From a virus: a stretch of DNA of 64,000 nt. Every line of letters starts with the position of its first letter. Positions within the stretch are counted from its first letter, which is position 1. The stretch spans positions 10,867-74,866 of IMG/VR virus record IMGVR_UViG_3300037155_000072; one strand, written 5' to 3'. The notes beneath the pieces are model-generated. The model ran no database searches. It was not told the origin of the DNA and saw nothing but the letters and a program-made list of their open reading frames with translations. Below are positions 1 through 64,000 of the stretch, one piece after another. The position numbers and the translations under genes were made by a program.

Positions 1-204
1 TCTAGCCGGATTGGTTTTCTTTTGGCGATGCAGGCAAGAAAAATGTATAAGGATTTGCGCACGGACGAGGCCCACTCTTTTGAAGCGGATGCGGCGCGAC
101 TGGAGCAAGAAGCTCAGTGGAAGATGGACCCCCCGACCTACATGCCCCCGCAGGTTAACGACATGAATAACATCCGGGACAAGGCCGATTACGACATTCG
201 ATGA
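1..204 (+). CDS. Partial virion protein (probable tail adaptor / tail tubular protein A C-terminus)
   Basis: Open from window start; ATGA-coupled to next tail gene; positional inference. Confidence 0.45.
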   Translation, partial: SSRIGFLLAMQARKMYKDLRTDEAHSFEADAARLEQEAQWKMDPPTYMPPQVNDMNNIRDKADYDIR

Positions 205-2210
205 ACGCGGCCCAGATACAAATTGACTGGGACATGACATTCTTCCGAGGTGCGAAGTCGGACCAGGACCCTTCTTCTCTCCCGCAGGGATATTATTTCA
301 CCGGGCTGAATATGCTCAACGTGGGCGGCGTTCTCTCGACCCGGCCCGGGTATAACTGCGTCGTGAAGCTAGCGGACGGGCGACTCCAGGGCGCGGCATT
401 GTTCCGGCCTATCTTGGGACTTGAGCAGATTCTCGTAGCAATCCAGGGGCAGGTTTTCGTTTCTACATTCCCCTTCGAGACTTTTGCGCTCGTGCCCAAC
501 ATAACACTTTCCCCCAGCGCCAAGCAGGTTTTTTGGGCTCAGTGTTTGCAAGCGGCGATGCGAACCTCGCCAGGGCTTGTCTCTGCAATCACTCTGATTC
601 CCCCCAAAGCAATCATGTTCATCACGGACGGGGCCGAGTCGGCTCCCGCGTGGTATGACGGTGCGAACGCCGGTCAGGTCAGTGGGAATTCCCTGGACAC
701 TCCCGGCGGCGGCCCGATGGCTTGGGTTGGAGACCGGCTATGGATTGGGCGGGACAACCAAGTATTTGCGTCCGACATTGCCAACCCATTTAGCTTCCGC
801 GAGAGAGTATATCTCGGCGGAAGTGAATCGTTTTACTTCAACGGAGAAGTCACCGCCTTAGTTCCTACTCCGTCTGTTGAGTCTCCCCAGCTTTTCGTAT
901 TCACCGCGCAGAACGGCTCAATCATCCAGGCGAATATCCGAGACCGGACTCAGTGGCCGATTACCCCGGATTTCCAAAGCGAGGTTATTCAAGTGGGCTG
1001 CCGCGCGCCACGTTCGGCAAAGTCCCACTACGGTCATTTGATTTGGTTTTCGCAGTCGGGCGTTGCAATTTACGACCCGGCCACTTCTGGAAAACTGACA
1101 GCGCGCTTGCCCGTCCGAGACAATGAAATGCTGGCCAGCAAAGCGTATATCGACAACGATGTCAGCCTAGTCGCCGGAGGGACGTTCGGACAGTTTTTCA
1201 TGATGAGTGTCCCGAGTGAAGATATTTTCAACAAGCACACCTGGGTCATGAACAACGCTAGCTTCGCAACTCTGAACGATGATTCAGGCCCCTCGTGGGC
1301 CGGGCTATGGACGGGAACGCGGCCGGTAGAGTGGGTGTGCGGGGAGATTGCCGGGGTAGAACGCGCGTTCTATGTTTCGGTGGACGTAGACGGTCACAAC
1401 CGTCTTTGGGAAGCTTTTCAACCGAACCGCCTAGACAATGGTTGCCCGATTACGTGGGCAGTTGAAACCCGTTCGCACTTCGGTATTACCTCCTCGAATC
1501 CCCAGAAGCCCCCGGGCTCCCGATGCCGCCTGACCTGGATGGACGTTGCTTTGGCCGGGGTTCCTGAAGACCTGGACATTGCTGTATTTTTCGCTGGCGG
1601 ACCTCGGGGTGCATATCGCCCCATGCTCACGAAGCAGCTCTCGATTCAGCGCGGCAGCCTGGACTCCGGCCAAGAAATCACAATGGCGTCCTCGCTCTTT
1701 GCTTTCAAGCCTCAATCTCGGGTGGTTCGGACTGAGGACGCAAATAACCAAGCGGCCGACCCGCTTGCGGGCTCGTGCGGAGTCGAGAGAATCGACAACG
1801 ACAACGTAGATGAGAGCTTTCAATTTCTGATTGTAGGGCATGGCCCGGCGACCATTCGCTGGATTCGCTCCTTCGCTTATCCGGTGCCCGAAGACACGGC
1901 TGGCGATGGGCTGGCGTGTTCTGATGAAACGCGTTTAAACGCCGTGCGGTTCGATGGCGTTGCCGCAGCGGCGGATGACATAGGGTCCCTAATCGCCGAG
2001 CTCAGCACCGCGACAACCCAGGGTTTCTTTTCGAATCAGACACAGGTTTTGCGCAACGGTGATTTTAGTGCGGTGGGCGTGGGCTCCGCAGAGAGCATCG
2101 TCTCGCAAAAGGCGGCCGACAGGGTTGCCACGATTGTAGCTACACAACAGGCTCAGGCGGAGCTTGACTCCGTGGTGCCGCCCGTTTTATCGGTTGGGCT
2201 TGGATTATGA
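201..2210 (+). CDS. Tail tubular protein B / nozzle-like (P22 gp10-like stabilization) protein
   Basis: 669 aa, beta-rich propeller-like; N-terminal F.GA.SD..P and 'N.L..GGVL.TRPG'; precedes ejection genes. Confidence 0.65.
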   Translation: MNAAQIQIDWDMTFFRGAKSDQDPSSLPQGYYFTGLNMLNVGGVLSTRPGYNCVVKLADGRLQGAALFRPILGLEQILVAIQGQVFVSTFPFETFALVPNITLSPSAKQVFWAQCLQAAMRTSPGLVSAITLIPPKAIMFITDGAESAPAWYDGANAGQVSGNSLDTPGGGPMAWVGDRLWIGRDNQVFASDIANPFSFRERVYLGGSESFYFNGEVTALVPTPSVESPQLFVFTAQNGSIIQANIRDRTQWPITPDFQSEVIQVGCRAPRSAKSHYGHLIWFSQSGVAIYDPATSGKLTARLPVRDNEMLASKAYIDNDVSLVAGGTFGQFFMMSVPSEDIFNKHTWVMNNASFATLNDDSGPSWAGLWTGTRPVEWVCGEIAGVERAFYVSVDVDGHNRLWEAFQPNRLDNGCPITWAVETRSHFGITSSNPQKPPGSRCRLTWMDVALAGVPEDLDIAVFFAGGPRGAYRPMLTKQLSIQRGSLDSGQEITMASSLFAFKPQSRVVRTEDANNQAADPLAGSCGVERIDNDNVDESFQFLIVGHGPATIRWIRSFAYPVPEDTAGDGLACSDETRLNAVRFDGVAAAADDIGSLIAELSTATTQGFFSNQTQVLRNGDFSAVGVGSAESIVSQKAADRVATIVATQQAQAELDSVVPPVLSVGLGL

Positions 2211-3292
2211 ACACAATCCTGGAAATGCTTTTTCTCCGTCGCCCGCGCATTGAATACGTGTCGTCGCCGGTTTGTCCAATTCACTTCAGTGCCAGCGGAA
2301 CCGCTTTTTTTGACCAATGCTTCAACGACTTGGCCTTCTGCTCCGGAGTGAATATTAACGGCAATTTTCTAAACTTCCAGGAACCTTCAGATGGGCTTGC
2401 CTACAACGTCTACGTTTCTACGCAACCGTCCGGGCAGCCATTTCAGATTATGAATGACGGTCTGCTCCCCGGGCAGGCCGTGGTTTTCACAGACGGAATT
2501 TACTGGTTCACGATTAACACCCCCGCCGGGGAGTCACTACCATTCCCTTCTACGGCTGCTCCGGGAGGAGTGTATGTTATCCTTCAAATTCCAAAAACTT
2601 CTGATGCCGGGAGTTGGAATCTTTACCGCAGTGGAGTGAAGTTGATTTCTTCGTTTACCGGCACTGTCGTAGAATGTTCAGTTGAGGGCTGGTATCAGGC
2701 GACGAAAATTACCGTAGACGGAGAAACCCCCTTGTCTGGGTGTCATCCGATTTTATTGGGCGTTCCGGCTCCGCCTCCTCCGCCCCCACCTCCCGGTCCC
2801 AACTGGGATGTAGCTACTGAAATTGCGGCTTGGCAGGTCTACACGGGAGATTTTGGCGGGACGTTTCCTCCAGTCGTTTCCTACGGCATGACAGGCCCCG
2901 GGTTTAACAAGGCGGGATTTTCCACCATTACGGCGGGTCTTAATTTTAACTACGCGTGCTATTCCTGGCAGGGGTCTCTCTTCTATACCGGTCCGGATGC
3001 ACACTGTCGGCTGACGCTGGCAGTCACGACGGATTCTCTAAGTGGTATTGTCTTCTGGGTTGGGCCGTTTCTAGGGACCGGGCTCGCCTCCTACATCTCA
3101 ACTGTCGGACAGGGCGGTGCTGCAATAATCCCGAACGCCCCGTCCGGGGTTTACGTTCAGGATTTCTTCGTCCCCTCCGGACCGTTTACTTTGTTCTTTA
3201 ATCTAAGCGGATGCACTGGACCTAAACCCGGTCCCGGGCCGGGGTTCAGCTCCTCACTAAACGTATCCCTAATGTTCGAAAACATTCCCTAA
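2207..3292 (+). CDS. Virion structural / tail-associated protein
   Basis: Beta-rich, poly-Pro linker, tail module context. Confidence 0.45.
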   Translation: MNTILEMLFLRRPRIEYVSSPVCPIHFSASGTAFFDQCFNDLAFCSGVNINGNFLNFQEPSDGLAYNVYVSTQPSGQPFQIMNDGLLPGQAVVFTDGIYWFTINTPAGESLPFPSTAAPGGVYVILQIPKTSDAGSWNLYRSGVKLISSFTGTVVECSVEGWYQATKITVDGETPLSGCHPILLGVPAPPPPPPPPGPNWDVATEIAAWQVYTGDFGGTFPPVVSYGMTGPGFNKAGFSTITAGLNFNYACYSWQGSLFYTGPDAHCRLTLAVTTDSLSGIVFWVGPFLGTGLASYISTVGQGGAAIIPNAPSGVYVQDFFVPSGPFTLFFNLSGCTGPKPGPGPGFSSSLNVSLMFENIP

Positions 3293-3295
3293 TTT

Positions 3296-4126
3296 ATGTC
3301 ATTAGTCTCAACTAACTTGTTCATTCAGATGGCGCAGTTGCCCGTCACATTCAAAGGCAGCCCACAGGACCTCTCCGTGGAGATGGTGAAGCGCATGCGA
3401 ATCGTGTCGCCCAACGGAGTGAACTTCATTTTCATTGGCGACGTTGCGCCCACATCGAATGTCGGCCCCTGGCTTAGGGGCGGAACGCAGTGGTGGGTCT
3501 GGGATACCGCGACCAACCAATACGTGCCCCTGGACTTAAGCGCGTCGTTCACTACGCCTTTTGCAATCGGGAACAGCACTCCTTCGGCGACCAATCCTCC
3601 GGTGTGGTTGCGGACTACCCAGGACCGGTCAGACGTAAATCCTACCGCTGTCGGGGAGCCGCTCGGCTGGTTTGTTTTCGACGGCGTTTCTTGGGTGCCG
3701 TTCAACAGTCTTGTGAATTCTGGCGGCACCGCTGGCAGACCCTCGAATCCGGTTAATTTGCAGCAGTATTTCGATTCAGACATCGGAACCCTTATATGGT
3801 TCGAAGGCGGGAACTGGAAAACGGTGGACGGTGTGCGAGGGGATTTGAAGTTCGTTACGGCGGCGACCGCGGCCGCTGCCCTACTGCCTAACCCGGGGTG
3901 GGCGATTGCTGTGAGTCAGTTTCCCCAGTTCGCGGGATTAGCTCCCGTGACGGCTACGAGCGACCCCGGTTTAGCGCCAGCTTTCACAATCGCACCGTCC
4001 GCCGGGGCCGCCGCGCAACCACAGGGTGCGGTTGTCGGAACCGGTCCGCAACTCTTGCAAATTAACCCCCTCTCGGCCTTGGCCTACACGCCAACTATTG
4101 CCCTCCACCTTCTAGTCAAGCTGTAA
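3296..4126 (+). CDS. Tail fibre-like protein
   Basis: Repeated 'P....PW..' and 'FDG.SW' fibre-type segments; context. Confidence 0.5.
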   Translation: MSLVSTNLFIQMAQLPVTFKGSPQDLSVEMVKRMRIVSPNGVNFIFIGDVAPTSNVGPWLRGGTQWWVWDTATNQYVPLDLSASFTTPFAIGNSTPSATNPPVWLRTTQDRSDVNPTAVGEPLGWFVFDGVSWVPFNSLVNSGGTAGRPSNPVNLQQYFDSDIGTLIWFEGGNWKTVDGVRGDLKFVTAATAAAALLPNPGWAIAVSQFPQFAGLAPVTATSDPGLAPAFTIAPSAGAAAQPQGAVVGTGPQLLQINPLSALAYTPTIALHLLVKL

Positions 4127-4157
4127 GCTACGGGCTGGAGATGCGAGGTAACTACTT
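4127..4157 (+). promoter_or_regulatory. Candidate phage-sigma promoter GCTACG-N15-GTAACTACTT
   Basis: Same bipartite motif and spacing at 15042, 50360, 51975 and 55565; 6 nt before ATG. Confidence 0.55.
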
Positions 4158-4163
4158 GAGTGA

Positions 4164-4604
4164 ATGGTCTATCGTCTGCCCGCGAATCTAGTCAAGCAAG
4201 CCGTCCTGGATGTCGGCACGCGGATGATGCCCGATTTGAAGTATTGGGCTCCGGTGAATCTGGAATTTTTGGGAAACGCCTGGGAGAAAATGTGCGCGCA
4301 CGATTCGTGTCGCGCTTACGGTTTGGATATGGGCGGAGCGACAGTTGGGTTGCTCCTCGGGATGATGATGCCGGACCTGAACTCGGGCTGCCTCCAGGGC
4401 ATCGAGTTTTTCTGGGGAGTGGAAAAGAAATTTCGGTCGCGGGCGGTCGGGCTTCTTCGCAGGTTCGAAAAGGACTGCAAAGAAGCGGGGTGTTTGGTGG
4501 TGGTTGCCGGGGCAATTCAGAGCATGAACCCTGAAAAGATGTTCAAGCTCTATGACCGATTGGGTTACCACTTGCACACGGAAGAATATTTGAAGAGATT
4601 ATGA
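4164..4604 (+). CDS. GNAT-family acetyltransferase
   Basis: E.FW.V...FR....LL..FE..C...GC and LY.RLGY GNAT motifs; T7 gp13-like position before ejection proteins. Confidence 0.75.
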   Translation: MVYRLPANLVKQAVLDVGTRMMPDLKYWAPVNLEFLGNAWEKMCAHDSCRAYGLDMGGATVGLLLGMMMPDLNSGCLQGIEFFWGVEKKFRSRAVGLLRRFEKDCKEAGCLVVVAGAIQSMNPEKMFKLYDRLGYHLHTEEYLKRL

Positions 4605-4927
4605 GCACTTTTATACCGGATTACGGGTTTTTGAACGGCGCCCCTAAAGGATGCAACCGTTGCGGAAGGGTGCTGCCCGCAACCCGAGAGTATTTTCGGG
4701 TTGATAACGCCATAAAGTGCGGGATTGCGCCGCTGTGCCTACGCTGTCAAGTGGACAAGACCGCTTCTGACGCTGCTCGGGACCCGAATGCTGGGAGTGC
4801 GCGGGTGAGGCGATGGGCGGTGTTCGAGTTGAAACACTCGGAAGAGCAGGAAATCGCTTTTCATTGGTCCAATCAACGTCCCTTGTCCGGAGTCGAAAAC
4901 CGGGCGAAGAGGGATAAAATAATTTAA
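4601..4927 (+). pseudogene. Internally deleted HNH endonuclease relic
   Basis: N-terminal CxxC...CxxC finger joined to HNH C-terminus (FEL...EQ...FHWSNQRPL...ENRAK); the 'DH' catalytic segment is absent. Confidence 0.55.
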
Positions 4928-4939
4928 CGTAACGCATTT

Positions 4940-5950
4940 ATGGGTAGTATCATAGGGGCTGGGGGGGCTATCATGGCAGGCGCGGTGCAGGCTGACGCGG
5001 TAAAAGGCGCAGCGGCCGCGCAACAGGCGTCTCTAACTCAGGAGTTGAATAACATCAACCTGGGGATGGACCCGGCGACAGTCACCGCGATTGCAAACAC
5101 CGCAGGCCAGAACCAAGCGGTGAATCAGCTCGCGCTTCAGAAGCTCGTTGACCCATCTCTTGCGGCGGTTCGCACTGGTGCCAGCGCGGATATAAACAGC
5201 AGCGTCAACGCAATTAATGACCCGAATTCTCAGTCGAATCAGATTGCGACTGCGGCAGTTCAAAACGCTACCACTGGCAGCGCGGGACTTGACCAGGGAA
5301 AGTCGGCATTGATTTCAGCGGCGCTTGACCAGCTCAAAGCCGGGGCCACGTTGCCTCCGGATGTCGAGGCACAGATGATGCAGGCCGGTCTCTCCCAGGG
5401 CGGCTCAGCTACCGGCTCAGCGACCGGCACGGGTATGGGCGGCAACATTCTCCGCACTGTCCTCGGCACCGCAGGACTTAATCTCCAGCAGCAACGGCAG
5501 TCCCAGGCGGCCGGACTTCTCCAGCAGGCCGGTGTGCTCCAGCAGCAAAAGCAGAACACGCTGCAAACACTTTTTCCGTCGCTGGCCCAGACACAGCTTA
5601 GCAACCTCAGCGGCACTCAGGGTGCCCTAGCTCAATCAAATTCTTTAATGCCGAATACCGGCCTCTCCGCTACGCAGACCGCCAATCTTTGGCTACAACG
5701 TGTCGGCGCGCAGAATCAGGTCTACACCGGTCAGGGTGGCGTGAAGGCACAGGGTATTATGGGCCAGGGCCAAGCTTGGTCCCAGGCTATCGGCACCGCG
5801 TCGAGCGACATCGGCTCCGGCGTCAATAGTATGGGCATGGGCGGCATGGGCGGCGGCATGGGCGGAGGCGGAGGCGGCGGCGGCGGCGGCGGTGGCAACA
5901 TCGCGGGTCCTGGCGGCGGCGGCTCTTTTAACTCCTTCAACTACGTTTAA
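4940..5950 (+). CDS. Internal virion / DNA ejection protein
   Basis: Gly/Ala/Gln-rich, hydrophobic N-terminus, GGC-repeat Gly tail; follows GNAT. Confidence 0.6.
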   Translation: MGSIIGAGGAIMAGAVQADAVKGAAAAQQASLTQELNNINLGMDPATVTAIANTAGQNQAVNQLALQKLVDPSLAAVRTGASADINSSVNAINDPNSQSNQIATAAVQNATTGSAGLDQGKSALISAALDQLKAGATLPPDVEAQMMQAGLSQGGSATGSATGTGMGGNILRTVLGTAGLNLQQQRQSQAAGLLQQAGVLQQQKQNTLQTLFPSLAQTQLSNLSGTQGALAQSNSLMPNTGLSATQTANLWLQRVGAQNQVYTGQGGVKAQGIMGQGQAWSQAIGTASSDIGSGVNSMGMGGMGGGMGGGGGGGGGGGGNIAGPGGGGSFNSFNYV

Positions 5951-5952
5951 AC

Positions 5953-7482
5953 ATGGCCTTTGGAAATCAGACGGAACAACCTTTAGTCGCGGGGCTTTCT
6001 TCGCAACCGGCCGTGACGGGACCGGCGAACGTCATCACACCAGACGCTGTAACGGCGCTTGTCGATTCGTTCGGCAAGGGCGTGATAACGGGAGACGATA
6101 TTAACGCGCATTCGGGATTCATGGCGCACTTGCGAGACCGCGCGGAAGCGCAGCGGCTTCAGGAGTCTACCAATCCCCAGTCGGTAGCGGCTCGGCAGGC
6201 CGCCCTGGAGTCCCAGACCGCAAACGCGAATCTCGTCACCGCCCAAGCTGGCGCACAGCAGGCGCAAATCCCCGCGAAGTCCGCCCTAGTCACCGCGCAG
6301 AATCAGAAAGCGCAGTCAGAAGTCTGGAATAAGCGCGCGACGGACGCCTACCTCGAATACAACCCCACGCTCTACAAAGAGGATGGGAGCACCCCAGACG
6401 TTGGAGGCATGGCAGAAGCCGGGCGGCACTATCTCCGCGCGCAGGACGCCTTGACGTATGCGGGCCAGGGTATGGCCAGCACTCCCTCGAAAGAGACTGA
6501 CCCAACCACGAACCAGCCGATTGTGGTGCAGCGAAACTCTATGGGCGAGGACGTTACTCCCCGAGAAGATAATCCGGCCTACACCCACTACCGGGACCTA
6601 CGCCAAAAAGCGATTGAAACCCTTTTCGCTCCGACTAAGCCGCACGCGTCCCGTGATACGGGAACTGAGGTTCCGATTTCAGACGAGCCGCCTTCGGGGA
6701 TGATTACCGCCCCTGGCGGCGCTCCTGCGCCTACGGCAGATTTAGTGTCTCCCGTCACTCCTACGGCTCCCCCATACCCCTCCGTGGGTGCCCCAGCTCC
6801 GGTTTATCAGTCCGGCCAAGGGCGGCCGGTGGGACCTATTCCTGGAACGACAGAACCGGAGACGCGCGCGGAGCTCGCGAAGATGCCCGCCTACGAACAA
6901 TGGGCGCAGAAGGTAGGTAGTATTAACTCTTTTCAATCCGCCGCGCAGAAAAGTATGGCCGATTCTTCGGATACTACTCTCGGGGTGCCGGTTCGAAATC
7001 AATCGGACATCGCCCTGATTAATGCGGTGAAGCAACTAGCTTCGCCCGTGGTATCAGCGAGCACTGGCGGACGGGCGAGTCCAGACCTTCAGGCGAAGGC
7101 TTTGGAGGAGAATATGCCTTCCTGGGAGAGGGCCCAGGATTGGAAGCAGACTTTGCTCCACCAGGGTATTCTGACCGATGGCACGCGCCGCCGGTTAATC
7201 GACATGGGCAACCAATATATCCGGGACAAGGAAACTACGGTCAAGCCGAGTCTGCAATGGGCCGCGAAGAACGCCGGAAGCACTCCCGAAAAGCTTTGGG
7301 GAGATACCTCTTTTGAGGCTCGGCTCCTGCGAGGCGAGAGCTTAGCTTCTGCTCCGGCTGCCCCAGGTGCCGCCGCTCCTGGCGCTGCCCCGGCCGCCGC
7401 CAATTCAGGGGTTGTGATTCTAAAGACGGGGCCGTATGCTGGTTGGAAATATGACGCCCGGACCGGCACCGTTTCTCAATGA
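5953..7482 (+). CDS. Internal virion / DNA ejection protein
   Basis: Ala/Gln/Pro-rich helical protein in ejection module. Confidence 0.55.
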   Translation: MAFGNQTEQPLVAGLSSQPAVTGPANVITPDAVTALVDSFGKGVITGDDINAHSGFMAHLRDRAEAQRLQESTNPQSVAARQAALESQTANANLVTAQAGAQQAQIPAKSALVTAQNQKAQSEVWNKRATDAYLEYNPTLYKEDGSTPDVGGMAEAGRHYLRAQDALTYAGQGMASTPSKETDPTTNQPIVVQRNSMGEDVTPREDNPAYTHYRDLRQKAIETLFAPTKPHASRDTGTEVPISDEPPSGMITAPGGAPAPTADLVSPVTPTAPPYPSVGAPAPVYQSGQGRPVGPIPGTTEPETRAELAKMPAYEQWAQKVGSINSFQSAAQKSMADSSDTTLGVPVRNQSDIALINAVKQLASPVVSASTGGRASPDLQAKALEENMPSWERAQDWKQTLLHQGILTDGTRRRLIDMGNQYIRDKETTVKPSLQWAAKNAGSTPEKLWGDTSFEARLLRGESLASAPAAPGAAAPGAAPAAANSGVVILKTGPYAGWKYDARTGTVSQ

Positions 7483-7489
7483 GAATATG

Positions 7490-7885
7490 TCACACTCTTT
7501 GGTTCGCCAACGCTGCATTTTGGACAAGTTCGTCTGCGTCCTCCGTGTCCTGACCTTCGCCAAGGAAGTGGCAGCGCAGGAAAAATTTAATTTCACACGG
7601 GGAGAATCCGGCATCATCCAGGGAACTCCAAAGCCAGCTATCATGTTGGCTCGAACCGGGCTGGCAACTATCAATCGCGGCGTGACTGCACCCCTCCATA
7701 ATATTGAAAGCCAGGGTATGGCGGGCAGCCGCCTCATCTCCCTTTCGCTCCTGTTTAGCAAGCTGCGCCTGGGGGGAAGGACGCTTTTCAAACTCGGCCA
7801 AAACCCGGTCAATGCGCTTGTTCCGGCGATTGTAGCCCCAGACATAGCAGAATATTATGACGGCCCAAAATGCGGTTACATGCAT
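7490..7885 (-). CDS. Membrane-anchored hypothetical protein (moron-like, antisense)
   Basis: N-terminal hydrophobic segment followed by basic residues; own promoter TTGACA-N17-TAGTTT 6 nt upstream of ATG. Confidence 0.6.
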   Translation of the reverse strand: MHVTAFWAVIIFCYVWGYNRRNKRIDRVLAEFEKRPSPQAQLAKQERKGDEAAARHTLAFNIMEGCSHAAIDSCQPGSSQHDSWLWSSLDDAGFSPCEIKFFLRCHFLGEGQDTEDADELVQNAALANQRV

Positions 7886-7891
7886 GCCTAA

Positions 7892-7920
7892 AAACTACCT
7901 GAGTTGCCGGAATATGTCAA
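7892..7920 (-). promoter_or_regulatory. Sigma70-type promoter (leaderless)
   Basis: TTGACA-17 nt-TAGTTT-6 nt-ATG on minus strand. Confidence 0.6.
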
Positions 7921-7951
7921 CCCCAATCTTACGATTTCAGGAATCCTAATA

Positions 7952-10900
7952 ATGCCTAACGACGTTCCTAATGTGCCGATTTCGACGCCCCCAGCGCCCG
8001 CTCCGGACATTACCCAGGGCATGTTTTCTGCCGCCCAGCTCCAGGCACCCCTCCCCGAGACGCCCGCCCCCGCCGCGCCGGTAAAATATACCCCGACGGC
8101 CCAGGAACTCGCCTCGGCCGCTCCGGTTGCCCCGGCCGCGCCCGTGAAGTATTCTCCGACTGCCGCAGAGCTCTCCAGCGCCACTCCGGTTGCCCCGCCC
8201 AGCGCCCTCGAAGTGATGACGCCGGAGCAACTCGTTGCTGAGGCAAAAGCAAACCCCAAAAAATTTGACCCAATCTCCGCATTCCAGGCGTTGCCAGCCC
8301 AGAAGCAGACCGAGCTTTTCGATAAGGCCGCTGAGACATATTACCAGCTTCTACAGGCCGGGCACTTCACGCCAAGCCTGGTGGACATGCTTACGAACGT
8401 AGGAAAAGGAATTAAGGACCTTGCGTTGACTGGCGCGACTCTCGCAAATATCGGTTTGGGTGCTGCGGTATCAGCCGGAGCAGAACCGGACCCTTCCACT
8501 TTTCGCGGTGCTCTCTCTTTACAGACTCAACAGCAATCCGGAGAATTCCTGGCGGGCCAAAAGGTTGCGGCGCTCGGGATTGGGCAGATGCTCACCAAGG
8601 GAGCAGCTTGGGCTGCACGCGGGCTGCACCTTACTAAGGGCCTTCAGGACTACACTCCGGAGGATAAGTGGAACGCTTTTGCGACGGAGCTTGCGACGCG
8701 AAACGGAATGGCCAACGTCGTGAAGCAGGGCATCAGCCCAGAAGCCGCTGCGAACCTCGCGAAACAAGGATACCCACTTCGCCCGGAAAAAGTGGAAGAA
8801 GCCGCCTCCGGCTCGCCCTTTGCCTGGGAATTTGCGGGAAAGCTTTTCGGTGGTGCTACCGGAATGGTCGCGGACTCCGCCACTCCCCTACTCGCGACGC
8901 TCGCGGGAGATACATCTGAAGCGGGCCTTGCGAGTGCCCGGGCGGCAATTCATTCTATTCCCTCGATTGCGTCCGAAGCCTCGACAAAAGTCGTGGGCGG
9001 AGCACTCAAAGCTGCCGGGAAAGCGGGCGAATTTACGGCAGAGAAAATCGAACCTCTCGTTACGCCCATCGCGAAAGTGGCGGGTATGGCAGGCGGTGCT
9101 TTTGCAGGTCATCACATCGGCGGACCCTGGACTATTCCGTTGGGTATCGCGGAAGGTCTGGAAAAGGGCGGAAAGCTCGGGGAGAAAATTTCGACGGGCG
9201 TAGCGAAGGCGGGTGGGAAGCTGGCCGACCTAGCGGACATGGGAAAACAGATTGCAACCGGCGAAGGCGTGTCATCCAACACCGCGCAGTTCGTTAGAGA
9301 CGTAGCACAGGCCGCACCGGGTGCCCTGGCGCACGTAGGCGCAGGTGTGGCGATGGACGTAGGTCTCGGGGCAGCAACCACCGAAACACCCGGTGAACGC
9401 GCCAACATTACCCCGTTCGGGACAGTTCTCGGCGGTGTCGGTGCCGCGAAAGGCGTTGCGGGTCGGGCGATTAGCGGCCACATTATCGCGCCTCGGGCTT
9501 GGGGAAGTGAGGGAGTCCCACAACGTCCGGATACCTTTACGCAGAATTTTCCCGCGCTCAACGCGGAGCATACAGACGCCATGGCGAATGCTCCTGTTGG
9601 AGTGCAGCAACGCTTCAACGCGGTTCAGAAGTTTGTGGACGGCGCTGCCCCGGGCACCCAGATAGTTTATGCGCCGAGGCCGGAAGTCGGACACGAGGAC
9701 ACGTTGCCCGCCGCGCTTCAGCAGTCGGGAATAAACCCGAAATTCGCGGCCCGGGATGGCTTTTCAACCAAGGTGCAAGGCACCGATGGCAAAACCCACA
9801 ATATTGTTGTAGTTCGTGATATGGAAGCCGCGCCACACGAGGCTCGGCACGCGATGGACGACGTTATAGGAGCTGGAGCGACCGCCGATTTAAATGCCAC
9901 CGCGAAGCAAGAATTCGCTGACAAGTGGGATGCGTTTAAACAAAGGTATGCGGACCGGCTCACGCCCACCGGACTTCCGACCTCAGACCCGAACGGGACA
10001 ATCCTACGAGAGTCCGGATACGGAGACGCAGCCGCAAAAGAGAAAATTATCTCACAAGCGCGAGACGCGTTAGGCCCTAATGCTACCGAAGCGCAGGTGC
10101 ATGCCGAAGCGGGGAAAGCAATTACCGACTTACGGGGGCAGGCGCAAGCTGCCGGACAGGAATTGTGGCAGCACGTGCTCACTCCTGACGAGCAGTCGAA
10201 TCAGGTGGACCAATATGTAGGCAGCGAAGTCCGCGCGGAGCATCACGATGCTTGGTTCAAGGCCGGGCAGCCCGGCACGATGCGGGGCAAGATGGGAATG
10301 TTGGGCGGCCGCGTGTTATCGGCGCTCGGGATTAACCCCGTCGAAGGCCGTTCCTCTACCTATGGCACGCCGCTCGAAGGCTCTCTCGTTTCCCAGGCAC
10401 AAAAGACTGCGCCTAAAGGGGTGATGGCTCCCGAGGCACCTGCCCCGGAAGGCAGTGACGCCGCCCATCAGAAAGGTGTAGTGAACGCCCAGAAGGCCGC
10501 CGCCGAAGCCTCGGGGCAACCCGTCGCGGGAGCGGTCAAATCCCAAAAGGAAGTTCTCGGAATTGTGGCCGAAGCAATCGCGCGCAAGCAAGGCGTTAAG
10601 CTGACCAAGCTCTCCGCCCCCGAAGAGCCCGCCGCTTCTCTGACCTCCGACCGCGAGACCCGCAGGCAGATGATTGAGACATATCGCACGATGCCCGATG
10701 CGGCGAAAAAGCTTTGGGGCAAACTCTTTTTCCCGACTGATGTCCCGGTGCCGGGGCGCGGGGGGAATCTACAAATTTTCGGTTATAGCCCCGAAGTATT
10801 CGCCGCCAACGCGCACAAGACTGCCGAGGCAATGAACACCCTCGCCGACAAAGGCTCGAACCTTTCGCCCTACGAATTGGACCCGGCGACAAAATCATTC

Positions 10901-13900
10901 ACGGAGTCAGGCTGGCGGGAGCTCTACGACGACGTTCAAAAATATGTTCAGAACCAAGCGGCCGGGCGAACCGGTTCGGGGACTCCTCTCTCAGTCCCGG
11001 CGGCAGTCACGGCTGCTGGTGGGCATGCGCCGCCGTTACGGGGAGAAGCTGCGCCGCTGACCCAGGACCGCGCGGATTTTATCAGCGCAATGTTTCACGC
11101 GAAACTGCCCGATACCGGGATTGCTCGCCAGGGGGCAATCAACATGCCTCTGAACAAGGCGGGGCAGTTGGTCAGTGCCGCCACAATTCCGGGCCGCGTT
11201 GCGCCGCCGGTTGAACCTCGTGGATCTTTTCGCGGAGCGGTAGCGGTTCGCCAAGGAGTCAAGGGCGAGCCGATTATGGAAGTAAACCCCTTCCGTAATA
11301 AATTCGAGTCCGCGTTGAAACAGGCGGGCGTCGAGAAGCCCTCCCTGATTGAGGCCAATCAACGTCTTAATCTCAAGGATTTGAAGGACGCGGAGCTCGC
11401 CCCAGAACAGGGAAAATTCGGCGCAAACTCACTCGCGTTGCAGGCCGGTTTTCAACCGCGACAACTCATCAATCCCGAAATCGAATCCCGATTGAAGGAC
11501 AGCAAAGTCCGATTCGAGGACGGAACTCTCAAACCCGTTTTCCACTCGACCGTTTTCCAATTTCCCACGAAGGAGATTAGGACCGAAGGATTTCAAGCGC
11601 ACTTCGGAACCCCAGACCAAGCCGCTGCCCGGTCTATCGGACCTACAGGCAACCGCAACGCTTCGGCTCTGCAATCTGCCACAGGGGCTCGAACCATACC
11701 AGCGTTTCTCGACATGAAAAACCCACTACGAGTGGATGATGTTGGAAATTGGGCCAACGCGCAAGATGTCGCGACGGGGCTGGAGAAGGCGGGAGTGTCT
11801 CTACCAAAAGAATTGTCGAGCCGAATGATTAACGCGGCCGTCGAGACCGCGCAGGATAAGTTGCCCAGCACACAGAGCAATCAGGATGAGGAGGATTCCT
11901 GGGGCCAAGCGAATCAGGCGGTAAACTCTAGGCTGCAAAACCATCTCCGGGGGAAAGGTTACGACGGGATTGTTTACGCAAACCACTACGAGGACTCCGC
12001 CCCGAAGCTGAACTATGGCGGCCGTCAAGAAGAACACACATACCGGGGTCAGGAGGAATACAACCCGAGTCTTTACCCGGATAGCTTCATCCCCTTTGAC
12101 GCAAAGCAGATTCACAACGCCGTTGACACGAAAGTCCAGTATCAACCATCCGCGCCGAAGAACGCGCACGAGCTCACCGACTTCCTTGACAAGTCCAGCC
12201 CGGAGGAGTATAAAACGGCGGTGAACAGCTACAAAGGCAAATACGGCGGCGGCCAAACGGGCATGAGCTTCGACACTGGCGCACAGGTTTCCACGGCTGA
12301 TGAACTCGCCAAGCTCCACACCGCACATCAGAAGTTCCAGCAGATGAGCCGGGACGCGATGGCGCACAAGGATTTCAATACCGCCATGGACATGGCTAGC
12401 CGCTCTCAGGCCGCCCGCGAAGCTTACGAAGCCGCAGAGAATGGCCCTTCGGCCGCGTTCATCCGGGACCACTACGACAAGAATTTTCAGGGCAGCCCAT
12501 TGCATAAGGGGACCTCGCTGAATTCGGAGCATGTGAACTTCATGCCGAAGGGCGACCCGCGCGCGATTCGTGCAGCCGCAGTTCAGGACGCAGACAACGG
12601 TAAGATTTTCGAGGGGCCGATGCACTTCTACGCGCATAGCCAAATGATTGCGGCCGGATACAACCACAATGATTTGTTTCGGCACCCCCAGGGGTTCGTC
12701 ACCAACACGCCGGGAGAATTCTTAGACCGTCAGCAGGCGTTTAAACGGGCAGAAGAGTTGAACCAACTCAAGGGGTATAAAGAGGGGGACCCGGACATCA
12801 TGCACCCAACGGGAGGGTTAGCTGCCGACAATTTGGGCCTAGTTGCGGAACATACGCAGATGCAGCCTCCAAAAAAAGACAAAGAAATCGAGCTGACGCA
12901 CTACTCGCACACCCCTGGTATCAAGATTCTAGACCCCGCTTTTCACGGCACCGGTTTATCTGGGGATGAACGCGCGCGCCAGCGGGACTACCCGGAAATT
13001 TATCATCCTCGAACTTATTTCGGCACCAAGGACTACAACAAGGAGCCGAACCTGGGGAACGAACAATACCGTGCGATGGTTCAATCCAAAAAGCTGTATC
13101 CGTTCCAGGAAGACCCCAAGGACTTATTCCCAGGTCCGCAGCAAGTGGAAGACGCTGGCTACGCCCCGATGGACAGCAAAGCGGCAAACACGCTCTATGA
13201 GCACAAAATATCGCAGGCCGGTTACGAGGGATATATCCACCGCGACTCCGCCGTCGCCGCGAAGTTCACGAAGACCCCGGTTGAACAAACCGGCGGCGCT
13301 AATTTTCAACCGCCAAAACTACCCGCTCCCGCCCCAGAAGAATTCGCGCACGAGGACACAATCGGCACCGCACTCGCGAAGCCGAATTGGGCAATCCTAA
13401 CCGGCACTCAGGAAGCCCTGGGACCCGCAACCAACGAAGCCAACGCTGCGAACAACGAGCGGCTCTACCGTGCGCTGGCCAAAGCGGGCCACACTCCGAT
13501 TGAAGTCTCAGGTTCTTATAAAGGCGTAGACCAGGGACGCAATTTTTTGGTAACTGGGATGTCCCCCGAGGAGGCCCGCGATTGGGGCAAAGAATACAAA
13601 CAGGATTCGGTGCTGACTCCGCACGGGTTACTCTATTCGGACGGCAGCATTCAACCGCCGGACGCGTCCCTAACGAAAATCGGCAAGGCGGCCGAGAAGG
13701 AAGATTTTTACTCCAAAGTAGACAAAGGCCCCGCCTTTTCGATGGGATTCGACAAGCGGGAGATGCCAGCCGCAGGCGAGAGCATGCTCGGCGATTTAGG
13801 CGCATCGAAGACGCCACTGTCGAGCAAGCAAGTCGGGGACATGACAAAGAACCAGCTCGCGGCGCATTACCCCGAGTCTGTTATTCCAAAAGCCAAGGAT

Positions 13901-14887
13901 GATGAGATTCATTCCGACATCGTAAACTCGCCCCTGGCAAAAGAAGCCGGTAGCCGAGAGAACGCAGTAAAAGTGTTCGGAAAAAAGCTTGCTGAAATGG
14001 GGCGCGCCCTGGAGAAGTCCAGCGGGTATCAATCCGGGCTGAAGTGGTATTCTGAATTCGTGCCGAAGCTGAAAAAGGTCTACGGAAAGCACGCGCAGAT
14101 GATGGGGGAACTTCTTGCGGCCACGAGTCCAAACAATAACCCAACGACGAATTTTGGATTTGCGAACGACGCAATGGAGGGGTTCATCTCGGGGCGGTTC
14201 GACAAACAGCTCAAGAAATTCAAAGAGGGCTGGAACAAAGTTGAAGATGGGTCCTGGAAAAAATGGCTTGATAAAGAGCTAAAAGCTGGGAATGTCAATA
14301 ATCCTCCGGAGACTCCCTCGGATGCTACCTTCCTGGACCACTGGATTACCAAGCACGACTTGAATCCCAGGCAGAGCAACGGCGCACTCTACTCGATGCA
14401 CTCGGTCGCGGTGCTGAAAGTTTTGGCAAGGCAATGGCTGGAGCAAACCCCGGGGCCGAAGACTCAAAACTTCGTAAAGAACTTATTGGGCACCGGCCAT
14501 GAGGCTACAATCGACGTGTGGGCGGACCGGACAATGCGCCGACTCGGCTACGCGGACCACCAAGCGCGGTGGAGAATTCTGCCAAAGAACGGCACCGGAG
14601 TTTCGGATGCGGACTTCGCGTTTTCGCAAGAAGCGTTTCGGCATGCGGCCGACGAGTTGGGCGTGAAGCCTGACGCGTTGCAAGGCGGACTGTGGTTCGC
14701 TGAAAAACAGAAGTGGGCTGACGAGGGTTGGGGCCGACTGGATTTGGGCGATTATCGAAAAGAGCTCGCCAAGGTGGAGATGTTGAACGCCGGAATTACC
14801 CAACGGCTAGCGATTCAAAAAGCCAAAGCAAAAGCGGTGCAAATGGAGCAACCCGATTTGATGTCCCTAGTCACCCCACGACCATGA
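7952..14887 (+). CDS. Giant polyvalent virion/ejection protein: HExxH metallopeptidase, ART-like domains, DUF3293/SAM-lyase-like, HhH-glycosylase-like C-terminus (ORF open from 7904)
   Basis: HEARH; SKVR.EDG..KPVFHST...NPL...GYDGIVY...FDAKQI; THYS..LDP..HGTG...AGYEGY; AILT...GSY...QDSVL; WY...LAATSP...GPKT.NF..NL...TIDVW...LQGGLW. Confidence 0.75.
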   Translation: MPNDVPNVPISTPPAPAPDITQGMFSAAQLQAPLPETPAPAAPVKYTPTAQELASAAPVAPAAPVKYSPTAAELSSATPVAPPSALEVMTPEQLVAEAKANPKKFDPISAFQALPAQKQTELFDKAAETYYQLLQAGHFTPSLVDMLTNVGKGIKDLALTGATLANIGLGAAVSAGAEPDPSTFRGALSLQTQQQSGEFLAGQKVAALGIGQMLTKGAAWAARGLHLTKGLQDYTPEDKWNAFATELATRNGMANVVKQGISPEAAANLAKQGYPLRPEKVEEAASGSPFAWEFAGKLFGGATGMVADSATPLLATLAGDTSEAGLASARAAIHSIPSIASEASTKVVGGALKAAGKAGEFTAEKIEPLVTPIAKVAGMAGGAFAGHHIGGPWTIPLGIAEGLEKGGKLGEKISTGVAKAGGKLADLADMGKQIATGEGVSSNTAQFVRDVAQAAPGALAHVGAGVAMDVGLGAATTETPGERANITPFGTVLGGVGAAKGVAGRAISGHIIAPRAWGSEGVPQRPDTFTQNFPALNAEHTDAMANAPVGVQQRFNAVQKFVDGAAPGTQIVYAPRPEVGHEDTLPAALQQSGINPKFAARDGFSTKVQGTDGKTHNIVVVRDMEAAPHEARHAMDDVIGAGATADLNATAKQEFADKWDAFKQRYADRLTPTGLPTSDPNGTILRESGYGDAAAKEKIISQARDALGPNATEAQVHAEAGKAITDLRGQAQAAGQELWQHVLTPDEQSNQVDQYVGSEVRAEHHDAWFKAGQPGTMRGKMGMLGGRVLSALGINPVEGRSSTYGTPLEGSLVSQAQKTAPKGVMAPEAPAPEGSDAAHQKGVVNAQKAAAEASGQPVAGAVKSQKEVLGIVAEAIARKQGVKLTKLSAPEEPAASLTSDRETRRQMIETYRTMPDAAKKLWGKLFFPTDVPVPGRGGNLQIFGYSPEVFAANAHKTAEAMNTLADKGSNLSPYELDPATKSFTESGWRELYDDVQKYVQNQAAGRTGSGTPLSVPAAVTAAGGHAPPLRGEAAPLTQDRADFISAMFHAKLPDTGIARQGAINMPLNKAGQLVSAATIPGRVAPPVEPRGSFRGAVAVRQGVKGEPIMEVNPFRNKFESALKQAGVEKPSLIEANQRLNLKDLKDAELAPEQGKFGANSLALQAGFQPRQLINPEIESRLKDSKVRFEDGTLKPVFHSTVFQFPTKEIRTEGFQAHFGTPDQAAARSIGPTGNRNASALQSATGARTIPAFLDMKNPLRVDDVGNWANAQDVATGLEKAGVSLPKELSSRMINAAVETAQDKLPSTQSNQDEEDSWGQANQAVNSRLQNHLRGKGYDGIVYANHYEDSAPKLNYGGRQEEHTYRGQEEYNPSLYPDSFIPFDAKQIHNAVDTKVQYQPSAPKNAHELTDFLDKSSPEEYKTAVNSYKGKYGGGQTGMSFDTGAQVSTADELAKLHTAHQKFQQMSRDAMAHKDFNTAMDMASRSQAAREAYEAAENGPSAAFIRDHYDKNFQGSPLHKGTSLNSEHVNFMPKGDPRAIRAAAVQDADNGKIFEGPMHFYAHSQMIAAGYNHNDLFRHPQGFVTNTPGEFLDRQQAFKRAEELNQLKGYKEGDPDIMHPTGGLAADNLGLVAEHTQMQPPKKDKEIELTHYSHTPGIKILDPAFHGTGLSGDERARQRDYPEIYHPRTYFGTKDYNKEPNLGNEQYRAMVQSKKLYPFQEDPKDLFPGPQQVEDAGYAPMDSKAANTLYEHKISQAGYEGYIHRDSAVAAKFTKTPVEQTGGANFQPPKLPAPAPEEFAHEDTIGTALAKPNWAILTGTQEALGPATNEANAANNERLYRALAKAGHTPIEVSGSYKGVDQGRNFLVTGMSPEEARDWGKEYKQDSVLTPHGLLYSDGSIQPPDASLTKIGKAAEKEDFYSKVDKGPAFSMGFDKREMPAAGESMLGDLGASKTPLSSKQVGDMTKNQLAAHYPESVIPKAKDDEIHSDIVNSPLAKEAGSRENAVKVFGKKLAEMGRALEKSSGYQSGLKWYSEFVPKLKKVYGKHAQMMGELLAATSPNNNPTTNFGFANDAMEGFISGRFDKQLKKFKEGWNKVEDGSWKKWLDKELKAGNVNNPPETPSDATFLDHWITKHDLNPRQSNGALYSMHSVAVLKVLARQWLEQTPGPKTQNFVKNLLGTGHEATIDVWADRTMRRLGYADHQARWRILPKNGTGVSDADFAFSQEAFRHAADELGVKPDALQGGLWFAEKQKWADEGWGRLDLGDYRKELAKVEMLNAGITQRLAIQKAKAKAVQMEQPDLMSLVTPRP

Positions 14888-15066
14888 AAACAAAATCAGC
14901 TCCACTAGGCTACGACGAAGCCGCCCAACATGCCGCTAGGACGGCTGCCGCCCCTGGCGACTCCCGCTGGGATACGTTGTGGGCGGAAGTCCACAAGCTC
15001 CAGGACACCCGGCAAGCCCGGGATGCCGACTTGGTATCCAAGCGACCAACCCGAGACGACGCGTAA
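14884..15066 (+). CDS. Small hypothetical protein
   Basis: ATGA-coupled to giant gene, 60 aa. Confidence 0.5.
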   Translation: MKTKSAPLGYDEAAQHAARTAAAPGDSRWDTLWAEVHKLQDTRQARDADLVSKRPTRDDA

Positions 15067-15072
15067 CTACTT
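15042..15072 (+). promoter_or_regulatory. Candidate phage-sigma promoter GCGACC-N15-GTAACTACTT
   Basis: Motif match, 8 nt before ATG 15081. Confidence 0.55.
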
Positions 15073-15080
15073 ACCAGAAT

Positions 15081-15752
15081 ATGCCAAACCTCGTTTCTGC
15101 CGCCGCCCCTCAAGCCCCCGACGTTACCCCGCAAGCTCCAGCGCCCGCACCTGATGCCGATGCTGCCGCTCCTGCTCCCGCTGCGCCCTCCCTGCCGCCC
15201 TCGCTGACAAAGATACCAGCGATTCAGGGACTCATGGCCGGTGCGCCCGTTGCCTTTTCGGCCAGGATTTCCGAATTTAAAGATACCCCCGTGGGTAAGG
15301 ACATCATTAAGCACGCCGAAACATTGAAGGCGGCCGGGTTTGGATTCTACCGCAGTGTGCAGGGAGATTTGGCCGTCCTCTATAACCGCTTTCATGTGCA
15401 TGGCAGTGATTTGCAACAAGCCGACAAGGCCGGAAAGCTCCAAGTCCTCGCGCCGCCATTTGAGCAGGTTGACCACGCTTTGAGTAAAATGGGCGGAAAG
15501 CACATGCTCGGGAAGACCGTTCCCCAAGGATTTGCGGCTCCAAGCCCCCAGGCGGCCCCCCAGGCGGGCGCTCAAGACGCCGGACCTCAGCCACCAGCCC
15601 AGGCGACTACGAACGCAGGTGGGGCCAGCGCCGCGCTCCAGAAGCGCCTTATGGCAGCTCGTCTCTCGAATATGGCTCCGGGTGCCCCTACCTCCGGACC
15701 GGCTCCCGGCGGCGGCCGGTTACTCCAGTCGATTCTTAAGCCCGTAATTTGA
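15081..15752 (+). CDS. Hypothetical Pro/Ala-rich (likely virion) protein
   Basis: ORF after promoter motif at end of + strand block. Confidence 0.55.
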   Translation: MPNLVSAAAPQAPDVTPQAPAPAPDADAAAPAPAAPSLPPSLTKIPAIQGLMAGAPVAFSARISEFKDTPVGKDIIKHAETLKAAGFGFYRSVQGDLAVLYNRFHVHGSDLQQADKAGKLQVLAPPFEQVDHALSKMGGKHMLGKTVPQGFAAPSPQAAPQAGAQDAGPQPPAQATTNAGGASAALQKRLMAARLSNMAPGAPTSGPAPGGGRLLQSILKPVI

Positions 15753-17474
15753 CCCTTTTGAGAGATTCTCCTCGACGTAGGTCAACCGTTTTTTTGCTCG
15801 GGTTGCCGCAACGTAAGATAAATTTTCCTCTTCACCCCCGCGCTCGGGACGGAAGGTTCGGGCAATAAGGAAAACTCTATCTGCCTCCAGGCCCTTGAAT
15901 TTATGGACAGAGCTCAGTATAACGCACGGACGTTGAAAGCCTTCCTTGTCCACGAAAATGTCCGCGATGCAAACAAAAATCGACTCGACATTCACGCAGC
16001 CCTCGGCCAGCGCGGTCAAACAACCTACTTGGTCCTGAATCATTTCGATTTTCGATTCTGCGTGCGGACCGGCCACTACTCGGGCGGTGAGGCGTTTGCC
16101 CCAGGCGTGCGCGCGCTCAATGAAATGCGGCACGGACTTAGCCTTGAGCTTCTTGGCGATACCGGCGAGCTGAGCGCCCACGTCCCGGCCCCGGATGCGC
16201 GCCGGGGTGCCCTTACGGAGGAGTGCGAGGCAAACCGGCATCAGCGGAGCGTTTGAGCGGCTAAGCACCGCGTCGCCCACCTGGAGAGCGTCTACGAGGG
16301 CAGCCCCGCCGATATGCAGCAACTCCCCCTTCGGGGCGTCCGGGGCGGCCTTGTAATCCGGCACCCACTGCGCGGCGTGCTCCACGACCACCTGAGGGCA
16401 CCGGCGAGTCACTGTCAGCCCGAGCTCGACCGCGTTCAACTTGACTTTCATCAGGTCCAGGCCATTCTGCGCGGCACCCCGGAAGGCGTAAATCGCCTGC
16501 CGGTCGTCTCCTACGACCGCAATCCGGCCGCCCACCCTCACCGAGCGTTGCGCCATTATCAACTGGGGCAGGCTCATATCCTGAGCCTCGTCCACAACCA
16601 CTAAATCGTAGCACGGGGTCACCCAGTTCATTACCACGGGCAGCCAGACCATATCGTTGCCACTAACGCGATGCTGGGGGTCGCGCACCATTGCCGCCCT
16701 CATGGCGCGAATCGCAATCTCCGCCAGGGCGTTGGCAGAAAAATCTTCACTCTCAACCTGGACGTTTCGGGCGTCAGCAAGGTCCAGCATTTCAGCGAGA
16801 GTCGGGACGGTCGCGAAGCAGTTTTTCGCAAACCCGACCAGCTTGACCACGGCCGCCAGGACATCCACCGGAGTATTGCGAGGGGCGGAAGCGACCGCGC
16901 GGTCCATTTCCACGTCCCCGGCCTTGTCGAACTTAGAGCCGGACCAAACGGAATTGATGCAGCGCAGGCCCCGGGAGTGCAAAGTCATCACATCGACATT
17001 GGGGTCGGCGATTTTGGCTTCCGCTTCAAGCTTATTCTCGGTGCCGAAAACGAAATACGCCTTGAGTTTCTCGGGCGCGCGAGAAATTGCATAGACGATG
17101 GTGAATGTCTTGCCAGTGCCAGCCCGCGCGCGAACCACGAGGTTGCGCCCGAACTGGCCGGTTGCGAACCACTCCACAATCAAAAGCTGCTCAGCAGAGA
17201 GGATGACGCCCTCGGGAAGCGGGGGCGGCACGAAGGAGGAGACCGGGGCAGCCGGGGCGGTATAGGTGGTGTAGAACACGTGCCACTGGCCGCCGAACGG
17301 CCGGACTCGAATTCCGGCGGCCTTCAGGGCTTCCTTGTCAGTCTTCCACTCGGCCCAGAACAGCGGGCACCGGCCTACAGCCCGGCGGACGAAGAAGCCA
17401 TTTTCCATTACGGCTTCAGACCACTCAGCGAGAGATTCGATATTCACGCTCTTAACACGAGACGTAAAACCCAT
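15720..17474 (-). CDS. UvrD/Rep-like SF1 helicase (ORF open to 17531)
   Basis: ARAGTGKT, VVVDEAQD, VGDDRQAIYAFRGA, TRRCP, SVHKFKGLEADRV, YVAATRAK. Confidence 0.92.
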   Translation of the reverse strand: MGFTSRVKSVNIESLAEWSEAVMENGFFVRRAVGRCPLFWAEWKTDKEALKAAGIRVRPFGGQWHVFYTTYTAPAAPVSSFVPPPLPEGVILSAEQLLIVEWFATGQFGRNLVVRARAGTGKTFTIVYAISRAPEKLKAYFVFGTENKLEAEAKIADPNVDVMTLHSRGLRCINSVWSGSKFDKAGDVEMDRAVASAPRNTPVDVLAAVVKLVGFAKNCFATVPTLAEMLDLADARNVQVESEDFSANALAEIAIRAMRAAMVRDPQHRVSGNDMVWLPVVMNWVTPCYDLVVVDEAQDMSLPQLIMAQRSVRVGGRIAVVGDDRQAIYAFRGAAQNGLDLMKVKLNAVELGLTVTRRCPQVVVEHAAQWVPDYKAAPDAPKGELLHIGGAALVDALQVGDAVLSRSNAPLMPVCLALLRKGTPARIRGRDVGAQLAGIAKKLKAKSVPHFIERAHAWGKRLTARVVAGPHAESKIEMIQDQVGCLTALAEGCVNVESIFVCIADIFVDKEGFQRPCVILSSVHKFKGLEADRVFLIARTFRPERGGEEENLSYVAATRAKKRLTYVEENLSKGSNYGLKNRLE

Positions 17475-17570
17475 CCCCCGTATCGTGTTTCGACCAGGGG
17501 TGGATGAGTAGGGACGAATCCTCGGAATCAAGTCGGACCCTCTCCCCAGACGGCAGCATCAGATTAACAA

Positions 17571-18863
17571 TCATGGAGTGACTGAAAAGGTCCCAACATT
17601 GCCGTGTTCGGGATGCCACACAAATGCCTCAGCAGCGCGAAGTCCGTCGTAGCCCTTCATTTTATGCCAAGCATCCGCCGGACAGAGACTAGGAATAATT
17701 CGAACCCGAATTCCATTACTTTCACCCACGGGCTGAAAGTGAATCTCCTTCTTATGGTGCCAGTGCCCGAGGTGAATCTCGCGGAACTTCGAAGCGGCCC
17801 AAAGCGACGGCACTTCCGTTGCCATAATTAGTGGAAGATTTTTATGGGGTTCGTTGTGCCCGTGGGTATATCCAATCAGACACTTTCCGAAGGCATAATA
17901 TTTTCGCTGTGTGGGCGAGTTGTTCACAGTGACCCCGGGAGTTTTTGACAACCAGCCTTCGAGGGCGTCCCCGAGGTAGAAAATACGTTCGGTATCATGA
18001 TTTCCCGAAACCATAACCACGTCCACCGGAGCAATCTCCCGGAGGCGCAGAATTGCGTCCACCATCAGCTTCCGACCGGCGACAAAAGATTTTTGGTAGC
18101 GACCGTCTTCATCTTGGGGTGTCCCGGCCGTAGTGGTCTGCGCCGCGTTGTCCACATTGAAAAAATCGTTTCCAACTGGGAACACTATGCGAGAGACCTG
18201 AAAACCCTCCGCACGGGCGATGAGGGTTTCGAGAGCTGACCCGAAGGTCTCTTTCGAAATTTTGGCGTCATAGTGTTCGCCGCACTCCGGACCCCAGCAG
18301 AGCTTGCCCAGATGCAAGTCAAAAATCGAAATCTCCAACAGATGCCCATCCATTTTCAGCGAGCGGTATTGAAATACCGGCGGTCGCTTCGGGGCTTCTG
18401 TGCGAAACTGCTCCAGCATCTCCTTTATAAGGCTCCGCGTCTTGTTTACCAGCATTCGCTTCTTCAGCCACGCCTTGACTTGAAAAAGCGGCTTCGTGTT
18501 TGCCTCGCCGTCGCCGTCCACATATCCCATTTCCCACTTGTTTACGAGATACCGCTCGACTTCCCAAACAGCCAAATCAACTTTTGAAAAGGTGAGTAAC
18601 TCTTCTAAGCTCGTTATCGTGGGACTCACCGACGACGTGAACCCGGTATTCCCGGAGTCCTCGAAAGTTGTTCCCTCTTGCGGAGGGCTTTTTTGCTCAG
18701 TCGCGGGCGTCCCTCCCTTGCGTTTCAGGTGCACCCGGACCGCAGTTTCTGAGCGGTCAACTACGTCACCGATTTCCGCCCAGGTTTTGCCTTGCTTACG
18801 CAGGATTTGCGCGTGAACCGTCTCCAGGTTTGTCCAATTCGGTGTCGTCATTGTTTTTTTCAT
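17571..18863 (-). CDS. HTH + calcineurin-like metallophosphoesterase
   Basis: N-terminal HTH; DLHLG, GNDFF, GNHD, HGH, GHWH motifs. Confidence 0.85.
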   Translation of the reverse strand: MKKTMTTPNWTNLETVHAQILRKQGKTWAEIGDVVDRSETAVRVHLKRKGGTPATEQKSPPQEGTTFEDSGNTGFTSSVSPTITSLEELLTFSKVDLAVWEVERYLVNKWEMGYVDGDGEANTKPLFQVKAWLKKRMLVNKTRSLIKEMLEQFRTEAPKRPPVFQYRSLKMDGHLLEISIFDLHLGKLCWGPECGEHYDAKISKETFGSALETLIARAEGFQVSRIVFPVGNDFFNVDNAAQTTTAGTPQDEDGRYQKSFVAGRKLMVDAILRLREIAPVDVVMVSGNHDTERIFYLGDALEGWLSKTPGVTVNNSPTQRKYYAFGKCLIGYTHGHNEPHKNLPLIMATEVPSLWAASKFREIHLGHWHHKKEIHFQPVGESNGIRVRIIPSLCPADAWHKMKGYDGLRAAEAFVWHPEHGNVGTFSVTP

Positions 18864-19503
18864 GAGTTTGTTCTTTGTTCGGAAAAGGCTTCAGTGTGCG
18901 TTTTGATTCAAAATCTTGCTCGCGGCCCTGGCACCATTCAGCTACGTTCTTCGGAATGCCTTGGCGAAAAACGCAGTCAAATTCTTCCAAAGCCCGTTGG
19001 GCAGAATCCCCAATACCATAAACGGCAAACTCAAGTCGCTTAACATCCCCCAACACCGCCATCCAGTTTCCGTCTTGAAGCCGGTGAAGGGCCGGATGAT
19101 AACGAAAATGTGGGCTGGTGACTTCCTCGGCCGCCGCGCGCTGTTTTTCGATTGCATCCATCTGTAGCTTGTGCAGTTCGTCATAGTCCTTCTCTACCTT
19201 CGTCTGGAAAGAACTATCCCACCGGGTATCATCCCCGAGAATTTTCTCCATCCGGTCACAGGCCGCCCACAGAGTCTTCTCCAGGGCAATCTGGCCCTCG
19301 GTCATTTTGAACGGCGGCGGGTCTTTGGGCGTGCCCCCGTTATCAACATCGAAGAGATTCATCGGGCGAAACTGGTATTGGCTCAGCGCCCCGGCCAAGT
19401 TCCCAATGACATGAAGCACGTGGGTAACCTGCGCGGCAGTTTCGACAGTCCGGTTTGAGAGCGCGAGTTGTGGTATTTGCTTCTCTTGATATTTCTTACT
19501 CAC
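18796..19503 (-). CDS. Hypothetical protein
   Basis: Coupled ORF in operon. Confidence 0.6.
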   Translation of the reverse strand: MSKKYQEKQIPQLALSNRTVETAAQVTHVLHVIGNLAGALSQYQFRPMNLFDVDNGGTPKDPPPFKMTEGQIALEKTLWAACDRMEKILGDDTRWDSSFQTKVEKDYDELHKLQMDAIEKQRAAAEEVTSPHFRYHPALHRLQDGNWMAVLGDVKRLEFAVYGIGDSAQRALEEFDCVFRQGIPKNVAEWCQGREQDFESKRTLKPFPNKEQTHEKNNDDTELDKPGDGSRANPA

Positions 19504-19997
19504 GATTTTAGTCTAGCAAAGGTTTTCTCAGCCCACAACCACAAAAATAAGGCGTCAACGGCGTCGTCATTCAGCCCTCGGCCCTTCCACTCGGGATACT
19601 GACGAAAGAGAGCTGCTTCCATCATAGCCTTGTCCGCCCCTCCGTTTCCTGTCGCGAATTTTTTCAAGGTTCCAACGGGAACACACTCCAGCAAACAGGA
19701 TTTGCCAAACGCCAACCATACCGTTGTTCTGTAGCTCGACCATAGCTGCACTTGGGAGGTATAAGATGAAAAATTTACATCCTCCCACACGACGGCATCC
19801 GGCGCGGGCAACGACTTTAAAAATGCAGCGAACCGATGAATACGCTCGTCGTTTCTTCGGGTTAGTCTTTGCTTTCCCCACGAGGTTATTTCTTTCGCCG
19901 TCGCTAACTTCAGGGTGTGCGCTTCCAGGGAGCCGTTCAGATTGTGGGCAACCCCCGTGTCGGTCCCCAGGTCCAGGGCTAGAATTTTCAGTGGCAC
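19500..19997 (-). CDS. RuvC-like Holliday junction resolvase
   Basis: ILALDLG..TG, WE, LKKFATGNGGADK, DDAVDA. Confidence 0.85.
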   Translation of the reverse strand: MPLKILALDLGTDTGVAHNLNGSLEAHTLKLATAKEITSWGKQRLTRRNDERIHRFAAFLKSLPAPDAVVWEDVNFSSYTSQVQLWSSYRTTVWLAFGKSCLLECVPVGTLKKFATGNGGADKAMMEAALFRQYPEWKGRGLNDDAVDALFLWLWAEKTFARLKS

Positions 19998-20008
19998 TCA
20001 TAGAACAG

Positions 20009-20695
20009 TCACGTGAAGAGCTGCTTGCGGCGCGTAAGTTCAGTGCGTAGCTTTTTAACGGCGCGCCAGTGAGTCCTCTGAATCGCGGAGCGAGTAACCC
20101 CGAGCAGGTCGCCCTGCTCTTGGAAATTCAAACCGGATTCATAAGTCAATGTCAATACCATTTTCTCCTGCTCGCTGCACTTCTGCGCTACTATCGGCTT
20201 TACTAATTCCCAGCGGTCCCTGGTAAAAATCCCTTCCATATCGGACTCGATTACGTTCTCCGGGGACACCTGTTCGTAGTCCTGCATAGCCTCCAGGGGG
20301 CTGACTATCGCCGGGTCGCGATGCACGTGCGTTCTTTCGCCCACTGGTTTGCATTGCACACCTTTTGCAGGATGCCCAGCCTTCGCTTTATTGTAGTTGC
20401 GATAAATCGCTCCTCGAAGCCCCGCTTTGGCGAACGCGAAGAAGCGTTGCCGGGCGGGGTCAAAGCGTTTCGCGTTTCGCATTAGAGCCTCATAGCACAC
20501 GCTGATAAGCGCGCCCTCGTCCAGGCTCCGGGCCATTCCCCGGGTGTAAAGAAACGCCTCACGCATGTTGCGCATAACCAACTCATTCAAGTCTCCCTCG
20601 TTCCCCTTGGCGATGCCCTTCGCCAGAATGGCCTCTAGGCCGCTCCGACAGTTCCTATCGTGAGGCAGCGGCAAGGATTCAAATAGGGCGCTCAT
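20009..20695 (-). CDS. Phage-encoded sigma-70-family factor
   Basis: Region 2 (LV..NMR...AL..NAKRFDP...FFAFAK) and region 4 (EQE..VL.L.Y..GLNFQE.G.LLGVTRSAIQ). Confidence 0.85.
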   Translation of the reverse strand: MSALFESLPLPHDRNCRSGLEAILAKGIAKGNEGDLNELVMRNMREAFLYTRGMARSLDEGALISVCYEALMRNAKRFDPARQRFFAFAKAGLRGAIYRNYNKAKAGHPAKGVQCKPVGERTHVHRDPAIVSPLEAMQDYEQVSPENVIESDMEGIFTRDRWELVKPIVAQKCSEQEKMVLTLTYESGLNFQEQGDLLGVTRSAIQRTHWRAVKKLRTELTRRKQLFT

Positions 20696-22926
20696 GTGGT
20701 GGGCGGAAGTTGGAATTTATTAACCTCGTCGCTCGGGGCAGTCGGAGTGGGTGCCGAAGCTTTCGGCATAAAGTTCTTGAAGCGGAACATCCGTAGGTTG
20801 TGCTTCTCACTCGTGAAGACAGTAACCTCTAGGCTGTTTTCTTTGAGCATCGCATCCATGCTGCGATTCACGGTATCGACGTTGGCCTTGAGTATGTCTC
20901 CGGTCTCAAGCTTCATCATCTGGAGAATCTCGACGGCGGTGCCCTCGAAATGCTCTGCCCCGGGTGTCTCCAGGAAATAGCGGGTCAGGGTTTTAATCAG
21001 ACACTCCTTGAACCCGGCAGCCCGGCTGGTTTGGTATCCCTGGTCAAGCAAGCTTTGCTCGTGATGAGCTTCGTAACCAAATCGCTCGTCAACCTTAACG
21101 TAGTCTGGAACCTTGAAGTGAGTTATGCCCCATTTTAGCAGACACGGAAGCTGAGCCGCGACTATCTTCGCCCAGGTTAGACGGTCAGGAAATTTAAAAT
21201 TCACGTCTGGGGAGCACTTGAACAGATGGGTCTTGTCCAGGGAATTGTTATCCATTCCGGACAGCGCGCGCGAGGAAATGAAATCCAGGTTAGCAGTGAT
21301 GATGATGCGGCCGCCCCAGTGAAGCATTGACGACGTGAGAAATTTTTCATTGTAGAGGAAATCGCTGTTGGCCGCGAACTTCTTCAGGAGAGTCATGAAC
21401 CTCTGTAATGAGGCATCGGTGTTACTAGGCGTCTCATCATCTACGCACCAAACGACGTGTTTAAACAGGTGGGCGTTGAAGGTGCTGTCTTTAATTAGAA
21501 AGTCGGATGCGTCAGCGAATCCTCCCACGGAGCCACCGACAAACATTCGGGACAACATGGTTTTTCCTCTTCCCGGCTTTCCGAATAAAAACACATTCTG
21601 TCCCGAGAGGGGTTCGAAGTTCAGGCACGCTTTGTATAGATACATCCACCATGCGAACCAGTGCCAAAGCTGCTCGGGCGAACTAAAGAAACCATCGAGG
21701 AACCGGGATAGGTCGGGGAATGTCCCTTTCGGCCCCCAGTAATGTTCGTCTCCCTCGGCGGGTTGAATGCACTGGGCGTTGTATATATTAAGCACTCGGT
21801 CTCCATTGTAGCGCATTGGTCCCGGCCGGTGAAACGCGAAGGGCAGCGCGGCCTTGACTCGGTTACGTTTCTGAATGTGGTTCAGGGCAACCTTATATTG
21901 CGAGGGCGTGCCTCCAGGGCCGGGCTTTATGGAAAGGCGGCACTCCACTTCGAGGTGCGTTGCCAGCTCCGTTGCTTCCATGGGCTGATACGCGTTTCCA
22001 CTCTCCGGGTCTTCGAACTTCATCCAGAATTTTCTGCTGTCAAAAAATATCCCAGTCGTCGCTGCCGTGATTGACTCGTTTTTAAAATTCTTGCAAAACT
22101 CTACCCCCAAAAGAAGGGGAGAATCCCAGGGTGTGAAGGGCTTTCCTGCGTGGGCCGCAAAGGAGAACATGCCGCCGGGCTTCACTAGGGCAGAGTTTGA
22201 AGACGTGCTTCCCTCGGCCCAGAATGAAGGTCCCTTGGTATCCACCGAAAAGTCAGAGGGCCAGCTCATGGCTGGATACTTCTTGAGTAGCTCGGCGTAA
22301 ACTATGTCCAGGGGAATTGTGGTCTCTTCCTTCTCCGGCCAATGGAATTTTTTGGCGGAGTCCACGAGAAAAGATTGAGTCAGCGTATGCGCCACCGGCT
22401 TGTGCCCCGTAGCCTTCCACACTCCGCCATTGCAATATAGCCTAGTGGGCGATTTGAACGCGGGCTCGTCCAGTCCCGGGAGTAGGTCCAGACTGAGAAA
22501 TTTTATCGCCCGCTCATAGAGGAAGGCGCAAAACTCGTAGCTGTCCAGGCGTATAGGCGACGCGAGAATCCACACCAACCGGAGATTTCCCCCCAGGGAC
22601 CTCTCAGTGTAGGTCGGTTTAATCGGCATCGTCTTAATCACCTCGGCGGCACGCTCATCCGTAATCGGAAGGTCAAAGTCCGCGACGAACGCGTTGACAA
22701 ACAGCGGGGGATTATTTTCTCGATTAACTCGGAGGTTGGGATTCAGCGGCTCAACCCCCGTATAAAATTGATGCACTGTGCTGACTGACGTGGCCCAATT
22801 TTGACGGTCTTCCTTATTCCCACGAATCTGCATCGAAATCTCGGTCTCTATTTTGAAGTCCCAAGGGACGCAGGGAGATAATGAGTTGGAGACGAGATTC
22901 GTAACAGCAAAAAACATTGAGCTCAT
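20692..22926 (-). CDS. Primase / SF3 helicase (DUF5906-like)
   Basis: N-terminal DFD primase-like motif; GKPGRGKT, CVDDE, IIITAN. Confidence 0.8.
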   Translation of the reverse strand: MSSMFFAVTNLVSNSLSPCVPWDFKIETEISMQIRGNKEDRQNWATSVSTVHQFYTGVEPLNPNLRVNRENNPPLFVNAFVADFDLPITDERAAEVIKTMPIKPTYTERSLGGNLRLVWILASPIRLDSYEFCAFLYERAIKFLSLDLLPGLDEPAFKSPTRLYCNGGVWKATGHKPVAHTLTQSFLVDSAKKFHWPEKEETTIPLDIVYAELLKKYPAMSWPSDFSVDTKGPSFWAEGSTSSNSALVKPGGMFSFAAHAGKPFTPWDSPLLLGVEFCKNFKNESITAATTGIFFDSRKFWMKFEDPESGNAYQPMEATELATHLEVECRLSIKPGPGGTPSQYKVALNHIQKRNRVKAALPFAFHRPGPMRYNGDRVLNIYNAQCIQPAEGDEHYWGPKGTFPDLSRFLDGFFSSPEQLWHWFAWWMYLYKACLNFEPLSGQNVFLFGKPGRGKTMLSRMFVGGSVGGFADASDFLIKDSTFNAHLFKHVVWCVDDETPSNTDASLQRFMTLLKKFAANSDFLYNEKFLTSSMLHWGGRIIITANLDFISSRALSGMDNNSLDKTHLFKCSPDVNFKFPDRLTWAKIVAAQLPCLLKWGITHFKVPDYVKVDERFGYEAHHEQSLLDQGYQTSRAAGFKECLIKTLTRYFLETPGAEHFEGTAVEILQMMKLETGDILKANVDTVNRSMDAMLKENSLEVTVFTSEKHNLRMFRFKNFMPKASAPTPTAPSDEVNKFQLPPTT

Positions 22927-22955
22927 ACTATGCGAACCAGCCCCGACCCACAACC

Positions 22956-24917
22956 TTACTTTTTATAGTGTGCGACCTCTTCGGCTTCCGCTGAAATGGG
23001 GCAGCCCGGGAGCCACTCGGGGCAAACGCTCATGGCCGCCTGCACGTCCTTGGCGGTGACAGAAGGGTCCACCTCCAGGATAGCCTCATCATGCGACGAG
23101 AATAGGTTGCGCCAGCCTCGGTCCTCCATGGCGACCACGTGGGTAGCAAAGACATCTCGGGCGATTGCTTGGGTGATATTCTCCGTGAGCTTCCCACCGT
23201 AGAATTTTTTTCGCTTCCCACCGATGTCGGCCGTGTAGGCTTCCTCGCGCTTCGGTTTGCCAGTCACCGGGTCTTTGACAATAGTAACGGACACCTTGAC
23301 GTGGCCGTAGGTCATCTTCCTTCCGGAAGGCAATGTCATCACGAAATCCTCCCCGATGCTCCGCCTGAACCCCTCGTCGAGTTGCTTCCACAGATTGGTG
23401 ATACAGGGATTTTCCGCACGAAACTTTTTGACAATCGCCTTGCTGGTTGTGCCATAGCCGGGCACTTGCTTCTCCACCTTAGTGAACGGATGAACCTCGG
23501 TGATAAACTCCGGGTCGTCCTTGCACAAGTCTATTCCGTAGCCCGACGCAATGGTGATAAACTTCTCCCAGCCCGCGCCATACCCCAGGCCCAGAACCTG
23601 AACCTTTGTCATCTTATAAGGGTCTTGTTTCTTCTCCGCCTTGGAAAAAGCTCGCCCAGAAAAAGCCTCATAAACTGATAGTCCCTCGCGAATCAGGGCG
23701 AGCATCTTGTGGTTCTTACCCAGCCATGCCAGGACGCGAGGTTCAATCGCGGCCAAGTCGCAGACAATCATTTTCTTGCCGGGGCGCGCGATAAAGATTG
23801 CTCGGAAGTCGATTGCGTAGCGCACCCAGTCCGGCCACTTTTTATTCTCCTCGCGGTAGTCCGTGGCGTCGTTTATCCGCTTGCCGTCGGTCTCCATAAG
23901 TCCCTCCTGGTTGCAGAACAGTGGGACCTTGCGCATGTTTTGGAAGTTGATTTTCTCGGCTCCAGCCCACCGGCCAGTGTGCGCACCGAAATACTTCAAG
24001 CCAAAAGGAAGAGTGCCGTCTGAGCGCAATCTTTCCTTGACGGTGCAGAAAGTTTTGTAGAGTTTGTTGATAGCTCTCCAGGCTTCGACTGCCCGAATCC
24101 ACGGGTTTTTTGGTGCGTGTTGTTCTACCCATAATTCGTAAGCTTCCTCATCGTCCGCCTTCGTAGGCGGGCATGGCAGCCCTGTCTTTCTACACTGTTG
24201 AGCAATGCACTTCGTGCTCGTGGGTTTGGTCTTAAAGTCGTCCCACTCTTCCTCTTCGGCGTCACGAATCCATGGGATGATGTTTTCCACCGTGCAGCGC
24301 ATTTCATGACAAGCCATGATGTAGGTATCCAAAAGATTCCGGTCAACCTGGACGCCCCTCATCCCTTGCGCAATCGTTATGTTCGAGACCTTGCGCTCCA
24401 TTTCAGGCCACTGACTTGAGAATTTGTCCCACAATAACCAACACAAATGACTATCAACTTTCCCCGCATCCACTACCTGCTTCATCTGCTCCGGTGTGTA
24501 ATCTCGCGGCCAACTACGACCGTCCGAAGTCTCCCTGTAGCTTTTATCCACCTTAAGGCCGGGGAAAAGGTGCTCTGTAGACTCCTGAAGAGAGCGGCGA
24601 TTGCAAAGAAACGAGGTAAGGTTCGCCGTGCAGTGGTAGTTTTCAAACTGCATTCTCGGGGCGAGTTTACGATGAACTAGCTCTTCATAGACACTCGCGT
24701 CAAAATATTTATTGTGGCTAAGCAGGGTCTGCCCGCTTAAGGCCGACCAGTTAAAATCTCGCGGGTGCCCCGCCCACGTCTGCCCCCCATCGCTTACCGC
24801 GATTTGGTAACAATCGAATAATTCGTGTTTACAGTATCCCTCCGCTATATACTGCCGAAGGCCGTATTTGAGTTTCTTGGAATAGAAACATTCATAATCT
24901 ACGCTAATGGTGCTCAT
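22956..24917 (-). CDS. polA: Family A DNA polymerase with 3'-5' exonuclease
   Basis: VDYE, HNKYFD exonuclease; HTGRW; DLAAIEPR; KVQVLGLGYG; ENITQAIARD; HDE. Confidence 0.95.
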   Translation of the reverse strand: MSTISVDYECFYSKKLKYGLRQYIAEGYCKHELFDCYQIAVSDGGQTWAGHPRDFNWSALSGQTLLSHNKYFDASVYEELVHRKLAPRMQFENYHCTANLTSFLCNRRSLQESTEHLFPGLKVDKSYRETSDGRSWPRDYTPEQMKQVVDAGKVDSHLCWLLWDKFSSQWPEMERKVSNITIAQGMRGVQVDRNLLDTYIMACHEMRCTVENIIPWIRDAEEEEWDDFKTKPTSTKCIAQQCRKTGLPCPPTKADDEEAYELWVEQHAPKNPWIRAVEAWRAINKLYKTFCTVKERLRSDGTLPFGLKYFGAHTGRWAGAEKINFQNMRKVPLFCNQEGLMETDGKRINDATDYREENKKWPDWVRYAIDFRAIFIARPGKKMIVCDLAAIEPRVLAWLGKNHKMLALIREGLSVYEAFSGRAFSKAEKKQDPYKMTKVQVLGLGYGAGWEKFITIASGYGIDLCKDDPEFITEVHPFTKVEKQVPGYGTTSKAIVKKFRAENPCITNLWKQLDEGFRRSIGEDFVMTLPSGRKMTYGHVKVSVTIVKDPVTGKPKREEAYTADIGGKRKKFYGGKLTENITQAIARDVFATHVVAMEDRGWRNLFSSHDEAILEVDPSVTAKDVQAAMSVCPEWLPGCPISAEAEEVAHYKK

Positions 24918-25450
24918 GTAGGAAAATTAAGTCTCGCGAACTCCCCGAAATATTGACTAGCCGCTGCATCGTAGGCTTTTGCCGCCTCTTCCGGAGAAAA
25001 AAATTCCCCTAGAAAAAGTTGGCGTCCTTCGACTCTTATTCTTGCACGCCACTTATGTGTGCAGCGGCTTTGTAAACTGACTCCCTTAAATCCGGAGATG
25101 TTATTTTTCTGGACAGAACGGTTCCATTGATTTTGGAGAGTAGTGGCCGGGCGGAGATTTTGTCTTCGATTATTCAAACCGTCGCCGTCACGGTGGTCCA
25201 CGGGCTTTACGCCTAAAATCTGATTGTGCATCCGAATCGAGTGGCTTTTTTCATTTCGACGACCATTCCGAACCGCATACCACAATCCGTGCACATACTT
25301 TGCATACCATAGAAATTGGGACAGCGCCGGGTAGTCGGCGCTATCCACTGTGGTTACCTTCCCGAGTGTAAGCGGAATTTCTACCGCGTCCGGGACAGCG
25401 TGCAACCCACTGAAGGTTGCTTCTGGGTTTTGTTCTGAATGAGTCGGCAT
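24914..25450 (-). CDS. HNH-AP2 homing endonuclease
   Basis: VDHRDGDGLNNRRQNLR; SGFKGVS...WRARI...[19 protein letters not shown]. Confidence 0.9.
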   Translation of the reverse strand: MPTHSEQNPEATFSGLHAVPDAVEIPLTLGKVTTVDSADYPALSQFLWYAKYVHGLWYAVRNGRRNEKSHSIRMHNQILGVKPVDHRDGDGLNNRRQNLRPATTLQNQWNRSVQKNNISGFKGVSLQSRCTHKWRARIRVEGRQLFLGEFFSPEEAAKAYDAAASQYFGEFARLNFPT

Positions 25451-25725
25451 ATTGCTCGGTTAAGTTCAGCTTCTACCTTATCACATAATGCCCCAGCTAC
25501 AACTCGATTCTGTCCAGGCTCCAGAGACGCGTGCAGGGTAGGATATTTATTCCGAAGCTCCCGGACCAGTGCCTCAACATCGGCTTTGACTTCATCCAGG
25601 AATTCCTGGCCGACCCTGGTGAATTTTCCGGCCCGATACGCGCGACTACAGGCGAGTGCGTGATTACGAACGGCGGTCTCGTTTAGAAAGCGCCCGGAGG
25701 AGATGTCAATATTTTCTTCTTGCAT
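25381..25725 (-). CDS. Hypothetical, possibly histone-fold DNA-binding protein
   Basis: LN..AVR.H...KFTRVGQEFLDEV...PSVGCTL helical pattern. Confidence 0.45.
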   Translation of the reverse strand: MQEENIDISSGRFLNETAVRNHALACSRAYRAGKFTRVGQEFLDEVKADVEALVRELRNKYPTLHASLEPGQNRVVAGALCDKVEAELNRAICRLIQNKTQKQPSVGCTLSRTR

Positions 25726-26067
25726 AGGATTACTCGGTTAACCGAAACGAATTTTGCGTGCCCCCGAAGCTCCAGGGCCGCGATTGTGTGAACACTGGCG
25801 AACGTATCGCCCAATTCATACCACCGGGGCACCCAATAACCCCCGGGCCGCCGATAGAGCGTCCGGGAGCGCCCCGCGATACGAAAAGCATGCAGCATCG
25901 CGGGTGAGAATTTTACCGCGCTAGGCATAGAGCGATAAGCATGATAGTGGCTCCGATGCAGAAAATACCACCGATGATTAGCCAGTTTATGGCCGACTGC
26001 ACTTCGATTTGCTGCTGAGCAAGGGTTCGGTGCCAGCGAGAAATCCACTCGCGATATTCTTGGTCGT

Positions 26068-26706
26068 TCACTCCTCGTCTCCCCCTTCCAGCTCGTCCGA
26101 GATTTCGAAGTTCATAGGTTTCGAGTTGCATGGGCAGTGGGGCGCGCCGAACTCCAACCACTTCCGGGTAGTCCGGACGGTGTAGCCGCAATCCTTGCAC
26201 TCGCATTTCACTGCGCGCGTGGTCTGCTTCTTCGTGGGGCGGCCGGAGGGTTTGAGCTCCGCGTGAGGATATTCCCCAATTTTGGCGACAATCGCTTTCG
26301 CCTTGGCCAGGAATAATTCGCCGCCATGGGCCCTTGTCAGTTTACCTTCCAGGCCGATGCCCCGGACACACTTGCCGAAAACCTTATTGTGGCCCTCGGG
26401 GATGCCTACGATTGCGTGGGCCAGTTCGTGGGCCAGGGTAGGGAGTATGCCGCAGGCGTCGCAGGCTTGCGCGTAACGCGGTGAAATGAATATCTGATGC
26501 AGCTTGTCGGACGCCGCTTTCGCATCCCAGCACTCGCCGATTGCAATTTTCTTGTTGCCGAGGCCCCGGGATGAAGGCCAGCCGCAGGATACCCGAACAG
26601 CAGGCACTTTGTAGCCCTGCTCGATGAAAAGCGGAGTCAGCTCCGCCGTTGCGTCTATCAGCCACTTCTCGCGATTCGAGTCAGTGGGTATTTTTGTTTT
26701 GCTCAT
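26068..26706 (-). CDS. SprT-like zinc metalloprotease with C-terminal Zn ribbon
   Basis: HELAH...GH...F; CECKDCGY...CPC. Confidence 0.8.
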   Translation of the reverse strand: MSKTKIPTDSNREKWLIDATAELTPLFIEQGYKVPAVRVSCGWPSSRGLGNKKIAIGECWDAKAASDKLHQIFISPRYAQACDACGILPTLAHELAHAIVGIPEGHNKVFGKCVRGIGLEGKLTRAHGGELFLAKAKAIVAKIGEYPHAELKPSGRPTKKQTTRAVKCECKDCGYTVRTTRKWLEFGAPHCPCNSKPMNFEISDELEGGDEE

Positions 26707-26828
26707 AAAACGTAGGTGGTCAGTTCGTAGCGGCCGGAGTCCAGCCGGTAAATCGACACGTGGAAAAATTTCTTGGTGGGCTTGTCGCGGAGCGCGTCCT
26801 GGTTTTGCTGTTCGAATGTTCTAATCAG
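26703..26828 (-). CDS. Small hypothetical protein (CTG start or truncated)
   Basis: ...KKFFHVSIYRLDSGRYELTTYVL; ATGA-coupled to SprT; follows TTGCGT-N16-TATTCT. Confidence 0.35.
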   Translation of the reverse strand: MIRTFEQQNQDALRDKPTKKFFHVSIYRLDSGRYELTTYVL

Positions 26829-26900
26829 GCTTACAGAATACGCCCTCCCCGTTTAAACGCAAGAACTATTTTCGATTATTTTTATCCGTAATCATACAGA

Positions 26901-26928
26901 GGGCCGGATAAGTTTCCCTATCCGGCCC
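26901..26928 (-). terminator. Hairpin / probable terminator after SSB-like gene
   Basis: GGGCCGGATA/TATCCGGCCC 10-bp stem. Confidence 0.5.
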
Positions 26929-26989
26929 CATTAGGTGCGTTATTTGTTATTCCCTCAGTTATCCAGGTCAAACCACGCCACACCGAAAA

Positions 26990-27895
26990 CTATGCGCCAA
27001 GAACCGACTTCGCGAAGTTCAGAAACTCCGGAGAATTTTTTTGGTTCGGCACGCAGACTGGAATCCAGCTCTGCACTCCCGCGCCCCACTTCTCCTCCCG
27101 CGAAGAAAAAGCGTAGCTCCAGGTCGTGTAGCCTCCGGAGATTGCGCCAGTAAAGGGGTCGGTTTTCTTCTTCAGGCAGCCCATTACCCGAGCCGGGAAC
27201 AGCACGCGCCTGGCGGCCGCGTTGTAGAGGGACCCTTTGAAGTTCCACATGGCCAGGGCGTAGAATTTGCCTTCCACCTCGAAAGTAAAGTCGGTCTCGT
27301 TATCCTTGGCAATTTCCGGCCGCTCAATCGCGAGCATGCAATCCGCCCCGCACTCGAAGCGTTTCATGCCGTCTTTTTCCTTGAGCTTCCATTCGTTGTA
27401 GTCCAAGGTGCCCCCACTGTCGCGGACTTCCTTTTCGGTTTTCACAATCGTGCCGCGAACGCCGCCCTCGAATTTCACCTTTTCGTAGTAGAGCGTATCC
27501 TTGAAGCCGAGCACGGTCATGATAACCGGAGCAGTAGCGGGACGCTCCAGGGTCTGGGTCTGGGTGTTCACCTTGCCGGGAACGAACAGCTCCACTTGCT
27601 TGCTGTAGACGATGGTTCCGTTTTCGAAACTCTCGGTCATACCGCCGAGATTCTGCACGAGGTTGAGCCGGGGCAGAATGATGTCCTTCATTTCCGGCAG
27701 CCGGTCACCGAGAAGGAGCCCGGACGAAGTTGCGGGAAGTTGTGATGCAGCCGGAGTAGGAGCGCCCGCACCGACCTGGGAGTCGGTATTTCTGACCACT
27801 CCGGCGGGAGTCGCTACGGGGGTTACGGTTGAAGCCACGTCCAACACTGCGTTAGCAGGAGTAGCGGGAGTTTTGTCGCTGAAGTTTACTTCCAT
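26990..27895 (-). CDS. Probable ssDNA-binding / recombination protein
   Basis: 'DIILPRLNLVQ' N-terminal motif, aromatic-rich; between PolA and Cas4-like genes. Confidence 0.5.
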   Translation of the reverse strand: MEVNFSDKTPATPANAVLDVASTVTPVATPAGVVRNTDSQVGAGAPTPAASQLPATSSGLLLGDRLPEMKDIILPRLNLVQNLGGMTESFENGTIVYSKQVELFVPGKVNTQTQTLERPATAPVIMTVLGFKDTLYYEKVKFEGGVRGTIVKTEKEVRDSGGTLDYNEWKLKEKDGMKRFECGADCMLAIERPEIAKDNETDFTFEVEGKFYALAMWNFKGSLYNAAARRVLFPARVMGCLKKKTDPFTGAISGGYTTWSYAFSSREEKWGAGVQSWIPVCVPNQKNSPEFLNFAKSVLGA

Positions 27896-27970
27896 ATATG
27901 TGCTTTTGTGTTTTGTGTTTTTGATTTACTATTTACCAAAGTGTATCAGGATTTTTTCGTCTCACTACCT

Positions 27971-29194
27971 TTATTTTTTATCCTTCGCCCCCGCCACTCG
28001 AAGAAAAGTGAAATTGTCTCCCGGCTTAACGGAACCGGATGACAACAGCTCTTTCTGAAACTGGTCCACCATGGCGGTCTTTTTCCCGCGCGGGGTTTTG
28101 TTCGAAATCGTTTCCTCGATGGGCGTCAAGTGGTAGTCTGCTTCCCGAGCCAGTTCCTCGGGAGTGAGATATTTCAGCGCGACCTGTTTGAAGATTTCGA
28201 GGTTATCGATTTTCCTTCGGCCGCCGCCTTGAGCCAAGGCGTAGCCCTCCGGCATATCGCACTTGCCCTGTAGCACGCGGTCAAGATTTCTCTGACGAAA
28301 ACCATCAGCCCAGATTTTCACCACCGATGAAAGCGTCATTGCTAGCGCACTTTGGTGCGCGTCAAGGATGGTGTGCGAGTCTATCGAATCGGGGAATTCC
28401 AAAGGCGCGAACTTCTTCGCAATCTTCAGCGCGTTCGTCAGATGTATTGGACACTCCGCGATGTGGCGACAGAAGTTGCAGACCGGAACATACGGCGTCG
28501 CCATAGACCAATCGCCCTTTGCCAGCAGTCCCCGCGCCTTCCTGGCGCGGGCCACGACAGTTTGCACCCGCAGGTAGAGCTCCGGAACCATGGCCCTTGT
28601 AAAAAGTGCGTCAGTCAGGGAGTCTAAGGGCGGCTGCTTAAAGAAAAATCGAACTGCCCGGAGCCAGGGGTATTTTTTGAACAGGCCCAGCGCATAAGAG
28701 ATACCCTGTAGGTTTTTGTCTGCATCTTCCACCGGCCACATGCCGAATTTCCAGTCATGAAGTTCACCGTAGAAAAAGGCACGGACGAGAAAAGCGTTGT
28801 CCACATATCCGGCCGTAGTCGCTTTGCAGTCGGCGAATTCACAGTCGTCAATCGGTAGGTAGACCTCGGTCAGCTCCTGGACAATATAGTCATCGGAGAG
28901 TCCGGCCTTGTTCGTGGGACTGGCCGAGTAAGCTTTGTTTGCCGCCTCCTGCAATTCAGCCCGGCGTTTCTCTCGAAAGTCAATGCACTCGGCGGCCGCG
29001 AGCGCGTCCTCGTCCGATATGCTGTTGTTGTCTTCTCCGCTCTCCACTACTCCGTGCGCTAGCGTCCCGGCTATGCTGCGTTCATTCTGCGAGTCCCGGC
29101 CCTGGTAGCACGGACATGCTTCTGTGTTCTGGAGCGTGGAGGGTGAAAATGGGTGGTGGCTGCGCTCTGTTGCTGATTCGGTGGGTGTGGTCAT
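27971..29194 (-). CDS. Cas4-like PD-(D/E)xK exonuclease (DUF2800-like)
   Basis: H..FSPS...CP, GTLAH, DWKFG, NLQ..SYALG, CNFC....CP. Confidence 0.85.
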   Translation of the reverse strand: MTTPTESATERSHHPFSPSTLQNTEACPCYQGRDSQNERSIAGTLAHGVVESGEDNNSISDEDALAAAECIDFREKRRAELQEAANKAYSASPTNKAGLSDDYIVQELTEVYLPIDDCEFADCKATTAGYVDNAFLVRAFFYGELHDWKFGMWPVEDADKNLQGISYALGLFKKYPWLRAVRFFFKQPPLDSLTDALFTRAMVPELYLRVQTVVARARKARGLLAKGDWSMATPYVPVCNFCRHIAECPIHLTNALKIAKKFAPLEFPDSIDSHTILDAHQSALAMTLSSVVKIWADGFRQRNLDRVLQGKCDMPEGYALAQGGGRRKIDNLEIFKQVALKYLTPEELAREADYHLTPIEETISNKTPRGKKTAMVDQFQKELLSSGSVKPGDNFTFLRVAGAKDKK

Positions 29195-29685
29195 ATTTTA
29201 TTTAAAAGGGTGAAAGGTCCAAAAAACTTTTGGGCAGCGGCATTGTAGGCCCTGGCAGCGTCTTCTTCCGTTTGAAAACAGCCGAGGTAATATCGGCGTT
29301 TCTGGTGTTGAATTTGTGCCTGAAATGGGCCGTCTTTACGGTGGACGACGCCTTTAAATTTACTTGTGGTCGCGTCCAAGTGCTTCCGTGCGTTGGCCTG
29401 ATTCTGGGAAGCTGTCGCTACTCGCAGGTTCCCTCGCCGATTTCGCAGGCCGTTAGAATCCCAGTGGTCAACCTCGACGGATGGGTCCGTTATTCCCAAG
29501 ACCTCTCGGTGGAACATTCGTTTCGTGTATAGTCCCGAAGCGAGTCGGACCTTTCGGACGACATACCGAAGTCTACCTCCAGGCGGTGCCCAGGTAAACC
29601 AGTTAAACCGCTCCGCTAGCGGGCGGTCCCTCTCGTCGAAGAGGAAAACATGACCGCCCGCTAGTATCCTATAGGCTCCGCTCAT
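29191..29685 (-). CDS. HNH-AP2 homing endonuclease
   Basis: VDHWDSNGLRNRRGNLR; SKFKGV...AARAYNAAA..FFG.F. Confidence 0.9.
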   Translation of the reverse strand: MSGAYRILAGGHVFLFDERDRPLAERFNWFTWAPPGGRLRYVVRKVRLASGLYTKRMFHREVLGITDPSVEVDHWDSNGLRNRRGNLRVATASQNQANARKHLDATTSKFKGVVHRKDGPFQAQIQHQKRRYYLGCFQTEEDAARAYNAAAQKFFGPFTLLNKI

Positions 29686-29692
29686 TACCCCG

Positions 29693-29917
29693 CTACTCTA
29701 CCCCAGTATCGGGACAAGCTACAACCCTTTTCAGGCCGGATTGAATTTTATAGAGCGCCTGCCGCTCTATCCGGCTAACCATCTGCTGGCTAATCCCCAG
29801 CCGCCGGGCCACCTCGGTTTGCGACATTACCTGGGTCAGTTTTGAAGCTAGAGCACCGCCAATCCGGAGCTGCTCTTTGAACCCGAAACTCTTCTGCGAG
29901 TTGCTCCGCGGTTTCAT
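29693..29917 (-). CDS. HTH protein (sigma region 4-like)
   Basis: MSQTEVARRLGISQQMVSRIERQALYKI. Confidence 0.8.
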   Translation of the reverse strand: MKPRSNSQKSFGFKEQLRIGGALASKLTQVMSQTEVARRLGISQQMVSRIERQALYKIQSGLKRVVACPDTGVE

Positions 29918-30171
29918 GGATTTAGGAGTCGTGGCGCGATGCCCAAGTGAAGACCCCGCTCCACCAGCGTCCGAATCTGCGCGTTGGCCGGCCCGACCTC
30001 CTCGCGGAGGTTGCGAATAAACAGCTTTCGGTTTTCATCCGTGATTGACTCGTCGTTTTCGAGGTGGTCAATCCTGGCCTGCGCGGCGCGGGTCAGTGTG
30101 AGGAGCTCATGAATCCGGCGCGGGATGCGGCGGATGCGGTTAGCTATTTGATGTTTTTGTATTCCAGTCAT
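29914..30171 (-). CDS. Hypothetical protein
   Basis: Coupled ORF, coiled-coil. Confidence 0.5.
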   Translation of the reverse strand: MTGIQKHQIANRIRRIPRRIHELLTLTRAAQARIDHLENDESITDENRKLFIRNLREEVGPANAQIRTLVERGLHLGIAPRLLNP

Positions 30172-30229
30172 TAGTTTTTATGGGGCTTAGGGTGCTGGAT
30201 GCCCCGTCCAGTTTTGTGTTTACCGAAAA

Positions 30230-30400
30230 TCAATATTTCTTCATCACCCGCTTCTCCGTCGGCGACCAGCCGTGGTCTACCGCGTTCAGCAACCGTTTTT
30301 GCGCGGCCGCCTTCTTAGGCGTGGTGGATTTTGATTTTATTCCGTTCGGAGTCCGGACCTGGACTCGTCCCTTACCAACCGATTTTGTAGTTATAGGCAT
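30230..30400 (-). CDS. Small basic protein (not in ORF track)
   Basis: MPITTKSVGKGRVQVRTPNGIKSKSTTPKKAAAQKRLLNAVDHGWSPTEKRVMKKY; upstream TTGACA...TAGACT. Confidence 0.6.
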   Translation of the reverse strand: MPITTKSVGKGRVQVRTPNGIKSKSTTPKKAAAQKRLLNAVDHGWSPTEKRVMKKY

Positions 30401-30532
30401 ACCCAAAAGTCTACATTAACAACATGAATGTCAACCAAATCCAAATGATATTCCGAAGAATAATCCGGTCAGATACGTGGGTTCTGAGATTTTTCATGAG
30501 ATTAAACGCAGATTCCTATATTTTTCTCGGTT

Positions 30533-31165
30533 TTAAGGTTCAAAAAGAATCTCCCTCGCGTGGTCTAAATAGTCCGGGGTATTTAAACACTTCAGACAAG
30601 GGTTCAGCCGAGTTCCCGGGACGAGGGTCGGGGGTAGCCACCAGAATATGTGACGAAACTCTACCCCGCAATAACTCCGAATGTATTCAACGGGTTGCCC
30701 GGTGCGATAACGAAGTAGCATAGCGCCGAATTCGTTTGTCGCCACATGAACCACCAAGTCCCGTTGGCGGACGCTGATTTGCGCTGGAACTCCGGACTGT
30801 TCGCAGAATCGGACTATGAGGGCGGCAAGGAGGAGAGTTGGCTTTGGGTCCTGGCCCTCATAGACGCGCAGCGAGGTGAATTCCCGGTTGGCCCCTGGGA
30901 GTATCGGGATTCGCTGTGCGTCCGCCGATAGCCGCGTTGCGCGTTTCAACTCTTTCCCCCGGAGGAAAGAGAGCACGGGCTTGTATCGGCGGACAATAGA
31001 CGGGTAGGCTTCTTTGGCGTCGCGCACCAGGAAGTGAATCGTCTCACCACAGTCCTTCTCCCAGGCTGCCCGTAGCGCCCGGTGGTAGGCCGCCGTGACG
31101 CGGCAGAGGGTATTTGAATGGCTCAGCCGGAGGAGCTGGCCGAACGTGAGATTTGCGATATTCAT
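30533..31165 (-). CDS. Hypothetical protein
   Basis: ORF in early operon. Confidence 0.5.
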   Translation of the reverse strand: MNIANLTFGQLLRLSHSNTLCRVTAAYHRALRAAWEKDCGETIHFLVRDAKEAYPSIVRRYKPVLSFLRGKELKRATRLSADAQRIPILPGANREFTSLRVYEGQDPKPTLLLAALIVRFCEQSGVPAQISVRQRDLVVHVATNEFGAMLLRYRTGQPVEYIRSYCGVEFRHIFWWLPPTLVPGTRLNPCLKCLNTPDYLDHAREILFEP

Positions 31166-31250
31166 CTTTTACGCCATAACCAAATTGCGAACGCGACCTC
31201 CGCCGCTGCGACGGGGATTAGCATAACTAGAACTAAGCAGTCGAAATAAC

Positions 31251-31499
31251 TCATTCGAAAAACCTTTCCACGAGCGTATTGCGCGCGTCCTGCGAGTTGA
31301 CCGACAACCAGCGGCGCACAAAGTCGGCCGCCAGCTTGGGGCGGAGGAACACCGTGTTCCTGAACTTCGCGGAGTGCAGGACGATGCCCCGCTTAGAGTC
31401 CCCGGACCAGGAGCAGAGCCGGTCAAAGTTATTTTCGGCCTTGACCGCTTTGACGGCGGCCCTACGGTTCATTTCTACGATTTCAGCGAGTGCGAACAT
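31251..31499 (-). CDS. Hypothetical protein
   Basis: ORF in early operon. Confidence 0.5.
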   Translation of the reverse strand: MFALAEIVEMNRRAAVKAVKAENNFDRLCSWSGDSKRGIVLHSAKFRNTVFLRPKLAADFVRRWLSVNSQDARNTLVERFFE

Positions 31500-31505
31500 A
31501 GGATT

Positions 31506-31709
31506 TTAGTTCAGGTTGAGGAATGTTTCAGCGTCGCCAATCCAGCACGAGCAGCCGGGGGCGTTGTGGGCCGGGTGATTCGAGGGGAGATACGCGTTCT
31601 TCAGGAGCCAAGCGCCCTTGTTGCAGAGCTCGTCGTGGCGTTTGACTGCCAGCGCGCGGCGAAGCAGGACTTTCGCCTGCTCCAAAAGTTCGTTTTGTTT
31701 ATCGTTCAT
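31506..31709 (-). CDS. Hypothetical protein (leaderless)
   Basis: TTGACA-N16-(TGa)TATTGT-6 nt-ATG. Confidence 0.55.
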   Translation of the reverse strand: MNDKQNELLEQAKVLLRRALAVKRHDELCNKGAWLLKNAYLPSNHPAHNAPGCSCWIGDAETFLNLN

Positions 31710-31756
31710 GCCTACACAATATCAAACCCTGGCCCGATGTCAACACTCTACAACCT

Positions 31757-32269
31757 TTATTTTACGGTTGTAGTTGAGCTTATAGGGAAGTTAAGACGGG
31801 CGAATTCTCCGAAATACTTGAGGGCGGCACGGTCATAGGCTCGGGCGGCCTCTTCTTCGGTAGAAAAGAGGCCCAAATGAATTGCGCCCTCGCGCGGTTG
31901 TAAGAGTGCCCTCCAGGGATTCAGTTGGCTCCCTGACCGACTTACGCCCTTGAACGCACTGGCACAGAGAGAAAACTTTCTCCGATTGCCTTGGTTTTGC
32001 GTCGGAGTTGCCTCCCGCAGGTTCGCGCGTCGATTGTCCAAACCAATTCCGTCAATGTGGTCGGCCCGATTAATCCAGCCCCATCGTTGGGCTAAGTTTT
32101 GGTGCATAAGATACTGCCGCTGTCGCCCGTCTTCCAGACGCCGCTGCCGCCCCGCATAAAAATTCCCGTTCGGACGGCGCACAGCAAACCACTCCCATTG
32201 AGTTAAATATTCAAAACTATCGTCATCCACGATTGCCACCTGAGATTGAGTAAGGAGGATTGTATTCAT
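31757..32269 (-). CDS. HNH-AP2 homing endonuclease
   Basis: [14 protein letters not shown]; [17 protein letters not shown]; [21 protein letters not shown]; ATGA-coupled start. Confidence 0.9.
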
Positions 32270-33837
32270 GTAAATTTTAGATTGTCGGGAGTTAAGTCGC
32301 CGTCTGTCAGAGCATCCAAACAGTTTAATTTTCCGACCAGACTTCGGTGCATTTTCACTTCTACCGTCCCAGCAGCAAAAATCACCCTGTAGTAGGACCG
32401 GCTCTTGCCATTTTCTCTTTGGAAGCGTCCAAAGACTTGCTGGAGCGTCACGGCCGAGAAGCAGGGAGAAACCAACCCGACACGAGGAAAAGCCCCGTGT
32501 AGGTCGTGCAGAGAGAGGCAGACGCCCCCCGCTTCGGAGTTGACGAGGAGCGACCGGCATACGTTGTCTTGAAATAGGTCAACCGTTTTCTCACGAGTGC
32601 GAACCGACTCCGGGCTGCCGTCTATAATCCTGGCCTTCGGCAGTAATTTCTGGAGCTCTTCAATCGTTTGCCGGAAGTTCAGGAATATCGCCACTGAAAA
32701 GCCCTTATCCAGGTAATCCTGCGCGAGCTCGGTGAAAATGGGCACTTTCAGCAACTCCACCTCTTGCCGGAGCCGAAGGATTTTTGTCAGCGGATGCTCG
32801 GGGTCTTTATCCGCGTCCCGGCACTCGCGCAGGCGGCCCAGGGCCTCGGACATCTGCGAGTAGGCCCCGTTGATTTTCTCCGGGTCGTCAATGTCGTAGA
32901 GCTCGGCCTGGATGTCGCGTTCGGGGAAGCCGGGGATGTCTTCGGCGGTGACACGAACGCCGCGTTCGGGAATAATTGAGGCTCGGATTTGCGCCATCGT
33001 TTCTTGAAGCTCTGTTTGACCTCCGAAATATTTCCAACCATGCCAGCGAGGGTCGTAGCGGCAGCCAAAAGATTCGGCCCACCGTTTAAACGACGGGGAG
33101 CGAAGCTGGACGCCTAGCTTGGCCGGGCCAACCTTGTCCGCGTCTAGATTGTGCAAGTCGAGTAGGTATCCAAGCGCACGGAATTGTATCGGACTATGCG
33201 CCAACGTCGCGGAAAGCCCAAGGACTTTATGAGGGCCTCGTTTCGCTCCAATGAGCATGTCCGCATTAAGAGAATCGACGCCATTACATCGGTGTGTTTC
33301 ATCGAAAATGATGGTTCCGATTGACGGATGAAAACTAAAATGGCCGTAACGCGGAGCCCGGCGCTTGACGACGATGCAGTGTATCCCTCGTGGGTGATGC
33401 GGACACGGTTGCGGCTTAATAGGGTCAATCCGGCACTGGCAAATCTCACAGTGCAGAAAAGTAGTCGGTTGAATATTCTCGTTGCTCCATTTTCCGAAAG
33501 GAGAACGGCCAGTCCGTAGCATCTCATAACCTATGACACTGATTTTTTCTCCGAGGTATTCCGCTGCGCGTTCCCAGGAGGACCGAGCAATTTTCGGAGC
33601 GACCACCAAAGTAGGCAGCCCCAGACTGATTCCGACAGCAGTGCCCACATACGTTTTGCCAGTCCCGGTCCCACTGCAATCGACGGCACTGCCTCGGGTT
33701 TGCAGCACGGCCCGCAGGTGCGAGAAGGGCGCGCGTTGGTGTGGTCTAAGTTTTTCATTCAGGTCCGAATTGCTTAGCAAGAGAATCCTCCTGGCACCAT
33801 TCTGCGTGCTCGTTGGTGATTGTGCCGCAGGTATCAC
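32266..33837 (-). CDS. SF2 (SNF2/ResIII-like) helicase; start uncertain
   Basis: [38 protein letters not shown]. Confidence 0.88.
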
Positions 33838-33961
33838 ATCTGGCTAGCGCCCCACACTTAGGGCATTCATATCCGTAGACGAATCGCTGAAGTCCAACGC
33901 CGATGTCTACTTCCTCGGCGCATTCTTCACAGCCCTCAAGGTTGCATCGGGGACACCTCAT
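33755..33961 (-). CDS. Small Cys-rich zinc-finger protein
   Basis: CPRC...EVDIGVG...CPKC...CDTC. Confidence 0.55.
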   Translation of the reverse strand: MRCPRCNLEGCEECAEEVDIGVGLQRFVYGYECPKCGALARCDTCGTITNEHAEWCQEDSLAKQFGPE

Positions 33962-34161
33962 GGGACTCCTAAACACACGTGGGGGCCAAAGCAGTTGCAC
34001 AATGGGCAGGGCTCATCGCGAAAAACGGTGGGTCCGAGAATCTTGGGCACCTTGTCGAGCTCCGGCTCGCGGTTCTCGTCTTTGAATTTATAGGTTCCTG
34101 GGGCGCGGTTGGTTTCACCGGGCGACGCGTCGTTGTTGTCGATTGCAGTTTTTTCACTCAT
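33958..34161 (-). CDS. Hypothetical protein
   Basis: Coupled ORF with CxxC...HxC. Confidence 0.45.
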   Translation of the reverse strand: MSEKTAIDNNDASPGETNRAPGTYKFKDENREPELDKVPKILGPTVFRDEPCPLCNCFGPHVCLGVP

Positions 34162-34248
34162 AATCAGTAGTCACTCAGTCAAGGTCGTGGAGCACCCCAA
34201 AGTAGAACGCGAGCAGGAAGACGAAAAGCGCGAGGTGCCAGAGGTGCA

Positions 34249-34473
34249 TCAGTTTCTAGAAAAGTCCTGGGGTTCGCCCCAGCCAATTCGTTTCGACGCT
34301 TCCACGAACGCGTTCACGTCTTTGTGCCTCAGCTCGCGCAGCCGGACCAACCAATACTGACCAGTCTCACCGCACACCCATTGCTCGCCGGGCTTGGCGA
34401 ACCTAACCACAGCGAGGAGTTGCTCTACTCCTTTGGCGTCGATGGTTGCTTTATTTTCGGGCGTCAGGTCCAT
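34249..34473 (-). CDS. Hypothetical protein
   Basis: Small phage-type ORF (..RFA..G....GETGQY...SKRIGW). Confidence 0.55.
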   Translation of the reverse strand: MDLTPENKATIDAKGVEQLLAVVRFAKPGEQWVCGETGQYWLVRLRELRHKDVNAFVEASKRIGWGEPQDFSRN

Positions 34474-34644
34474 ATTAGTCCGGCGACTGCGAGCCTCTAA
34501 AATCCTCCCGGATTACAAACCACATCAGCACGAGAACGACCACCACGAGACTCCCCACGAAAACGGGAAAGCACTCGTAAGCGACGGCCCCTAACCCCAG
34601 TAGCGTTCCCATAACGCAAGAAGCCTTAATTCCAGGTGTAATTT

Positions 34645-35106
34645 TCATGAGTGTAGTTTTGCAACAGCGCGCATGTGTTCATGAAGGGCCTCGTCGGTCA
34701 GGTTCCTCAACTGAGTCCCGTCAAGAGTTTGGTTGGGGGAGCCGGGGTCTTTCAACTTCTCGGCTTCAATTTCCTTCTGAAGCAGGGCCAGCGCGCGCCA
34801 TGCCATTTTCACCGAATGGCGGACCCCGTCGGTGTCCATAGTGCCGCGTTGGAGAAAATGGCGCATCATCGTGTCCGCTTCGTCTGCTGACTTTCCACGC
34901 GCCCAGTGTAAAGGCTGCCCAGGGTTATGCTGTTCGTTCCCGCGGCGGGATAGATTCGCAATGGCACAGATTGCATCTGGGAAGTAGTCCAGGAACCCCG
35001 AGGCGACTGGGAACATCTTGCGCTCGTCAGCCTTCAACGGGAGAGTAGTGGCTCGGGTGGGCGCGCCGCCAATGCCCGTCATGGCGTAGGGTGTGCTGGC
35101 GCTCAT
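34645..35106 (-). CDS. dATP/dGTP diphosphohydrolase-like (DUF5664)
   Basis: G.LDYFPDA...S..GN.QH...W..GKS.D..D...RH......D.DG..H..K.AWRALA. Confidence 0.75.
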   Translation of the reverse strand: MSASTPYAMTGIGGAPTRATTLPLKADERKMFPVASGFLDYFPDAICAIANLSRRGNEQHNPGQPLHWARGKSADEADTMMRHFLQRGTMDTDGVRHSVKMAWRALALLQKEIEAEKLKDPGSPNQTLDGTQLRNLTDEALHEHMRAVAKLHS

Positions 35107-35666
35107 ACTAAATCAATCTGGACGCGGTAGTCCTCGGAGTGTGGTAAGTCGGTGAGGTTAAAACTCCCGTCGTGGGTAGGGTGAATGAACTGAAATGGGA
35201 TGCCGAATCCTCGGGCTATCTCGATTTCCGCAGCCACCCCGGTAGACTCGCGCCAGCCCGGCAACGTGAGAATAACGAACCGGCAGGAGAGTTGGATAAA
35301 CTCGGTGTCTATCCGCTTCCAGAAATTCCAATCCCCTTTTACCTCGGGGTAGAGCACGTGAATGGGGTGCGAGTGGGTAATCGGACTGAGAATATTCCAG
35401 CCGCAAGTATTAATAAGATACCCCGCTGCACGAGTCACTGCCTCGAATCTAAATCGCTGCACGAGCTCAGTGATTCGTTTGTCCGGAGACTTGTAAGAGT
35501 AGGGCACCGCGAGATAGGTGAGTGGCGCGGCAACTAATCCGTGAAAAGGTTTCTTCTTCACGCTGTCCGGCTCCGGTAGAGTGAGTTTTACGGGTAGCAC
35601 GTGCCGGTAGGTTTCAATCCCACCAACTAAGGGAGGACAGGAGTTGTCTATTTCTGGATTGTTCAT
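35103..35666 (-). CDS. DUF1937 / nucleoside deoxyribosyltransferase-like
   Basis: YLAVPYS, SPITHSH, W...D, LPGWRESTGVAAEI..A. Confidence 0.75.
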   Translation of the reverse strand: MNNPEIDNSCPPLVGGIETYRHVLPVKLTLPEPDSVKKKPFHGLVAAPLTYLAVPYSYKSPDKRITELVQRFRFEAVTRAAGYLINTCGWNILSPITHSHPIHVLYPEVKGDWNFWKRIDTEFIQLSCRFVILTLPGWRESTGVAAEIEIARGFGIPFQFIHPTHDGSFNLTDLPHSEDYRVQIDLV

Positions 35667-35669
35667 AGT

Positions 35670-36659
35670 TTATTCGAAAGCGGAAAAGGTTTCAACCGGT
35701 GCCGCATCCAGCGACGTGAGGAATTCCTGGACGGTCCAGACGCGTGTCGAGGGAGGCGCTTCCGGCGCGTTCCAAATCACCGGCAGCCTGTCGCCTTGCC
35801 GTTGAGCAGAGACTTTTCGAATCGCGTCCTGGTCCAGCGCGGCCGCCATATGGTCGTCTACGCCCGGTTTCTTCGTCCGTTGCATATACGCCTGGGGCGA
35901 GGTCATGACGTGGAAGTGTTGGAAGCCCGCTTCTTTGAGCGCGTTGAACCCGGCCGTGGTCGTCACGTTGGTAATTGCCACGCGGGGGAAATTCACAGAC
36001 CCGGCGAAAGCAACCAGCAGCTTAATCCAAAATCCTGGTGTGCCGAAGTCCGGCCATTCTTTTGCCACCGACTGAACGAACAACCAGCGCGCGGGAGTCA
36101 GCGGCACCTCTTTCGAGATAGTGCCTTCGCCCCAGGCAAACACCGTAGGGAACAGCGTGGAAAAATGTTCGGGCTTGTTCGCGAGAGGGAACACGGCTCG
36201 GGCGGCCGCTACTAACGGAGCCGAGGCATCCAGCACCTTTGCCTTGATTTGCTGCGCCAGCCAATCCTTCCCTACCCCAGTGCGGCCGGTGAAGAAAAAG
36301 CGAGTGTTCGTCACTGGCGCGGGTTCAGTGGCGAAGGTGGATATGTCCATAGTCGGCGGAGACGCGGACAACACGAGTGGCGCGAGCGGAGCGAGCGGAG
36401 CCTCAGTCGCGGCACCGGGGAGTGTATTCTTAACGCTAGGCCCCACCACCGTCTTCGGGGAAGGGGCGGGCGACGTAAATAAAGGGTCGTGGTCGGTGAT
36501 TGTCGCTCCGTCCGTCCGTTGCGGGCCGCTGTAATCCTTGTCCGGGATTATCTGCGTGGTCGGAGGCAAGTCCTCCCTCTGTGCTGAGGGACTCTGTGCC
36601 ACCAATGCCGCCAGGGCAGACATCGGGTCCAGGTTTTGAGGTATGTTCAGTGTTTCCAT
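35670..36659 (-). CDS. dNMP kinase-like P-loop protein with low-complexity N-terminus
   Basis: FTGRTGVGKDWLA. Confidence 0.55.
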   Translation of the reverse strand: METLNIPQNLDPMSALAALVAQSPSAQREDLPPTTQIIPDKDYSGPQRTDGATITDHDPLFTSPAPSPKTVVGPSVKNTLPGAATEAPLAPLAPLVLSASPPTMDISTFATEPAPVTNTRFFFTGRTGVGKDWLAQQIKAKVLDASAPLVAAARAVFPLANKPEHFSTLFPTVFAWGEGTISKEVPLTPARWLFVQSVAKEWPDFGTPGFWIKLLVAFAGSVNFPRVAITNVTTTAGFNALKEAGFQHFHVMTSPQAYMQRTKKPGVDDHMAAALDQDAIRKVSAQRQGDRLPVIWNAPEAPPSTRVWTVQEFLTSLDAAPVETFSAFE

Positions 36660-36947
36660 ATTTTAATTCCGTATCGGTATCTACAAAATAGTGCGGTGGA
36701 ACCTGGAGCGGGACCTCATCGGCCTCGCCCTCTATCAGATAGACTTCTATGCAACCGTTCATAATTCATCTTTCACTGTGCCGAGGTTAGCAGTCCCTCG
36801 GCATAGTCACAACCTCATTCTACAACCCAAGCAACGGCTGTCACACGCTGAGGTGTTGCATTCCCGGCATAGTCCATCTTTACGCACCAGTCCGCTGCTG
36901 CCTTAGTAAAAAAAGGCCCGGAACCGCAGACATACCAAACCCAGATT

Positions 36948-37514
36948 TTAACCTTTCGCGGCATAGCCACAAAGCTTTCTCCGGAGAGCCTTCGCCACCG
37001 AGGGGGTAAGAGAGGACAGGGTTTTGCAAAAGTTCTGGCGGCGTTCTATTTCGTTCTCGATTGCTTCCCACAACGCGTCGAGCCCGGCCACGTGCAGCTC
37101 AATAGCGGACATCTGGCGCTCCAGAAGAACGAGAGTTGTTTTCTGCGCCGGAACTCGGGAGTCCAGCACCGTGCCGCGCCGTTGAAAAAGCTTGTAGGCG
37201 CGCTGGGCGTTCTCTCGTGTCGCACAAACCCGGTGCAAACGCCGGTCCAGTTTCTCCCAGGTCAGTGACTGGAGACGCACCGAGACTTTCTGCTCTTGGG
37301 GAATTGCAACCCGCTTGGACTCGAATACCGTAGCTCGTGCCTCGCGCCAAGTCTTTCGTTCGCTATTGGTTGAGTGTGCCAGGGGCGCACAAAGCATTTC
37401 TGTCGCGACTTCCTTGGGCAGGTGGTCTTTATCCACGATTTTGAGTTGTTCGCCCCGGTTCCGTTGGTTGACGAATTCGGCATCCCGTCGATTTTGATTA
37501 ATGTGATTATTCAT
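36948..37514 (-). CDS. Hypothetical protein
   Basis: ORF in operon. Confidence 0.5.
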   Translation of the reverse strand: MNNHINQNRRDAEFVNQRNRGEQLKIVDKDHLPKEVATEMLCAPLAHSTNSERKTWREARATVFESKRVAIPQEQKVSVRLQSLTWEKLDRRLHRVCATRENAQRAYKLFQRRGTVLDSRVPAQKTTLVLLERQMSAIELHVAGLDALWEAIENEIERRQNFCKTLSSLTPSVAKALRRKLCGYAAKG

Positions 37515-38493
37515 TTGTATTAGTTTTGTTTGTGTCTTGTTTGTTTAAAATCTCCACCTCTTTGAAAACTGTCCAGCCCGAGGTGAGTTTGCCGAGATAC
37601 CATTGCGCGAACCCTTGAACTACCCCTCGGAGAATTCCCTGTTTAAACTCTGCGAAAAGTTCTTGCTTAATCCAATCAGACTCCTCGGCAAGTAAATCGG
37701 TTTGGAGCTCGGCGATGAGCGGACCGATGTCTTTGGCTTCCTGTTTCAAGACGCCCTGTTCGCGGAGGTGCTGCACGGCTTTCAACCACCGGGCTTCCGT
37801 TCGTAGCTTCTTGGTCAGCTTTTCACCAATCGGACCAAATCCAGCCTCCCCCTTCGGGTGCGCTTTGAACCCCATTTTTTCTTTGAACTTGTCGCTGACT
37901 ACCTTGGCCGTCATCGGATGCCCGGGGCGCTCGCCGTGGGATTTCGAATAGTTCTTGAGCACGAAGCCCTCGATTTTACAGCCTCCGAGGCTCGACTCAA
38001 GGTGTAGTAACGTCGAGGAAAAATCCGCGGTCGGTGCGGGCTGCCCATGCCACAGCCTCGCAACTACCTCCAGGCCCAAAAACATAGCGTGACGTTCCTT
38101 CTCCGCCACGTCCAGATATTCCCCGGAGGAGTCGATAACGTCGAACAGCACCAGATTGCCCTTCGGCACCCGGCCGTATGTTAGGACGTTATGCTTCGGC
38201 TTGGCAAGGAATTCGCATTGATACGTCCAGCCCTCGCTTAGCACCGCGTCTTTAAAGCAGCGATGCGCGGATTCGACAGCGAGTTTAAACATGCCGGGAT
38301 TTTCTTGGTCAATCACGGTGGACTTGCTACGGCAAATAAGCGCCATGAGTGCCCCCGTCATGGAATAGGCATCGGGCGCAACATTAAACGAAAATTGGCT
38401 GCCGTCGTATTTCTCTTCAACGACGACGGTGCCGTCGAGGATACCGGCGGTGTGCCGTTCGCCCAGGCGATATATTTTTGGTATTGTAGTCAT
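37507..38493 (-). CDS. ATP-dependent RNA ligase (Rnl2-like)
   Basis: EEKYDGSQFSF, EF, LFDV, IEGFVLK, AKVVSDKFKE nucleotidyltransferase motifs. Confidence 0.8.
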   Translation of the reverse strand: MTTIPKIYRLGERHTAGILDGTVVVEEKYDGSQFSFNVAPDAYSMTGALMALICRSKSTVIDQENPGMFKLAVESAHRCFKDAVLSEGWTYQCEFLAKPKHNVLTYGRVPKGNLVLFDVIDSSGEYLDVAEKERHAMFLGLEVVARLWHGQPAPTADFSSTLLHLESSLGGCKIEGFVLKNYSKSHGERPGHPMTAKVVSDKFKEKMGFKAHPKGEAGFGPIGEKLTKKLRTEARWLKAVQHLREQGVLKQEAKDIGPLIAELQTDLLAEESDWIKQELFAEFKQGILRGVVQGFAQWYLGKLTSGWTVFKEVEILNKQDTNKTNTNE

Positions 38494-38497
38494 AATC

Positions 38498-38803
38498 TCA
38501 AAGAACCGCTGACACATTATCAGACTCTACCGAAGGTGCAACCCCTATTTCACTGATTTCTACGATTTCAGTTTCGATAATAGGTTGGTTAAGTTCAGCA
38601 CAGAAATCTACTGCCACCTTTACCAGCCGGTCAAACACGAACGGGGGCACCACGTAACCGCACGGGCCGCCCGAGGATGAAATGATTATTTTCTCCGGAC
38701 CGTTCCATCCATAAGAGATTTGACCGTGCTTAAACTCCTCGCGCAAGACAGAGATTTCGTAGTAAGTCCCCGAGCATCCGAAAACATTGACTTTCCATTT
38801 CAT
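38498..38803 (-). CDS. Hypothetical protein
   Basis: ORF in operon. Confidence 0.5.
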   Translation of the reverse strand: MKWKVNVFGCSGTYYEISVLREEFKHGQISYGWNGPEKIIISSSGGPCGYVVPPFVFDRLVKVAVDFCAELNQPIIETEIVEISEIGVAPSVESDNVSAVL

Positions 38804-39042
38804 AATATTGGTAATTCATGGACCTGATATAGTGGCGCACCCTCAGTAGGCTCGGGGAGGTTAGCCCACACATGCGCCGGAGCTAAAGACTTCGATTGCA
38901 CTCCATTCTCATCCAGGCTCGCAGTCCAGCCATAATAGCAGACCCTAATCGCGTAATCAAACTGAGGCGTGAGCTGGCGCGGATTATCAGGCGGCGCAAG
39001 TTTAGGCGCGGTTTCCATTGTCAAGGCTCCATAAAAGTCCAA
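38800..39042 (-). CDS. Hypothetical protein
   Basis: Coupled ORF. Confidence 0.4.
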   Translation of the reverse strand: MDFYGALTMETAPKLAPPDNPRQLTPQFDYAIRVCYYGWTASLDENGVQSKSLAPAHVWANLPEPTEGAPLYQVHELPIL

Positions 39043-39267
39043 TCCTCGCCAAACACAGTCTGCTCAGCTTTGGACGGTTCGCCGTTCTTCTTAAGAATTC
39101 GACAAGTCAACCAGGGCTGACAGTCGTCGTCATCGAAGCTGTGATGTTGAAAAGCGACGACTTGTAACACGTTGCGCTTTCCTTTTGTGCGCACTCGGCA
39201 ACCCACCGTCACCCCGAAGTTACGACGCCAGTGCTCTTCTCGAATACTCCTCAATGAACTTTTCATT
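39021..39267 (-). CDS. Hypothetical protein (start uncertain)
   Basis: Protein-like C-terminal half (..RILKKNGEPSK..). Confidence 0.4.
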
Positions 39268-39642
39268 GAGGCCCAGCGCGATGAGAGCTCTGCGCTCCGA
39301 CTCCGTAACCACTGCGCGACTTGCCCGAGATATTCGAGACTGCAACCTTTTAAATCGCTTTTCTCTATATCGCTCGCACTCGTCGATTTCGTCGAGGAGG
39401 TAGGGCAGGGCGTGCCGGGCGGCCACCCAGAAGTAATAGAGTCGCCAGCAGTGGATGCAATCGGTTTCTGGTCGAGGAATTTTCCGCAGTAGCACAAATC
39501 CGTCCCCGAGAAGGAAGCGGCTGATGGATTTATGTTGTGCGATTTTGTAGTGGTGTTTTTCACATTCGATACAGGTTCGGCCGTTTATTGGCGACCAGCG
39601 CAAATCAGCCCGGCGGGATTTGCGTTTGGGTTTTGTCCACAT
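39220..39642 (-). CDS. Hypothetical protein with CxxC pairs
   Basis: CIEC...CIHC...AARHALPYLLDEI. Confidence 0.45.
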   Translation of the reverse strand: MWTKPKRKSRRADLRWSPINGRTCIECEKHHYKIAQHKSISRFLLGDGFVLLRKIPRPETDCIHCWRLYYFWVAARHALPYLLDEIDECERYREKRFKRLQSRISRASRAVVTESERRALIALGLNEKFIEEYSRRALAS

Positions 39643-40180
39643 TTAGCGAGGCCCTCTCGGTCATTTCCTGCACGCTCTTCGCCGCGTCTGCGTCACTACA
39701 TTCACAGCGGCGCATTAACTCAGCAACTGAAATCGACACTCCGTCGTTACCGTGCAGTAGATATTTTTCAGGGTCCGTAAGGGCTTCAACCGTCTGTTGG
39801 CCGTGCGAAACCACCCTTACCCGGTCCTGGTAAGCCGATTTGATTTTCGCACGCTGCACCAGAAAAGCGTCAATCCTGCGCTTGTATTCACGGGCCAAAT
39901 TCTCCCAATGACCGGCTTCGCCTAGTTTACGAAAAGACTTACTGTCCCGTTCCGCCTTCTGAAGTTTAACGAGGTATTTTTGTGTCAGCCGCTGTGATTG
40001 GGCCAGCATACGTTCATAGCCATCTGCAAAATCCTCCGCTTTCCACTTCGCTTCGCGTTCTTCCCGATACCACCGCCCGTGAACCAGCGAAAACATATCT
40101 GGGCACTGAGTAATCAGCCCCCACATACCGAATGCGCCACACACCGCACCGACCACCATAAGAAAGAAAAGCCCCATCAT
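39605..40180 (-). CDS. Membrane-anchored coiled-coil protein
   Basis: N-terminal transmembrane segment. Confidence 0.5.
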   Translation of the reverse strand: MMGLFFLMVVGAVCGAFGMWGLITQCPDMFSLVHGRWYREEREAKWKAEDFADGYERMLAQSQRLTQKYLVKLQKAERDSKSFRKLGEAGHWENLAREYKRRIDAFLVQRAKIKSAYQDRVRVVSHGQQTVEALTDPEKYLLHGNDGVSISVAELMRRCECSDADAAKSVQEMTERASLNVDKTQTQIPPG

Positions 40181-40461
40181 TGTATCCTCCTAAAATTCTT
40201 TTCCCAAAGTTCTTTTGCTATGACTGTTGCCACCTCGGTGACAAACTCCTCGCGCAGCAAAGGCATCTCGCGATGCATTAACTCATGAATCAGTGTATCC
40301 AGATAATCTAATGGGCGCAGCCGAGGGTCTACCTCGATTGCGCCACTACTCTGATAGCATACGCCCCAGCCTGGATGCCCCTTACTATAGGGACCTTTCT
40401 TGGTCTGGTTGCGCTCGATGACCGGCGGGTAGGTCTTGCTGGTGTTGAGTTTGACTCTCAT
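40177..40461 (-). CDS. Small HExxH metallopeptidase-like protein
   Basis: GVC....IEVDPRL....LDTLIHELMH...EE.V. Confidence 0.65.
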   Translation of the reverse strand: MRVKLNTSKTYPPVIERNQTKKGPYSKGHPGWGVCYQSSGAIEVDPRLRPLDYLDTLIHELMHREMPLLREEFVTEVATVIAKELWEKNFRRIQ

Positions 40462-40931
40462 TTCCTGGCTCTTGGTATGAACTCTCTCACTTCGTCCCAG
40501 GTGTAACTGAAGCAGCCAGAGTAGTTACAGCGATACGCGTCGCCTGAACCCCCTACCCGGACCACCGTTTTCAGTCGGCGGCACAGGGGACACGTCACCC
40601 GCAACGGATTTACTGAGGTCACGGCACTCACAGCATTCTTCGACGGCGGTGCATCCACAATTTGAACTCCGTCCAGAATCAGGTCCGCCAGTGACGCCCG
40701 TATCCGAATCTCCGGCCGGTGTTGATTTGCCTCGCAGGTCAATCCCGTCGCTAGCAGCTCCGCTTCGCTGTAGGGGGGATGGTCGTTGTATTCCGCCATC
40801 ACCCTCTCGTTCTGTTTCGCACGCTCTAAAGCTGTTCGCTGGAGCGACTGGACTACCATAGCTCTTGCGGCTGCGATTGTTTCCACTGGGTTCGAAGCCA
40901 GTGGCAGGTGTGCCAAAGTTGATTTCGTCAT
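40458..40931 (-). CDS. Hypothetical protein with C-terminal Zn finger
   Basis: CPLC...C...GC. Confidence 0.5.
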   Translation of the reverse strand: MTKSTLAHLPLASNPVETIAAARAMVVQSLQRTALERAKQNERVMAEYNDHPPYSEAELLATGLTCEANQHRPEIRIRASLADLILDGVQIVDAPPSKNAVSAVTSVNPLRVTCPLCRRLKTVVRVGGSGDAYRCNYSGCFSYTWDEVREFIPRARK

Positions 40932-41097
40932 AGTTGTGTCTCCATCCCGGCGACCGTTCTTTGTCGCCTTTTCCTGCGCAGTGATTTAGTTCATTCATAA
41001 GAAAAAACGTGCTGGCCTACTTTCTTTTGCCCGGACCAACGCGGGAGTTCTGGCCTATTTTATAAACACCGGACCAGCGCGGCACAGCGAGTTAGCT

Positions 41098-41475
41098 TCA
41101 GGCCGTCTTGGCAACCTCTTCAGTGGCCTGCGCGCGGTTGGCGGCATTCTGGTAATCAATGCGGGTCAGCGCGCGCTGAAGCAGGGCAGTGAAGCCGGTA
41201 ATCAGCGGCGTGTATTCCTGATTGATTGCGACCCAGCAGCCGAAAAACTCTTCAGCATGCGCCAGCAAGGCACCGTGCAGAAAATTAATTAGGCCCGCCT
41301 TCTCCGCATCATCGCGAGGGTTGGATATTGCATTTGCGTTGAGCTGCTTCAGCTTCGCATAGGCACCGATGATTTGCTGCGCTTCCGCAGGAGTCAGTGA
41401 GGTGCGCGGTGCAACAGCGGGGTTGGGTTCGCCGGTGGGTGTGGTGGGTTGTCCATTAACATTTACGATGCTCAT
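41098..41475 (-). CDS. Hypothetical protein
   Basis: Clean ORF with A-rich leader. Confidence 0.6.
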   Translation of the reverse strand: MSIVNVNGQPTTPTGEPNPAVAPRTSLTPAEAQQIIGAYAKLKQLNANAISNPRDDAEKAGLINFLHGALLAHAEEFFGCWVAINQEYTPLITGFTALLQRALTRIDYQNAANRAQATEEVAKTA

Positions 41476-41669
41476 GTATTAGTTTGTGTTGTTTTGTTTA
41501 ACTATGCGTTGAATCTATCATGGTGCGTCAGGCACCACAACCTCTAAGTGAAAGAAAAACTGGGTGCCGTCGTGTCCCCGGGCGAGTGTGGTTTTAACTG
41601 GAAAAATATCCATTCCCAAACACCACACTAGAATTTTCTCCAGGTCCCACTTCGATGGAAATATCCAGG

Positions 41670-42470
41670 TCATGATACCTCATCCCCGGCGATGGTGTCG
41701 GAGATACGTTTAAACGTGTCGGCACAGTCCGGTATGGCGTTGATTGCGTTTTGGAGATTGGCAAATCTTTGAGTCGTCTCCTGATACCTAGACTCCTCCT
41801 CCCGGCAGGCACGGCTCATATCTTCCTGCTGTTGCGTGCCCATGTCTGCTAACCGGGTGAGTAGTTGAGTGAGTTGTTGTTCGAGTTGGCTAATGTGCTT
41901 GTTCATGCCCAGCAGCTCACCGCGTATCGTGAGAAAACCCTGGCGTTGCTCGTCGAGTAGCTGCTCCAGGGCGTCCCGAATCGATTCGTTAGTGCCCTTC
42001 CCTACCGCTTTCAACGCAACCTGCTCCGACAGCTCCTCCGCCGAAGGAAGGAGCTTCAGACTAATCAGGATGTTCTCGTAATCCTCCAGCAGCCCGCGAT
42101 GGACTGGCTCCTCCCCCATATCTCGGGAGGCTTGGTCCAGTGAAAAATTGAACCGAGTGGGGAGTGCGCCGCCACGCTTGCGATACTTCCAAAAGAAAAG
42201 CAGCGCCATGTCCGCAATCCGAAGCGCATTTAGGTAGTCCTTTTGCGGGAGTTGGCCCACGGTGATTTGTTGGCCGCATACCAGGACACGGACCAACAGC
42301 TTAGGGTGCTTCGAGTCGGGCCGCAGGAGACTCACGTTGCACCACTCGGCGGTCTGGAGTGCGAGGAGGGCGGCACGCGCTTCGCTGTCCGCGTGAAGCT
42401 TTGTCATGAAGCCCGTGGTGTTAATTAGCTCCTGGTGCGCCCGGAGCTGAGGGTATTTTGGTTTGTTCAT
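41670..42470 (-). CDS. Possible AP2-like DNA-binding + coiled-coil protein
   Basis: VRVLVCGQQITVG.....ALRIADMALLFF resembles AP2; leaderless promoter TTGTAG-N17-TATGGT. Confidence 0.45.
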   Translation of the reverse strand: MNKPKYPQLRAHQELINTTGFMTKLHADSEARAALLALQTAEWCNVSLLRPDSKHPKLLVRVLVCGQQITVGQLPQKDYLNALRIADMALLFFWKYRKRGGALPTRFNFSLDQASRDMGEEPVHRGLLEDYENILISLKLLPSAEELSEQVALKAVGKGTNESIRDALEQLLDEQRQGFLTIRGELLGMNKHISQLEQQLTQLLTRLADMGTQQQEDMSRACREEESRYQETTQRFANLQNAINAIPDCADTFKRISDTIAGDEVS

Positions 42471-42514
42471 GCCGCCACCATACCAGCCTCTACCACGAAC
42501 TACAACCTCATTTC

Positions 42515-42706
42515 ATTAAGTCATTACATTAGGTCGTCGGCATGCCTACAGGCCCCCCCAGCAGCCTCCTACTGTTTTACATCGCCCCACTACATCTTTT
42601 CTGTATATAATTTTTCATAGCATAACTATGTAAGACCTATGTAAAACAGTAGAAGGATGCTGGGGGGGTTTGTAGGCATGCCAACGACCTATTGCAATGG
42701 ATTAAT
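42515..42706. repeat. 68-bp inverted repeat around AT-rich spacer; candidate replication origin
   Basis: 42515-42582 vs 42639-42706: 59/68 identical, ungapped; at strand switch. Confidence 0.75.
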
Positions 42707-42926
42707 AATACAGTTGATTAGTAGTTGGTTGACGCCCAGCCTCGGGTCAGCGACACCTTTTCGTGAACAAGCCTTCCGATGTCGCCAAACGCCTATTCGC
42801 GGGCTCCCCTCCAGGGATACGCAAGTTGGCCACCCAGTCTCGTAAAGAGCGCAGGGAGACAGCGCGGAAGGAGTTTAAACGCACCCAGCAGGAGATTGGT
42901 GCTTGGCAACAACAGAAGCCCCGAAC

Positions 42927-43118
42927 ATGAGCAACCAGACCATCGAAGTAACTCGGCGCGATTTGCGCCTACTATGCACTGCGATTGAAAGTCGCAAAGA
43001 CCGCATCGCCCCATCGGAGTTCCGCATAGTGGAGAACCTGAAGATTCTCGGCGCGCAGGACCACACTGGAACCGTGTTCATTCCCACTCCCCTCTACGAC
43101 ATTTTTCTAAGCTTATGA
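42927..43118 (+). CDS. Hypothetical protein
   Basis: First + strand ORF, coupled to next. Confidence 0.45.
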   Translation: MSNQTIEVTRRDLRLLCTAIESRKDRIAPSEFRIVENLKILGAQDHTGTVFIPTPLYDIFLSL

Positions 43119-43345
43119 GTAAACTAACAGGAATGGACCGCTGCCCCAGGTGCGGCCACAAATCAGTTGATTGGGACAATCGCATGTGCGCACGCATTGA
43201 ATGCCGCGCGCCATTGCTGCGCCAGGGCGATAGCGCAATCAAGCTGGACCCCGAGCAACCTTGGTATATGTGGATTGTGCGCGGTGCCAATGGGCGAACC
43301 GGCTGGTTCCGCAAGCCCTTCGTGACTCAATTCAAAAACTGGTGA
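43115..43345 (+). CDS. Small Zn-finger protein
   Basis: CPRC...C....C. Confidence 0.5.
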   Translation: MSKLTGMDRCPRCGHKSVDWDNRMCARIECRAPLLRQGDSAIKLDPEQPWYMWIVRGANGRTGWFRKPFVTQFKNW

Positions 43346-43348
43346 CGT

Positions 43349-44164
43349 ATGGTCGGTGAATCAGATTTGCAGACTCTACGAATGAAGGACGCTCAGCGCC
43401 GGGCCGAGGAGGCATTACGTGAATGCAACCGTGACGTGCCCGTGGCGCGCGGCTACACCGAGGTGCCATTTGACCGAGAGCAGGCTTTTCTACTTTACGC
43501 ATCCTTCAGTGGCGACATCACACGCACTGCACACGCCCTCGGCACCTCGGCCGAGGTGGTGATAAAGATTGTCGAGGAGGGCGACTGGCATACTCGGCTC
43601 AAGGCTGTGCTGTTGCTTCGTGGGTGTGGCCGCCCCGGTGACGTAGAGCGCAGTATAAATCGAAGCGTGAATTTTGCCCAGGCCCATCGAGCCCGGCTTT
43701 TCCTTGAGCGCCTTATCACCAAGATATACCGGCTGACTGATGATGAGCTTCAGGAGTATTGCTTCATGACCGAGACCAAGACTCGTAAGGACAAGGTGAC
43801 TGGCGAGGTTGAGGAGACAACCGAGAAGAAGATTTCAACCCGGCCGTTCGCAGACCTTGCGAGCGCAATCGAGAAGATACACAACCTCACCTATGTCGCC
43901 CTGGCGGACAGCGCCGCAGAGCGTAAGGGCAGAGCAGAGCGTGAGGCATCGGAGGACACCACACCCACCTTGGACATCCATGCGGCTATCAGCGCAGCGG
44001 TAGCGGCCGCCCAAGGCGACGGCGGGCCTCGTGCTCAACTCTTCGAGGGCCAGCTTGAGCAGGTCAAGAACCTTGCGGCCGAGCACGAGATAATCAAGGA
44101 CCAGAAGCTGGCCGGGACTCGTGACGACCTGACTATTCACCCACTCCACCCACTAGCAACATGA
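43349..44164 (+). CDS. Putative terminase small subunit
   Basis: N-terminal HTH, helical oligomerisation-like core; start of packaging strand. Confidence 0.5.
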   Translation: MVGESDLQTLRMKDAQRRAEEALRECNRDVPVARGYTEVPFDREQAFLLYASFSGDITRTAHALGTSAEVVIKIVEEGDWHTRLKAVLLLRGCGRPGDVERSINRSVNFAQAHRARLFLERLITKIYRLTDDELQEYCFMTETKTRKDKVTGEVEETTEKKISTRPFADLASAIEKIHNLTYVALADSAAERKGRAEREASEDTTPTLDIHAAISAAVAAAQGDGGPRAQLFEGQLEQVKNLAAEHEIIKDQKLAGTRDDLTIHPLHPLAT

Positions 44165-44475
44165 TTAGACCAATGACAGTTTATGGGCTCGTTGCATCTG
44201 ACGCTCCCACGTGCATTCGATACGTAGGCATGACGGGGCTCCCCTTCAATACACGAGCTCGACTACATCAGGTGTGTCCCACCAACCCCAAGATGAGGGC
44301 GTGGTTCGGCGCAGTGAAATCGAGACGAGCAAAGGTCGGCGCGGTGACATTGGGCCGCTACTCTAATCTGGCCGGGGCAGCGCGCGGGGAGCGTTGCTGG
44401 TTTGACCTTCTCTCGTGGTATTCGGAGCTGCTTAATGGTGTGGTCCCGGGCACCAACCAGCGACTGGCAGCGTAA
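44161..44475 (+). CDS. GIY-YIG endonuclease-like
   Basis: VYGL...IRYVGMT...R..LH...E..W...LLN. Confidence 0.7.
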   Translation: MIRPMTVYGLVASDAPTCIRYVGMTGLPFNTRARLHQVCPTNPKMRAWFGAVKSRRAKVGAVTLGRYSNLAGAARGERCWFDLLSWYSELLNGVVPGTNQRLAA

Positions 44476-44790
44476 GCGAGTCCGAACCGAAAGTGTCCCG
44501 TGTTTGGACAGTGTGCTCGGCCTCCGCTCTATTGTAGGGCCTATACCACTACAGGTTGTGGTGTGACAAGGCTCACCACCATTAGGCCAGTGCGCCTTTC
44601 TTTAGAAAGATTTCCAATACCCCCGACCCGCACCTGGAGCCGCGCAGGGCGGCTAGCCGCGGCCGGTCGGCGGCACGAGGTGCCCCGGCCCTCCCAAAAT
44701 CGGCCGGGGGTGTCGGGGGGTTTTTCGTGGCACGATTCTCGCTTAGTGGCTCAAACGAGAGATGAAAAAACTGGTATCGAAAAAAAAAGG

Positions 44791-44819
44791 TTGTGGCCCC
44801 GGCCGCCCCGTGCTAAGGT
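44791..44819 (+). promoter_or_regulatory. Sigma70-type promoter (leaderless)
   Basis: TTGTGG-N17-(TGc)TAAGGT-7 nt-ATG. Confidence 0.5.
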
Positions 44820-44826
44820 TTGCGCC

Positions 44827-45147
44827 ATGAGCAATACTCCTCCGACACCGATTGAGCAGTCCCAGGCGGACTACGACCATTTCTATGCGCACCCTATGCT
44901 GACCATGGAGTCGGCGGCTCTACTCGCCAACGCAACCGCCCTGAACCGGCAGACGGCCCTCCGCGCGGAGGCCTGGGAGAAACCTCCCGTGACCGTCCCG
45001 ATTCACCCGGACCTGGACGAGCTGTCCCAGGAGCTCCTAACGACCCGGACTTACCTCGCCCGGTTGTGCAGCTTGGTTGACCACAACAGCAGCGCCCTCA
45101 CCGCCGAAGTTCGAGACCTACTTTTCGAAATCAAAACAAACCTGTAA
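44827..45147 (+). CDS. Hypothetical protein
   Basis: Start set by upstream promoter. Confidence 0.55.
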   Translation: MSNTPPTPIEQSQADYDHFYAHPMLTMESAALLANATALNRQTALRAEAWEKPPVTVPIHPDLDELSQELLTTRTYLARLCSLVDHNSSALTAEVRDLLFEIKTNL

Positions 45148-45150
45148 AAT

Positions 45151-45501
45151 ATGAGCAACCAAATCTCCTCTGGATTAGACCCGCGCATAGTCTCCGCCTA
45201 CGACGCCTCAATAACCCTCAGTGGCACCCCCGAGTGCCGCGCGCGGCTCGTGCAGGCCCACGTGCAGCTCATCACTTCCGGGGCGGTCGAGTTGGAGAAG
45301 CAAATCCAGTCTCTTCAGATGGAGGTAGTCCATTTGAGGGATGAGGTCCAGAAGTGGAAGGGCTACACCGGTAAGCTCCAGCTTTTTCTCATCGCCATAG
45401 AGCGGCACATTCTCGGCCGGGACTCGTTTGCTATTCGGGACTTCAATCACGTGAACTTCGCCGCCGATACGAAAAAAATTCTCGAAGAAACTTCGAAATA
45501 A
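45151..45501 (+). CDS. Coiled-coil hypothetical protein
   Basis: ORF. Confidence 0.55.
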   Translation: MSNQISSGLDPRIVSAYDASITLSGTPECRARLVQAHVQLITSGAVELEKQIQSLQMEVVHLRDEVQKWKGYTGKLQLFLIAIERHILGRDSFAIRDFNHVNFAADTKKILEETSK

Positions 45502-45504
45502 CGG

Positions 45505-45552
45505 TTGTGGTTTTTCGGGGTTGTGGTAACGTATGGATAGTTCTTTGTCAAT
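45505..45552 (+). promoter_or_regulatory. RNA-operon promoter plus boxA-like element
   Basis: TTGTGG-N16-(TGg)TAACGT; GTTCTTTGTCAAT at 45540, repeated at 46183. Confidence 0.5.
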
Positions 45553-45628
45553 CGCGGGGTAGCTCAGAGAAAGAGCACCGGGGTGTATTCCCCGGAGGTC
45601 GGAGGTTCAATTCCTTCTCCCGCGACCA
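45553..45628 (+). tRNA. Atypical tRNA, 8-nt anticodon loop (GTGTATTC; possibly GTA)
   Basis: Full cloverleaf, TTCAATT T-loop, A-CCA; anticodon arm CCGGG-GTGTATTC-CCCGG. Confidence 0.7.
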
Positions 45629-45637
45629 ATTTTAAAT

Positions 45638-45714
45638 TGCGGGGTGGAGCAGCCTGATAGCTCGTCGCGCTCATAACGCGAAGGTCGGTGGTTTAAATCC
45701 ACCTCCCGCAACCA
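45638..45714 (+). tRNA. tRNA-CAT with initiator-like body
   Basis: TCGCG-CTCATAA-CGCGA; fMet-like D arm; U1:A72 paired; CCA. Confidence 0.85.
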
Positions 45715-45718
45715 ATTT

Positions 45719-45790
45719 GGGCGGTCGTCTAACAATGTAGGACACCGGTCTTGACCGGAAAAGTAGGATTCTAAACCTGCCCGCCCGCCA
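45719..45790 (+). ncRNA. tRNA-like RNA with 4-nt anticodon loop (CTTG), Gln-like
   Basis: GGGCGG/CCGCCC-G-CCA, D stem, CCGGT-CTTG-ACCGG, GTAGG/CCTGC T arm. Confidence 0.65.
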
Positions 45791-45798
45791 ATCTAATC

Positions 45799-45947
45799 GC
45801 CGGGACTTTCCTCCCTTAAGTGGAGAGAATATGCGATACCGCTCCAAGGCCCGGCAACCTGGAGCGCGCCACTCGAAGGCGTAGTTGACTGGAGCCGAAA
45901 CGTAGAAGTTCGAGGACCGGCCGTCAGGGGCACGATACGCTCCACCA
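45799..45947 (+). ncRNA. Unassigned structured RNA ending in stem + CCA
   Basis: GCCGGG/CCCGGC; TGGAGCG/CGCTCCA-CCA-ATTT. Confidence 0.5.
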
Positions 45948-45950
45948 ATT

Positions 45951-46182
45951 TCCCCGTGCGGGGATGGAGTCACAAAAGCAGTGTGGCGCGAGTCGCACGC
46001 ATACAAAACTCCGGCGGCCCTTATTGGCCGGAAACGCGGCGGAAGTCTCCCTCGAAAGGGGCACAGGAAACCGCTGCGACAATTTAAGGCTAGCTGGAGC
46101 CTAAAACCGAGCCCGGCGTGTTTCAATTCTACTGAGCTCTGTCGCCGGTTTCAAGCAATCAGAGCCTGTGATTTTTCGGTTT
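45951..46182 (+). ncRNA. Unassigned structured RNA(s)
   Basis: Successive helices TCCCC/GGGGA, GGAGT/ACTCC, CGCGGCGG/CCGCTGCG with GAAA-capped hairpin, AAACCGA/TCGGTTT. Confidence 0.45.
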
Positions 46183-46197
46183 GTTCTTTGTCAATTT

Positions 46198-46535
46198 GGG
46201 CGTGAACTGGTTTCGACTTTGTCGGAGCCGTAGATAGCGCATGCACAGGATGTCTCGTTGGCCTGTTTAAACACCGAGGCAAAACATAAATGCTAAAAAC
46301 TCCGTAATGGAAGTGATTGACGCAGGTATGCAGTTGTTCGATATGTGTGCTCGGCCGGTCCGTGTCGCTGTTACCAACGGCGCGCGGGCAGTGAAGCAAA
46401 GCATCCGAGTCCAGTCTGGATTCGTTTCAGTGCCGTCAATGGCCTGATGGTGGAGGTAGGTAGTTCGGTAAGCATGTAAATCGTTTTCGAAAGCAGCGAC
46501 AAAACACGCGAGTTCGAATCTCGCCACGTCCACCA
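46198..46535 (+). ncRNA. ssrA: tmRNA with 51-codon tag ORF (46292-46447)
   Basis: GGGCGTG/CACGTCC-A-CCA with G3.U70; GGTTTCGAC; GCATGC/GCATGT helix 2; pk1; ATAAAT-GCT resume context; GCGAG-TTCGAAT-CTCGC T arm. Confidence 0.9.
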
Positions 46536-46537
46536 TT

Positions 46538-46725
46538 TCCCCGGGGCTGCAATCCTGGGGAGTATCGTGAGGGAAGTAATACGAGGGCCACCTACCCGGG
46601 AAAGGTAAGGTTCGTTAAAAGTCCTTCACAGCACCGGAGTAAAGGCCATAGAGAAACGAAGCACGTGAACTTCGGTCTCGGGCTCACACGAACAGCCTAT
46701 TCGACTCGTCACCTTCTCCGGTCAA
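46538..46725 (+). ncRNA. Unassigned structured RNA(s)
   Basis: TCCCCGGG/CCTGGGGA; GTGAGGGA/TCCTTCAC; ACCGGAG/CTCCGGT enclosing two hairpins, then CAATTT. Confidence 0.45.
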
Positions 46726-46731
46726 TTTTTT

Positions 46732-46814
46732 GGTCCGATAGTGTAAGAGCCTCTAAGCACAGCCAGGTGTTAACCCGGATTGGAGGGGCATTGCTCAAGC
46801 CTCACGGACCGCCA
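46732..46814 (+). ncRNA. tRNA-like RNA (GTT/Asn-like) with non-canonical T arm
   Basis: GGTCCG/CGGACC-G-CCA; GTGT/GCAC D stem; TGTTAA loop; GAGG/CCTC enclosing 13 nt without TTC. Confidence 0.55.
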
Positions 46815-46820
46815 ATTTTA

Positions 46821-46963
46821 TGGCCGACTAGTTTAATGGGATAGAGAACGCACGCGCAGGGAATAGACCACAAGTGTCCGGAGTTATATACCCGGCCGCC
46901 GGGAACCGTTTGGATGAAATCCGAATTCGCGTGAATGCCAGTTCGACTCCGGCTCGGCCACCA
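46821..46963 (+). ncRNA. tRNA-like RNA with 71-nt insertion in anticodon arm
   Basis: GGCCGA/TCGGCC-A-CCA; D arm; CACGCG[46857-46927]CGCGTG; TTCGACT T loop. Confidence 0.7.
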
Positions 46964-46968
46964 ATTTT

Positions 46969-47097
46969 ATGACACCACAAGTTTTCACCGTCGTCGCGGG
47001 CGCGCTCATCTACCTCGCGGCAAAAACAGTTTACTACGTTGCCGTCATCGCCGCGGGAATCGTGGTTGCCCGATTCTGCAAGTGGGGTGACTCCTAG
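46969..47097 (+). CDS. Small membrane protein (holin-like?)
   Basis: 42 aa, almost wholly hydrophobic. Confidence 0.45.
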   Translation: MTPQVFTVVAGALIYLAAKTVYYVAVIAAGIVVARFCKWGDS

Positions 47098-47100
47098 GTA

Positions 47101-47337
47101 GTGATGGCCTCAACTAAACACGAGGTGATTGAGACAATCACCCAGAAAGAATATTTCGAGCGGATTATCGAGGAACAGCAAAAAGCCCTCCGCCTCGCGG
47201 CTATTCCCGTGGACACCAAGCTCGACTATCTCACGGTGCGGGTTGACAAAATCGAAAAGACCCAGGCCCGGGCCGTAGGTATGGCGCTGGTCGGCGGCGC
47301 GCTAACGGGCGGGATAATCGGACACTTCTGGAAATAA
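47101..47337 (+). CDS. Coiled-coil + C-terminal TM protein (lysis-associated?)
   Basis: RVDKIEK followed by Gly-rich TM helix. Confidence 0.5.
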   Translation: MMASTKHEVIETITQKEYFERIIEEQQKALRLAAIPVDTKLDYLTVRVDKIEKTQARAVGMALVGGALTGGIIGHFWK

Positions 47338-47339
47338 AT

Positions 47340-47585
47340 ATGACTCTCTCGACTGCTGATTTAAATGGACTCAAGAAAGCGGCCAACCGAATGATTCAGG
47401 GCTCCGCCCTGGAGCTGCCCTTCGACGCCGACGTCGCGCAGATTCTCGGCCGCCACGCAACCGCTATCGGGTTCACCGACGGCGTTGGCACATTCGAGCA
47501 GGCTGTGAAACTCCGGCCCGTCTCCACGATGATTCTTTTCGTCGCCTTCGTTGGCGGCTCTGGCGCTGCGCTGCCACGGCCGTAA
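47340..47585 (+). CDS. Small protein paralogous to N-terminus of ice-binding protein
   Basis: LS..D...I.GSA...GF..G..GTF......P..T shared. Confidence 0.6.
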   Translation: MTLSTADLNGLKKAANRMIQGSALELPFDADVAQILGRHATAIGFTDGVGTFEQAVKLRPVSTMILFVAFVGGSGAALPRP

Positions 47586-47663
47586 AAATAGCAGGTTGCC
47601 AGTTTTCTTTTCGCGAGTGACCTATAGACGTAAACTCAATACGGTAGTCACTTAGATAAAATT

Positions 47664-48554
47664 ATGGCACTTGTTCTCTCGGCATCGGACTCGGCACGCA
47701 TCCAGTGGGTTATCGACAACCTCATCACCGGAAGCGCGGGTAAATTCATCGACAGCACCTCAATCGAACAGCTCGCTCTCGTCTTCGGGCAGGAATGCGG
47801 TTTTCGATGTGGTTGCCCAGGCACTTTTCAAGAAGGCATGCGGGATACACCCTTCGCTACGCTTTTAACGGCGATGCTCTGCAAGAACATCACCCCAGCC
47901 CCTAACCCCATTGTTCCCGTCGTCCAGCTTCCGTGCGTGGACCTGTTGACCGCGAAGACCTATGCGATTTTGGCCAACACCGCAGTCACGAATACCGGCG
48001 CTTCGGTAATCAACGGGGACCTCGGCATCTCTGCGGGTAGCGCAGTGACCGGTTTCGATGTAATCGACGCAGGCCCGGGCCACGTGAACGGGGCTTACCA
48101 TATCACCGACGCGGCGGCTGCACAGGCCAAGCTCGACTTGACGGCCGCGTATCTCCTCGCCCAGGGGCTCACCCCCTCGACTCTCATCGCCGCCGACATC
48201 GCGGGAATGACCATCACTCCTGGAAACTACTTCGCTTCTTCAAGCTTGCAGGCCAGCACCAGTGTCACGTTCGACGGTCAGAACAACCCGGCCGCGTGTT
48301 TCGTGTTCCAGATTGAATCGAGTTGGGAACTGATGAGCGGCGCGTCTATCAACCTGATTAACGGTGCCCTGGCGTCCCGTATTTTCTTCAAGGTCGGCAG
48401 CTCCGCGACCCTAGACACTACGTCGTCAATGCAAGGAAATATCCTGGCGCTCACTTCTATCTCTGTGCTGACCGGCGCGCAGGTTCATGGCCGGTTGCTC
48501 GCGCGCAACGGCGCGGTGACATTACAAAGTAACACAATTTCCATTCCTGCATGA
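47664..48554 (+). CDS. Ice-binding protein (DUF3494 / IBP-1 fold)
   Basis: YAILA..AVTNTG.S.INGDLG; AQAKLDLTAAY; TITPGNY; FVFQI; NGA.ASRIFF.VGSSATL; GRLLARNGAVTL.SNTI. Confidence 0.9.
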   Translation: MALVLSASDSARIQWVIDNLITGSAGKFIDSTSIEQLALVFGQECGFRCGCPGTFQEGMRDTPFATLLTAMLCKNITPAPNPIVPVVQLPCVDLLTAKTYAILANTAVTNTGASVINGDLGISAGSAVTGFDVIDAGPGHVNGAYHITDAAAAQAKLDLTAAYLLAQGLTPSTLIAADIAGMTITPGNYFASSSLQASTSVTFDGQNNPAACFVFQIESSWELMSGASINLINGALASRIFFKVGSSATLDTTSSMQGNILALTSISVLTGAQVHGRLLARNGAVTLQSNTISIPA

Positions 48555-49000
48555 CAAAGAAATGCTCCAGGTGCGAGGTTGAAAAGTCCCTGGATGCGTT
48601 TTACAAACGTCCTGACCGCGCTAGGTGCAAAGAGTGTGAAGCGGAGATTCAACTCTTGAGCCATAGGGCGGACCCCAAAAAAGTAAACGCTAGAAATAAA
48701 TCCTGGCGGGATAGGAACCCCACGGCGGTTCGGGCCATGAACTTGAGGAGTCATTTTGGGATTTCTTTGGAGAAGTATGAGGCCCTGTTGTCGGCACAGA
48801 ACGGAGTGTGTGCCATTTGCGGGAGCCTCGACACGAGTGGGAAGCCGTTGGCCGTTGACCGCGTTCACGGCTCCAATCCCACAATCATTCGTGGGTTGCT
48901 ATGCCAGCAGTGTAATACAGCGATTGGGAGTTTACGGGATTCCCCCAGTAACTGCGCGGCCGCCGAAGCATATATTCTGAAGTTTCATCCTAAACATTAG
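48551..49000 (+). CDS. Endonuclease VII-like (His replaced by Arg)
   Basis: QNGVCAIC...LAVDRVH...RGLLCQQCN.AIG. Confidence 0.8.
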   Translation: MTKKCSRCEVEKSLDAFYKRPDRARCKECEAEIQLLSHRADPKKVNARNKSWRDRNPTAVRAMNLRSHFGISLEKYEALLSAQNGVCAICGSLDTSGKPLAVDRVHGSNPTIIRGLLCQQCNTAIGSLRDSPSNCAAAEAYILKFHPKH

Positions 49001-49059
49001 GACAACTACAATCGTAAATTGGGACTCGCTTTCTCTCTGTCCGGGTGTAATCTATTGGC

Positions 49060-49236
49060 ATGAAAAGAAAAGACGACGAAACATTTCCCCACCGGCTCGC
49101 CCGGCTGAAGCGCGAAGTGGCTCAGGAGAAGAAGCTCTGCCCCACGTGCGACCGGCCGATTGACCCCGGTAAAGATTGTCCGGACTGCACAATCAGCGAC
49201 GAAAAGACCGTAAAACTACTTTGGGAATATTATTGA
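49060..49236 (+). CDS. Small Zn-finger protein
   Basis: CPTC...CPDC. Confidence 0.5.
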   Translation: MKRKDDETFPHRLARLKREVAQEKKLCPTCDRPIDPGKDCPDCTISDEKTVKLLWEYY

Positions 49237-49237
49237 T

Positions 49238-49957
49238 ATGAAACGAGCAATCGCATACATCCGCGTGTCCGGCCTCGGGCAGGCGGACAAGGACGGCGAA
49301 TCCCGTCAATCAGAATCCATCCGCACCTTTTGCGTCACCAACGGGCTCCAGTATTGGGAGCAGCGGTTCGAGGTAATCTCGGGCACCGTCGAAGGGCTCG
49401 ACAGGCCAGTCTTTTCGGAGGTGCTGGAGTTGATTGCCAGTCAAGAAGATGCCCCGAACGTGGAGCACCTGGAGGCTCTTCAGAAAACCGACCGGCCGTG
49501 TATCGTGGTGGAGCGGATGGACCGATTTGCCCGCGATTTGATGGTCCAGGAACTCCTATTGCGCGAGTGTCGCGAGAGGGGTATCGAGGTTTACGCGGCC
49601 GACCAGCCGTTTATCGACATCGCCTCAGACCTGGGCGACCCTACCCGGAAGCTTTTTCGTCAGATTCTTGGGGCGCTCGCGGAGTGGGAAAAATCGGCCC
49701 TGGTGCTGAAACTCCGCAAGGCCCGCGACCGCAAGCGCGCGGAGACCGGCCGGTGCGAGGGGGTCCTTCCCTACCACCTCACGGCGGAGGGTATGGCGGT
49801 TATCAAGCGGATTGAAGCGGGCCGCGAATCAGGTGTAAGCGTTCCGGGGATTGCCCGGCGTTTAAACGAGTCGGGATTAACAACGCGAAACGGGAAGGGA
49901 TGGACTAAGCGAGCCGTCCTTCGCGTTTGGCAAAAATGGAAAGGTGTTAGAACATGA
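49238..49957 (+). CDS. Serine recombinase (resolvase/invertase family)
   Basis: AIAYIRVS..GQ; SG...DRP; ERMDRFARD; C-terminal IARRLNESG.TTR.GK.W. Confidence 0.9.
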   Translation: MKRAIAYIRVSGLGQADKDGESRQSESIRTFCVTNGLQYWEQRFEVISGTVEGLDRPVFSEVLELIASQEDAPNVEHLEALQKTDRPCIVVERMDRFARDLMVQELLLRECRERGIEVYAADQPFIDIASDLGDPTRKLFRQILGALAEWEKSALVLKLRKARDRKRAETGRCEGVLPYHLTAEGMAVIKRIEAGRESGVSVPGIARRLNESGLTTRNGKGWTKRAVLRVWQKWKGVRT

Positions 49958-50359
49958 GAGGCAATTTAGGAAAGCAGACCACGTATGCCGTTGAGGCGGC
50001 CGCGCAGACTCACAAAGAGGCGTGCGAGCTCCGGCTGGCGCGGATTACCAACGGCGCGGAGCCGTCGCAGAAAAACGGGCACGAGGTTAGGCTCGTCATT
50101 ACCGGACCCGGTAACGCCTGCCAGTGGCAGAGCACCTCGGGCCGCAAGACCCAGATTTTTCGGGGTCCGGCGGGTGCCAACGATTGGCGCAGGACTCATC
50201 CGGCTTGGGACTAATTATGGGAAACAAAACAAAAGAGCAGGTTAAGAGAGGGGACATGACGATTGCCATTGCCCTGAATCTGGTTGACCCAGGTTCGAAA
50301 ACATACGGCTGGCTGGTTCGCAGGAGCGCAAGGCTCGGGCGGACGAAGTAGCCTAGTAA

Positions 50360-50390
50360 GCAACAAGTCGCGTGCTGCTGGTGACTCTTC
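50360..50390 (+). promoter_or_regulatory. Candidate phage-sigma promoter GCAACA-N15-GTGACTCTTC
   Basis: Motif match before fibre gene. Confidence 0.45.
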
Positions 50391-50395
50391 CATGA

Positions 50396-51784
50396 GTGGC
50401 CAGCAGCACATTTTTTAAACTCGACGTAGGCGCACCCTTCACTTTGCCGGGCTTCCCGGCTAAGGAGGACGGCACTGCCGTAAACTACACCAAACTAGAC
50501 GCCGTTCGCGCGAAAGATGAATTCGGCCGGGTGTGGAGCTTTTCGCCAGCCCTCGCCATTGGAGCCCAGGGCACCCAAGGACAGTCTCCAGCCGTTCCCG
50601 CTAGCACCGGAGGGGGAACCGGCACCGGCTCCGGCACCGGCTCCAGCACAGGCCCCCGAGGAGAGACGGGCGGGACGGGGGCATCCGGAGCAACCGGAGC
50701 AACCGGAGCAACCGGAGCAACCGGAGCAACCGGAGCAACCGGAGCAACGGGTCCCGGGGTAATCCCCGGAGGCCAAGCCGGGCAAGTGTTGTCGAAAATA
50801 GACGCGACAAACTTCAACACCCAGTGGTTGACTCTCCTTCCCCGGACGGGACCGCTTCAGAGAACTATTCCGGCATCAGTCGGAGACTATATCGAGCTCG
50901 GAAATTTTAACCGCTCAAATGGGAGCCACGCTTTGCGAATCTCCGTCTCCGTGTCTGACCCCGGGTATAGTGCTGCAAAGGAGTATCTCGTCATAGCTGA
51001 CTACAATGCTACGGCGGGGTTTTGGCAAATCCTAGAACCTATTGCCGACACGGGACCTTTCGCCGGGTCAGATTTTGCAGTGGATATTAGAGTATCGAAC
51101 ACACAAGCCTTTCTTCGTATTCGAACAGTATCGGCTGGCGGCGCTGGCGGAATGGCCAACGTAATTTTGGAGGATGTGAGTTATCTGGCCGGTGGTGTTG
51201 AGGATTTATTTACCGTGCAAACGGGAACAGGGACGGCGAGCCCCATACCCTCCGTGACTTACAATCCTGGTCCGTTAGTTCCTCCCGGAGGAACTACGGG
51301 ACAAGTTCTTGCAAAGACAGACGGTGTAAATTTTCACACTCAGTGGAATACACCCGCCGCCGCACCCACCGTATATTTACTGTTCCGCGTGCTACCTGCC
51401 GCAGTGAACGACTTCATAGAAATCGGGAACCTTTTCCGAACCCACGGGGCACATAACTTCCGCCTGTCCGTAACGGTTTCCGACTCGGGCTACAGCCTTT
51501 CTAAGACCTTCATCGTAACCACGGCATACCACGTCGTTCCGACCGCTTGGCTGATTCTCACCCCAACATCCGACACGGGAAGCTTCTTTGGAAGTAATTT
51601 TGGTGTAGATATTCTAATCAACACAGCCACCACCTACCTGCGGTTACGCACCACGGCAGGCACAACCGCCAACGCCTACGTTGTGATTGAGGATGTCAGC
51701 TACCTAGCGGACGGCGGAGACCTCTTTACACCAACCTCCGCGACAGGAACCGCCTCGCCGGTCCCCAGCGTGCCCTACCCCTAA
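50396..51784 (+). CDS. Collagen-like fibre with duplicated ~170-aa beta domain
   Basis: (GAT)7; two PGG..GQVL.K...NF.TQW + beta-domain units. Confidence 0.8.
   Translation: MASSTFFKLDVGAPFTLPGFPAKEDGTAVNYTKLDAVRAKDEFGRVWSFSPALAIGAQGTQGQSPAVPASTGGGTGTGSGTGSSTGPRGETGGTGASGATGATGATGATGATGATGATGPGVIPGGQAGQVLSKIDATNFNTQWLTLLPRTGPLQRTIPASVGDYIELGNFNRSNGSHALRISVSVSDPGYSAAKEYLVIADYNATAGFWQILEPIADTGPFAGSDFAVDIRVSNTQAFLRIRTVSAGGAGGMANVILEDVSYLAGGVEDLFTVQTGTGTASPIPSVTYNPGPLVPPGGTTGQVLAKTDGVNFHTQWNTPAAAPTVYLLFRVLPAAVNDFIEIGNLFRTHGAHNFRLSVTVSDSGYSLSKTFIVTTAYHVVPTAWLILTPTSDTGSFFGSNFGVDILINTATTYLRLRTTAGTTANAYVVIEDVSYLADGGDLFTPTSATGTASPVPSVPYP
50685..50747 (+). repeat. 9-bp tandem repeat (CCGGAGCAA)x7
   Basis: Perfect copies encoding Gly-Ala-Thr. 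Confidence 0.95.
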
Positions 51785-51785
51785 A

Positions 51786-51971
51786 ATGGCCCAGCATGAC
51801 ACTTTTCTCCTGGTGCCGATAGGGAAGCAATTCACGGTTGCCGACTGGCACGCGAACGCGGACGGAACTTCCATAATCCTGACCAAACTCACCTCGGACA
51901 CCGCCAGCGACAGCACCGGCCGAGTGTGGAACTTCTTAGCCAGTCAAGGACTTAGGTGCTTCGAGCGGTGA
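51786..51971 (+). CDS. Small protein paralogous to fibre N-terminus
   Basis: TF.....G..FT.....A..DGT....TKL....A.D..GRVW.F shared. Confidence 0.7.
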   Translation: MAQHDTFLLVPIGKQFTVADWHANADGTSIILTKLTSDTASDSTGRVWNFLASQGLRCFER

Positions 51972-51974
51972 TGC

Positions 51975-52005
51975 GCAACGCGGCGGAGTAGAGGGGTAAC
52001 TGCTT
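51975..52005 (+). promoter_or_regulatory. Candidate phage-sigma promoter GCAACG-N15-GTAACTGCTT
   Basis: Motif match. Confidence 0.55.
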
Positions 52006-52012
52006 AGTGTTA

Positions 52013-52327
52013 ATGAACGTGTTCACCCACTACAGCGAGCCGCATGCGAAAAATCTTCGCCTGTGGATGCGTAGCTGGCAACAGAATGGCTACTGCCCGC
52101 AGCTAATATCCCGCCGAGAACTAGAATCCGCGACTATCAAGAAAGTCATCCGCCAGCGCGGGGGCGGGATTCTGGTCCGACCGGGCGCGTTCAACCTCGG
52201 GCACAAGCGAGGAAAGCCAGTGTGCAAATCGTTCGGCGCTTGCGGATGGGAGACTGCCAAGGTCGTTATTTTTTCTCCGTCCATTGCGGAGGACCTTATT
52301 TTGGAGTGTTTAAACAATGCTCCGTGA
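52013..52327 (+). CDS. Shortened paralog of glycosyltransferase 63203-63859
   Basis: MNV.T.Y...W.RSW...G..P...GGG shared; lacks DxD. Confidence 0.5.
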   Translation: MNVFTHYSEPHAKNLRLWMRSWQQNGYCPQLISRRELESATIKKVIRQRGGGILVRPGAFNLGHKRGKPVCKSFGACGWETAKVVIFSPSIAEDLILECLNNAP

Positions 52328-54293
52328 CCCTTCACTAAAGCCCATCGCCGTCAGCGTCGCGGCGAAGCTGCACAAGCGGCTTCACTACGACGCGGCCCAG
52401 GAGGTTGCCGACTTCTGTAAAATCTCCGTGAAGTTCAGCGCCAAGACCGCACCCGAAAAATATGAACCGCTACTCCAGAATTTCCTCCATACCTTGCTCG
52501 AAAGAGGAGGAATGGCCGAAGCAGCCCAGATGCTTTGGACGCCCAACCAATTCACCTCCGAGCCCCAGTCAGTTCAAGACGTTTGGGGACTGTTCGATAC
52601 CTCCGATATGGGACTCATCATGGGAGCAGCCAAAATGGGAAAGTCTTTTTCCATGGGAGCTCGCCTTTTCCTGGAGTGGATTCGAGACCCCGAATGGACT
52701 TCCATCCGAGTCCTAGGCCCAAGTGAAAACCACTTAGAGCAAAACTTATTCTCTCACATAGTAGCATTACACTCTCATGCAACTCTACCCATGCCCGGCT
52801 CTATTGGGGACCTGTTTATCGGTCTTGACCGTCGCGACCAGCTTTCATCTATTAGAGGGGTTGTTATCCCCAAAGGAACCTCGAAGAAAGCGGGCAAACT
52901 TCAGGGTTCACACCGTAGGCCGCGACCCAACCCCCATCCTCTCTTCGGCCCTCTGTCCCGGATGTTCCTTTTCATTGACGAAATCGAGAACGTCCCCAAT
53001 GGTGTTTGGCTCGACGTTGATAACGTGCTCTCAGAAATCGAAGAGCAGCGAGTCGGACAATCAGACTTGGCGAACTCCGGATTTAAAATCTTCGGAGCTT
53101 ATAACCCCACGAATGCCTCTGACGAAGTTGCAAAGCGAGCTGAGCCTCCATTTGGATACGCCGACCTTGATGAGGATAAACACTTTCGTTGGAAGTCCAA
53201 GCGCGGATGGGACGTATTACGAATCGACGGTGAACGGTGCGAAAACGTGCTGGCCAAACGAATCATTTTCCCCGGACTACAAACCTGTGCCGGTCTAGAG
53301 AAGATTGCACAGAACGCTGGCGGGCGAACCGCCTCGGGCTATCGGACGATGGGGCGCGGGATGTATCCCAGCCAGGGCCTGGACGCTACCGTCATTCCGC
53401 CCGGGATGTTGGCGAAGTGGGTTGGTGAGTTTATTTGGACCGGCGAGCCGATTTCTGTCGGAGCGACGGACCTCGCGCTAGAGGGGGGCGACCCGGCGAT
53501 TTATACCCTGGGCGCTTTCGGCCTTGCGAGTGGGATTAAGTGGCCGCCCAGCCTGGACCACCCCAAGGGACATACGGTCATGTTCAAGGACCGGAATGGC
53601 GCTGTGACTCCCCGGTGGGGGCTTCAGGCGCTGAAGCAATTCGCATTACAGCCTGGGGAGACTGTAAGCATGAAAAACAGCGTCCTTGTTGTAAATCGTA
53701 AAGCCGGGGTGCGCGGGGAATACTACGCCTGCGACCGAACCGGGCACGGGGCCGGAGTAGCCGATTTACTTCGCTACGAATGGAGTCAGTCGATTCATGA
53801 CGTGAACTATTCGGAGGGCTCAGGCGAAGAGAAGATAATGCTGGAGGATAGCAAGAATTGTCATGACGCCTTTGAACGAATGTTTTCCGTGCTCTGGTTC
53901 GCAACGCGCGCCTGGGGCGAATTCAACTATCTCTTGCTGCACCCGTCAATGGATATGTCGAAGTTGGGGCAACAGCTCACTCTACGACGTTTTCAAATGT
54001 CAGCCGGGAAGTCCAAAGTGGAGTCTAAGAAGGACTATAAGTCCCGGGGATTTGAGTCTCCGAACGAAGCGGACTCCCTCACTCTTTTGGTTCACGCCGC
54101 GCGCAAGGGCAGCGGTCTGGTGCTCTCTATGCGGGGAGATTCAGTCGCAGGCCCCGACGACGGACAGGACGACGACTGGCCTACTCCTGGGATGCGCAAC
54201 GGGGTAATGATTGATGAATCAAACAGAAGTCAGTGGCTCAACCCGGATGCGGAGGACCAGGACTTACGCGATATATACAATGCTATTTTATGA
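52317..54293 (+). CDS. Terminase large subunit
   Basis: GAAKMGKS, FLFIDE, YNP, TDLALEGGD, DRTG.GAGV, SPNEAD. Confidence 0.85.
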   Translation: MLRDPSLKPIAVSVAAKLHKRLHYDAAQEVADFCKISVKFSAKTAPEKYEPLLQNFLHTLLERGGMAEAAQMLWTPNQFTSEPQSVQDVWGLFDTSDMGLIMGAAKMGKSFSMGARLFLEWIRDPEWTSIRVLGPSENHLEQNLFSHIVALHSHATLPMPGSIGDLFIGLDRRDQLSSIRGVVIPKGTSKKAGKLQGSHRRPRPNPHPLFGPLSRMFLFIDEIENVPNGVWLDVDNVLSEIEEQRVGQSDLANSGFKIFGAYNPTNASDEVAKRAEPPFGYADLDEDKHFRWKSKRGWDVLRIDGERCENVLAKRIIFPGLQTCAGLEKIAQNAGGRTASGYRTMGRGMYPSQGLDATVIPPGMLAKWVGEFIWTGEPISVGATDLALEGGDPAIYTLGAFGLASGIKWPPSLDHPKGHTVMFKDRNGAVTPRWGLQALKQFALQPGETVSMKNSVLVVNRKAGVRGEYYACDRTGHGAGVADLLRYEWSQSIHDVNYSEGSGEEKIMLEDSKNCHDAFERMFSVLWFATRAWGEFNYLLLHPSMDMSKLGQQLTLRRFQMSAGKSKVESKKDYKSRGFESPNEADSLTLLVHAARKGSGLVLSMRGDSVAGPDDGQDDDWPTPGMRNGVMIDESNRSQWLNPDAEDQDLRDIYNAIL

Positions 54294-54754
54294 AAACAAT
54301 CGAATTAACTCAGGGAAAATTTGCTCTCGTGGACGACGAAGATTTTGACGAGTTGTCCCAGTATAAGTGGTGTGCAACTCGTCATGAGGAACTCTGGTAT
54401 GCCGTTCGTAGCTCCTCACTACCTAACGGGAAACGGGTTAAGATGCATCAGCATATTTTACCCGGGGAACCCCGACTAGACCATCGAGACGGCGACGGGT
54501 TAAATAATCAGCGGCACAACATTCGCCCAGCGACGACCACACAAAACGGCCAGAACCGAAAACCTAACAAAAATAATAGGGTAGGGTTTAAGGGCGTTTC
54601 CCAGAATTTTCAGGCGAGAATACGGGTCAATGGAGTCCTTAAGTGCCTTGGAACGTTTGATTCGGCCCGGGAAGCGGCATCGGCCTATGATTCGGCGGCC
54701 CTTGAATTTTTTGGGGAGTTTGCGCGATTAAATTTTCCACGGGAGGTTGGATGA
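54290..54754 (+). CDS. HNH-AP2 homing endonuclease
   Basis: MKTIELTQGKFALVDD; LDHRDGDGLNNQRHNIR; [18 protein letters not shown]. Confidence 0.9.
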   Translation: MKTIELTQGKFALVDDEDFDELSQYKWCATRHEELWYAVRSSSLPNGKRVKMHQHILPGEPRLDHRDGDGLNNQRHNIRPATTTQNGQNRKPNKNNRVGFKGVSQNFQARIRVNGVLKCLGTFDSAREAASAYDSAALEFFGEFARLNFPREVG

Positions 54755-55326
54755 AACGCCTAAACCCCAACCTCTACCCCAAAGACGGATTTTGGTTTAA
54801 AGACAGTGACGGCGTTGACCACCGCGCGGACACGTGGCCCGGCGTCATTGCCCGAGTGGTGAAGTATAGACAGCGCGCCGGGCATCCCCCGGGAAATCCG
54901 GCGGTAGAGGTTATTGAGCAGGCGTGCCAGCGAAACGCGGGTCTCTGCCATGAGGAAACGGGGAGCCCTTCGCAGGACCTGCAAAAAGCCAGTTTGAAGA
55001 GTCGGGTGCTCGCGTGGCTGACTTATGCGCGAGAAGAAAAAACGAAGGGCATGATTGAATACGTGGATGCTCAGACGGCTGCCGCGCGCGCCCAGGTCTG
55101 CGCGGGGTGCCCAATGAATCAGCCCCTTCAAGAGAGCTGTTCCTCCTGCCGGGCGGCCCTGGACGAGCTCCGGAAAGATATTCTAGGCCGTCGAACTCTC
55201 GATAAGCGGCTGAACGGTTGCCTCCTCCTCGGGGAGGATATGCAAACTGCCGCGCATCTGGAGCGGGTTACGATGGAGAATGGCGAGCTCCCCGGGTGTT
55301 GCTGGCGTAGGAGGACCCCGCCGTGA
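54751..55326 (+). CDS. Cys-rich hypothetical protein
   Basis: RAQVCAGCP.N...CSSC...C...CCW. Confidence 0.6.
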   Translation: MKRLNPNLYPKDGFWFKDSDGVDHRADTWPGVIARVVKYRQRAGHPPGNPAVEVIEQACQRNAGLCHEETGSPSQDLQKASLKSRVLAWLTYAREEKTKGMIEYVDAQTAAARAQVCAGCPMNQPLQESCSSCRAALDELRKDILGRRTLDKRLNGCLLLGEDMQTAAHLERVTMENGELPGCCWRRRTPP

Positions 55327-55589
55327 GCCTTTTCTGGAACTTTTTCAAAGCCTGGGCGCGCGTCCAGTGGGCGAAGGTGAGAGGGTATGAGGTGCTGGCG
55401 TCTCCTTTTGTCGCCCAGGTTCGGTTCGATGGGGGTTGCCGGGATTGCCCGCTTTTTGACGGGGCACAATGCACGATTTGCCACTGTTTGGCGCAAGCCA
55501 AGGTGATGATTGCTTCGGAACGGTGCCCAATCGGCACCTGGGGGCCTGTTTGGATAAAAAGGAAGCGACGACCCCGGAGGGTAAAGTAA
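55323..55589 (+). CDS. Cys-rich small protein (DUF6171-like)
   Basis: CRDCP....CTICHC...K......CPIG.W. Confidence 0.6.
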   Translation: MSLFWNFFKAWARVQWAKVRGYEVLASPFVAQVRFDGGCRDCPLFDGAQCTICHCLAQAKVMIASERCPIGTWGPVWIKRKRRPRRVK

Positions 55590-55595
55590 CAGTTT
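55565..55595 (+). promoter_or_regulatory. Candidate phage-sigma promoter GCGACG-N15-GTAACAGTTT
   Basis: Motif match upstream of portal. Confidence 0.45.
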
Positions 55596-55613
55596 CCTTG
55601 ATGACGTATCTCC

Positions 55614-55673
55614 ATGAAAGAAATTGAATTGACGCAGGCTCACCGAAACTTTGTGGGGGTGTCTCGTGCCTGA
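55614..55673 (+). pseudogene. N-terminal stub of HNH-AP2 gene
   Basis: MKEIELTQ matches MKTIELTQ of 54290. Confidence 0.45.
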
Positions 55674-57798
55674 CGCCAGTAGCAGCGCGCAATCCCCTTA
55701 TACGGGGGGAGTGTTCCCTTCGAACTACCTAGGGGCCGTTATTCAGACCCCCAATATTAACGCGGCCGGGACGCCCACGCAGAGAAGTATCCGCGATGCT
55801 GGTATGGCATCCGATATTGTCAAGACCATTATAATGGCTGGTCGGAATAGAAGTATTGTTAATAGCCGAATTCTTGCGAAATACAATGCGGAAAGGCCCT
55901 ACGACGCTTCGAAGTTAGAGGCGGAAGGGCTTGGTTGGCGCTCGAACTTTACCACGAAGCCTCTCCCGGCGATGATTGAGAAAGTTGCTCCGATTTTCGT
56001 CTCCGCAATCGACGGCCTGAAATATTTCACCAATGCGAAACTTTCAAACAAGTGGAACGCCTGCGCCGAAAAGACCGAGAAGTTCCGGACCGCGATTACG
56101 GACACAATTCGAAACCGAAAAGGCTGGCGCACCCTAATCGAGGACATCGCTTTCAACAATGCGATTTTCGGCCACTCCATAGTTGCGTGGCTTGACGAAT
56201 TTTCATGGTTCCCCAAGAATTTCCAGCAGGAGGAATCCTTCGCCGCCGATGGCACGAAGTCGGACCCGCGATGGGCGCAGATTCTGGTTCTGAAGGAAAC
56301 TTATCTTCCTCATGAGATGTTCTCATATATAAAAGACAAGGAAGCATCCAAGGTGGCTGGGTGGAACATAGAGAACACAATTACCGCGATTAATCGCGCG
56401 TCGCCACAACAGATTAGAGACCGTTTAAACATTGGAGGCACCCTTGAAACTTGGTATCAGCATGCCCTTCGTGAACTTACGATTGGAGCTTCATACATGG
56501 CCGGGAACAGTGTCATTGTGGTTTACACACTTCTCGCGCGCGAGGTTACCGGAAAAGTATCGCATTACAGGCTGGCAGGCCCCGAAATGTTGGAAATTTT
56601 CTCTCGGGACGATAGGTTCGATTCAATGGAGGACGCGGTCGCTTTCTACAGCTTCCAAAAAGGAAACGGAACTCTCCACGGTAGCAAGGGCATCGGCCGT
56701 GATATTTACGAGCTCGCGGGAATGATTGACCGGACCCGCAACGAGGTAGTTGACCGTCTTATAATGAGCGGCAAAACTTTGGTGCAGGGGGACGTAAAGC
56801 GGCTGCACACTTTCAAGATGTCAGTGGTCGGGAGCATGATAATGATTCCGAACAACTGGCAAGTTCTGGAACATAAGATTGACGGAAACGTGGACGGCTT
56901 CCTAAAGCTCGACGTGTATTTTCAACAGCTTGTGGACCAACTCATCGGCTCCGTATCTCCCCCGGCCACGGACGCGGGCGAAGGAATGCGCTCCCCGGCG
57001 GCCTGGAACCTTCTAGCGCAGCGCCAGGAGCAGGGCCAGGACGTGCGCATCAGTCGTTTTCTGGAGCAAGTAACGCAGATGTTCCAGACCATGCAAAAGC
57101 GTCTGTGTGATAAGAACACGGGCGACAAAGACGCGAAGGCAATGCAGGCCGGTCTACTGGAGGAGATGACCCAGGAGGAGCTCGATGAGCTTGCTAAATT
57201 CCCGGTGGCGACAACGATTAAGGACCTCACTCCGCTAGAGCGGCAAATGATTGTTGCTCTCGCGCAGGAGAAGAAGGGGAACCCGCTTTACAACCAGCGC
57301 CAGCTTGAAGTTGAAGACCTCACGTCTCGCGTTGATTCTGATTTTTCGAAGCGCGTTCTACTCCCCGAGGCCGACCCGACCGAACACGCGGAGCAATCCC
57401 GCATGCAGAATTTGGAAATGACTTTGCTCAGCCATGGGCAAGCGGTGGAAGTTTCCCCGCGGGACAATCACCAGATTCATTTGAGTATCCTAATGCCCGC
57501 CGCCGAACAGATTGGCGGACAGATGGCCCAGGGCCAGTTCGACAGCTCCGTCCTCGAAGCCGTGGTTGCTCACATAAACGAGCACTACAACCAAGCGATT
57601 GCGGCCGGAGTTAAGAAGGACACGCTGACCGAAGTTGCCGATTTTCTCAAGAAGGCCGTCAAAGCAATTCAAGAGCTCAAACAGCACGAGCAGCAGATGG
57701 CACAGCTCCAACAGCAGCACGCCCAGATTACCCAAGACATGCCGCCAGGGACCGCGCCGCCGCCTCCGCAAGCAATGCCTCCAACGCCCGAACAGTAA
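55666..57798 (+). CDS. Portal protein
   Basis: ~710 aa after terminase; DNHQIH motif and Gln/Pro tail typical of P22-like portals. Confidence 0.75.
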   Translation: MPDASSSAQSPYTGGVFPSNYLGAVIQTPNINAAGTPTQRSIRDAGMASDIVKTIIMAGRNRSIVNSRILAKYNAERPYDASKLEAEGLGWRSNFTTKPLPAMIEKVAPIFVSAIDGLKYFTNAKLSNKWNACAEKTEKFRTAITDTIRNRKGWRTLIEDIAFNNAIFGHSIVAWLDEFSWFPKNFQQEESFAADGTKSDPRWAQILVLKETYLPHEMFSYIKDKEASKVAGWNIENTITAINRASPQQIRDRLNIGGTLETWYQHALRELTIGASYMAGNSVIVVYTLLAREVTGKVSHYRLAGPEMLEIFSRDDRFDSMEDAVAFYSFQKGNGTLHGSKGIGRDIYELAGMIDRTRNEVVDRLIMSGKTLVQGDVKRLHTFKMSVVGSMIMIPNNWQVLEHKIDGNVDGFLKLDVYFQQLVDQLIGSVSPPATDAGEGMRSPAAWNLLAQRQEQGQDVRISRFLEQVTQMFQTMQKRLCDKNTGDKDAKAMQAGLLEEMTQEELDELAKFPVATTIKDLTPLERQMIVALAQEKKGNPLYNQRQLEVEDLTSRVDSDFSKRVLLPEADPTEHAEQSRMQNLEMTLLSHGQAVEVSPRDNHQIHLSILMPAAEQIGGQMAQGQFDSSVLEAVVAHINEHYNQAIAAGVKKDTLTEVADFLKKAVKAIQELKQHEQQMAQLQQQHAQITQDMPPGTAPPPPQAMPPTPEQ

Positions 57799-57823
57799 AC
57801 GAACCCCTCACCCAAACCGAGCA

Positions 57824-58174
57824 ATGCCTATAGAAATTGTAGCTAATTCGTCCGACTGGCTTCCTATTGACCAGGAGCGATGGTCCGCCTTTCTGGAAAC
57901 TGAAACCGGAAAGCGCCTTCTCCCCACCCTCGCCGAGTCTGCCCCGCAGTTAGAAGCCTCCGGGGACGTAAACAAAATCCTCATCCGCTCCGGCGAGGTG
58001 CGGGGTTTTCAAATGATACTTCGCGAGCTAGTGATGATGGCGCACCCATCCGCGAAAACTGTCGAGAGGATTTCTACAGAGTATCCTTCTCTCGATGACG
58101 ATGCCAAGTGGGAAGATGGTCAGACACTGTCCCCTACCCCAACCCCAACCCCAACCGCCTCAATCCCTGAATAA
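57824..58174 (+). CDS. Small post-portal protein (Bbp19-like)
   Basis: FLETETGKRLL..L...GEVRG; position. Confidence 0.55.
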   Translation: MPIEIVANSSDWLPIDQERWSAFLETETGKRLLPTLAESAPQLEASGDVNKILIRSGEVRGFQMILRELVMMAHPSAKTVERISTEYPSLDDDAKWEDGQTLSPTPTPTPTASIPE

Positions 58175-58177
58175 TTT

Positions 58178-59524
58178 ATGGCCGAAACACTCACCAACCC
58201 GAAGGCGGCTGCGATGCCGATGAACGCGAATGCAAACAACGACGACGTAGCCCGCAAGCTGGCCGCTCAGGACCTAGCTGGACGCTCTATGACTCCCGAC
58301 CGGGAGGGTATGGCGACCTCCGGGGATGCCATGGACGCGCTTGCCAAGCAATATGACGAGGAACATCCGGGAGTTGTAGTCGAGGCCCCCGTGGTTACGG
58401 CCGAGGAAACACCCGCGCAAAAAGCCGCCGCGGAGAAGGCTACCGCCGACGCGAAGACGGCCGCGGACGCACGCACCCAGGAGGTAAAGAAAGCCGACGA
58501 CCTTTTCAAGGACGTGCCGCCGCTGCCGCCAAACGCCAGCACGAAATCAGTCGAATCATTTACCGGCGTGAAGCTCCGGGCTGCGCAGGAAATTGCCCGG
58601 CTCGAAGGTGAACTGGCGAAGAGCCAAAAGCAGAGCCAGGAGTTTGAGCAGAAAACCAAGACAGCCCCACCGGAACTTGAGGCGGCGAACAAAGAGCTTG
58701 CGGAGCTGCGCGCTTGGAGGGCCAAGCTCGACGTGGACGCCGACCCGAAGTTCAAAGACTTCGACGCCAGGGTTGAAACGAGCCGCCAGAACATCTACGA
58801 CCTGTTGAAAGAGTCCTCGCTCGTCACCGATAAGGTGATTGAGCAAATCAAAGGTTTCGGCGGCCCCGACAAGTCGGACCTCTCGAAGCTTTTCGAGGCT
58901 ATGAAAGACCCCACCCTCCAGCGGATGGTGGAGACGAAAGTTCTAGACATTAAAATGGCGAACAGTGAGAAGACGCGCGCTATTGCGGCCGCGAAGGGGA
59001 ATGTTGAGCAGTGGATGAGGGACCAGCAACAGGCCAAAACCACTGAAGCAACCAACCGCGTCGAGAACACCAAGAAGGAATTGGATTCGTTTTTGGGTAG
59101 CTTAGAGTGGTTTAAGTCAGACCGCGTTCCGGACGCCAAGGCTACGGATGCCGAGAAAGCTATTATTACAGCCGATAATGCGCTAACTAAACAGCTTCGT
59201 GAGGAGTTGACGGCGGCCGTAGGGGATGATTCCCCTCGCACCAAGGCAATCTTATTGACCGGCCTCGTTCAGCTTACCCGGTTGCAACGTGTCCACGAGG
59301 GAGCTCTCGCGGCACTCGCGGCCAAGGATAAAGAGTTGACGGAGACGAAAACGTTCCTGGACAAAGTGAAGGCATCCAGCACGAGCCGCCTCCGCGAGTC
59401 CGGCGCTCCGGTGGATGGAAAACTCCCGACCGTGAAGCAGGATATTTTCAACACGCCCGCGACCTCCGCGCTCGACGCGCTGGCGGCGCAAATCACAGCG
59501 ACCCGGCAAGCCCAGGGAAAATGA
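58178..59524 (+). CDS. Probable capsid scaffolding protein
   Basis: Charged coiled-coil protein after portal. Confidence 0.6.
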   Translation: MAETLTNPKAAAMPMNANANNDDVARKLAAQDLAGRSMTPDREGMATSGDAMDALAKQYDEEHPGVVVEAPVVTAEETPAQKAAAEKATADAKTAADARTQEVKKADDLFKDVPPLPPNASTKSVESFTGVKLRAAQEIARLEGELAKSQKQSQEFEQKTKTAPPELEAANKELAELRAWRAKLDVDADPKFKDFDARVETSRQNIYDLLKESSLVTDKVIEQIKGFGGPDKSDLSKLFEAMKDPTLQRMVETKVLDIKMANSEKTRAIAAAKGNVEQWMRDQQQAKTTEATNRVENTKKELDSFLGSLEWFKSDRVPDAKATDAEKAIITADNALTKQLREELTAAVGDDSPRTKAILLTGLVQLTRLQRVHEGALAALAAKDKELTETKTFLDKVKASSTSRLRESGAPVDGKLPTVKQDIFNTPATSALDALAAQITATRQAQGK

Positions 59525-59597
59525 ATTCTCCCGGCATAGACGACCTAACGATTTCCACCGAACGGGCTTTAGACCGATTGTGGTATAGAAGGAGCCG

Positions 59598-60443
59598 ATG
59601 ACACCCGTTGCTATACCAGCCGCCAGCGTCGTGACCTACGGGTCAAAAGTTCTCATTGCATTGCCCTGGCAGAAGTCAGTCTCGCCGATTACAGCCACGT
59701 GCGTTTCGCAGTTGATTGACCGCCGCCGATGCGCCTCGTCACTTCATTTCGGAGACGCCTTCGTCGCCCACACCCGCAACTCAATCGCGGACACTTTTCT
59801 GGCGTCAAAGTGCGAGTGGATGTTGACAATAGACGACGACATGGTTGTTCCTTTCGGAGACGCGAAGTGGTTTCAGTTTTACTCGGGGTTCAACTTCCCC
59901 GACCGGTTCAAGGGTTTGAACGCGATTGACCGCCTGATGAGCCACGGAAAGTCCTTAGTAGGCGCGCTCTATTTCGGTCGCTCACCCGGGGCGTTCCCAG
60001 TCTATAACGAGGGGCCAGCGGAAGCTGAATATGCCCGCCAGGGGCCGCACGATACTTGCAAGCCGACTCGCTGGGTGGGCACGGGATGCATGCTAATCCA
60101 TCGCACTGTTTTTGAGTCTATTGAAAAGAAATTCCCCCGCCTCTCGCGCGTAGTCAACAATGGACATGGCCAATACTTCACCAGCACTGAGGCGAGCCTA
60201 CTCGACTCCGTAGTAAAGGTGAGGGACGGGCTACAGAAGAACGCATCGCCCTCCGGAGCGTTCGAGGCTTTGCGCGCCCTGGACCACGCAATCGCACTCT
60301 CCACTTCCGAGAATTTTCTCGGTGCTGGTGAGGACGTTTCTCTGTGCTTAAGGGCGGCCGCGAGCGGGCACCAACCCCACATTGATATGGGACTTATTTG
60401 CGGGCATCTTGGCACCCATTGCTTCGGACCGAAAAGCTTATGA
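59598..60443 (+). CDS. GT-A (GT2-like) glycosyltransferase
   Basis: RN...FL....WMLTIDDDM; GTGCMLIHR.VFE; GEDV.LC. Confidence 0.8.
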   Translation: MTPVAIPAASVVTYGSKVLIALPWQKSVSPITATCVSQLIDRRRCASSLHFGDAFVAHTRNSIADTFLASKCEWMLTIDDDMVVPFGDAKWFQFYSGFNFPDRFKGLNAIDRLMSHGKSLVGALYFGRSPGAFPVYNEGPAEAEYARQGPHDTCKPTRWVGTGCMLIHRTVFESIEKKFPRLSRVVNNGHGQYFTSTEASLLDSVVKVRDGLQKNASPSGAFEALRALDHAIALSTSENFLGAGEDVSLCLRAAASGHQPHIDMGLICGHLGTHCFGPKSL

Positions 60444-60535
60444 AAACTATTCCATTGACTCAAGGCCAGGTTGCGCTAGCTTATGACACTGCCGCCAAAA
60501 AGTATTTTGGTGAATTTGCCCTACTTAATTTTTAA
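60440..60535 (+). pseudogene. 31-aa in-frame-deleted HNH-AP2 relic
   Basis: MKTIPLTQGQVAL + AYDTAAKKYFGEFALLNF: first and last segments of the HNH-AP2 paralogs. Confidence 0.8.
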
Positions 60536-60540
60536 TACCT

Positions 60541-61290
60541 ATGGCCCTACACCACTCCAACAAGATTTTAATTGCCTTACAATATTGGTCGGGAGATAGA
60601 ACCCGAGCTCTAAAGCTGGCAAAGTATCTCGCAGACCTGGAGCCCGCTCACTCAGACCTTGCGGACATCGTTCTAGTGAATCGCTTCGATTGTCCGCAGG
60701 ACTCTCCCGCTACGCTGGCCGCCCTTTCTCGGAAATTTAATGTCTACTCCTATAAGAGTCCACAGCGAGGAGTCGGCTGGCCTGATGGATGCAACGGGCT
60801 TTGGTTCGGGACCGTAGAGTGGGCTTATACAATGATGGCAGATAAGAAGATTCCGCACTACAAAGCGATTTTCACTTGCGAGGCCGACGGTGCGCCAGTT
60901 CACCAGGATTGGATTGCGAGAATGTCCACGGCTTGGGATGTATCGCAGCAAGGCGCGTCCCGAGTCTACATGGCCGGTGCCCTGGTAAGCTATCCAGGAG
61001 TCTACGAGCATATAAACGGGAACTGCTTAGTATCGGGGGATGGTCCGTTTCTTCACTGGGTGACCCGAGTCGTGGCCGGTATGCGCGCTGGTGTTGGGTG
61101 GGATTATGGGCTTCGGGATGAGTTTCGACGGTGGGGATGGGCGAACGTCCCGGGGATTATCAGCGCCTACAACACCCCTCACTTCACCCCCGAACAGTTC
61201 GCGCACTTTCGAGCGCAAGAGTTGATTTGGATTCACGGTGGAAAAGACGAGTCTCTCATTCAATATGGCCGGGAGTTCTTCAAAGTATGA
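60541..61290 (+). CDS. Putative GT-A glycosyltransferase
   Basis: FTCEAD (ExD), HINGN, GWD, HG.K; context. Confidence 0.55.
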   Translation: MALHHSNKILIALQYWSGDRTRALKLAKYLADLEPAHSDLADIVLVNRFDCPQDSPATLAALSRKFNVYSYKSPQRGVGWPDGCNGLWFGTVEWAYTMMADKKIPHYKAIFTCEADGAPVHQDWIARMSTAWDVSQQGASRVYMAGALVSYPGVYEHINGNCLVSGDGPFLHWVTRVVAGMRAGVGWDYGLRDEFRRWGWANVPGIISAYNTPHFTPEQFAHFRAQELIWIHGGKDESLIQYGREFFKV

Positions 61291-62198
61291 AAACCAACGA
61301 CTCCATTTTGGTGACGGGCGCGCGGGGGCTTGTCGGCAGCGCGATTGTTAGGCTGCTTAAGAAGAAGGGATTTACGAATGTCTGGGACCCGTCCCGGAAG
61401 GACGCAGATTTTGAAAGCCAGGAGGCAACCGACTTCTACTTCAGCGAGTGCAAGCCAGAGTATGTTTTTCACTGCGCTGCGAAGGTTGGGGGTATTGCGG
61501 ACAACATACGAGAGCCTGCGACTTTTTTGACGGCAAACCTAACCATCCAAACCAACGTGATTTGCGCGGCGAACAGGTTTGACGTTAGTAAACTTCTGTT
61601 TCTATCGAGCGCCGCGTGCTACCCCGATACCGGGAGCGCCATTCTATCCCCCCAGGACATCATGCGCGGCCCGCTGGATGAAACGAAATCCGGATACGCG
61701 ATGGCGAAGCTTTGCGGCATGCAGTTGTGCAAGGAATTCCGGAAGCAATTCAAGTCCGACTTTATCTCTGTCATTCCGAACAACGTCTACGGCCCAGGGG
61801 ATAAAAGTTCCCACGTTATACCGGATTTGATTCGCCGGTTTTACCAAGGCCGAATTACGCGCTCCGCAGTGACGTGCTGGGGCACCGGAAGTCAGCGCCG
61901 TGAATTTATCTTTGCTGATGACTTGGCCGACGCCTGCATTTTCCTGATGGAAAATTACAGTGGCCCGGACCCAGTGAACATAGGCGCGAACAGGGATTGG
62001 GACATGATGGCCCTCGCGTTGCTTGTGGCTAGCGTCACGGAATATACCGGACCAATCTATTGGGATGTCTCAAAGCCAGAGGGCGCGAAGCAGAGGCTGC
62101 TGAACTGTGCGGTCATGAATGAATTCGGATGGCTGCCAAAGACGTGCCTTCTCGACGGGCTGACCCGGACGTTTAAACATTTTCTTACCACGATATGA
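61287..62198 (+). CDS. fcl: GDP-L-fucose synthase
   Basis: GARGLVGSAI, AAKVGGI, YAMAK, PNNVYGPGD, SHVIP, WGTGS.RREF. Confidence 0.93.
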   Translation: MKTNDSILVTGARGLVGSAIVRLLKKKGFTNVWDPSRKDADFESQEATDFYFSECKPEYVFHCAAKVGGIADNIREPATFLTANLTIQTNVICAANRFDVSKLLFLSSAACYPDTGSAILSPQDIMRGPLDETKSGYAMAKLCGMQLCKEFRKQFKSDFISVIPNNVYGPGDKSSHVIPDLIRRFYQGRITRSAVTCWGTGSQRREFIFADDLADACIFLMENYSGPDPVNIGANRDWDMMALALLVASVTEYTGPIYWDVSKPEGAKQRLLNCAVMNEFGWLPKTCLLDGLTRTFKHFLTTI

Positions 62199-62237
62199 GA
62201 AGTTGCCGGGAATAGAATATCTTCAAAAGACAAACAC

Positions 62238-63206
62238 ATGTCAAAAGTAGCTCTTATAACAGGTATAACAGGTATGGACGGGTCTCATCTTGCCGAGAGC
62301 CTACTGGCCGAGGGCGTCGAAGTTCACGGAGTGATGCGCCGCGCCAGCACGTTCACGACCGTTAGGATAGACCACATATTTGACCGACTCCACATTCACT
62401 ATGGAGACCTGGGGGAGAGCGGCGCTCTCCACAGAATTCTCGAACGCGTGCAACCTGATGAAGTCTTTAATTTGGCGGCCCTCAGCCACGTGAAGGTCTC
62501 TTTTGAAGTTCCGGAGTATACGGCGGACATTACGGGGGTGGGGGCGCTACGACTCTTTGAAGCTATCCGGGAGGTCGGGCTGCTTTCTCGGGTTTACCAA
62601 GCGTCTTCTAGTGAGATTTTTGGGTCCTCTCCTCCCCCTCAAAATGAGTTAACACCTTTTCACCCGAGAAGTCCTTATGGGTGCTCAAAGCTGTTTGCTT
62701 ATTGGACTGCTGTGAATTATAGAGAGGCTTACGGTATGCACGTCAGTAATGGGATTTTGTTCAACCATGAAGGCCCCCGGCGGGGTCTTACGTTCGTGAC
62801 GCGAAAGATTACTCAAGCAGTTGCCCGAATAGTGAGACACCAGCAAACTGAGCTACTGCTCGGGAACCTGGATGCGAAGCGGGATTGGGGATTCGCGGGG
62901 GACTATGTGGAAGCGATGAAGCTTGTGGTCCGAATGGAGAAACCAGACGACTACGTGATTGCCACCGGGATGGCGCACACGGTCCGAGAGTTTTGTGACC
63001 TCGCCTTCTCTTATGTTGGATTGAAGTGGCAGGATTACGTGAAGGTTGACCCGAAATATTTTCGTCCGGCCGAGGTGGATTTTCTCCTGGGAGATGCCTC
63101 AAAGGCAAAAAAGATTTTGGGATGGACCCCGACCGTCACATTTCCAGAGTTGGTCCGAATGATGGTTGACCACGACCTTGACGCCCCGCACCTCTCTCCA
63201 GTATGA
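62238..63206 (+). CDS. gmd: GDP-mannose 4,6-dehydratase
   Basis: [58 protein letters not shown]. Confidence 0.97.
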
Positions 63207-63859
63207 ATGTTTATACGTATTACATGCCCGTGCCCGGGCTCTGGTCCGACGAGTCTCAGTTGAAGCTGATTGAGGTTTGGAAGCGTAGCTGGTCAAAAGC
63301 GGGATGGACGCCCCGGGTGCTCACCGAGGATGATGCCAAGAAACACCCCCGCTACGAGGAATTCAAAAAGAAGTTTTGGGAGTTGCCTACGGAGTATGGC
63401 CACGATTATGAGGGGGCCTGTTTCATGCGATGGGCGGCCGTTGCGAACGAAGGCGGCGGCATGATGACAGATTACGACGTGATTAACTACGGGTTCCCGC
63501 CGGTGTATCCTGACCCGACCCGGTTGTCGATTTTAGCGGACCCCTCGGTTCCCCCTTTTATGGGCGTCGCGCTCGGCCCTCAGAATTTGTTTGAGGGCAT
63601 GTGTCAGCTATTCTACACCTGGGAACCAGACGACCGGGACAAGCATCCGGACACGGGCCAACGCCACTGTTCAGACCTTTCGTTCCTCCTTCAGGTGTTC
63701 GACAAGAAGAATCGAGAGTGCCCCGAGTGGTTGAAAAATTCCAATGGCTGCACCGTTTTTCCAAAGATAACGGGGGCGCTTGTTCACTATGGATACCCCA
63801 TGAAGGCGGCCGGGCACTGGCCCAAGTGGGAAAATATAGAGGCCATTAGGCCCTTCTGA
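63203..63859 (+). CDS. DxD glycosyltransferase-like protein
   Basis: W..SW...GW.P; RW.A....GGMMTDYDV. Confidence 0.65.
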
Positions 63860-63880
63860 CGGTAACCACTGGAGTAGACC

Positions 63881-64000
63881 ATGCAACTCTCAGGAAACAG
63901 CGGAACTCGCTCCGGCCAATTTTCAAAGTCGGCCCGGGTCATCCTCCCGATTACGACCGTCGCGTATGCCAGCGGACAAGTCATGGGCGGCCTGATTCTT
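63881..64000 (+). CDS. Partial, probable structural protein
   Basis: T..AY..G.V.GG; preceded by GTAACCACT. Confidence 0.4.
   Translation, partial: MQLSGNSGTRSGQFSKSARVILPITTVAYASGQVMGGLIL

What the first reader, a model, noticed from the sequence alone, without database searches (positions are those of the whole stretch)
45505..46963. 1.4-kb multi-RNA operon of tRNA-like RNAs with remodelled anticodon arms
Seen: about 10 structured units in tandem, most followed by the same CA(A)TTT-type trailer. Only one of five cloverleaves (CAT) has a canonical 7-nt loop. The others keep acceptor and D stems and an encoded CCA but carry 8-, 4- or 6-nt loops or a 71-nt insertion. Stems are mostly still paired and the changes concentrate in the anticodon arm, which argues against random decay. 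Inference: a phage ncRNA system of tRNA mimics, either decoys or inhibitors of anticodon nucleases (PrrC/PARIS/retron-type defences), aminoacyl carriers, or tRNA-scaffolded RNAs, acting with the tmRNA and the Rnl2-like ligase.
Basis: partly seen in the sequence, partly recalled or inferred. Interest (0 to 1): 0.85.

Follow-up and report, generated by a model that had tools for sequence, protein, structure and literature searches.

The report
Phage operon of anticodon-less tRNA mimics
A 75-kb peat-soil phage has a 1.4-kb gene-free stretch that encodes an initiator-type tRNA, a tmRNA and several tRNA-shaped RNAs that keep their stems and CCA end but have lost a usable anticodon loop; related phages keep the same kinds of RNAs, so they look like working tRNA mimics, not junk, though their job is untested.

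Summary
Window 45505-46970 (+) has no coding signal. It is a head-to-tail row of RNA units, nearly all ending in (C)CA followed by ATTT: 9 such sites on this strand against about 0.7 expected.

Rfam and ARAGORN recognise only three units:
- tRNA-Met(CAT), initiator-like
- a tmRNA
- one tRNA with a 6/8-nt anticodon loop

The other cloverleaf-like units (U3, U9, U10, U4b) keep their acceptor stems and an encoded CCA (U3, U9 and U10 also D and T stems). In place of an anticodon loop they have a CUUG-capped hairpin, an irregular 6-nt loop, or a 64-71-nt insert; U4b has no anticodon arm at all.

Related ~60-75-kb phages have variable RNA islands built from the same unit families. Their acceptor and anticodon stems covary, while the anticodon arm is repeatedly capped (GGCA, GUGA, GAAA, CUUG) or expanded. 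This argues against neutral decay.

Best reading: a polycistronic stable-RNA operon matured by the host tRNA pathway (RNase P, and an RNase E-type cut at AA|UUU). Its tRNA-like products are non-decoding mimics. A decoy or pseudo-substrate role against tRNA-binding host proteins is inference only. No link to the RNA ligase or the tmRNA was shown.

Earlier notes of this scan describe similar arrays in other phages. I know of no published description beyond T4 RNAC/RNAD and the Lak phage "intron" tRNAs.

The parts
45506..45552 (+). Leader with the conserved box GTTCTTTGTCAAT directly before the first RNA 5' end. A second copy lies at 46167-46197, before the tmRNA.
   Evidence: Direct repeats D3, D8 and D14. 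A (G)TTCTTTGA/T-type box sits 0-8 nt before the first unit (3-4 nt before the tRNA-Met or tmRNA 5' end) in G008, G002, G018, G027, G051, G014 and G006. No sigma-70-like promoter on the + strand.
45553..45628 (+). U1: tRNA-like RNA. All four stems are perfect and the T loop is canonical (TTCAATT). The D loop has no GG. The anticodon arm is a 6-bp stem with a 6-nt loop (or 5 bp with 8 nt). Encoded ACCA, then ATTT.
   Evidence: ARAGORN 'tRNA-??? (gtat)'. Rfam tRNA 51 bits with an insertion in the loop. Parsed. In other peat strains the loop carries a 1-nt deletion (45584) and T>G (45588). The relative in G022 has an 8-nt loop and no CCA.
45638..45714 (+). U2: tRNA-Met(CAT), initiator-like (A11:U24 D stem, weak U1-A72 pair, G-C-rich anticodon stem). 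The only canonical decoder in the island.
   Evidence: About 88% identical to annotated tRNA-Met genes of phage records. A tRNA-Met(CAT) is the sole or anchor tRNA in most of the relatives inspected.
45719..45790 (+). U3: tRNA-like RNA of family A. The D arm (TCGTCTAA..AGGAC) is of tRNA-Gln/Glu type. It has a 6-bp acceptor, G73 and CCA. The anticodon stem is capped by CUUG. The D loop has no GG and the T loop is non-canonical (8 nt).
   Evidence: The MFE fold is a cloverleaf, z -2.76. ARAGORN finds it only at ps80, with a 2-base anticodon. Homologues occur in G003, G014, G018, G022 (two), G027 and G041. The D arm matches canonical phage tRNA-Gln/Glu.
45799..45855 (+). U4a: stable hairpin domain.
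   Evidence: Folding of 45799-45858 gives z -2.93. No homologue identified.
45860..45947 (+). U4b: acceptor-stem and CCA RNA (family D) with a non-tRNA interior. The 3' end is ..GCTCC-A-CCA, then ATTT.
   Evidence: Folds with a terminal 7-bp stem next to ACCA, but z is only -0.26. A similar 3' end (GGGGC.YG.TA..TCCACCAATTT) occurs in G005 and G014.
45952..46082 (+). U5: four-hairpin RNA ending in GA-CAATTT (no CCA).
   Evidence: MFE equals the centroid, z -2.88. Strain variants fall in a tetraloop, in a linker, and once in a stem.
46086..46197 (+). U6: spacer carrying the second leader box. Not a structured unit.
   Evidence: z +0.25. Repeats D3, D8, D14 and D19.
46198..46535 (+). U7: tmRNA (G3.U70 acceptor, ACCA end, then TTT).
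   Evidence: Rfam RF00023 77.3 bits, gathering score 47. Not called by ARAGORN. Homologue in G008 at 75 bits. The shared reading frame LFDMCARP shows synonymous changes.
46539..46628 (+). U8a: two hairpins. Weak.
   Evidence: z -1.05. No homologue identified.
46634..46721 (+). X: conserved three-way-junction RNA with invariant GGCCAYAGAGAAAC and CTCKTCACC. Ends in T-CAATTT.
   Evidence: Five distinct phages. The outer helix and hairpin P2 differ in sequence but stay paired. z -2.04. No Rfam match at E<=10.
46732..46814 (+). U9: tRNA-like RNA. It has a 6-bp acceptor, G73 and CCA, an expanded D loop, an irregular anticodon-position arm (6-nt loop), and a 5-bp T stem with a 9-nt loop.
   Evidence: Weak match to the family model R1 (16 bits, E 0.5). 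z -1.09. Two strain variants, both in or beside loops.
46821..46963 (+). U10: tRNA body of family B (D arm TAGTTTAA..) with a 7-bp acceptor and ACCA. A 64-71-nt folded insert replaces the anticodon loop.
   Evidence: ARAGORN with introns allowed: 'tRNA-Pro(GGG)', intron 64 nt. The 'spliced' loop would have A33, so it is not a plain intron. No group I intron match. Relatives of family B carry 3-, 6-, 9- or 14-16-nt loops or two-hairpin inserts at the same place.
37507..38517 (-). RNA ligase-family gene. Context only; no link to the island shown.
   Evidence: Pfam PF09414 E 1.7e-12. PHROG RNA ligase. No PDB relative by sequence or profile. Present in many phages that lack the island.

Best explanation
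SHOWN: window 45505-46970 is a non-coding, tightly packed row of RNA genes on one strand. It holds an initiator-like tRNA-Met, a tmRNA, four to five tRNA-shaped RNAs (U1, U3, U9, U10, U4b) and further folded RNAs (U4a, U5, X). Almost every unit ends in (C)CA followed by AUUU, and the next unit starts 0-9 nt later. The tRNA-shaped units keep paired acceptor stems and an encoded CCA (U1, U3, U9 and U10 also D and T stems). None of them has a 7-nt anticodon loop, and most have also lost the D-loop GG and the canonical T loop. The same unit families recur in related phages, with different but complementary stem sequences and with anticodon arms that are capped by tetraloops or expanded by inserts.

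INFERRED, processing: the row is transcribed as one or two precursors, each starting at a GTTCTTTG-box leader. Host tRNA-maturation enzymes then cut it: an RNase E-type cut at AA|UUU just after each CCA (this fits the RN|WUU preference known for E. coli RNase E), 3' trimming to CCA, and RNase P at each acceptor 5' end. The products would be stable RNAs of roughly 55-145 nt, plus the 338-nt tmRNA.

INFERRED, function, weakest step: the tRNA-shaped products do not decode. They act as tRNA mimics through their acceptor/T minihelix, CCA end and family-specific D arm. They would occupy a tRNA-binding protein, most plausibly as uncleavable pseudo-substrates or sponges for host tRNA-targeting defence enzymes. 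Units with inserts (U10) may also use the tRNA body as a stabilising scaffold for the inserted RNA domain.
For: Non-coding, packed layout:
- Searches show no coding signal.
- Trailer enrichment: 9 observed against about 0.7 expected.

Only one canonical decoder:
- Rfam and ARAGORN results.

Stems intact, loops not:
- Parsed and folded units.

Family A:
- Six members have six different acceptor sequences.
- 97% of positions pair with their own partner strand, against 48% with another member's strand.
- For the anticodon stem the figures are 100% against 37% (hand-curated stems).
- Caps are CUUG, GGCA, GUGA and GAAA in four lineages. One relative has a long hairpin insert. Two relatives (G014, G018) have a 7-nt UUU loop.

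Family B:
- RNAalifold recovers the acceptor helix, with compensatory double changes in 5 of 10 pairs.

Model-based alignment of 42 hits, both canonical and non-canonical:
- 94.9% of cells pair, against 62% in shuffles and 36-51% when partners are slid.
- 20 of 21 pairs have a change on both sides.
- The 28 non-canonical rows still pair at 85% despite some misalignment.

Strain variants in peat runs:
- 7 of 9 fall in loops or linkers, including an indel plus a SNP inside the U1 anticodon-position loop.

Products, not just separators:
- Consecutive tRNA-like units have nothing between them (U1|U2|U3, U9|U10; four units in a row in G022).

Published background:
- RNase E cuts 1-3 nt after an encoded CCA in polycistronic tRNA precursors (abstract of PMC2190699, seen).
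- Phage tRNAs can counter anticodon nucleases (PMC10264068, PMC11464382, PMC11555353, listed).
Against: - There are no RNA data at all. No listed sequencing run is RNA, so transcription, processing sites and stability are inferred.
- No promoter or terminator was found by consensus scan on the + strand.
- Several units are not significant by folding energy.
- The stems for one search were chosen by hand. The CM alignment is fitted to the structure and includes ordinary tRNAs.
- Families have only 5-7 members in the clade.
- Two strain variants break pairs without compensation: G70A in tRNA-Met and T>C in a U5 stem.
- Island content differs greatly between relatives, and many relatives have only one tRNA. 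This also fits gain and decay of tRNA genes.
- Loss of the D-loop/T-loop elbow contacts is what decay would produce.
- Nothing ties the island to a defence system. The host is unknown.
Confidence: 0.45

Rival explanations
1. Processing and stability modules. The tRNA-like units serve only as RNase P/RNase E handles ('tRNA punctuation'). They release and stabilise the real products (tRNA-Met, tmRNA, X, U5, the insert of U10) and create the 5' ends of the downstream mRNAs.
For: - Every unit, including those not shaped like a tRNA, ends in the same AA|UUU site.
- The last trailer runs straight into a start codon. In the window, CCAATTTT is followed by ATG at 46969. In G008, the tmRNA's CCAATTT is followed by the ATG of an HNH gene.
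- G005 keeps only a 40-nt acceptor minihelix with ACCA. That is enough for RNase P but little else.
- U10, one G027 unit and one G022 unit look like natural 'tRNA scaffolds' holding inserts.
Against: - Runs of adjacent tRNA-like units with no cargo between them (U1|U2|U3, U9|U10; G022) are not needed for punctuation.
- D arms are conserved in sequence within families.
- Anticodon stems are kept and capped instead of being deleted.
Confidence: 0.2
2. Decaying tRNA gene array. The units are pseudogenes of tRNA-Gln/Glu/Lys-, Asn/Asp- and other tRNA genes acquired by the phage lineage. They have no function of their own.
For: - Rfam does not recognise U3, U9, U10 or U4b even at E<=10.
- The elbow nucleotides (G18 G19, T-loop TTC) are lost.
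- Presence and number vary between relatives.
- Some strain variants are uncompensated.
- A pattern scan of IMG/VR finds many canonical tRNA-Gln/Glu with the same D arm, alongside scattered defective look-alikes.
Against: - All stems of U1 and U3 are perfectly paired while every loop deviates.
- Acceptor and anticodon stems have changed on both strands between phages whose ligases are only 40-55% identical.
- Four lineages carry 4-nt caps of stable tetraloop types or close to them, in place of frayed loops.
- The CCA and trailer are retained.
- 1.4 kb of dead DNA is unlikely to persist in a compact 75-kb phage that recurs nearly unchanged in peat runs from 2019 to 2025.
Confidence: 0.15
3. Unusual but real decoders. 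The 8-nt-loop unit would be a frameshift or quadruplet reader. U9 would be a suppressor-like tRNA. U10 would be an intron-containing tRNA spliced with the help of the phage RNA ligase.
For: - ARAGORN gives U1 a 4-base anticodon and U10 a tRNA-Pro(GGG) with an intron.
- The phage has an RNA ligase-family gene.
- Lak megaphages have tRNAs with unexplained inserts (PMC6784885).
Against: - The U1 loop differs by an indel and a SNP between strains, and in size between relatives.
- The U3 family has 4-nt caps.
- 'Spliced' U10 would have A33 and a mismatched T stem.
- No group I intron match.
- No kinase/phosphatase partner for the ligase was found.
- The ligase occurs without such units in relatives.
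Confidence: 0.05

Closest known systems
Phage T4 RNAC and RNAD (species 1 and 2 stable RNAs of the T4 tRNA region)
   Same: Both are small stable RNAs of unknown function made from a phage tRNA gene cluster alongside true tRNAs. PMC9697503 calls them RNAs 'of yet unknown functions'. That they are matured by tRNA-processing enzymes is from my own knowledge.
   Different: T4 has eight decoding tRNAs and two extra RNAs. Here one decoder is accompanied by four to five anticodon-less tRNA shapes, a tmRNA and other RNAs.
Phage tRNAs that evade or neutralise tRNA-targeting defences (T5 tRNA-Lys against PARIS; tRNA-Tyr against retron effectors; anticodon-loop variants)
   Same: Both are phage-encoded, tRNA-derived RNAs in variable clusters whose changes concentrate in the anticodon loop (PMC10264068, PMC11464382, PMC11555353). 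Two relatives of U3 (G014, G018) do have a 7-nt UUU loop with unusual flanking bases.
   Different: The published cases are functional decoders that replace cleaved host tRNAs. The units here cannot decode (4-, 6- or 8-nt loops, or inserts), so they could act only as decoys or pseudo-substrates. That has not been shown for any phage RNA that I know of.
'Intron'-containing tRNAs of Lak megaphages (Devoto et al. 2019, PMC6784885)
   Same: Phage tRNA genes with conserved, unexplained inserts in the anticodon region, too short and unlike group I introns. U10 has 64-71 nt at that place.
   Different: The Lak cases were read as tRNAs with a normal anticodon after removal of the insert. Removing the U10 insert does not leave a canonical loop. 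Its family members carry different inserts or short loops at the same site.
tmRNA tRNA-like domain, and YrlA (bacterial Y RNA with a tRNA-like module)
   Same: Both are RNAs that keep an acceptor/T-arm half of a tRNA plus a CCA end and replace the anticodon arm with other structure. A true tmRNA sits in the same operon.
   Different: The tRNA-like units lack the G3.U70 alanine identity pair (read). YrlA scores 24 bits against a gathering score of 69, and that match spans two adjacent tRNAs. No Ro60/TROVE gene is present.
tRNA-like candidate structured RNAs catalogued from IMG/VR (PMC10690425)
   Same: That paper reports tRNA-like candidate RNAs in uncultivated phages and notes that non-canonical tRNA shapes probably exist.
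   Different: The text I read describes five candidates that overlap ARAGORN tRNA predictions. It does not describe arrays, anticodon-less designs or these families.

Membership tests
tRNA (Rfam RF00005, decoding tRNA) | Scores at or above the Rfam gathering threshold (29 bits) | tested here: met
   Met for U1 (51.2 bits) and U2 (56.8 bits) only. U3, U4b, U9 and U10 give no tRNA match even at E<=10.
tRNA (Rfam RF00005, decoding tRNA) | 7-nt anticodon loop with U33 on a 5-bp stem | tested here: not met
   Met only by U2. U1 has 6 or 8 nt. U3 has 4 (CUUG) or 6 nt. U9 has an irregular 6-nt loop. U10 has a 64-71-nt insert, and A33 if 'spliced'.
tRNA (Rfam RF00005, decoding tRNA) | Elbow contacts: G18 G19 in the D loop with a TTC-type T loop | tested here: not met
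   U1 has a canonical T loop but no GG in the D loop. U3 has neither. U9 has an expanded D loop and a 9-nt T loop. U10 has GGG and TTCGACT, but one T-stem mismatch.
tRNA (Rfam RF00005, decoding tRNA) | Paired acceptor stem followed by a discriminator base and CCA | tested here: met
   U1 7/7, U2 7/7, U3 6/6, U9 6/6, U10 7/7, U4b 6-7 bp. All have an encoded NCCA.
tmRNA (Rfam RF00023) | Gathering score reached, G3.U70 acceptor pair, ACCA end | tested here: met
   77.3 bits against a gathering score of 47, over the full model length. Acceptor GGGCGTG/CACGTCC. ARAGORN does not call it. No phage SmpB.
YrlA / Y RNA with Ro60 | Rfam RF02553 gathering score (69 bits) and a neighbouring Ro60 (TROVE) gene | tested here: not met
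   24 bits, spanning U1 and U2 together. No TROVE match in the whole phage genome.
GOLLD / ROOL / other large phage ncRNAs in Rfam | Any Rfam match over the region | tested here: not met
   No match apart from tRNA and tmRNA at the gathering score. Only chance-level hits at E<=10.
Group I intron-containing tRNA | Intron of group I type in the anticodon loop that leaves a canonical tRNA after excision | tested here: not met
   The insert is 64-71 nt. There is no Intron_gpI match. The 'spliced' loop is CAGGGAT, with A at position 33.
T4 RNAC/RNAD-type stable RNAs | Made from the tRNA cluster transcript and matured by RNase P and 3' trimming | not testable with these tools
   The layout fits, but no RNA reads exist for this phage and no T4 reference was compared.
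Anti-defence tRNA decoy (proposed class, not an established family) | Binds or blocks a tRNA-targeting host defence enzyme | not testable with these tools
   No host, no defence system and no assay are available. The only support is a variable, arms-race-like island and loss of the anticodon loop.

The most novel reading that the evidence does not exclude
Phages of several lineages encode a class of anticodon-less tRNA mimics that has not been described in print. These are tRNA bodies whose anticodon loop has been deliberately closed (tetraloop caps) or replaced by cargo. They would be made in bulk through the tRNA maturation pathway and would act as uncleavable pseudo-substrates or sponges that blunt tRNA-directed bacterial immunity (anticodon nucleases, or enzymes that modify the CCA end). 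This island, with its initiator tRNA, tmRNA and the unknown X RNA, would be an RNA-only counter-defence and translation-rescue cassette.
Probability: 0.25. Interest if true: 0.85.

Novelty: new variant of a known kind. Interest (0 to 1): 0.62.

Why it matters
Phage tRNA genes have recently been recast as weapons against bacterial enzymes that cut or block tRNAs. All proven cases, however, are working tRNAs.

A conserved set of tRNA-shaped RNAs that cannot read codons, yet keep stems and a CCA end under selection, points to a second strategy: mimicry instead of replacement. It would also give a reason for the many 'pseudo-tRNAs' that annotation pipelines discard in phage genomes.

The island also supplies concrete objects for experiment:
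- three unit families (A, B, X), two of which have relatives outside this clade
- a predicted processing code (AA|UUU after CCA)
- a natural analogue of the engineered 'tRNA scaffold' used to stabilise recombinant RNAs

If instead the units turn out to be inert, the result still matters: it would show how far tRNA genes can drift while keeping helices.

Tried and rejected
I reached relatives through a ligase alignment instead.
- Neighbouring small proteins gave no related loci.
- An exact 23-mer of U10 has no match in IMG/VR.
- The phage collection (INPHARED) holds no relative of the island beyond the tRNA-Met.
- No RNA holder was listed among sequencing runs. The laid runs were contigs only, so they say nothing on expression or RNA ends.
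- The host search by a conserved tmRNA 28-mer and 20-mer gave nothing or chance hits with no tmRNA. The host stays unknown.
- I considered a 5S-rRNA-like reading of X (GGCCAUAG resembles loop A). I dropped it because there is no Rfam match at E<=10 on the 106-nt piece.
- The minus-strand 151-aa ORF was rejected as a gene.
- MAFFT-based consensus folding of family A failed to recover the cloverleaf because of misalignment. The model-based alignment misplaces U3 because of its 6-bp acceptor.
- The ligase has no PDB relative by sequence or profile. I did not pursue its structure.
- No SmpB, CCA-adding enzyme, AAA_33 kinase, Pth or Ro60 in the phage genome.
I repeated that step using coordinates, for family B only. 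The fold table for families C and D was left out.
- The T4 genome review (PMC150520) is not held.
Full report
WHAT THE WINDOW IS

The window is bases 10867-74866 of a 74,866-bp IMG/VR virus record rated 100% complete. It is a tailed phage. It carries:
- a family A DNA polymerase, helicases, a DUF2800 nuclease and an RNA ligase-family gene (37507-38517, minus strand)
- endonuclease VII, a small serine recombinase, a tail-fibre-like protein and an ice-binding-like protein

Near-identical DNA is held by at least ten peat and permafrost metagenome runs from 2019 to 2025. None of them is RNA.

CHECKING THE OBSERVATION

The sequence of 45505-46970 is a head-to-tail row of units on the + strand.

The trailer:
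- CAATTT or CCATTT occurs nine times on that strand within 1.34 kb.
- The other 68 matches in the rest of the window predict about 0.7 (Poisson about 1e-7).
- Each site lies directly after a unit's 3' end.

What the standard tools call:
- ARAGORN and Rfam find only U1 (45553-45628, 4-base 'anticodon'), U2 (45638-45714, tRNA-Met CAT) and a tmRNA (46198-46535, 77 bits).
- At relaxed settings ARAGORN draws U3 (45719-45790) as a cloverleaf with a 2-base anticodon, and U10 (46821-46963) as a tRNA with a 64-nt insert.

Folding:
- U3 folds as a textbook cloverleaf whose anticodon stem is closed by CUUG (z -2.8).
- U4a, U5 and X are significantly stable (z -2.0 to -2.9).
- U4b, U8a, U9 and U10 are not significant by energy alone.
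- U6 is unstructured. It carries a second copy of the leader box that also precedes U1.

Coding potential: a 151-aa ORF on the opposite strand has no family and no homologue.

RELATIVES

The ligase has hundreds of relatives, many on 60-75-kb contigs. An alignment of them fetched 80 viral loci. Whole-record searches and reading gave three results.

(a) A tRNA-Met(CAT) of initiator type is the commonest RNA gene of the clade. It is often the only one (G009/G010, G011).

(b) Several relatives have larger RNA islands: G003/G004, G005, G006, G008, G014, G018, G022, G027 and G051. In G005, G006 and G051 the island lies just upstream of the same conserved structural gene.

(c) Island content differs from phage to phage but draws on the same unit families. 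The units usually end in CCAATTT. The islands begin with a (G)TTCTTTGA/T box 0-8 nt before the first unit (3-4 nt before the tRNA-Met or tmRNA 5' end where that comes first). In G018 and G027 the box is preceded by a TTGAC(A/G)-17-GATATG promoter-like site.

Only G008 has a full tmRNA (75 bits).

THE UNIT FAMILIES

Family A (U3) shares the D arm TCGTCTAA..AGGAC. An IMG/VR pattern scan shows this to be the D arm of canonical phage tRNA-Gln and tRNA-Glu. Members lie in G003, G014, G018, G022 (two), G027 and G041.
- Their acceptor stems are all different yet paired.
- The anticodon position holds CUUG (window), GGCA (G003), GUGA (G022), GAAA (G041), a 43-nt hairpin insert (G027), a larger insert (G022a), or a 7-nt loop with UUU (G014, G018).
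- D loops lack GG and T loops are non-canonical, except in G041.

Family B (U10, perhaps U9) shares a TAGTTTAA-type D arm. At the anticodon position it carries a 9-nt loop (G008), a 7-bp stem with a 3-nt loop (G014), a 14-16-nt loop (G003), a 6-nt loop (G022), or the 64-71-nt insert (U10).

Family C (U1) has an anticodon stem extended by one pair. Loops are 6 nt (window), 8 nt (G022) or 9 nt (G003).

Family D (U4b) shares only the 3' portion ending in TCCACCAATTT.

X is a separate RNA that is not tRNA-like. Invariant GGCCAYAGAGAAAC and CTCKTCACC close a three-way junction whose helices differ in sequence among five phages. It has no Rfam match.

IS IT DECAY?

Evidence against decay:
- In hand-curated stems, each member pairs with its own partner strand far better than with other members' strands. 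Family A acceptor: 97% against 48%. Anticodon stem: 100% against 37%. T stem: 100% against 81%. Family B acceptor: 92% against 69%.
- RNAalifold on family B recovers the acceptor helix, with double changes in 5 of 10 pairs.
- A covariance model built from family A found 42 cloverleaves in the held loci. Across them 94.9% of cells pair, against 62% in shuffles and 36-51% when partners are slid. 20 of 21 pairs have changes on both sides.
- That set includes ordinary tRNAs and is fitted to the model. The 28 non-canonical rows alone still pair at 85%, despite visible misalignment of some rows, U3 among them.
- Among nine differences seen in other peat strains, seven fall in loops or linkers. These include a deletion plus a substitution inside the U1 anticodon-position loop. 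Two break pairs without compensation.

The helices, the CCA and the trailer are therefore maintained. The anticodon loop is free to vary, or is actively closed. Four independent tetraloop caps are hard to reconcile with neutral erosion.

Evidence that fits decay:
- the loss of the elbow nucleotides
- the patchy distribution of units among relatives
- the small family sizes

I keep decay as a live rival at about 0.15.

HOW IT MOST LIKELY WORKS

Processing is inferred from layout and from established knowledge. In E. coli, polycistronic tRNA precursors are first cut by RNase E 1-3 nt after each encoded CCA, and RNase P then makes each 5' end (abstract of PMC2190699). From my own knowledge, RNase E prefers RN|WUU. 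The trailer CCAA|UUU, and CAA|UUU in the units without CCA, fits that preference.

Every tRNA-like unit offers the acceptor/T minihelix plus RCCA that RNase P needs. The phage encodes no CCA-adding enzyme, SmpB, AAA_33-type kinase, Pth or Ro60 of its own, so host enzymes must do the work.

The function is open. Three points argue that the units are products in their own right and are read by some tRNA-binding factor:
- adjacent tRNA-like units have nothing between them (U1|U2|U3, U9|U10; four in a row in G022)
- D arms are conserved within families
- anticodon stems are kept and capped

They cannot decode. I therefore favour tRNA mimicry. The most economical version is a pseudo-substrate or sponge for host tRNA-targeting defence enzymes. 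Three things suggest it:
- the island is variable and accessory-like
- the parent tRNA types (Gln/Glu/Lys-like, Asn/Asp-like) are among the usual targets of such enzymes
- phage tRNAs are known to counter such enzymes (PMC10264068, PMC11464382, PMC11555353)

This step is pure inference.

The scaffold or punctuation reading is a serious rival for the units with inserts and for the junctions with ORFs. The last trailer runs directly into an ATG both in the window (46969) and in G008 (HNH gene).

- No known large ncRNA family matches.
- The ligase is a divergent PF09414 member with no PDB relative. It lies 7 kb away on the other strand and is found in many phages without the island. No functional link is shown.
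- The tmRNA is real. It appears to carry an unusually long tag frame: LFDMCARP is conserved against G008 with synonymous third-position changes, and both frames end in A-stop. That is a separate finding.

COMPARISON WITH WHAT IS KNOWN

The nearest published things are:
- T4 RNAC/RNAD, stable RNAs of unknown function from the T4 tRNA region (PMC9697503)
- the 'enigmatic introns' in Lak megaphage tRNAs (PMC6784885)
- tRNA-like candidate RNAs listed from IMG/VR (PMC10690425)
- tmRNA and YrlA, as RNAs that keep half a tRNA

None of these describes arrays of anticodon-less tRNA bodies with capped stems.

Earlier notes of this same scan report similar arrays in other phages: e1-5948225, e1-3435479, e1-5666539, e1-150752 and e1-4039731. 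I took them as leads only.
- The Pth-neighbour lead does not hold here.
- The Lak lead was checked in the paper.

VERDICT

- It is a phage stable-RNA operon whose tRNA-like members are conserved non-decoders.
- The function is unknown. Mimicry or decoy is the best guess, at about 0.45 for the whole reading. Identity and structure are firmer, at about 0.8 in my estimate.
- It is a new variant of a known kind, of moderate to high interest (0.62).

Noticed in passing
window 46634-46721; L084:1195-1281; L094:1178-1264; L097:1829-1931(-); L126:5215-5303(-): X RNA. An apparently undescribed three-way-junction RNA with invariant GGCCAYAGAGAAAC and CTCKTCACC and sequence-divergent helices. Found in five phages, beside the tRNA-Met or the tmRNA. 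No Rfam match.
   Followed up: partly
L085:1501-1584, L086:1501-1567, L087:1501-1577, L088:1501-1584: More distant ligase-bearing phages encode 67-84-nt 'mini-tmRNAs'. They have a complete tmRNA-type tRNA-like domain (G3.U70, GGUUUCGAC-like D analogue, T arm, CCA or CAA), but only a short hairpin where the tag template and pseudoknots should be. They score 42-53 bits on RF00023.
   Followed up: partly
window 46198-46535 and L084:1311-1621: The phage tmRNA seems to carry a very long tag frame (about 51 codons; about 40 in G008). An internal LFDMCARP block is conserved through synonymous changes, and both frames end in A-stop.
   Followed up: partly
window 45541-45552 and 46183-46197; L084 ~1296-1310; L098 ~1441-1455; L126(-) ~2760-2775: A conserved leader box, (G)TTCTTTGA/T followed by a few A/T, sits 0-8 nt before the first unit of each island (3-4 nt before the tRNA-Met or tmRNA 5' end where that comes first). 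In G018 and G027 it follows a TTGAC(A/G)-17-GATATG promoter-like site. It could be an RNase P leader or a processing signal.
   Followed up: partly
L109 ~997-1033: G005 has a roughly 40-nt hairpin that keeps only the tRNA-Met acceptor stem, a CTCATAA loop and ACCA. The 7:66 pair has changed on both sides relative to the window's tRNA-Met (G.U to U-A).
   Followed up: no
window 46964-47090; L084 1618-1960: The last RNA trailer runs straight into a start codon: CCAATTTT-ATG of a 40-aa membrane-like ORF in the window, and CCAATTT-ATG of an HNH endonuclease gene after the G008 tmRNA. Cutting at AA|UUU would leave nearly leaderless mRNAs in a phage that brings its own initiator tRNA.
   Followed up: no
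window 49238-49957; L084 345-975; L141 ~900-1230: A small serine recombinase (resolvase/invertase type) lies next to the RNA island in the window, in G008 and in G011. HNH/AP2-type homing endonuclease genes sit inside or beside the islands of G008 and G014.
   Followed up: no
L180:8100-9100: An unrelated 205-kb IMG/VR phage has a tRNA array that includes a family-A-like unit with a capped anticodon stem and a CCAATTAT trailer, followed by a family-B-like unit. These unit types are therefore not confined to this clade.
   Followed up: partly
window 47664-48554: An ice-binding-like (DUF3494, PF11999, E 4e-55) protein in a peat/permafrost phage, 0.7 kb downstream of the island.
   Followed up: no

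What the first reader, a model, noticed from the sequence alone, without database searches (positions are those of the whole stretch)
46198..46535. Phage tmRNA with a 51-residue tag occupying the pk2-pk4 space
Seen: an intact alanyl-tRNA-like domain (G3.U70), helix 2, pk1 and a canonical ATAAAT|GCT resume context. The resume frame runs 51 codons (AKNSVMEVIDAGMQLFDMCARPVRVAVTNGARAVKQSIRVQSGFVSVPSMA*, 46292-46447). Only about 25 nt separate the stop from the 3' strand of helix 2, so there is no room for pk2-4 after the ORF. Established: bacterial tags are usually about 10-35 aa and end in an -AA type ClpXP degron. Inference: this tmRNA may release stalled ribosomes while appending a non-degron or functional peptide, repurposing trans-translation, for example after host tRNA or mRNA cleavage.
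Basis: partly seen in the sequence, partly recalled or inferred. Interest (0 to 1): 0.88.

Follow-up and report, generated by a model that had tools for sequence, protein, structure and literature searches.

The report
Phage tmRNA with 51-codon tag
An uncultured peat-soil phage carries a genuine ribosome-rescue RNA (tmRNA) that has lost three of its four usual pseudoknots. Its tag-coding frame has grown to 51 codons, about five times the E. coli tag length, and appears to be translated, but nothing shows that the peptide has a special function.

Summary
Rfam calls a full-length tmRNA at 46198-46535 (77.3 bits, cut-off 47); ARAGORN misses it. The alanine-type acceptor stem (G3.U70), T arm, helix 2, pk1 and a canonical resume context (A at -4, U at -5 before GCU 46292) are present. 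The frame runs 51 codons to UGA 46445-47, and only about 23 nt separate the stop from the 3' strand of helix 2.

Openness alone is weak evidence: 15% of shuffles are stop-free. Other evidence supports a real tag frame:
- Its codon usage matches the phage's genes (8 of 2000 stop-free shuffles reach it).
- Two syntenic homologues in related phages keep open frames of 38 and 35 codons, ending at the same GCC-UGA in a hairpin.
- The resume context matches a phage-only tmRNA family with 30-35-residue tags that are clearly selected as peptides. This scan met that family before on other DNA.

The window's peptide is not conserved. It shares only LFDMCARP with its nearest homologue, and that block is one strand of a conserved hairpin with compensatory changes. 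The tag ends in a hydrophobic residue plus Ala, which is degron-like. The ORF is an expanded ancestral tag frame; pk2-4 were deleted, not overwritten.

Verdict: a new variant of a known kind, of moderate interest.

The parts
46198..46535 (+). tmRNA gene (338 nt, one-piece)
   Evidence: Rfam RF00023, 77.3 bits, model 1-374. Homologues score 75.4 bits (L132) and 78.7 bits (L172).
46198..46204 (+). Acceptor stem 5' strand GGGCGUG (G3 of the G3.U70 pair)
   Evidence: All 7 pairs form with 46525-46531. Compensatory variants GGGCGCG/CGCGUCC and GGGCACG/CGUGUCC occur in the homologues.
46508..46535 (+). T arm (GCGAG UUCGAAU CUCGC), acceptor 3' strand CACGUCC, discriminator A and encoded CCA
46218..46244 (+). 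Helix 2, 5' strands (UUUGUCG ... GCAUGC). Partners lie at 46471-46476 and 46497-46503.
   Evidence: Read from the sequence. L132 carries the compensatory versions UUUAAUC/GGAUUAAA and GCACGC/GCGUGU.
46245..46281 (+). Pseudoknot pk1 (ACAGG/CCUGU and UGUCUCG/CGAGGCA)
   Evidence: Best-scoring H-type pseudoknot in the 5' part. Stem 1 covaries in L172 (AGUGG/CCACU).
46286..46294 (+). Resume context AUAAAU followed by resume codon GCU (46292-46294)
   Evidence: A at -4 and U at -5, as E. coli A86 and U85 (PMC2481249). The same AAAU|GCY-AAN context is seen in family members L246, L247, L248 and L257.
46292..46447 (+). Tag reading frame: 51 codons plus UGA
   Evidence: Translation. Codon-usage score is 0.303, against 0.329+-0.151 for in-frame phage genes; 8 of 2000 stop-free shuffles reach it.
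46343..46404 (+). Long hairpin H-b inside the ORF (apical loop ACC)
   Evidence: MFE z-score is -3.3 here and -4.1 in L132. The closing stem carries two double compensatory changes between the two RNAs.
46406..46424 (+). Hairpin H-c inside the ORF, part of the extra 30 nt that L132 lacks
   Evidence: Predicted only.
46427..46447 (+). Terminal hairpin holding GCC-UGA (helix 5 equivalent)
   Evidence: Predicted. L132 has CUGGCC-UGA-GGCCAG and L172 has CUGGUCA-UAGCC-UGACCAG at the same place.
46448..46456 (+). UGGUGGAGG, conserved purine-rich linker between the stop and helix 2
   Evidence: Present in the window, L132 and L172 but in none of the other family members. Its role is unknown.
45553..45714 (+). 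Two tRNA genes upstream in the same RNA island (one with an 8-nt anticodon loop, and tRNA-Met CAU)
   Evidence: ARAGORN and Rfam. The relatives also keep tRNAs beside the tmRNA.

Best explanation
This is a working phage tmRNA.

Inferred mechanism:
- It is cut out of a tRNA/RNA island transcript.
- Host AlaRS charges it with alanine through G3.U70.
- It uses host SmpB, because the phage has none.
- It enters stalled ribosomes, and translation resumes at GCU 46292.

The whole 51-codon frame is read to UGA 46445-47, which sits in a helix-5-like hairpin. Rescued proteins therefore gain a 51-residue tail ending in -SMA.

This lineage has lost pk2-4. Hairpins embedded in an enlarged tag frame fill the space between pk1 and helix 2. 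The frame is kept open and has gene-like codon usage, but its amino-acid sequence drifts. The likely benefits are ribosome release and a generic nonpolar C-terminal end, not a specific peptide function.

Shown: RNA family membership, the canonical elements, homologues, the frame and stop pattern, and the codon bias. Inferred: charging, SmpB use, translation and the fate of the tagged protein.
For: - Family and elements: Rfam 77.3 bits over the full model. G3.U70, the T arm and CCA are intact, and the acceptor stem, helix 2 and pk1 covary among three lineages.
- Resume site: A at -4 and U at -5 before GCU, which are the frame-setting positions of PMC2481249. The context is identical to that of family members whose frame is proven by peptide conservation.
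- Codon usage: score 0.303, within the range of the phage's own genes. Only 0.05% of out-of-frame gene windows and 8 of 2000 stop-free shuffles reach it. An alternative 52-codon open frame scores -0.073.
- Homologues: L132 (phage with 53% identical polymerase) and L172 sit at the same locus, in the order recombinase, tmRNA, tRNA, 658-aa protein. Their frames of 38 and 35 codons are open from the aligned resume codon to the same GCC-UGA in a hairpin. The length differences of 39 and 48 nt are both multiples of three.
- Loss of pk2-4: L172 and L252 have clear H-type pseudoknots after the ORF. The window and L132 have none conserved and have no room for them. UGGUGGAGG marks the shared 3' border.
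- SmpB: none in the 74.9-kb genome.
Against: - Only two distinct sequences of this sub-type exist (window and L132), so the frame-conservation statistics are weak, roughly 0.1 for the in-frame indels.
- 15% of shuffles are open by chance.
- L132's codon-usage signal is not significant (183 of 2000).
- The peptide is not conserved. Its score against the profile of family tags is not significant (365 of 5000 shuffles reach it).
- The one shared block, LFDMCARP, is a helix strand. Its two synonymous changes are also compensated in the partner strand, so it cannot be used as evidence for coding.
- The stable hairpin H-b would have to be unwound during translation.
- There are no expression data.
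- The terminal -MA is not the canonical -AA.
Confidence: 0.6

Rival explanations
1. The 51-residue tag is a functional peptide module. The phage would use trans-translation to append a sequence that redirects, protects or exploits rescued proteins instead of marking them for ClpXP.
For: - The wider phage-only tmRNA family has 30-35-residue tags under clear peptide-level selection. Third codon positions vary in 30 of 31 columns against 17-18 for the other positions. Synonymous codon differences number 656, against 103 and 130 in the shifted frames. One member switches the Ser codon from TCG to AGC.
- No bacterial genome among 185,579 species carries that tag.
- The window tag has gene-like codon usage.
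Against: - The window's tag lacks the family core APSVAEADA, and its profile score is not significant.
- Its nearest homologue shares only a block that RNA pairing explains.
- No Pfam or ESM Atlas look-alike was found.
- The C-terminus stays hydrophobic-Ala, like degradation tags.
Confidence: 0.15
2. The RNA acts mainly through its tRNA-like domain and pk1, for example by titrating host SmpB or competing with host tmRNA. The long frame would be an untranslated, structure-driven remnant that merely happens to be open.
For: - TLD-only phage molecules are known: mycobacteriophage DS6A, with SmpB titration suggested (PMC4131195). TLD-only hits also turned up in viral contigs here (L039, L040).
- Conservation inside the ORF follows RNA helices.
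- Open frames of this length occur by chance in 15% of shuffles.
Against: - The resume context with A at -4 is kept.
- The stop codon sits in a conserved terminal hairpin in three lineages, always in frame.
- Codon usage is gene-like at p about 0.004, while a control open frame is not.
Confidence: 0.15
3. Translation resumes in another frame or at another codon and gives a short conventional tag.
For: The +1 frame reads AUG CUA AAA ACU CCG UAA, which is short. A86C mutants of E. coli tmRNA can shift the frame (PMC2481249).
Against: - That frame would have to start on CUA or AAA, not a G-starting codon.
- A(-4) and U(-5) point to GCU.
- Family members with the same AAAU|GCY context are proven to use this frame.
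- The short alternative frames are not conserved in L132 or L172 (read from the sequences).
Confidence: 0.03

Closest known systems
Canonical one-piece bacterial tmRNA (SsrA, Rfam RF00023; E. coli, tag ANDENYALAA)
   Same: Both have a tRNA-like domain with G3.U70 and CCA, helix 2, pk1, an A-rich linker with A at -4, a GCN resume codon, a stop codon in a terminal hairpin, and probable dependence on SmpB.
   Different: The window's RNA has no pk2-pk4 and a 51-codon frame containing stable hairpins. Its tag ends in -SMA, not -LAA. It is carried by a phage that has no smpB.
Phage-only long-tag tmRNA family with the APSVAEADA core
   Same: The resume context is the same. The 5' part is homologous: 81% identity over 80 nt to L172, E 7e-14. 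L172 sits at the same locus in a related phage. Both have long tags and are phage-restricted.
   Different: Family RNAs are 386-472 nt, with pseudoknots after the ORF and 30-35-residue tags. Most of those tags end in -AA (L172 ends in -VIA). The window's RNA is 338 nt, has no such pseudoknots, lacks the nine-residue core and has 51 codons.
Mycobacteriophage Bxz1 tmRNA (the described phage tmRNA; PMC4131195)
   Same: A complete tmRNA gene inside a phage tRNA cluster. Its tag is longer than usual: 25 residues, ATDTDATVTDAEIEAFFAEEAAALV.
   Different: Bxz1's RNA is 435 nt, ARAGORN recognises it, and its tag is half as long. BLAST finds no nucleotide similarity to the window.
Reduced tmRNAs, such as the TLD-only molecule of mycobacteriophage DS6A (PMC4131195)
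   Same: Both have lost canonical tmRNA domains in a phage setting.
   Different: DS6A keeps little more than the tRNA-like domain. The window's RNA keeps pk1, the resume site and a full tag frame.

Membership tests
tmRNA (SsrA, RF00023) | Score above the Rfam gathering threshold over the full model | tested here: met
   77.3 bits against 47, model positions 1-374.
tmRNA (SsrA, RF00023) | tRNA-like domain: 7-bp acceptor stem with G3.U70, T arm, discriminator and CCA | tested here: met
   The acceptor stem covaries in L132 and L172.
tmRNA (SsrA, RF00023) | Helix 2 and pseudoknot pk1 upstream of the resume codon | tested here: met
   pk1 is the top H-type candidate. Compensatory changes occur in L132 and L172.
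tmRNA (SsrA, RF00023) | Resume codon with a conserved upstream A (E. coli A86), and a tag frame ending in a stop codon within or near helix 5 | tested here: met
   AUAAAU|GCU (PMC2481249). UGA lies in the predicted hairpin 46427-46447, as in the homologues.
tmRNA (SsrA, RF00023) | Pseudoknots pk2-pk4 between the tag frame and the 3' strand of helix 2 | tested here: not met
   Only 23 nt follow the stop. No conserved pseudoknot lies inside the ORF, while L172 and L252 show clear ones. From my own knowledge of the literature, pk2-4 are regarded as dispensable for tagging in vitro; I did not check this here.
tmRNA (SsrA, RF00023) | Tag ends in a proteolysis signal of the -(L/V/A)AA type | tested here: not met
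   The tag ends in -SMA. It is nonpolar and Ala-terminal, but not -AA. Protease recognition cannot be tested with these tools.
tmRNA (SsrA, RF00023) | Alanylation and SmpB-dependent trans-translation | not testable with these tools
   No smpB in the phage genome. Host SmpB is assumed.
Phage long-tag tmRNA family (APSVAEADA core) | Nine-residue tag core APSVAEADA inside a 30-35-residue tag | tested here: not met
   Family tag profile against the window tag: score -0.3, reached by 365 of 5000 shuffles.
Phage long-tag tmRNA family (APSVAEADA core) | RNA-level homology and shared genomic locus with a family member | tested here: met
   81% identity over 80 nt to L172. The same neighbours are present. 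UGGUGGAGG is shared.

The most novel reading that the evidence does not exclude
A natural tmRNA does without pk2-pk4 and templates the longest tag seen so far, 51 residues. The tag frame itself would double as the structural scaffold of the RNA. It would belong to a phage-specific tmRNA lineage whose long tags are functional peptides that let phages decide the fate of proteins released from stalled host ribosomes.
Probability: 0.25. Interest if true: 0.75.

Novelty: new variant of a known kind. Interest (0 to 1): 0.55.

Why it matters
Phage tmRNAs are known; one survey found them in 2.3% of phage genomes (PMC9004378). Their tags have hardly been studied. This case adds three things:
- A natural tmRNA can dispense with pk2-4 and still keep every element needed for resumption.
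- The tag frame can grow to 51 codons while doubling as RNA structure.
- ARAGORN misses such genes, so they go unannotated.

Together with the phage-only family of conserved long tags recovered here, it gives a testable system for asking what phages gain from writing their own tag onto stalled host proteins.

Tried and rejected
Searches that found nothing:
- ARAGORN finds no tmRNA in the window, even at -ps80.
- BLAST of the tmRNA and of a family member against 50,697 GenBank phages gave no match.
- The tag peptide has no homologue in viral contigs or among 5.8 billion proteins. It has no Pfam match and nothing usable in the ESM Atlas (best 0.76).
- The flanking 215-aa and 296-aa proteins have no close relatives. 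The 215-aa ORF is probably spurious at its N-terminus.
- 5' TLD, pk1 and 3' TLD patterns in IMG/VR found only generic tmRNAs or the L132 phage.
- Two scans of 185,579 species genomes found neither the family tag nor the pk1 motif.

Sequencing runs:
- No RNA holder was listed.
- Contigs from four peat or permafrost runs gave no variant inside the tmRNA. The low-share runs matched only tRNA-Met.

Analyses that did not support an idea:
- Homology of the window tag to the family tag along its whole length, suggested by a MAFFT alignment (SGFV, AK[ND]xV), was rejected as not significant.
- A family-wide conserved long hairpin in the ORF was rejected. RNAalifold finds only a short one.
- The promoter and terminator scan found nothing on the + strand near the gene.

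Full report
**What is there**

The window is bases 10867-74866 of a complete 74,866-bp IMG/VR virus record. Near-identical DNA occurs in peat and permafrost metagenomes from many studies.

Rfam's tmRNA model matches 46198-46535 on the + strand end to end at 77.3 bits, against a gathering score of 47. ARAGORN does not report it, even at relaxed thresholds.

Reading the sequence with position 1 = 46198:
- The acceptor stem is GGGCGUG/CACGUCC with G3.U70.
- The T arm is GCGAG-UUCGAAU-CUCGC.
- The discriminator A and CCA are encoded.
- Helix 2 strands pair 21-27 with 300-306 and 42-47 with 274-279.
- pk1 is ACAGG/CCUGU plus UGUCUCG/CGAGGCA. My own H-type pseudoknot search recovers it as the best candidate.
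- The sequence before the tag frame is AUAAAU|GCU. This puts A at -4 and U at -5, the positions of E. coli A86 and U85 that set the frame (PMC2481249).

From GCU 46292 the frame is open for 51 codons to UGA 46445-47. Only 23 nt remain before the 3' strand of helix 2.

**Is the open frame more than chance?**

On its own, no. 15% of dinucleotide shuffles of the 153 nt are stop-free, and other frames of the same RNA hold open runs of 52 and 58 codons. I therefore looked for independent evidence.

**Intrinsic coding signal**

I scored codons with a log-odds table built from 26 long genes of this phage. The results:

| Sequence | Score | Comparison |
|---|---|---|
| Tag frame | 0.303 | 8 of 2000 stop-free shuffles reach it |
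| Gene windows, in frame | 0.329 +- 0.151 | |
| Gene windows, out of frame | -0.52 +- 0.26 | 0.05% reach the tag's value |
| Tag's own +1 and +2 frames | -0.55 and -0.50 | |
| Overlapping 52-codon open frame (control) | -0.073 | 955 of 2000 shuffles reach it |

GC content by codon position is 0.61/0.45/0.59 in the tag and 0.60/0.46/0.64 in the genes.

**Homologues**

The phage has no cultured relatives. Its polymerase is under 30% identical to GenBank phages. It does belong to a large uncultured group, with polymerase hits of 53-82% identity on 45-77 kb contigs.

- Of 48 related IMG/VR records, one carries a tmRNA (G004; L132 = L146 = L147 = L171; 311 nt; 75.4 bits).
- Of 80 metagenome loci anchored on the conserved 658-aa protein downstream, three carry one: L171 again, and L172 = L219 (386 nt; 78.7 bits).
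- In all of them the gene sits between a serine recombinase and the 658-aa protein, with tRNAs beside it.
- The acceptor stem, helix 2 and pk1 show compensatory changes among the three lineages, and G3.U70 is invariant.

**Frames in the homologues**

| RNA | Resume codon | Codons | Tag ends | Stop |
|---|---|---|---|---|
| L132 | GAU | 38 | ...HMILA | UGA |
| L172 | GAU | 35 | ...ALVIA | UGA |
| Window | GCU | 51 | ...VPSMA | UGA |

In all three the stop is the UGA of a shared GCC-UGA inside a terminal hairpin:
- L132: CUGGCC-UGA-GGCCAG
- L172: CUGGUCA-UAGCC-UGACCAG
- Window: UCAG.GCC...GGCCUGA

The length differences from the window, 39 and 48 nt, are multiples of three. This is what selection for reaching that stop would give. 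With two sub-type sequences the statistics are modest.

**The wider family**

L172's tag contains APSVAEADA. A peptide-pattern scan found 16 viral loci with this core, every one inside a tmRNA gene. Their tags run 30-35 residues, for example ANNNVDMAPSVAEADAILAKHGWAEEAAVAA.

In a codon alignment of 13 distinct members:
- Third positions vary in 30 of 31 columns, against 17-18 for the first and second positions.
- Synonymous codon differences number 656 in the tag frame, against 103 and 130 in the shifted frames.
- One member uses AGC where the others use TCN for the core serine.

These long tags are therefore selected peptides. No bacterial or archaeal species genome among 185,579 carries the tag. 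Earlier notes of this scan (e1-5410262, e1-6018385) describe a phage-only family of about 35-residue tags with an invariant nine-residue core, presumably this one. Family members share the window's AAAU|GCY-AAN resume context, which fixes the window's frame by homology. The described mycobacteriophage Bxz1 tmRNA has a 25-residue tag.

**What the window's peptide is not**

- A profile of the family tags does not recognise the window's tag. The score is -0.3, and 365 of 5000 shuffles reach it. It does not recognise L132's tag either.
- The window and L132 share only LFDMCARP. That block is the 5' strand of the closing stem of a roughly 60-nt hairpin, at 46343-46404 in the window. The hairpin is predicted in both RNAs with z-scores of -3.3 and -4.1.
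- The two nucleotide differences in the block are synonymous. They are also matched by compensatory changes in the partner strand: U-A to C-G, twice.
- In the apical stem, the two 1-nt gaps of the DNA alignment are the two sides of one base pair. Another pair changes from G-C to A-U.
- The partner strand encodes different residues in the two RNAs.

In this sub-lineage, conservation inside the frame therefore follows RNA structure. The peptide drifts, while the frame stays open and gene-like.

**Where pk2-4 went**

L172 has an H-type pseudoknot right after its stop hairpin (212-258). L252 has several. The window and L132 have no conserved pseudoknot and no room for one. UGGUGGAGG occurs in exactly three RNAs: directly or 6 nt after the stop in the window and L132, and about 85 nt after it in L172, just before helix 2.

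The simplest history is as follows:
- The ancestor resembled L172, with a 35-codon structured ORF followed by pseudoknots.
- The window/L132 lineage deleted the pseudoknot segment.
- The window's ORF grew by in-frame insertions of 9 nt near the start and 30 nt before the stop.

The ORF fills the space but is not derived from pk2-4.

**Mechanism and rivals**

*Best explanation (0.6).* This is a functional rescue RNA that uses host AlaRS and host SmpB; the phage has no smpB. It resumes at GCU and is translated through embedded hairpins to the UGA. It adds a 51-residue tail with a nonpolar, Ala-terminal end. The main benefit is probably ribosome release during infection.

*Rivals.*
- A specific functional peptide (0.15). 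This is plausible for the APSVAEADA family but unsupported here.
- A decoy centred on the tRNA-like domain, with an untranslated remnant frame (0.15). Codon bias and the conserved in-frame stop argue against it.
- A short tag in another frame (0.03).

The RNA ligase gene at 37507-38517 is context only.

**Limits**

- No RNA run was listed.
- The contigs laid on the stretch showed no variation in the gene.

Noticed in passing
window 45553-45628: A tRNA gene that ARAGORN reports with a four-base anticodon 'gtat' (8-nt anticodon loop) and no assigned amino acid. Rfam tRNA scores 51.2 bits. It could be a frameshift-suppressor-like or remodelled phage tRNA.
   Followed up: no
window 45715-46197 and 46536-47100: About 1 kb of gene-poor sequence flanks the tmRNA inside the RNA island and has no Rfam match. 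Other first-stage notes propose tRNA-like RNAs here.
   Followed up: partly
window 46448-46456; L132 1531-1539; L172 972-980: UGGUGGAGG is conserved between the tag stop and helix 2 in all three tmRNAs of this phage group and is absent from the rest of the family. It contains a Shine-Dalgarno-like GGAGG, and UGGUGGA is complementary to the 3' end UCCACCA. Its role is unknown.
   Followed up: partly
L003, L246-L258 (viral contigs): A phage-only tmRNA family (392-472 nt) with 30-34-residue tags sharing the core APSVAEADA. There is a strong synonymous-substitution signature. The tag is absent from 185,579 species genomes. ARAGORN mis-starts or misses several of these genes.
   Followed up: yes
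L172 1063-1066: The L172 tmRNA ends in UCCA. Its discriminator base is U, not the A seen in the other members.
   Followed up: no
L039 11301-11380; L040 2603-2685: Hits of about 80 nt to the tmRNA model spanning positions 1-374 (64 and 71.5 bits). These are tRNA-like-domain-only mini tmRNAs in viral contigs, like mycobacteriophage DS6A.
   Followed up: no
window 44514-44524 and 46348-46358: An identical 11-mer, TGTGCTCGGCC, occurs both in the tag frame and in the non-coding-looking stretch upstream of the gene starting at ATG 44828. It was noticed post hoc and may be chance.
   Followed up: partly
window 47664-48554: A phage protein with a strong Ice_binding (DUF3494) domain (Pfam E 4e-55) in a phage from peat and permafrost samples.
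   Followed up: no
window 37507-38517 (-): An RNA ligase family protein (PF09414, E 1.7e-12) lies 8 kb from the tRNA/tmRNA island. It may have an RNA-repair function.
   Followed up: no
window 61131-63206: Adjacent genes for an NAD-dependent epimerase and a GDP-mannose 4,6-dehydratase (Pfam E 5.5e-57 and 3.7e-127). These are sugar-nucleotide metabolism genes in a phage.
   Followed up: no
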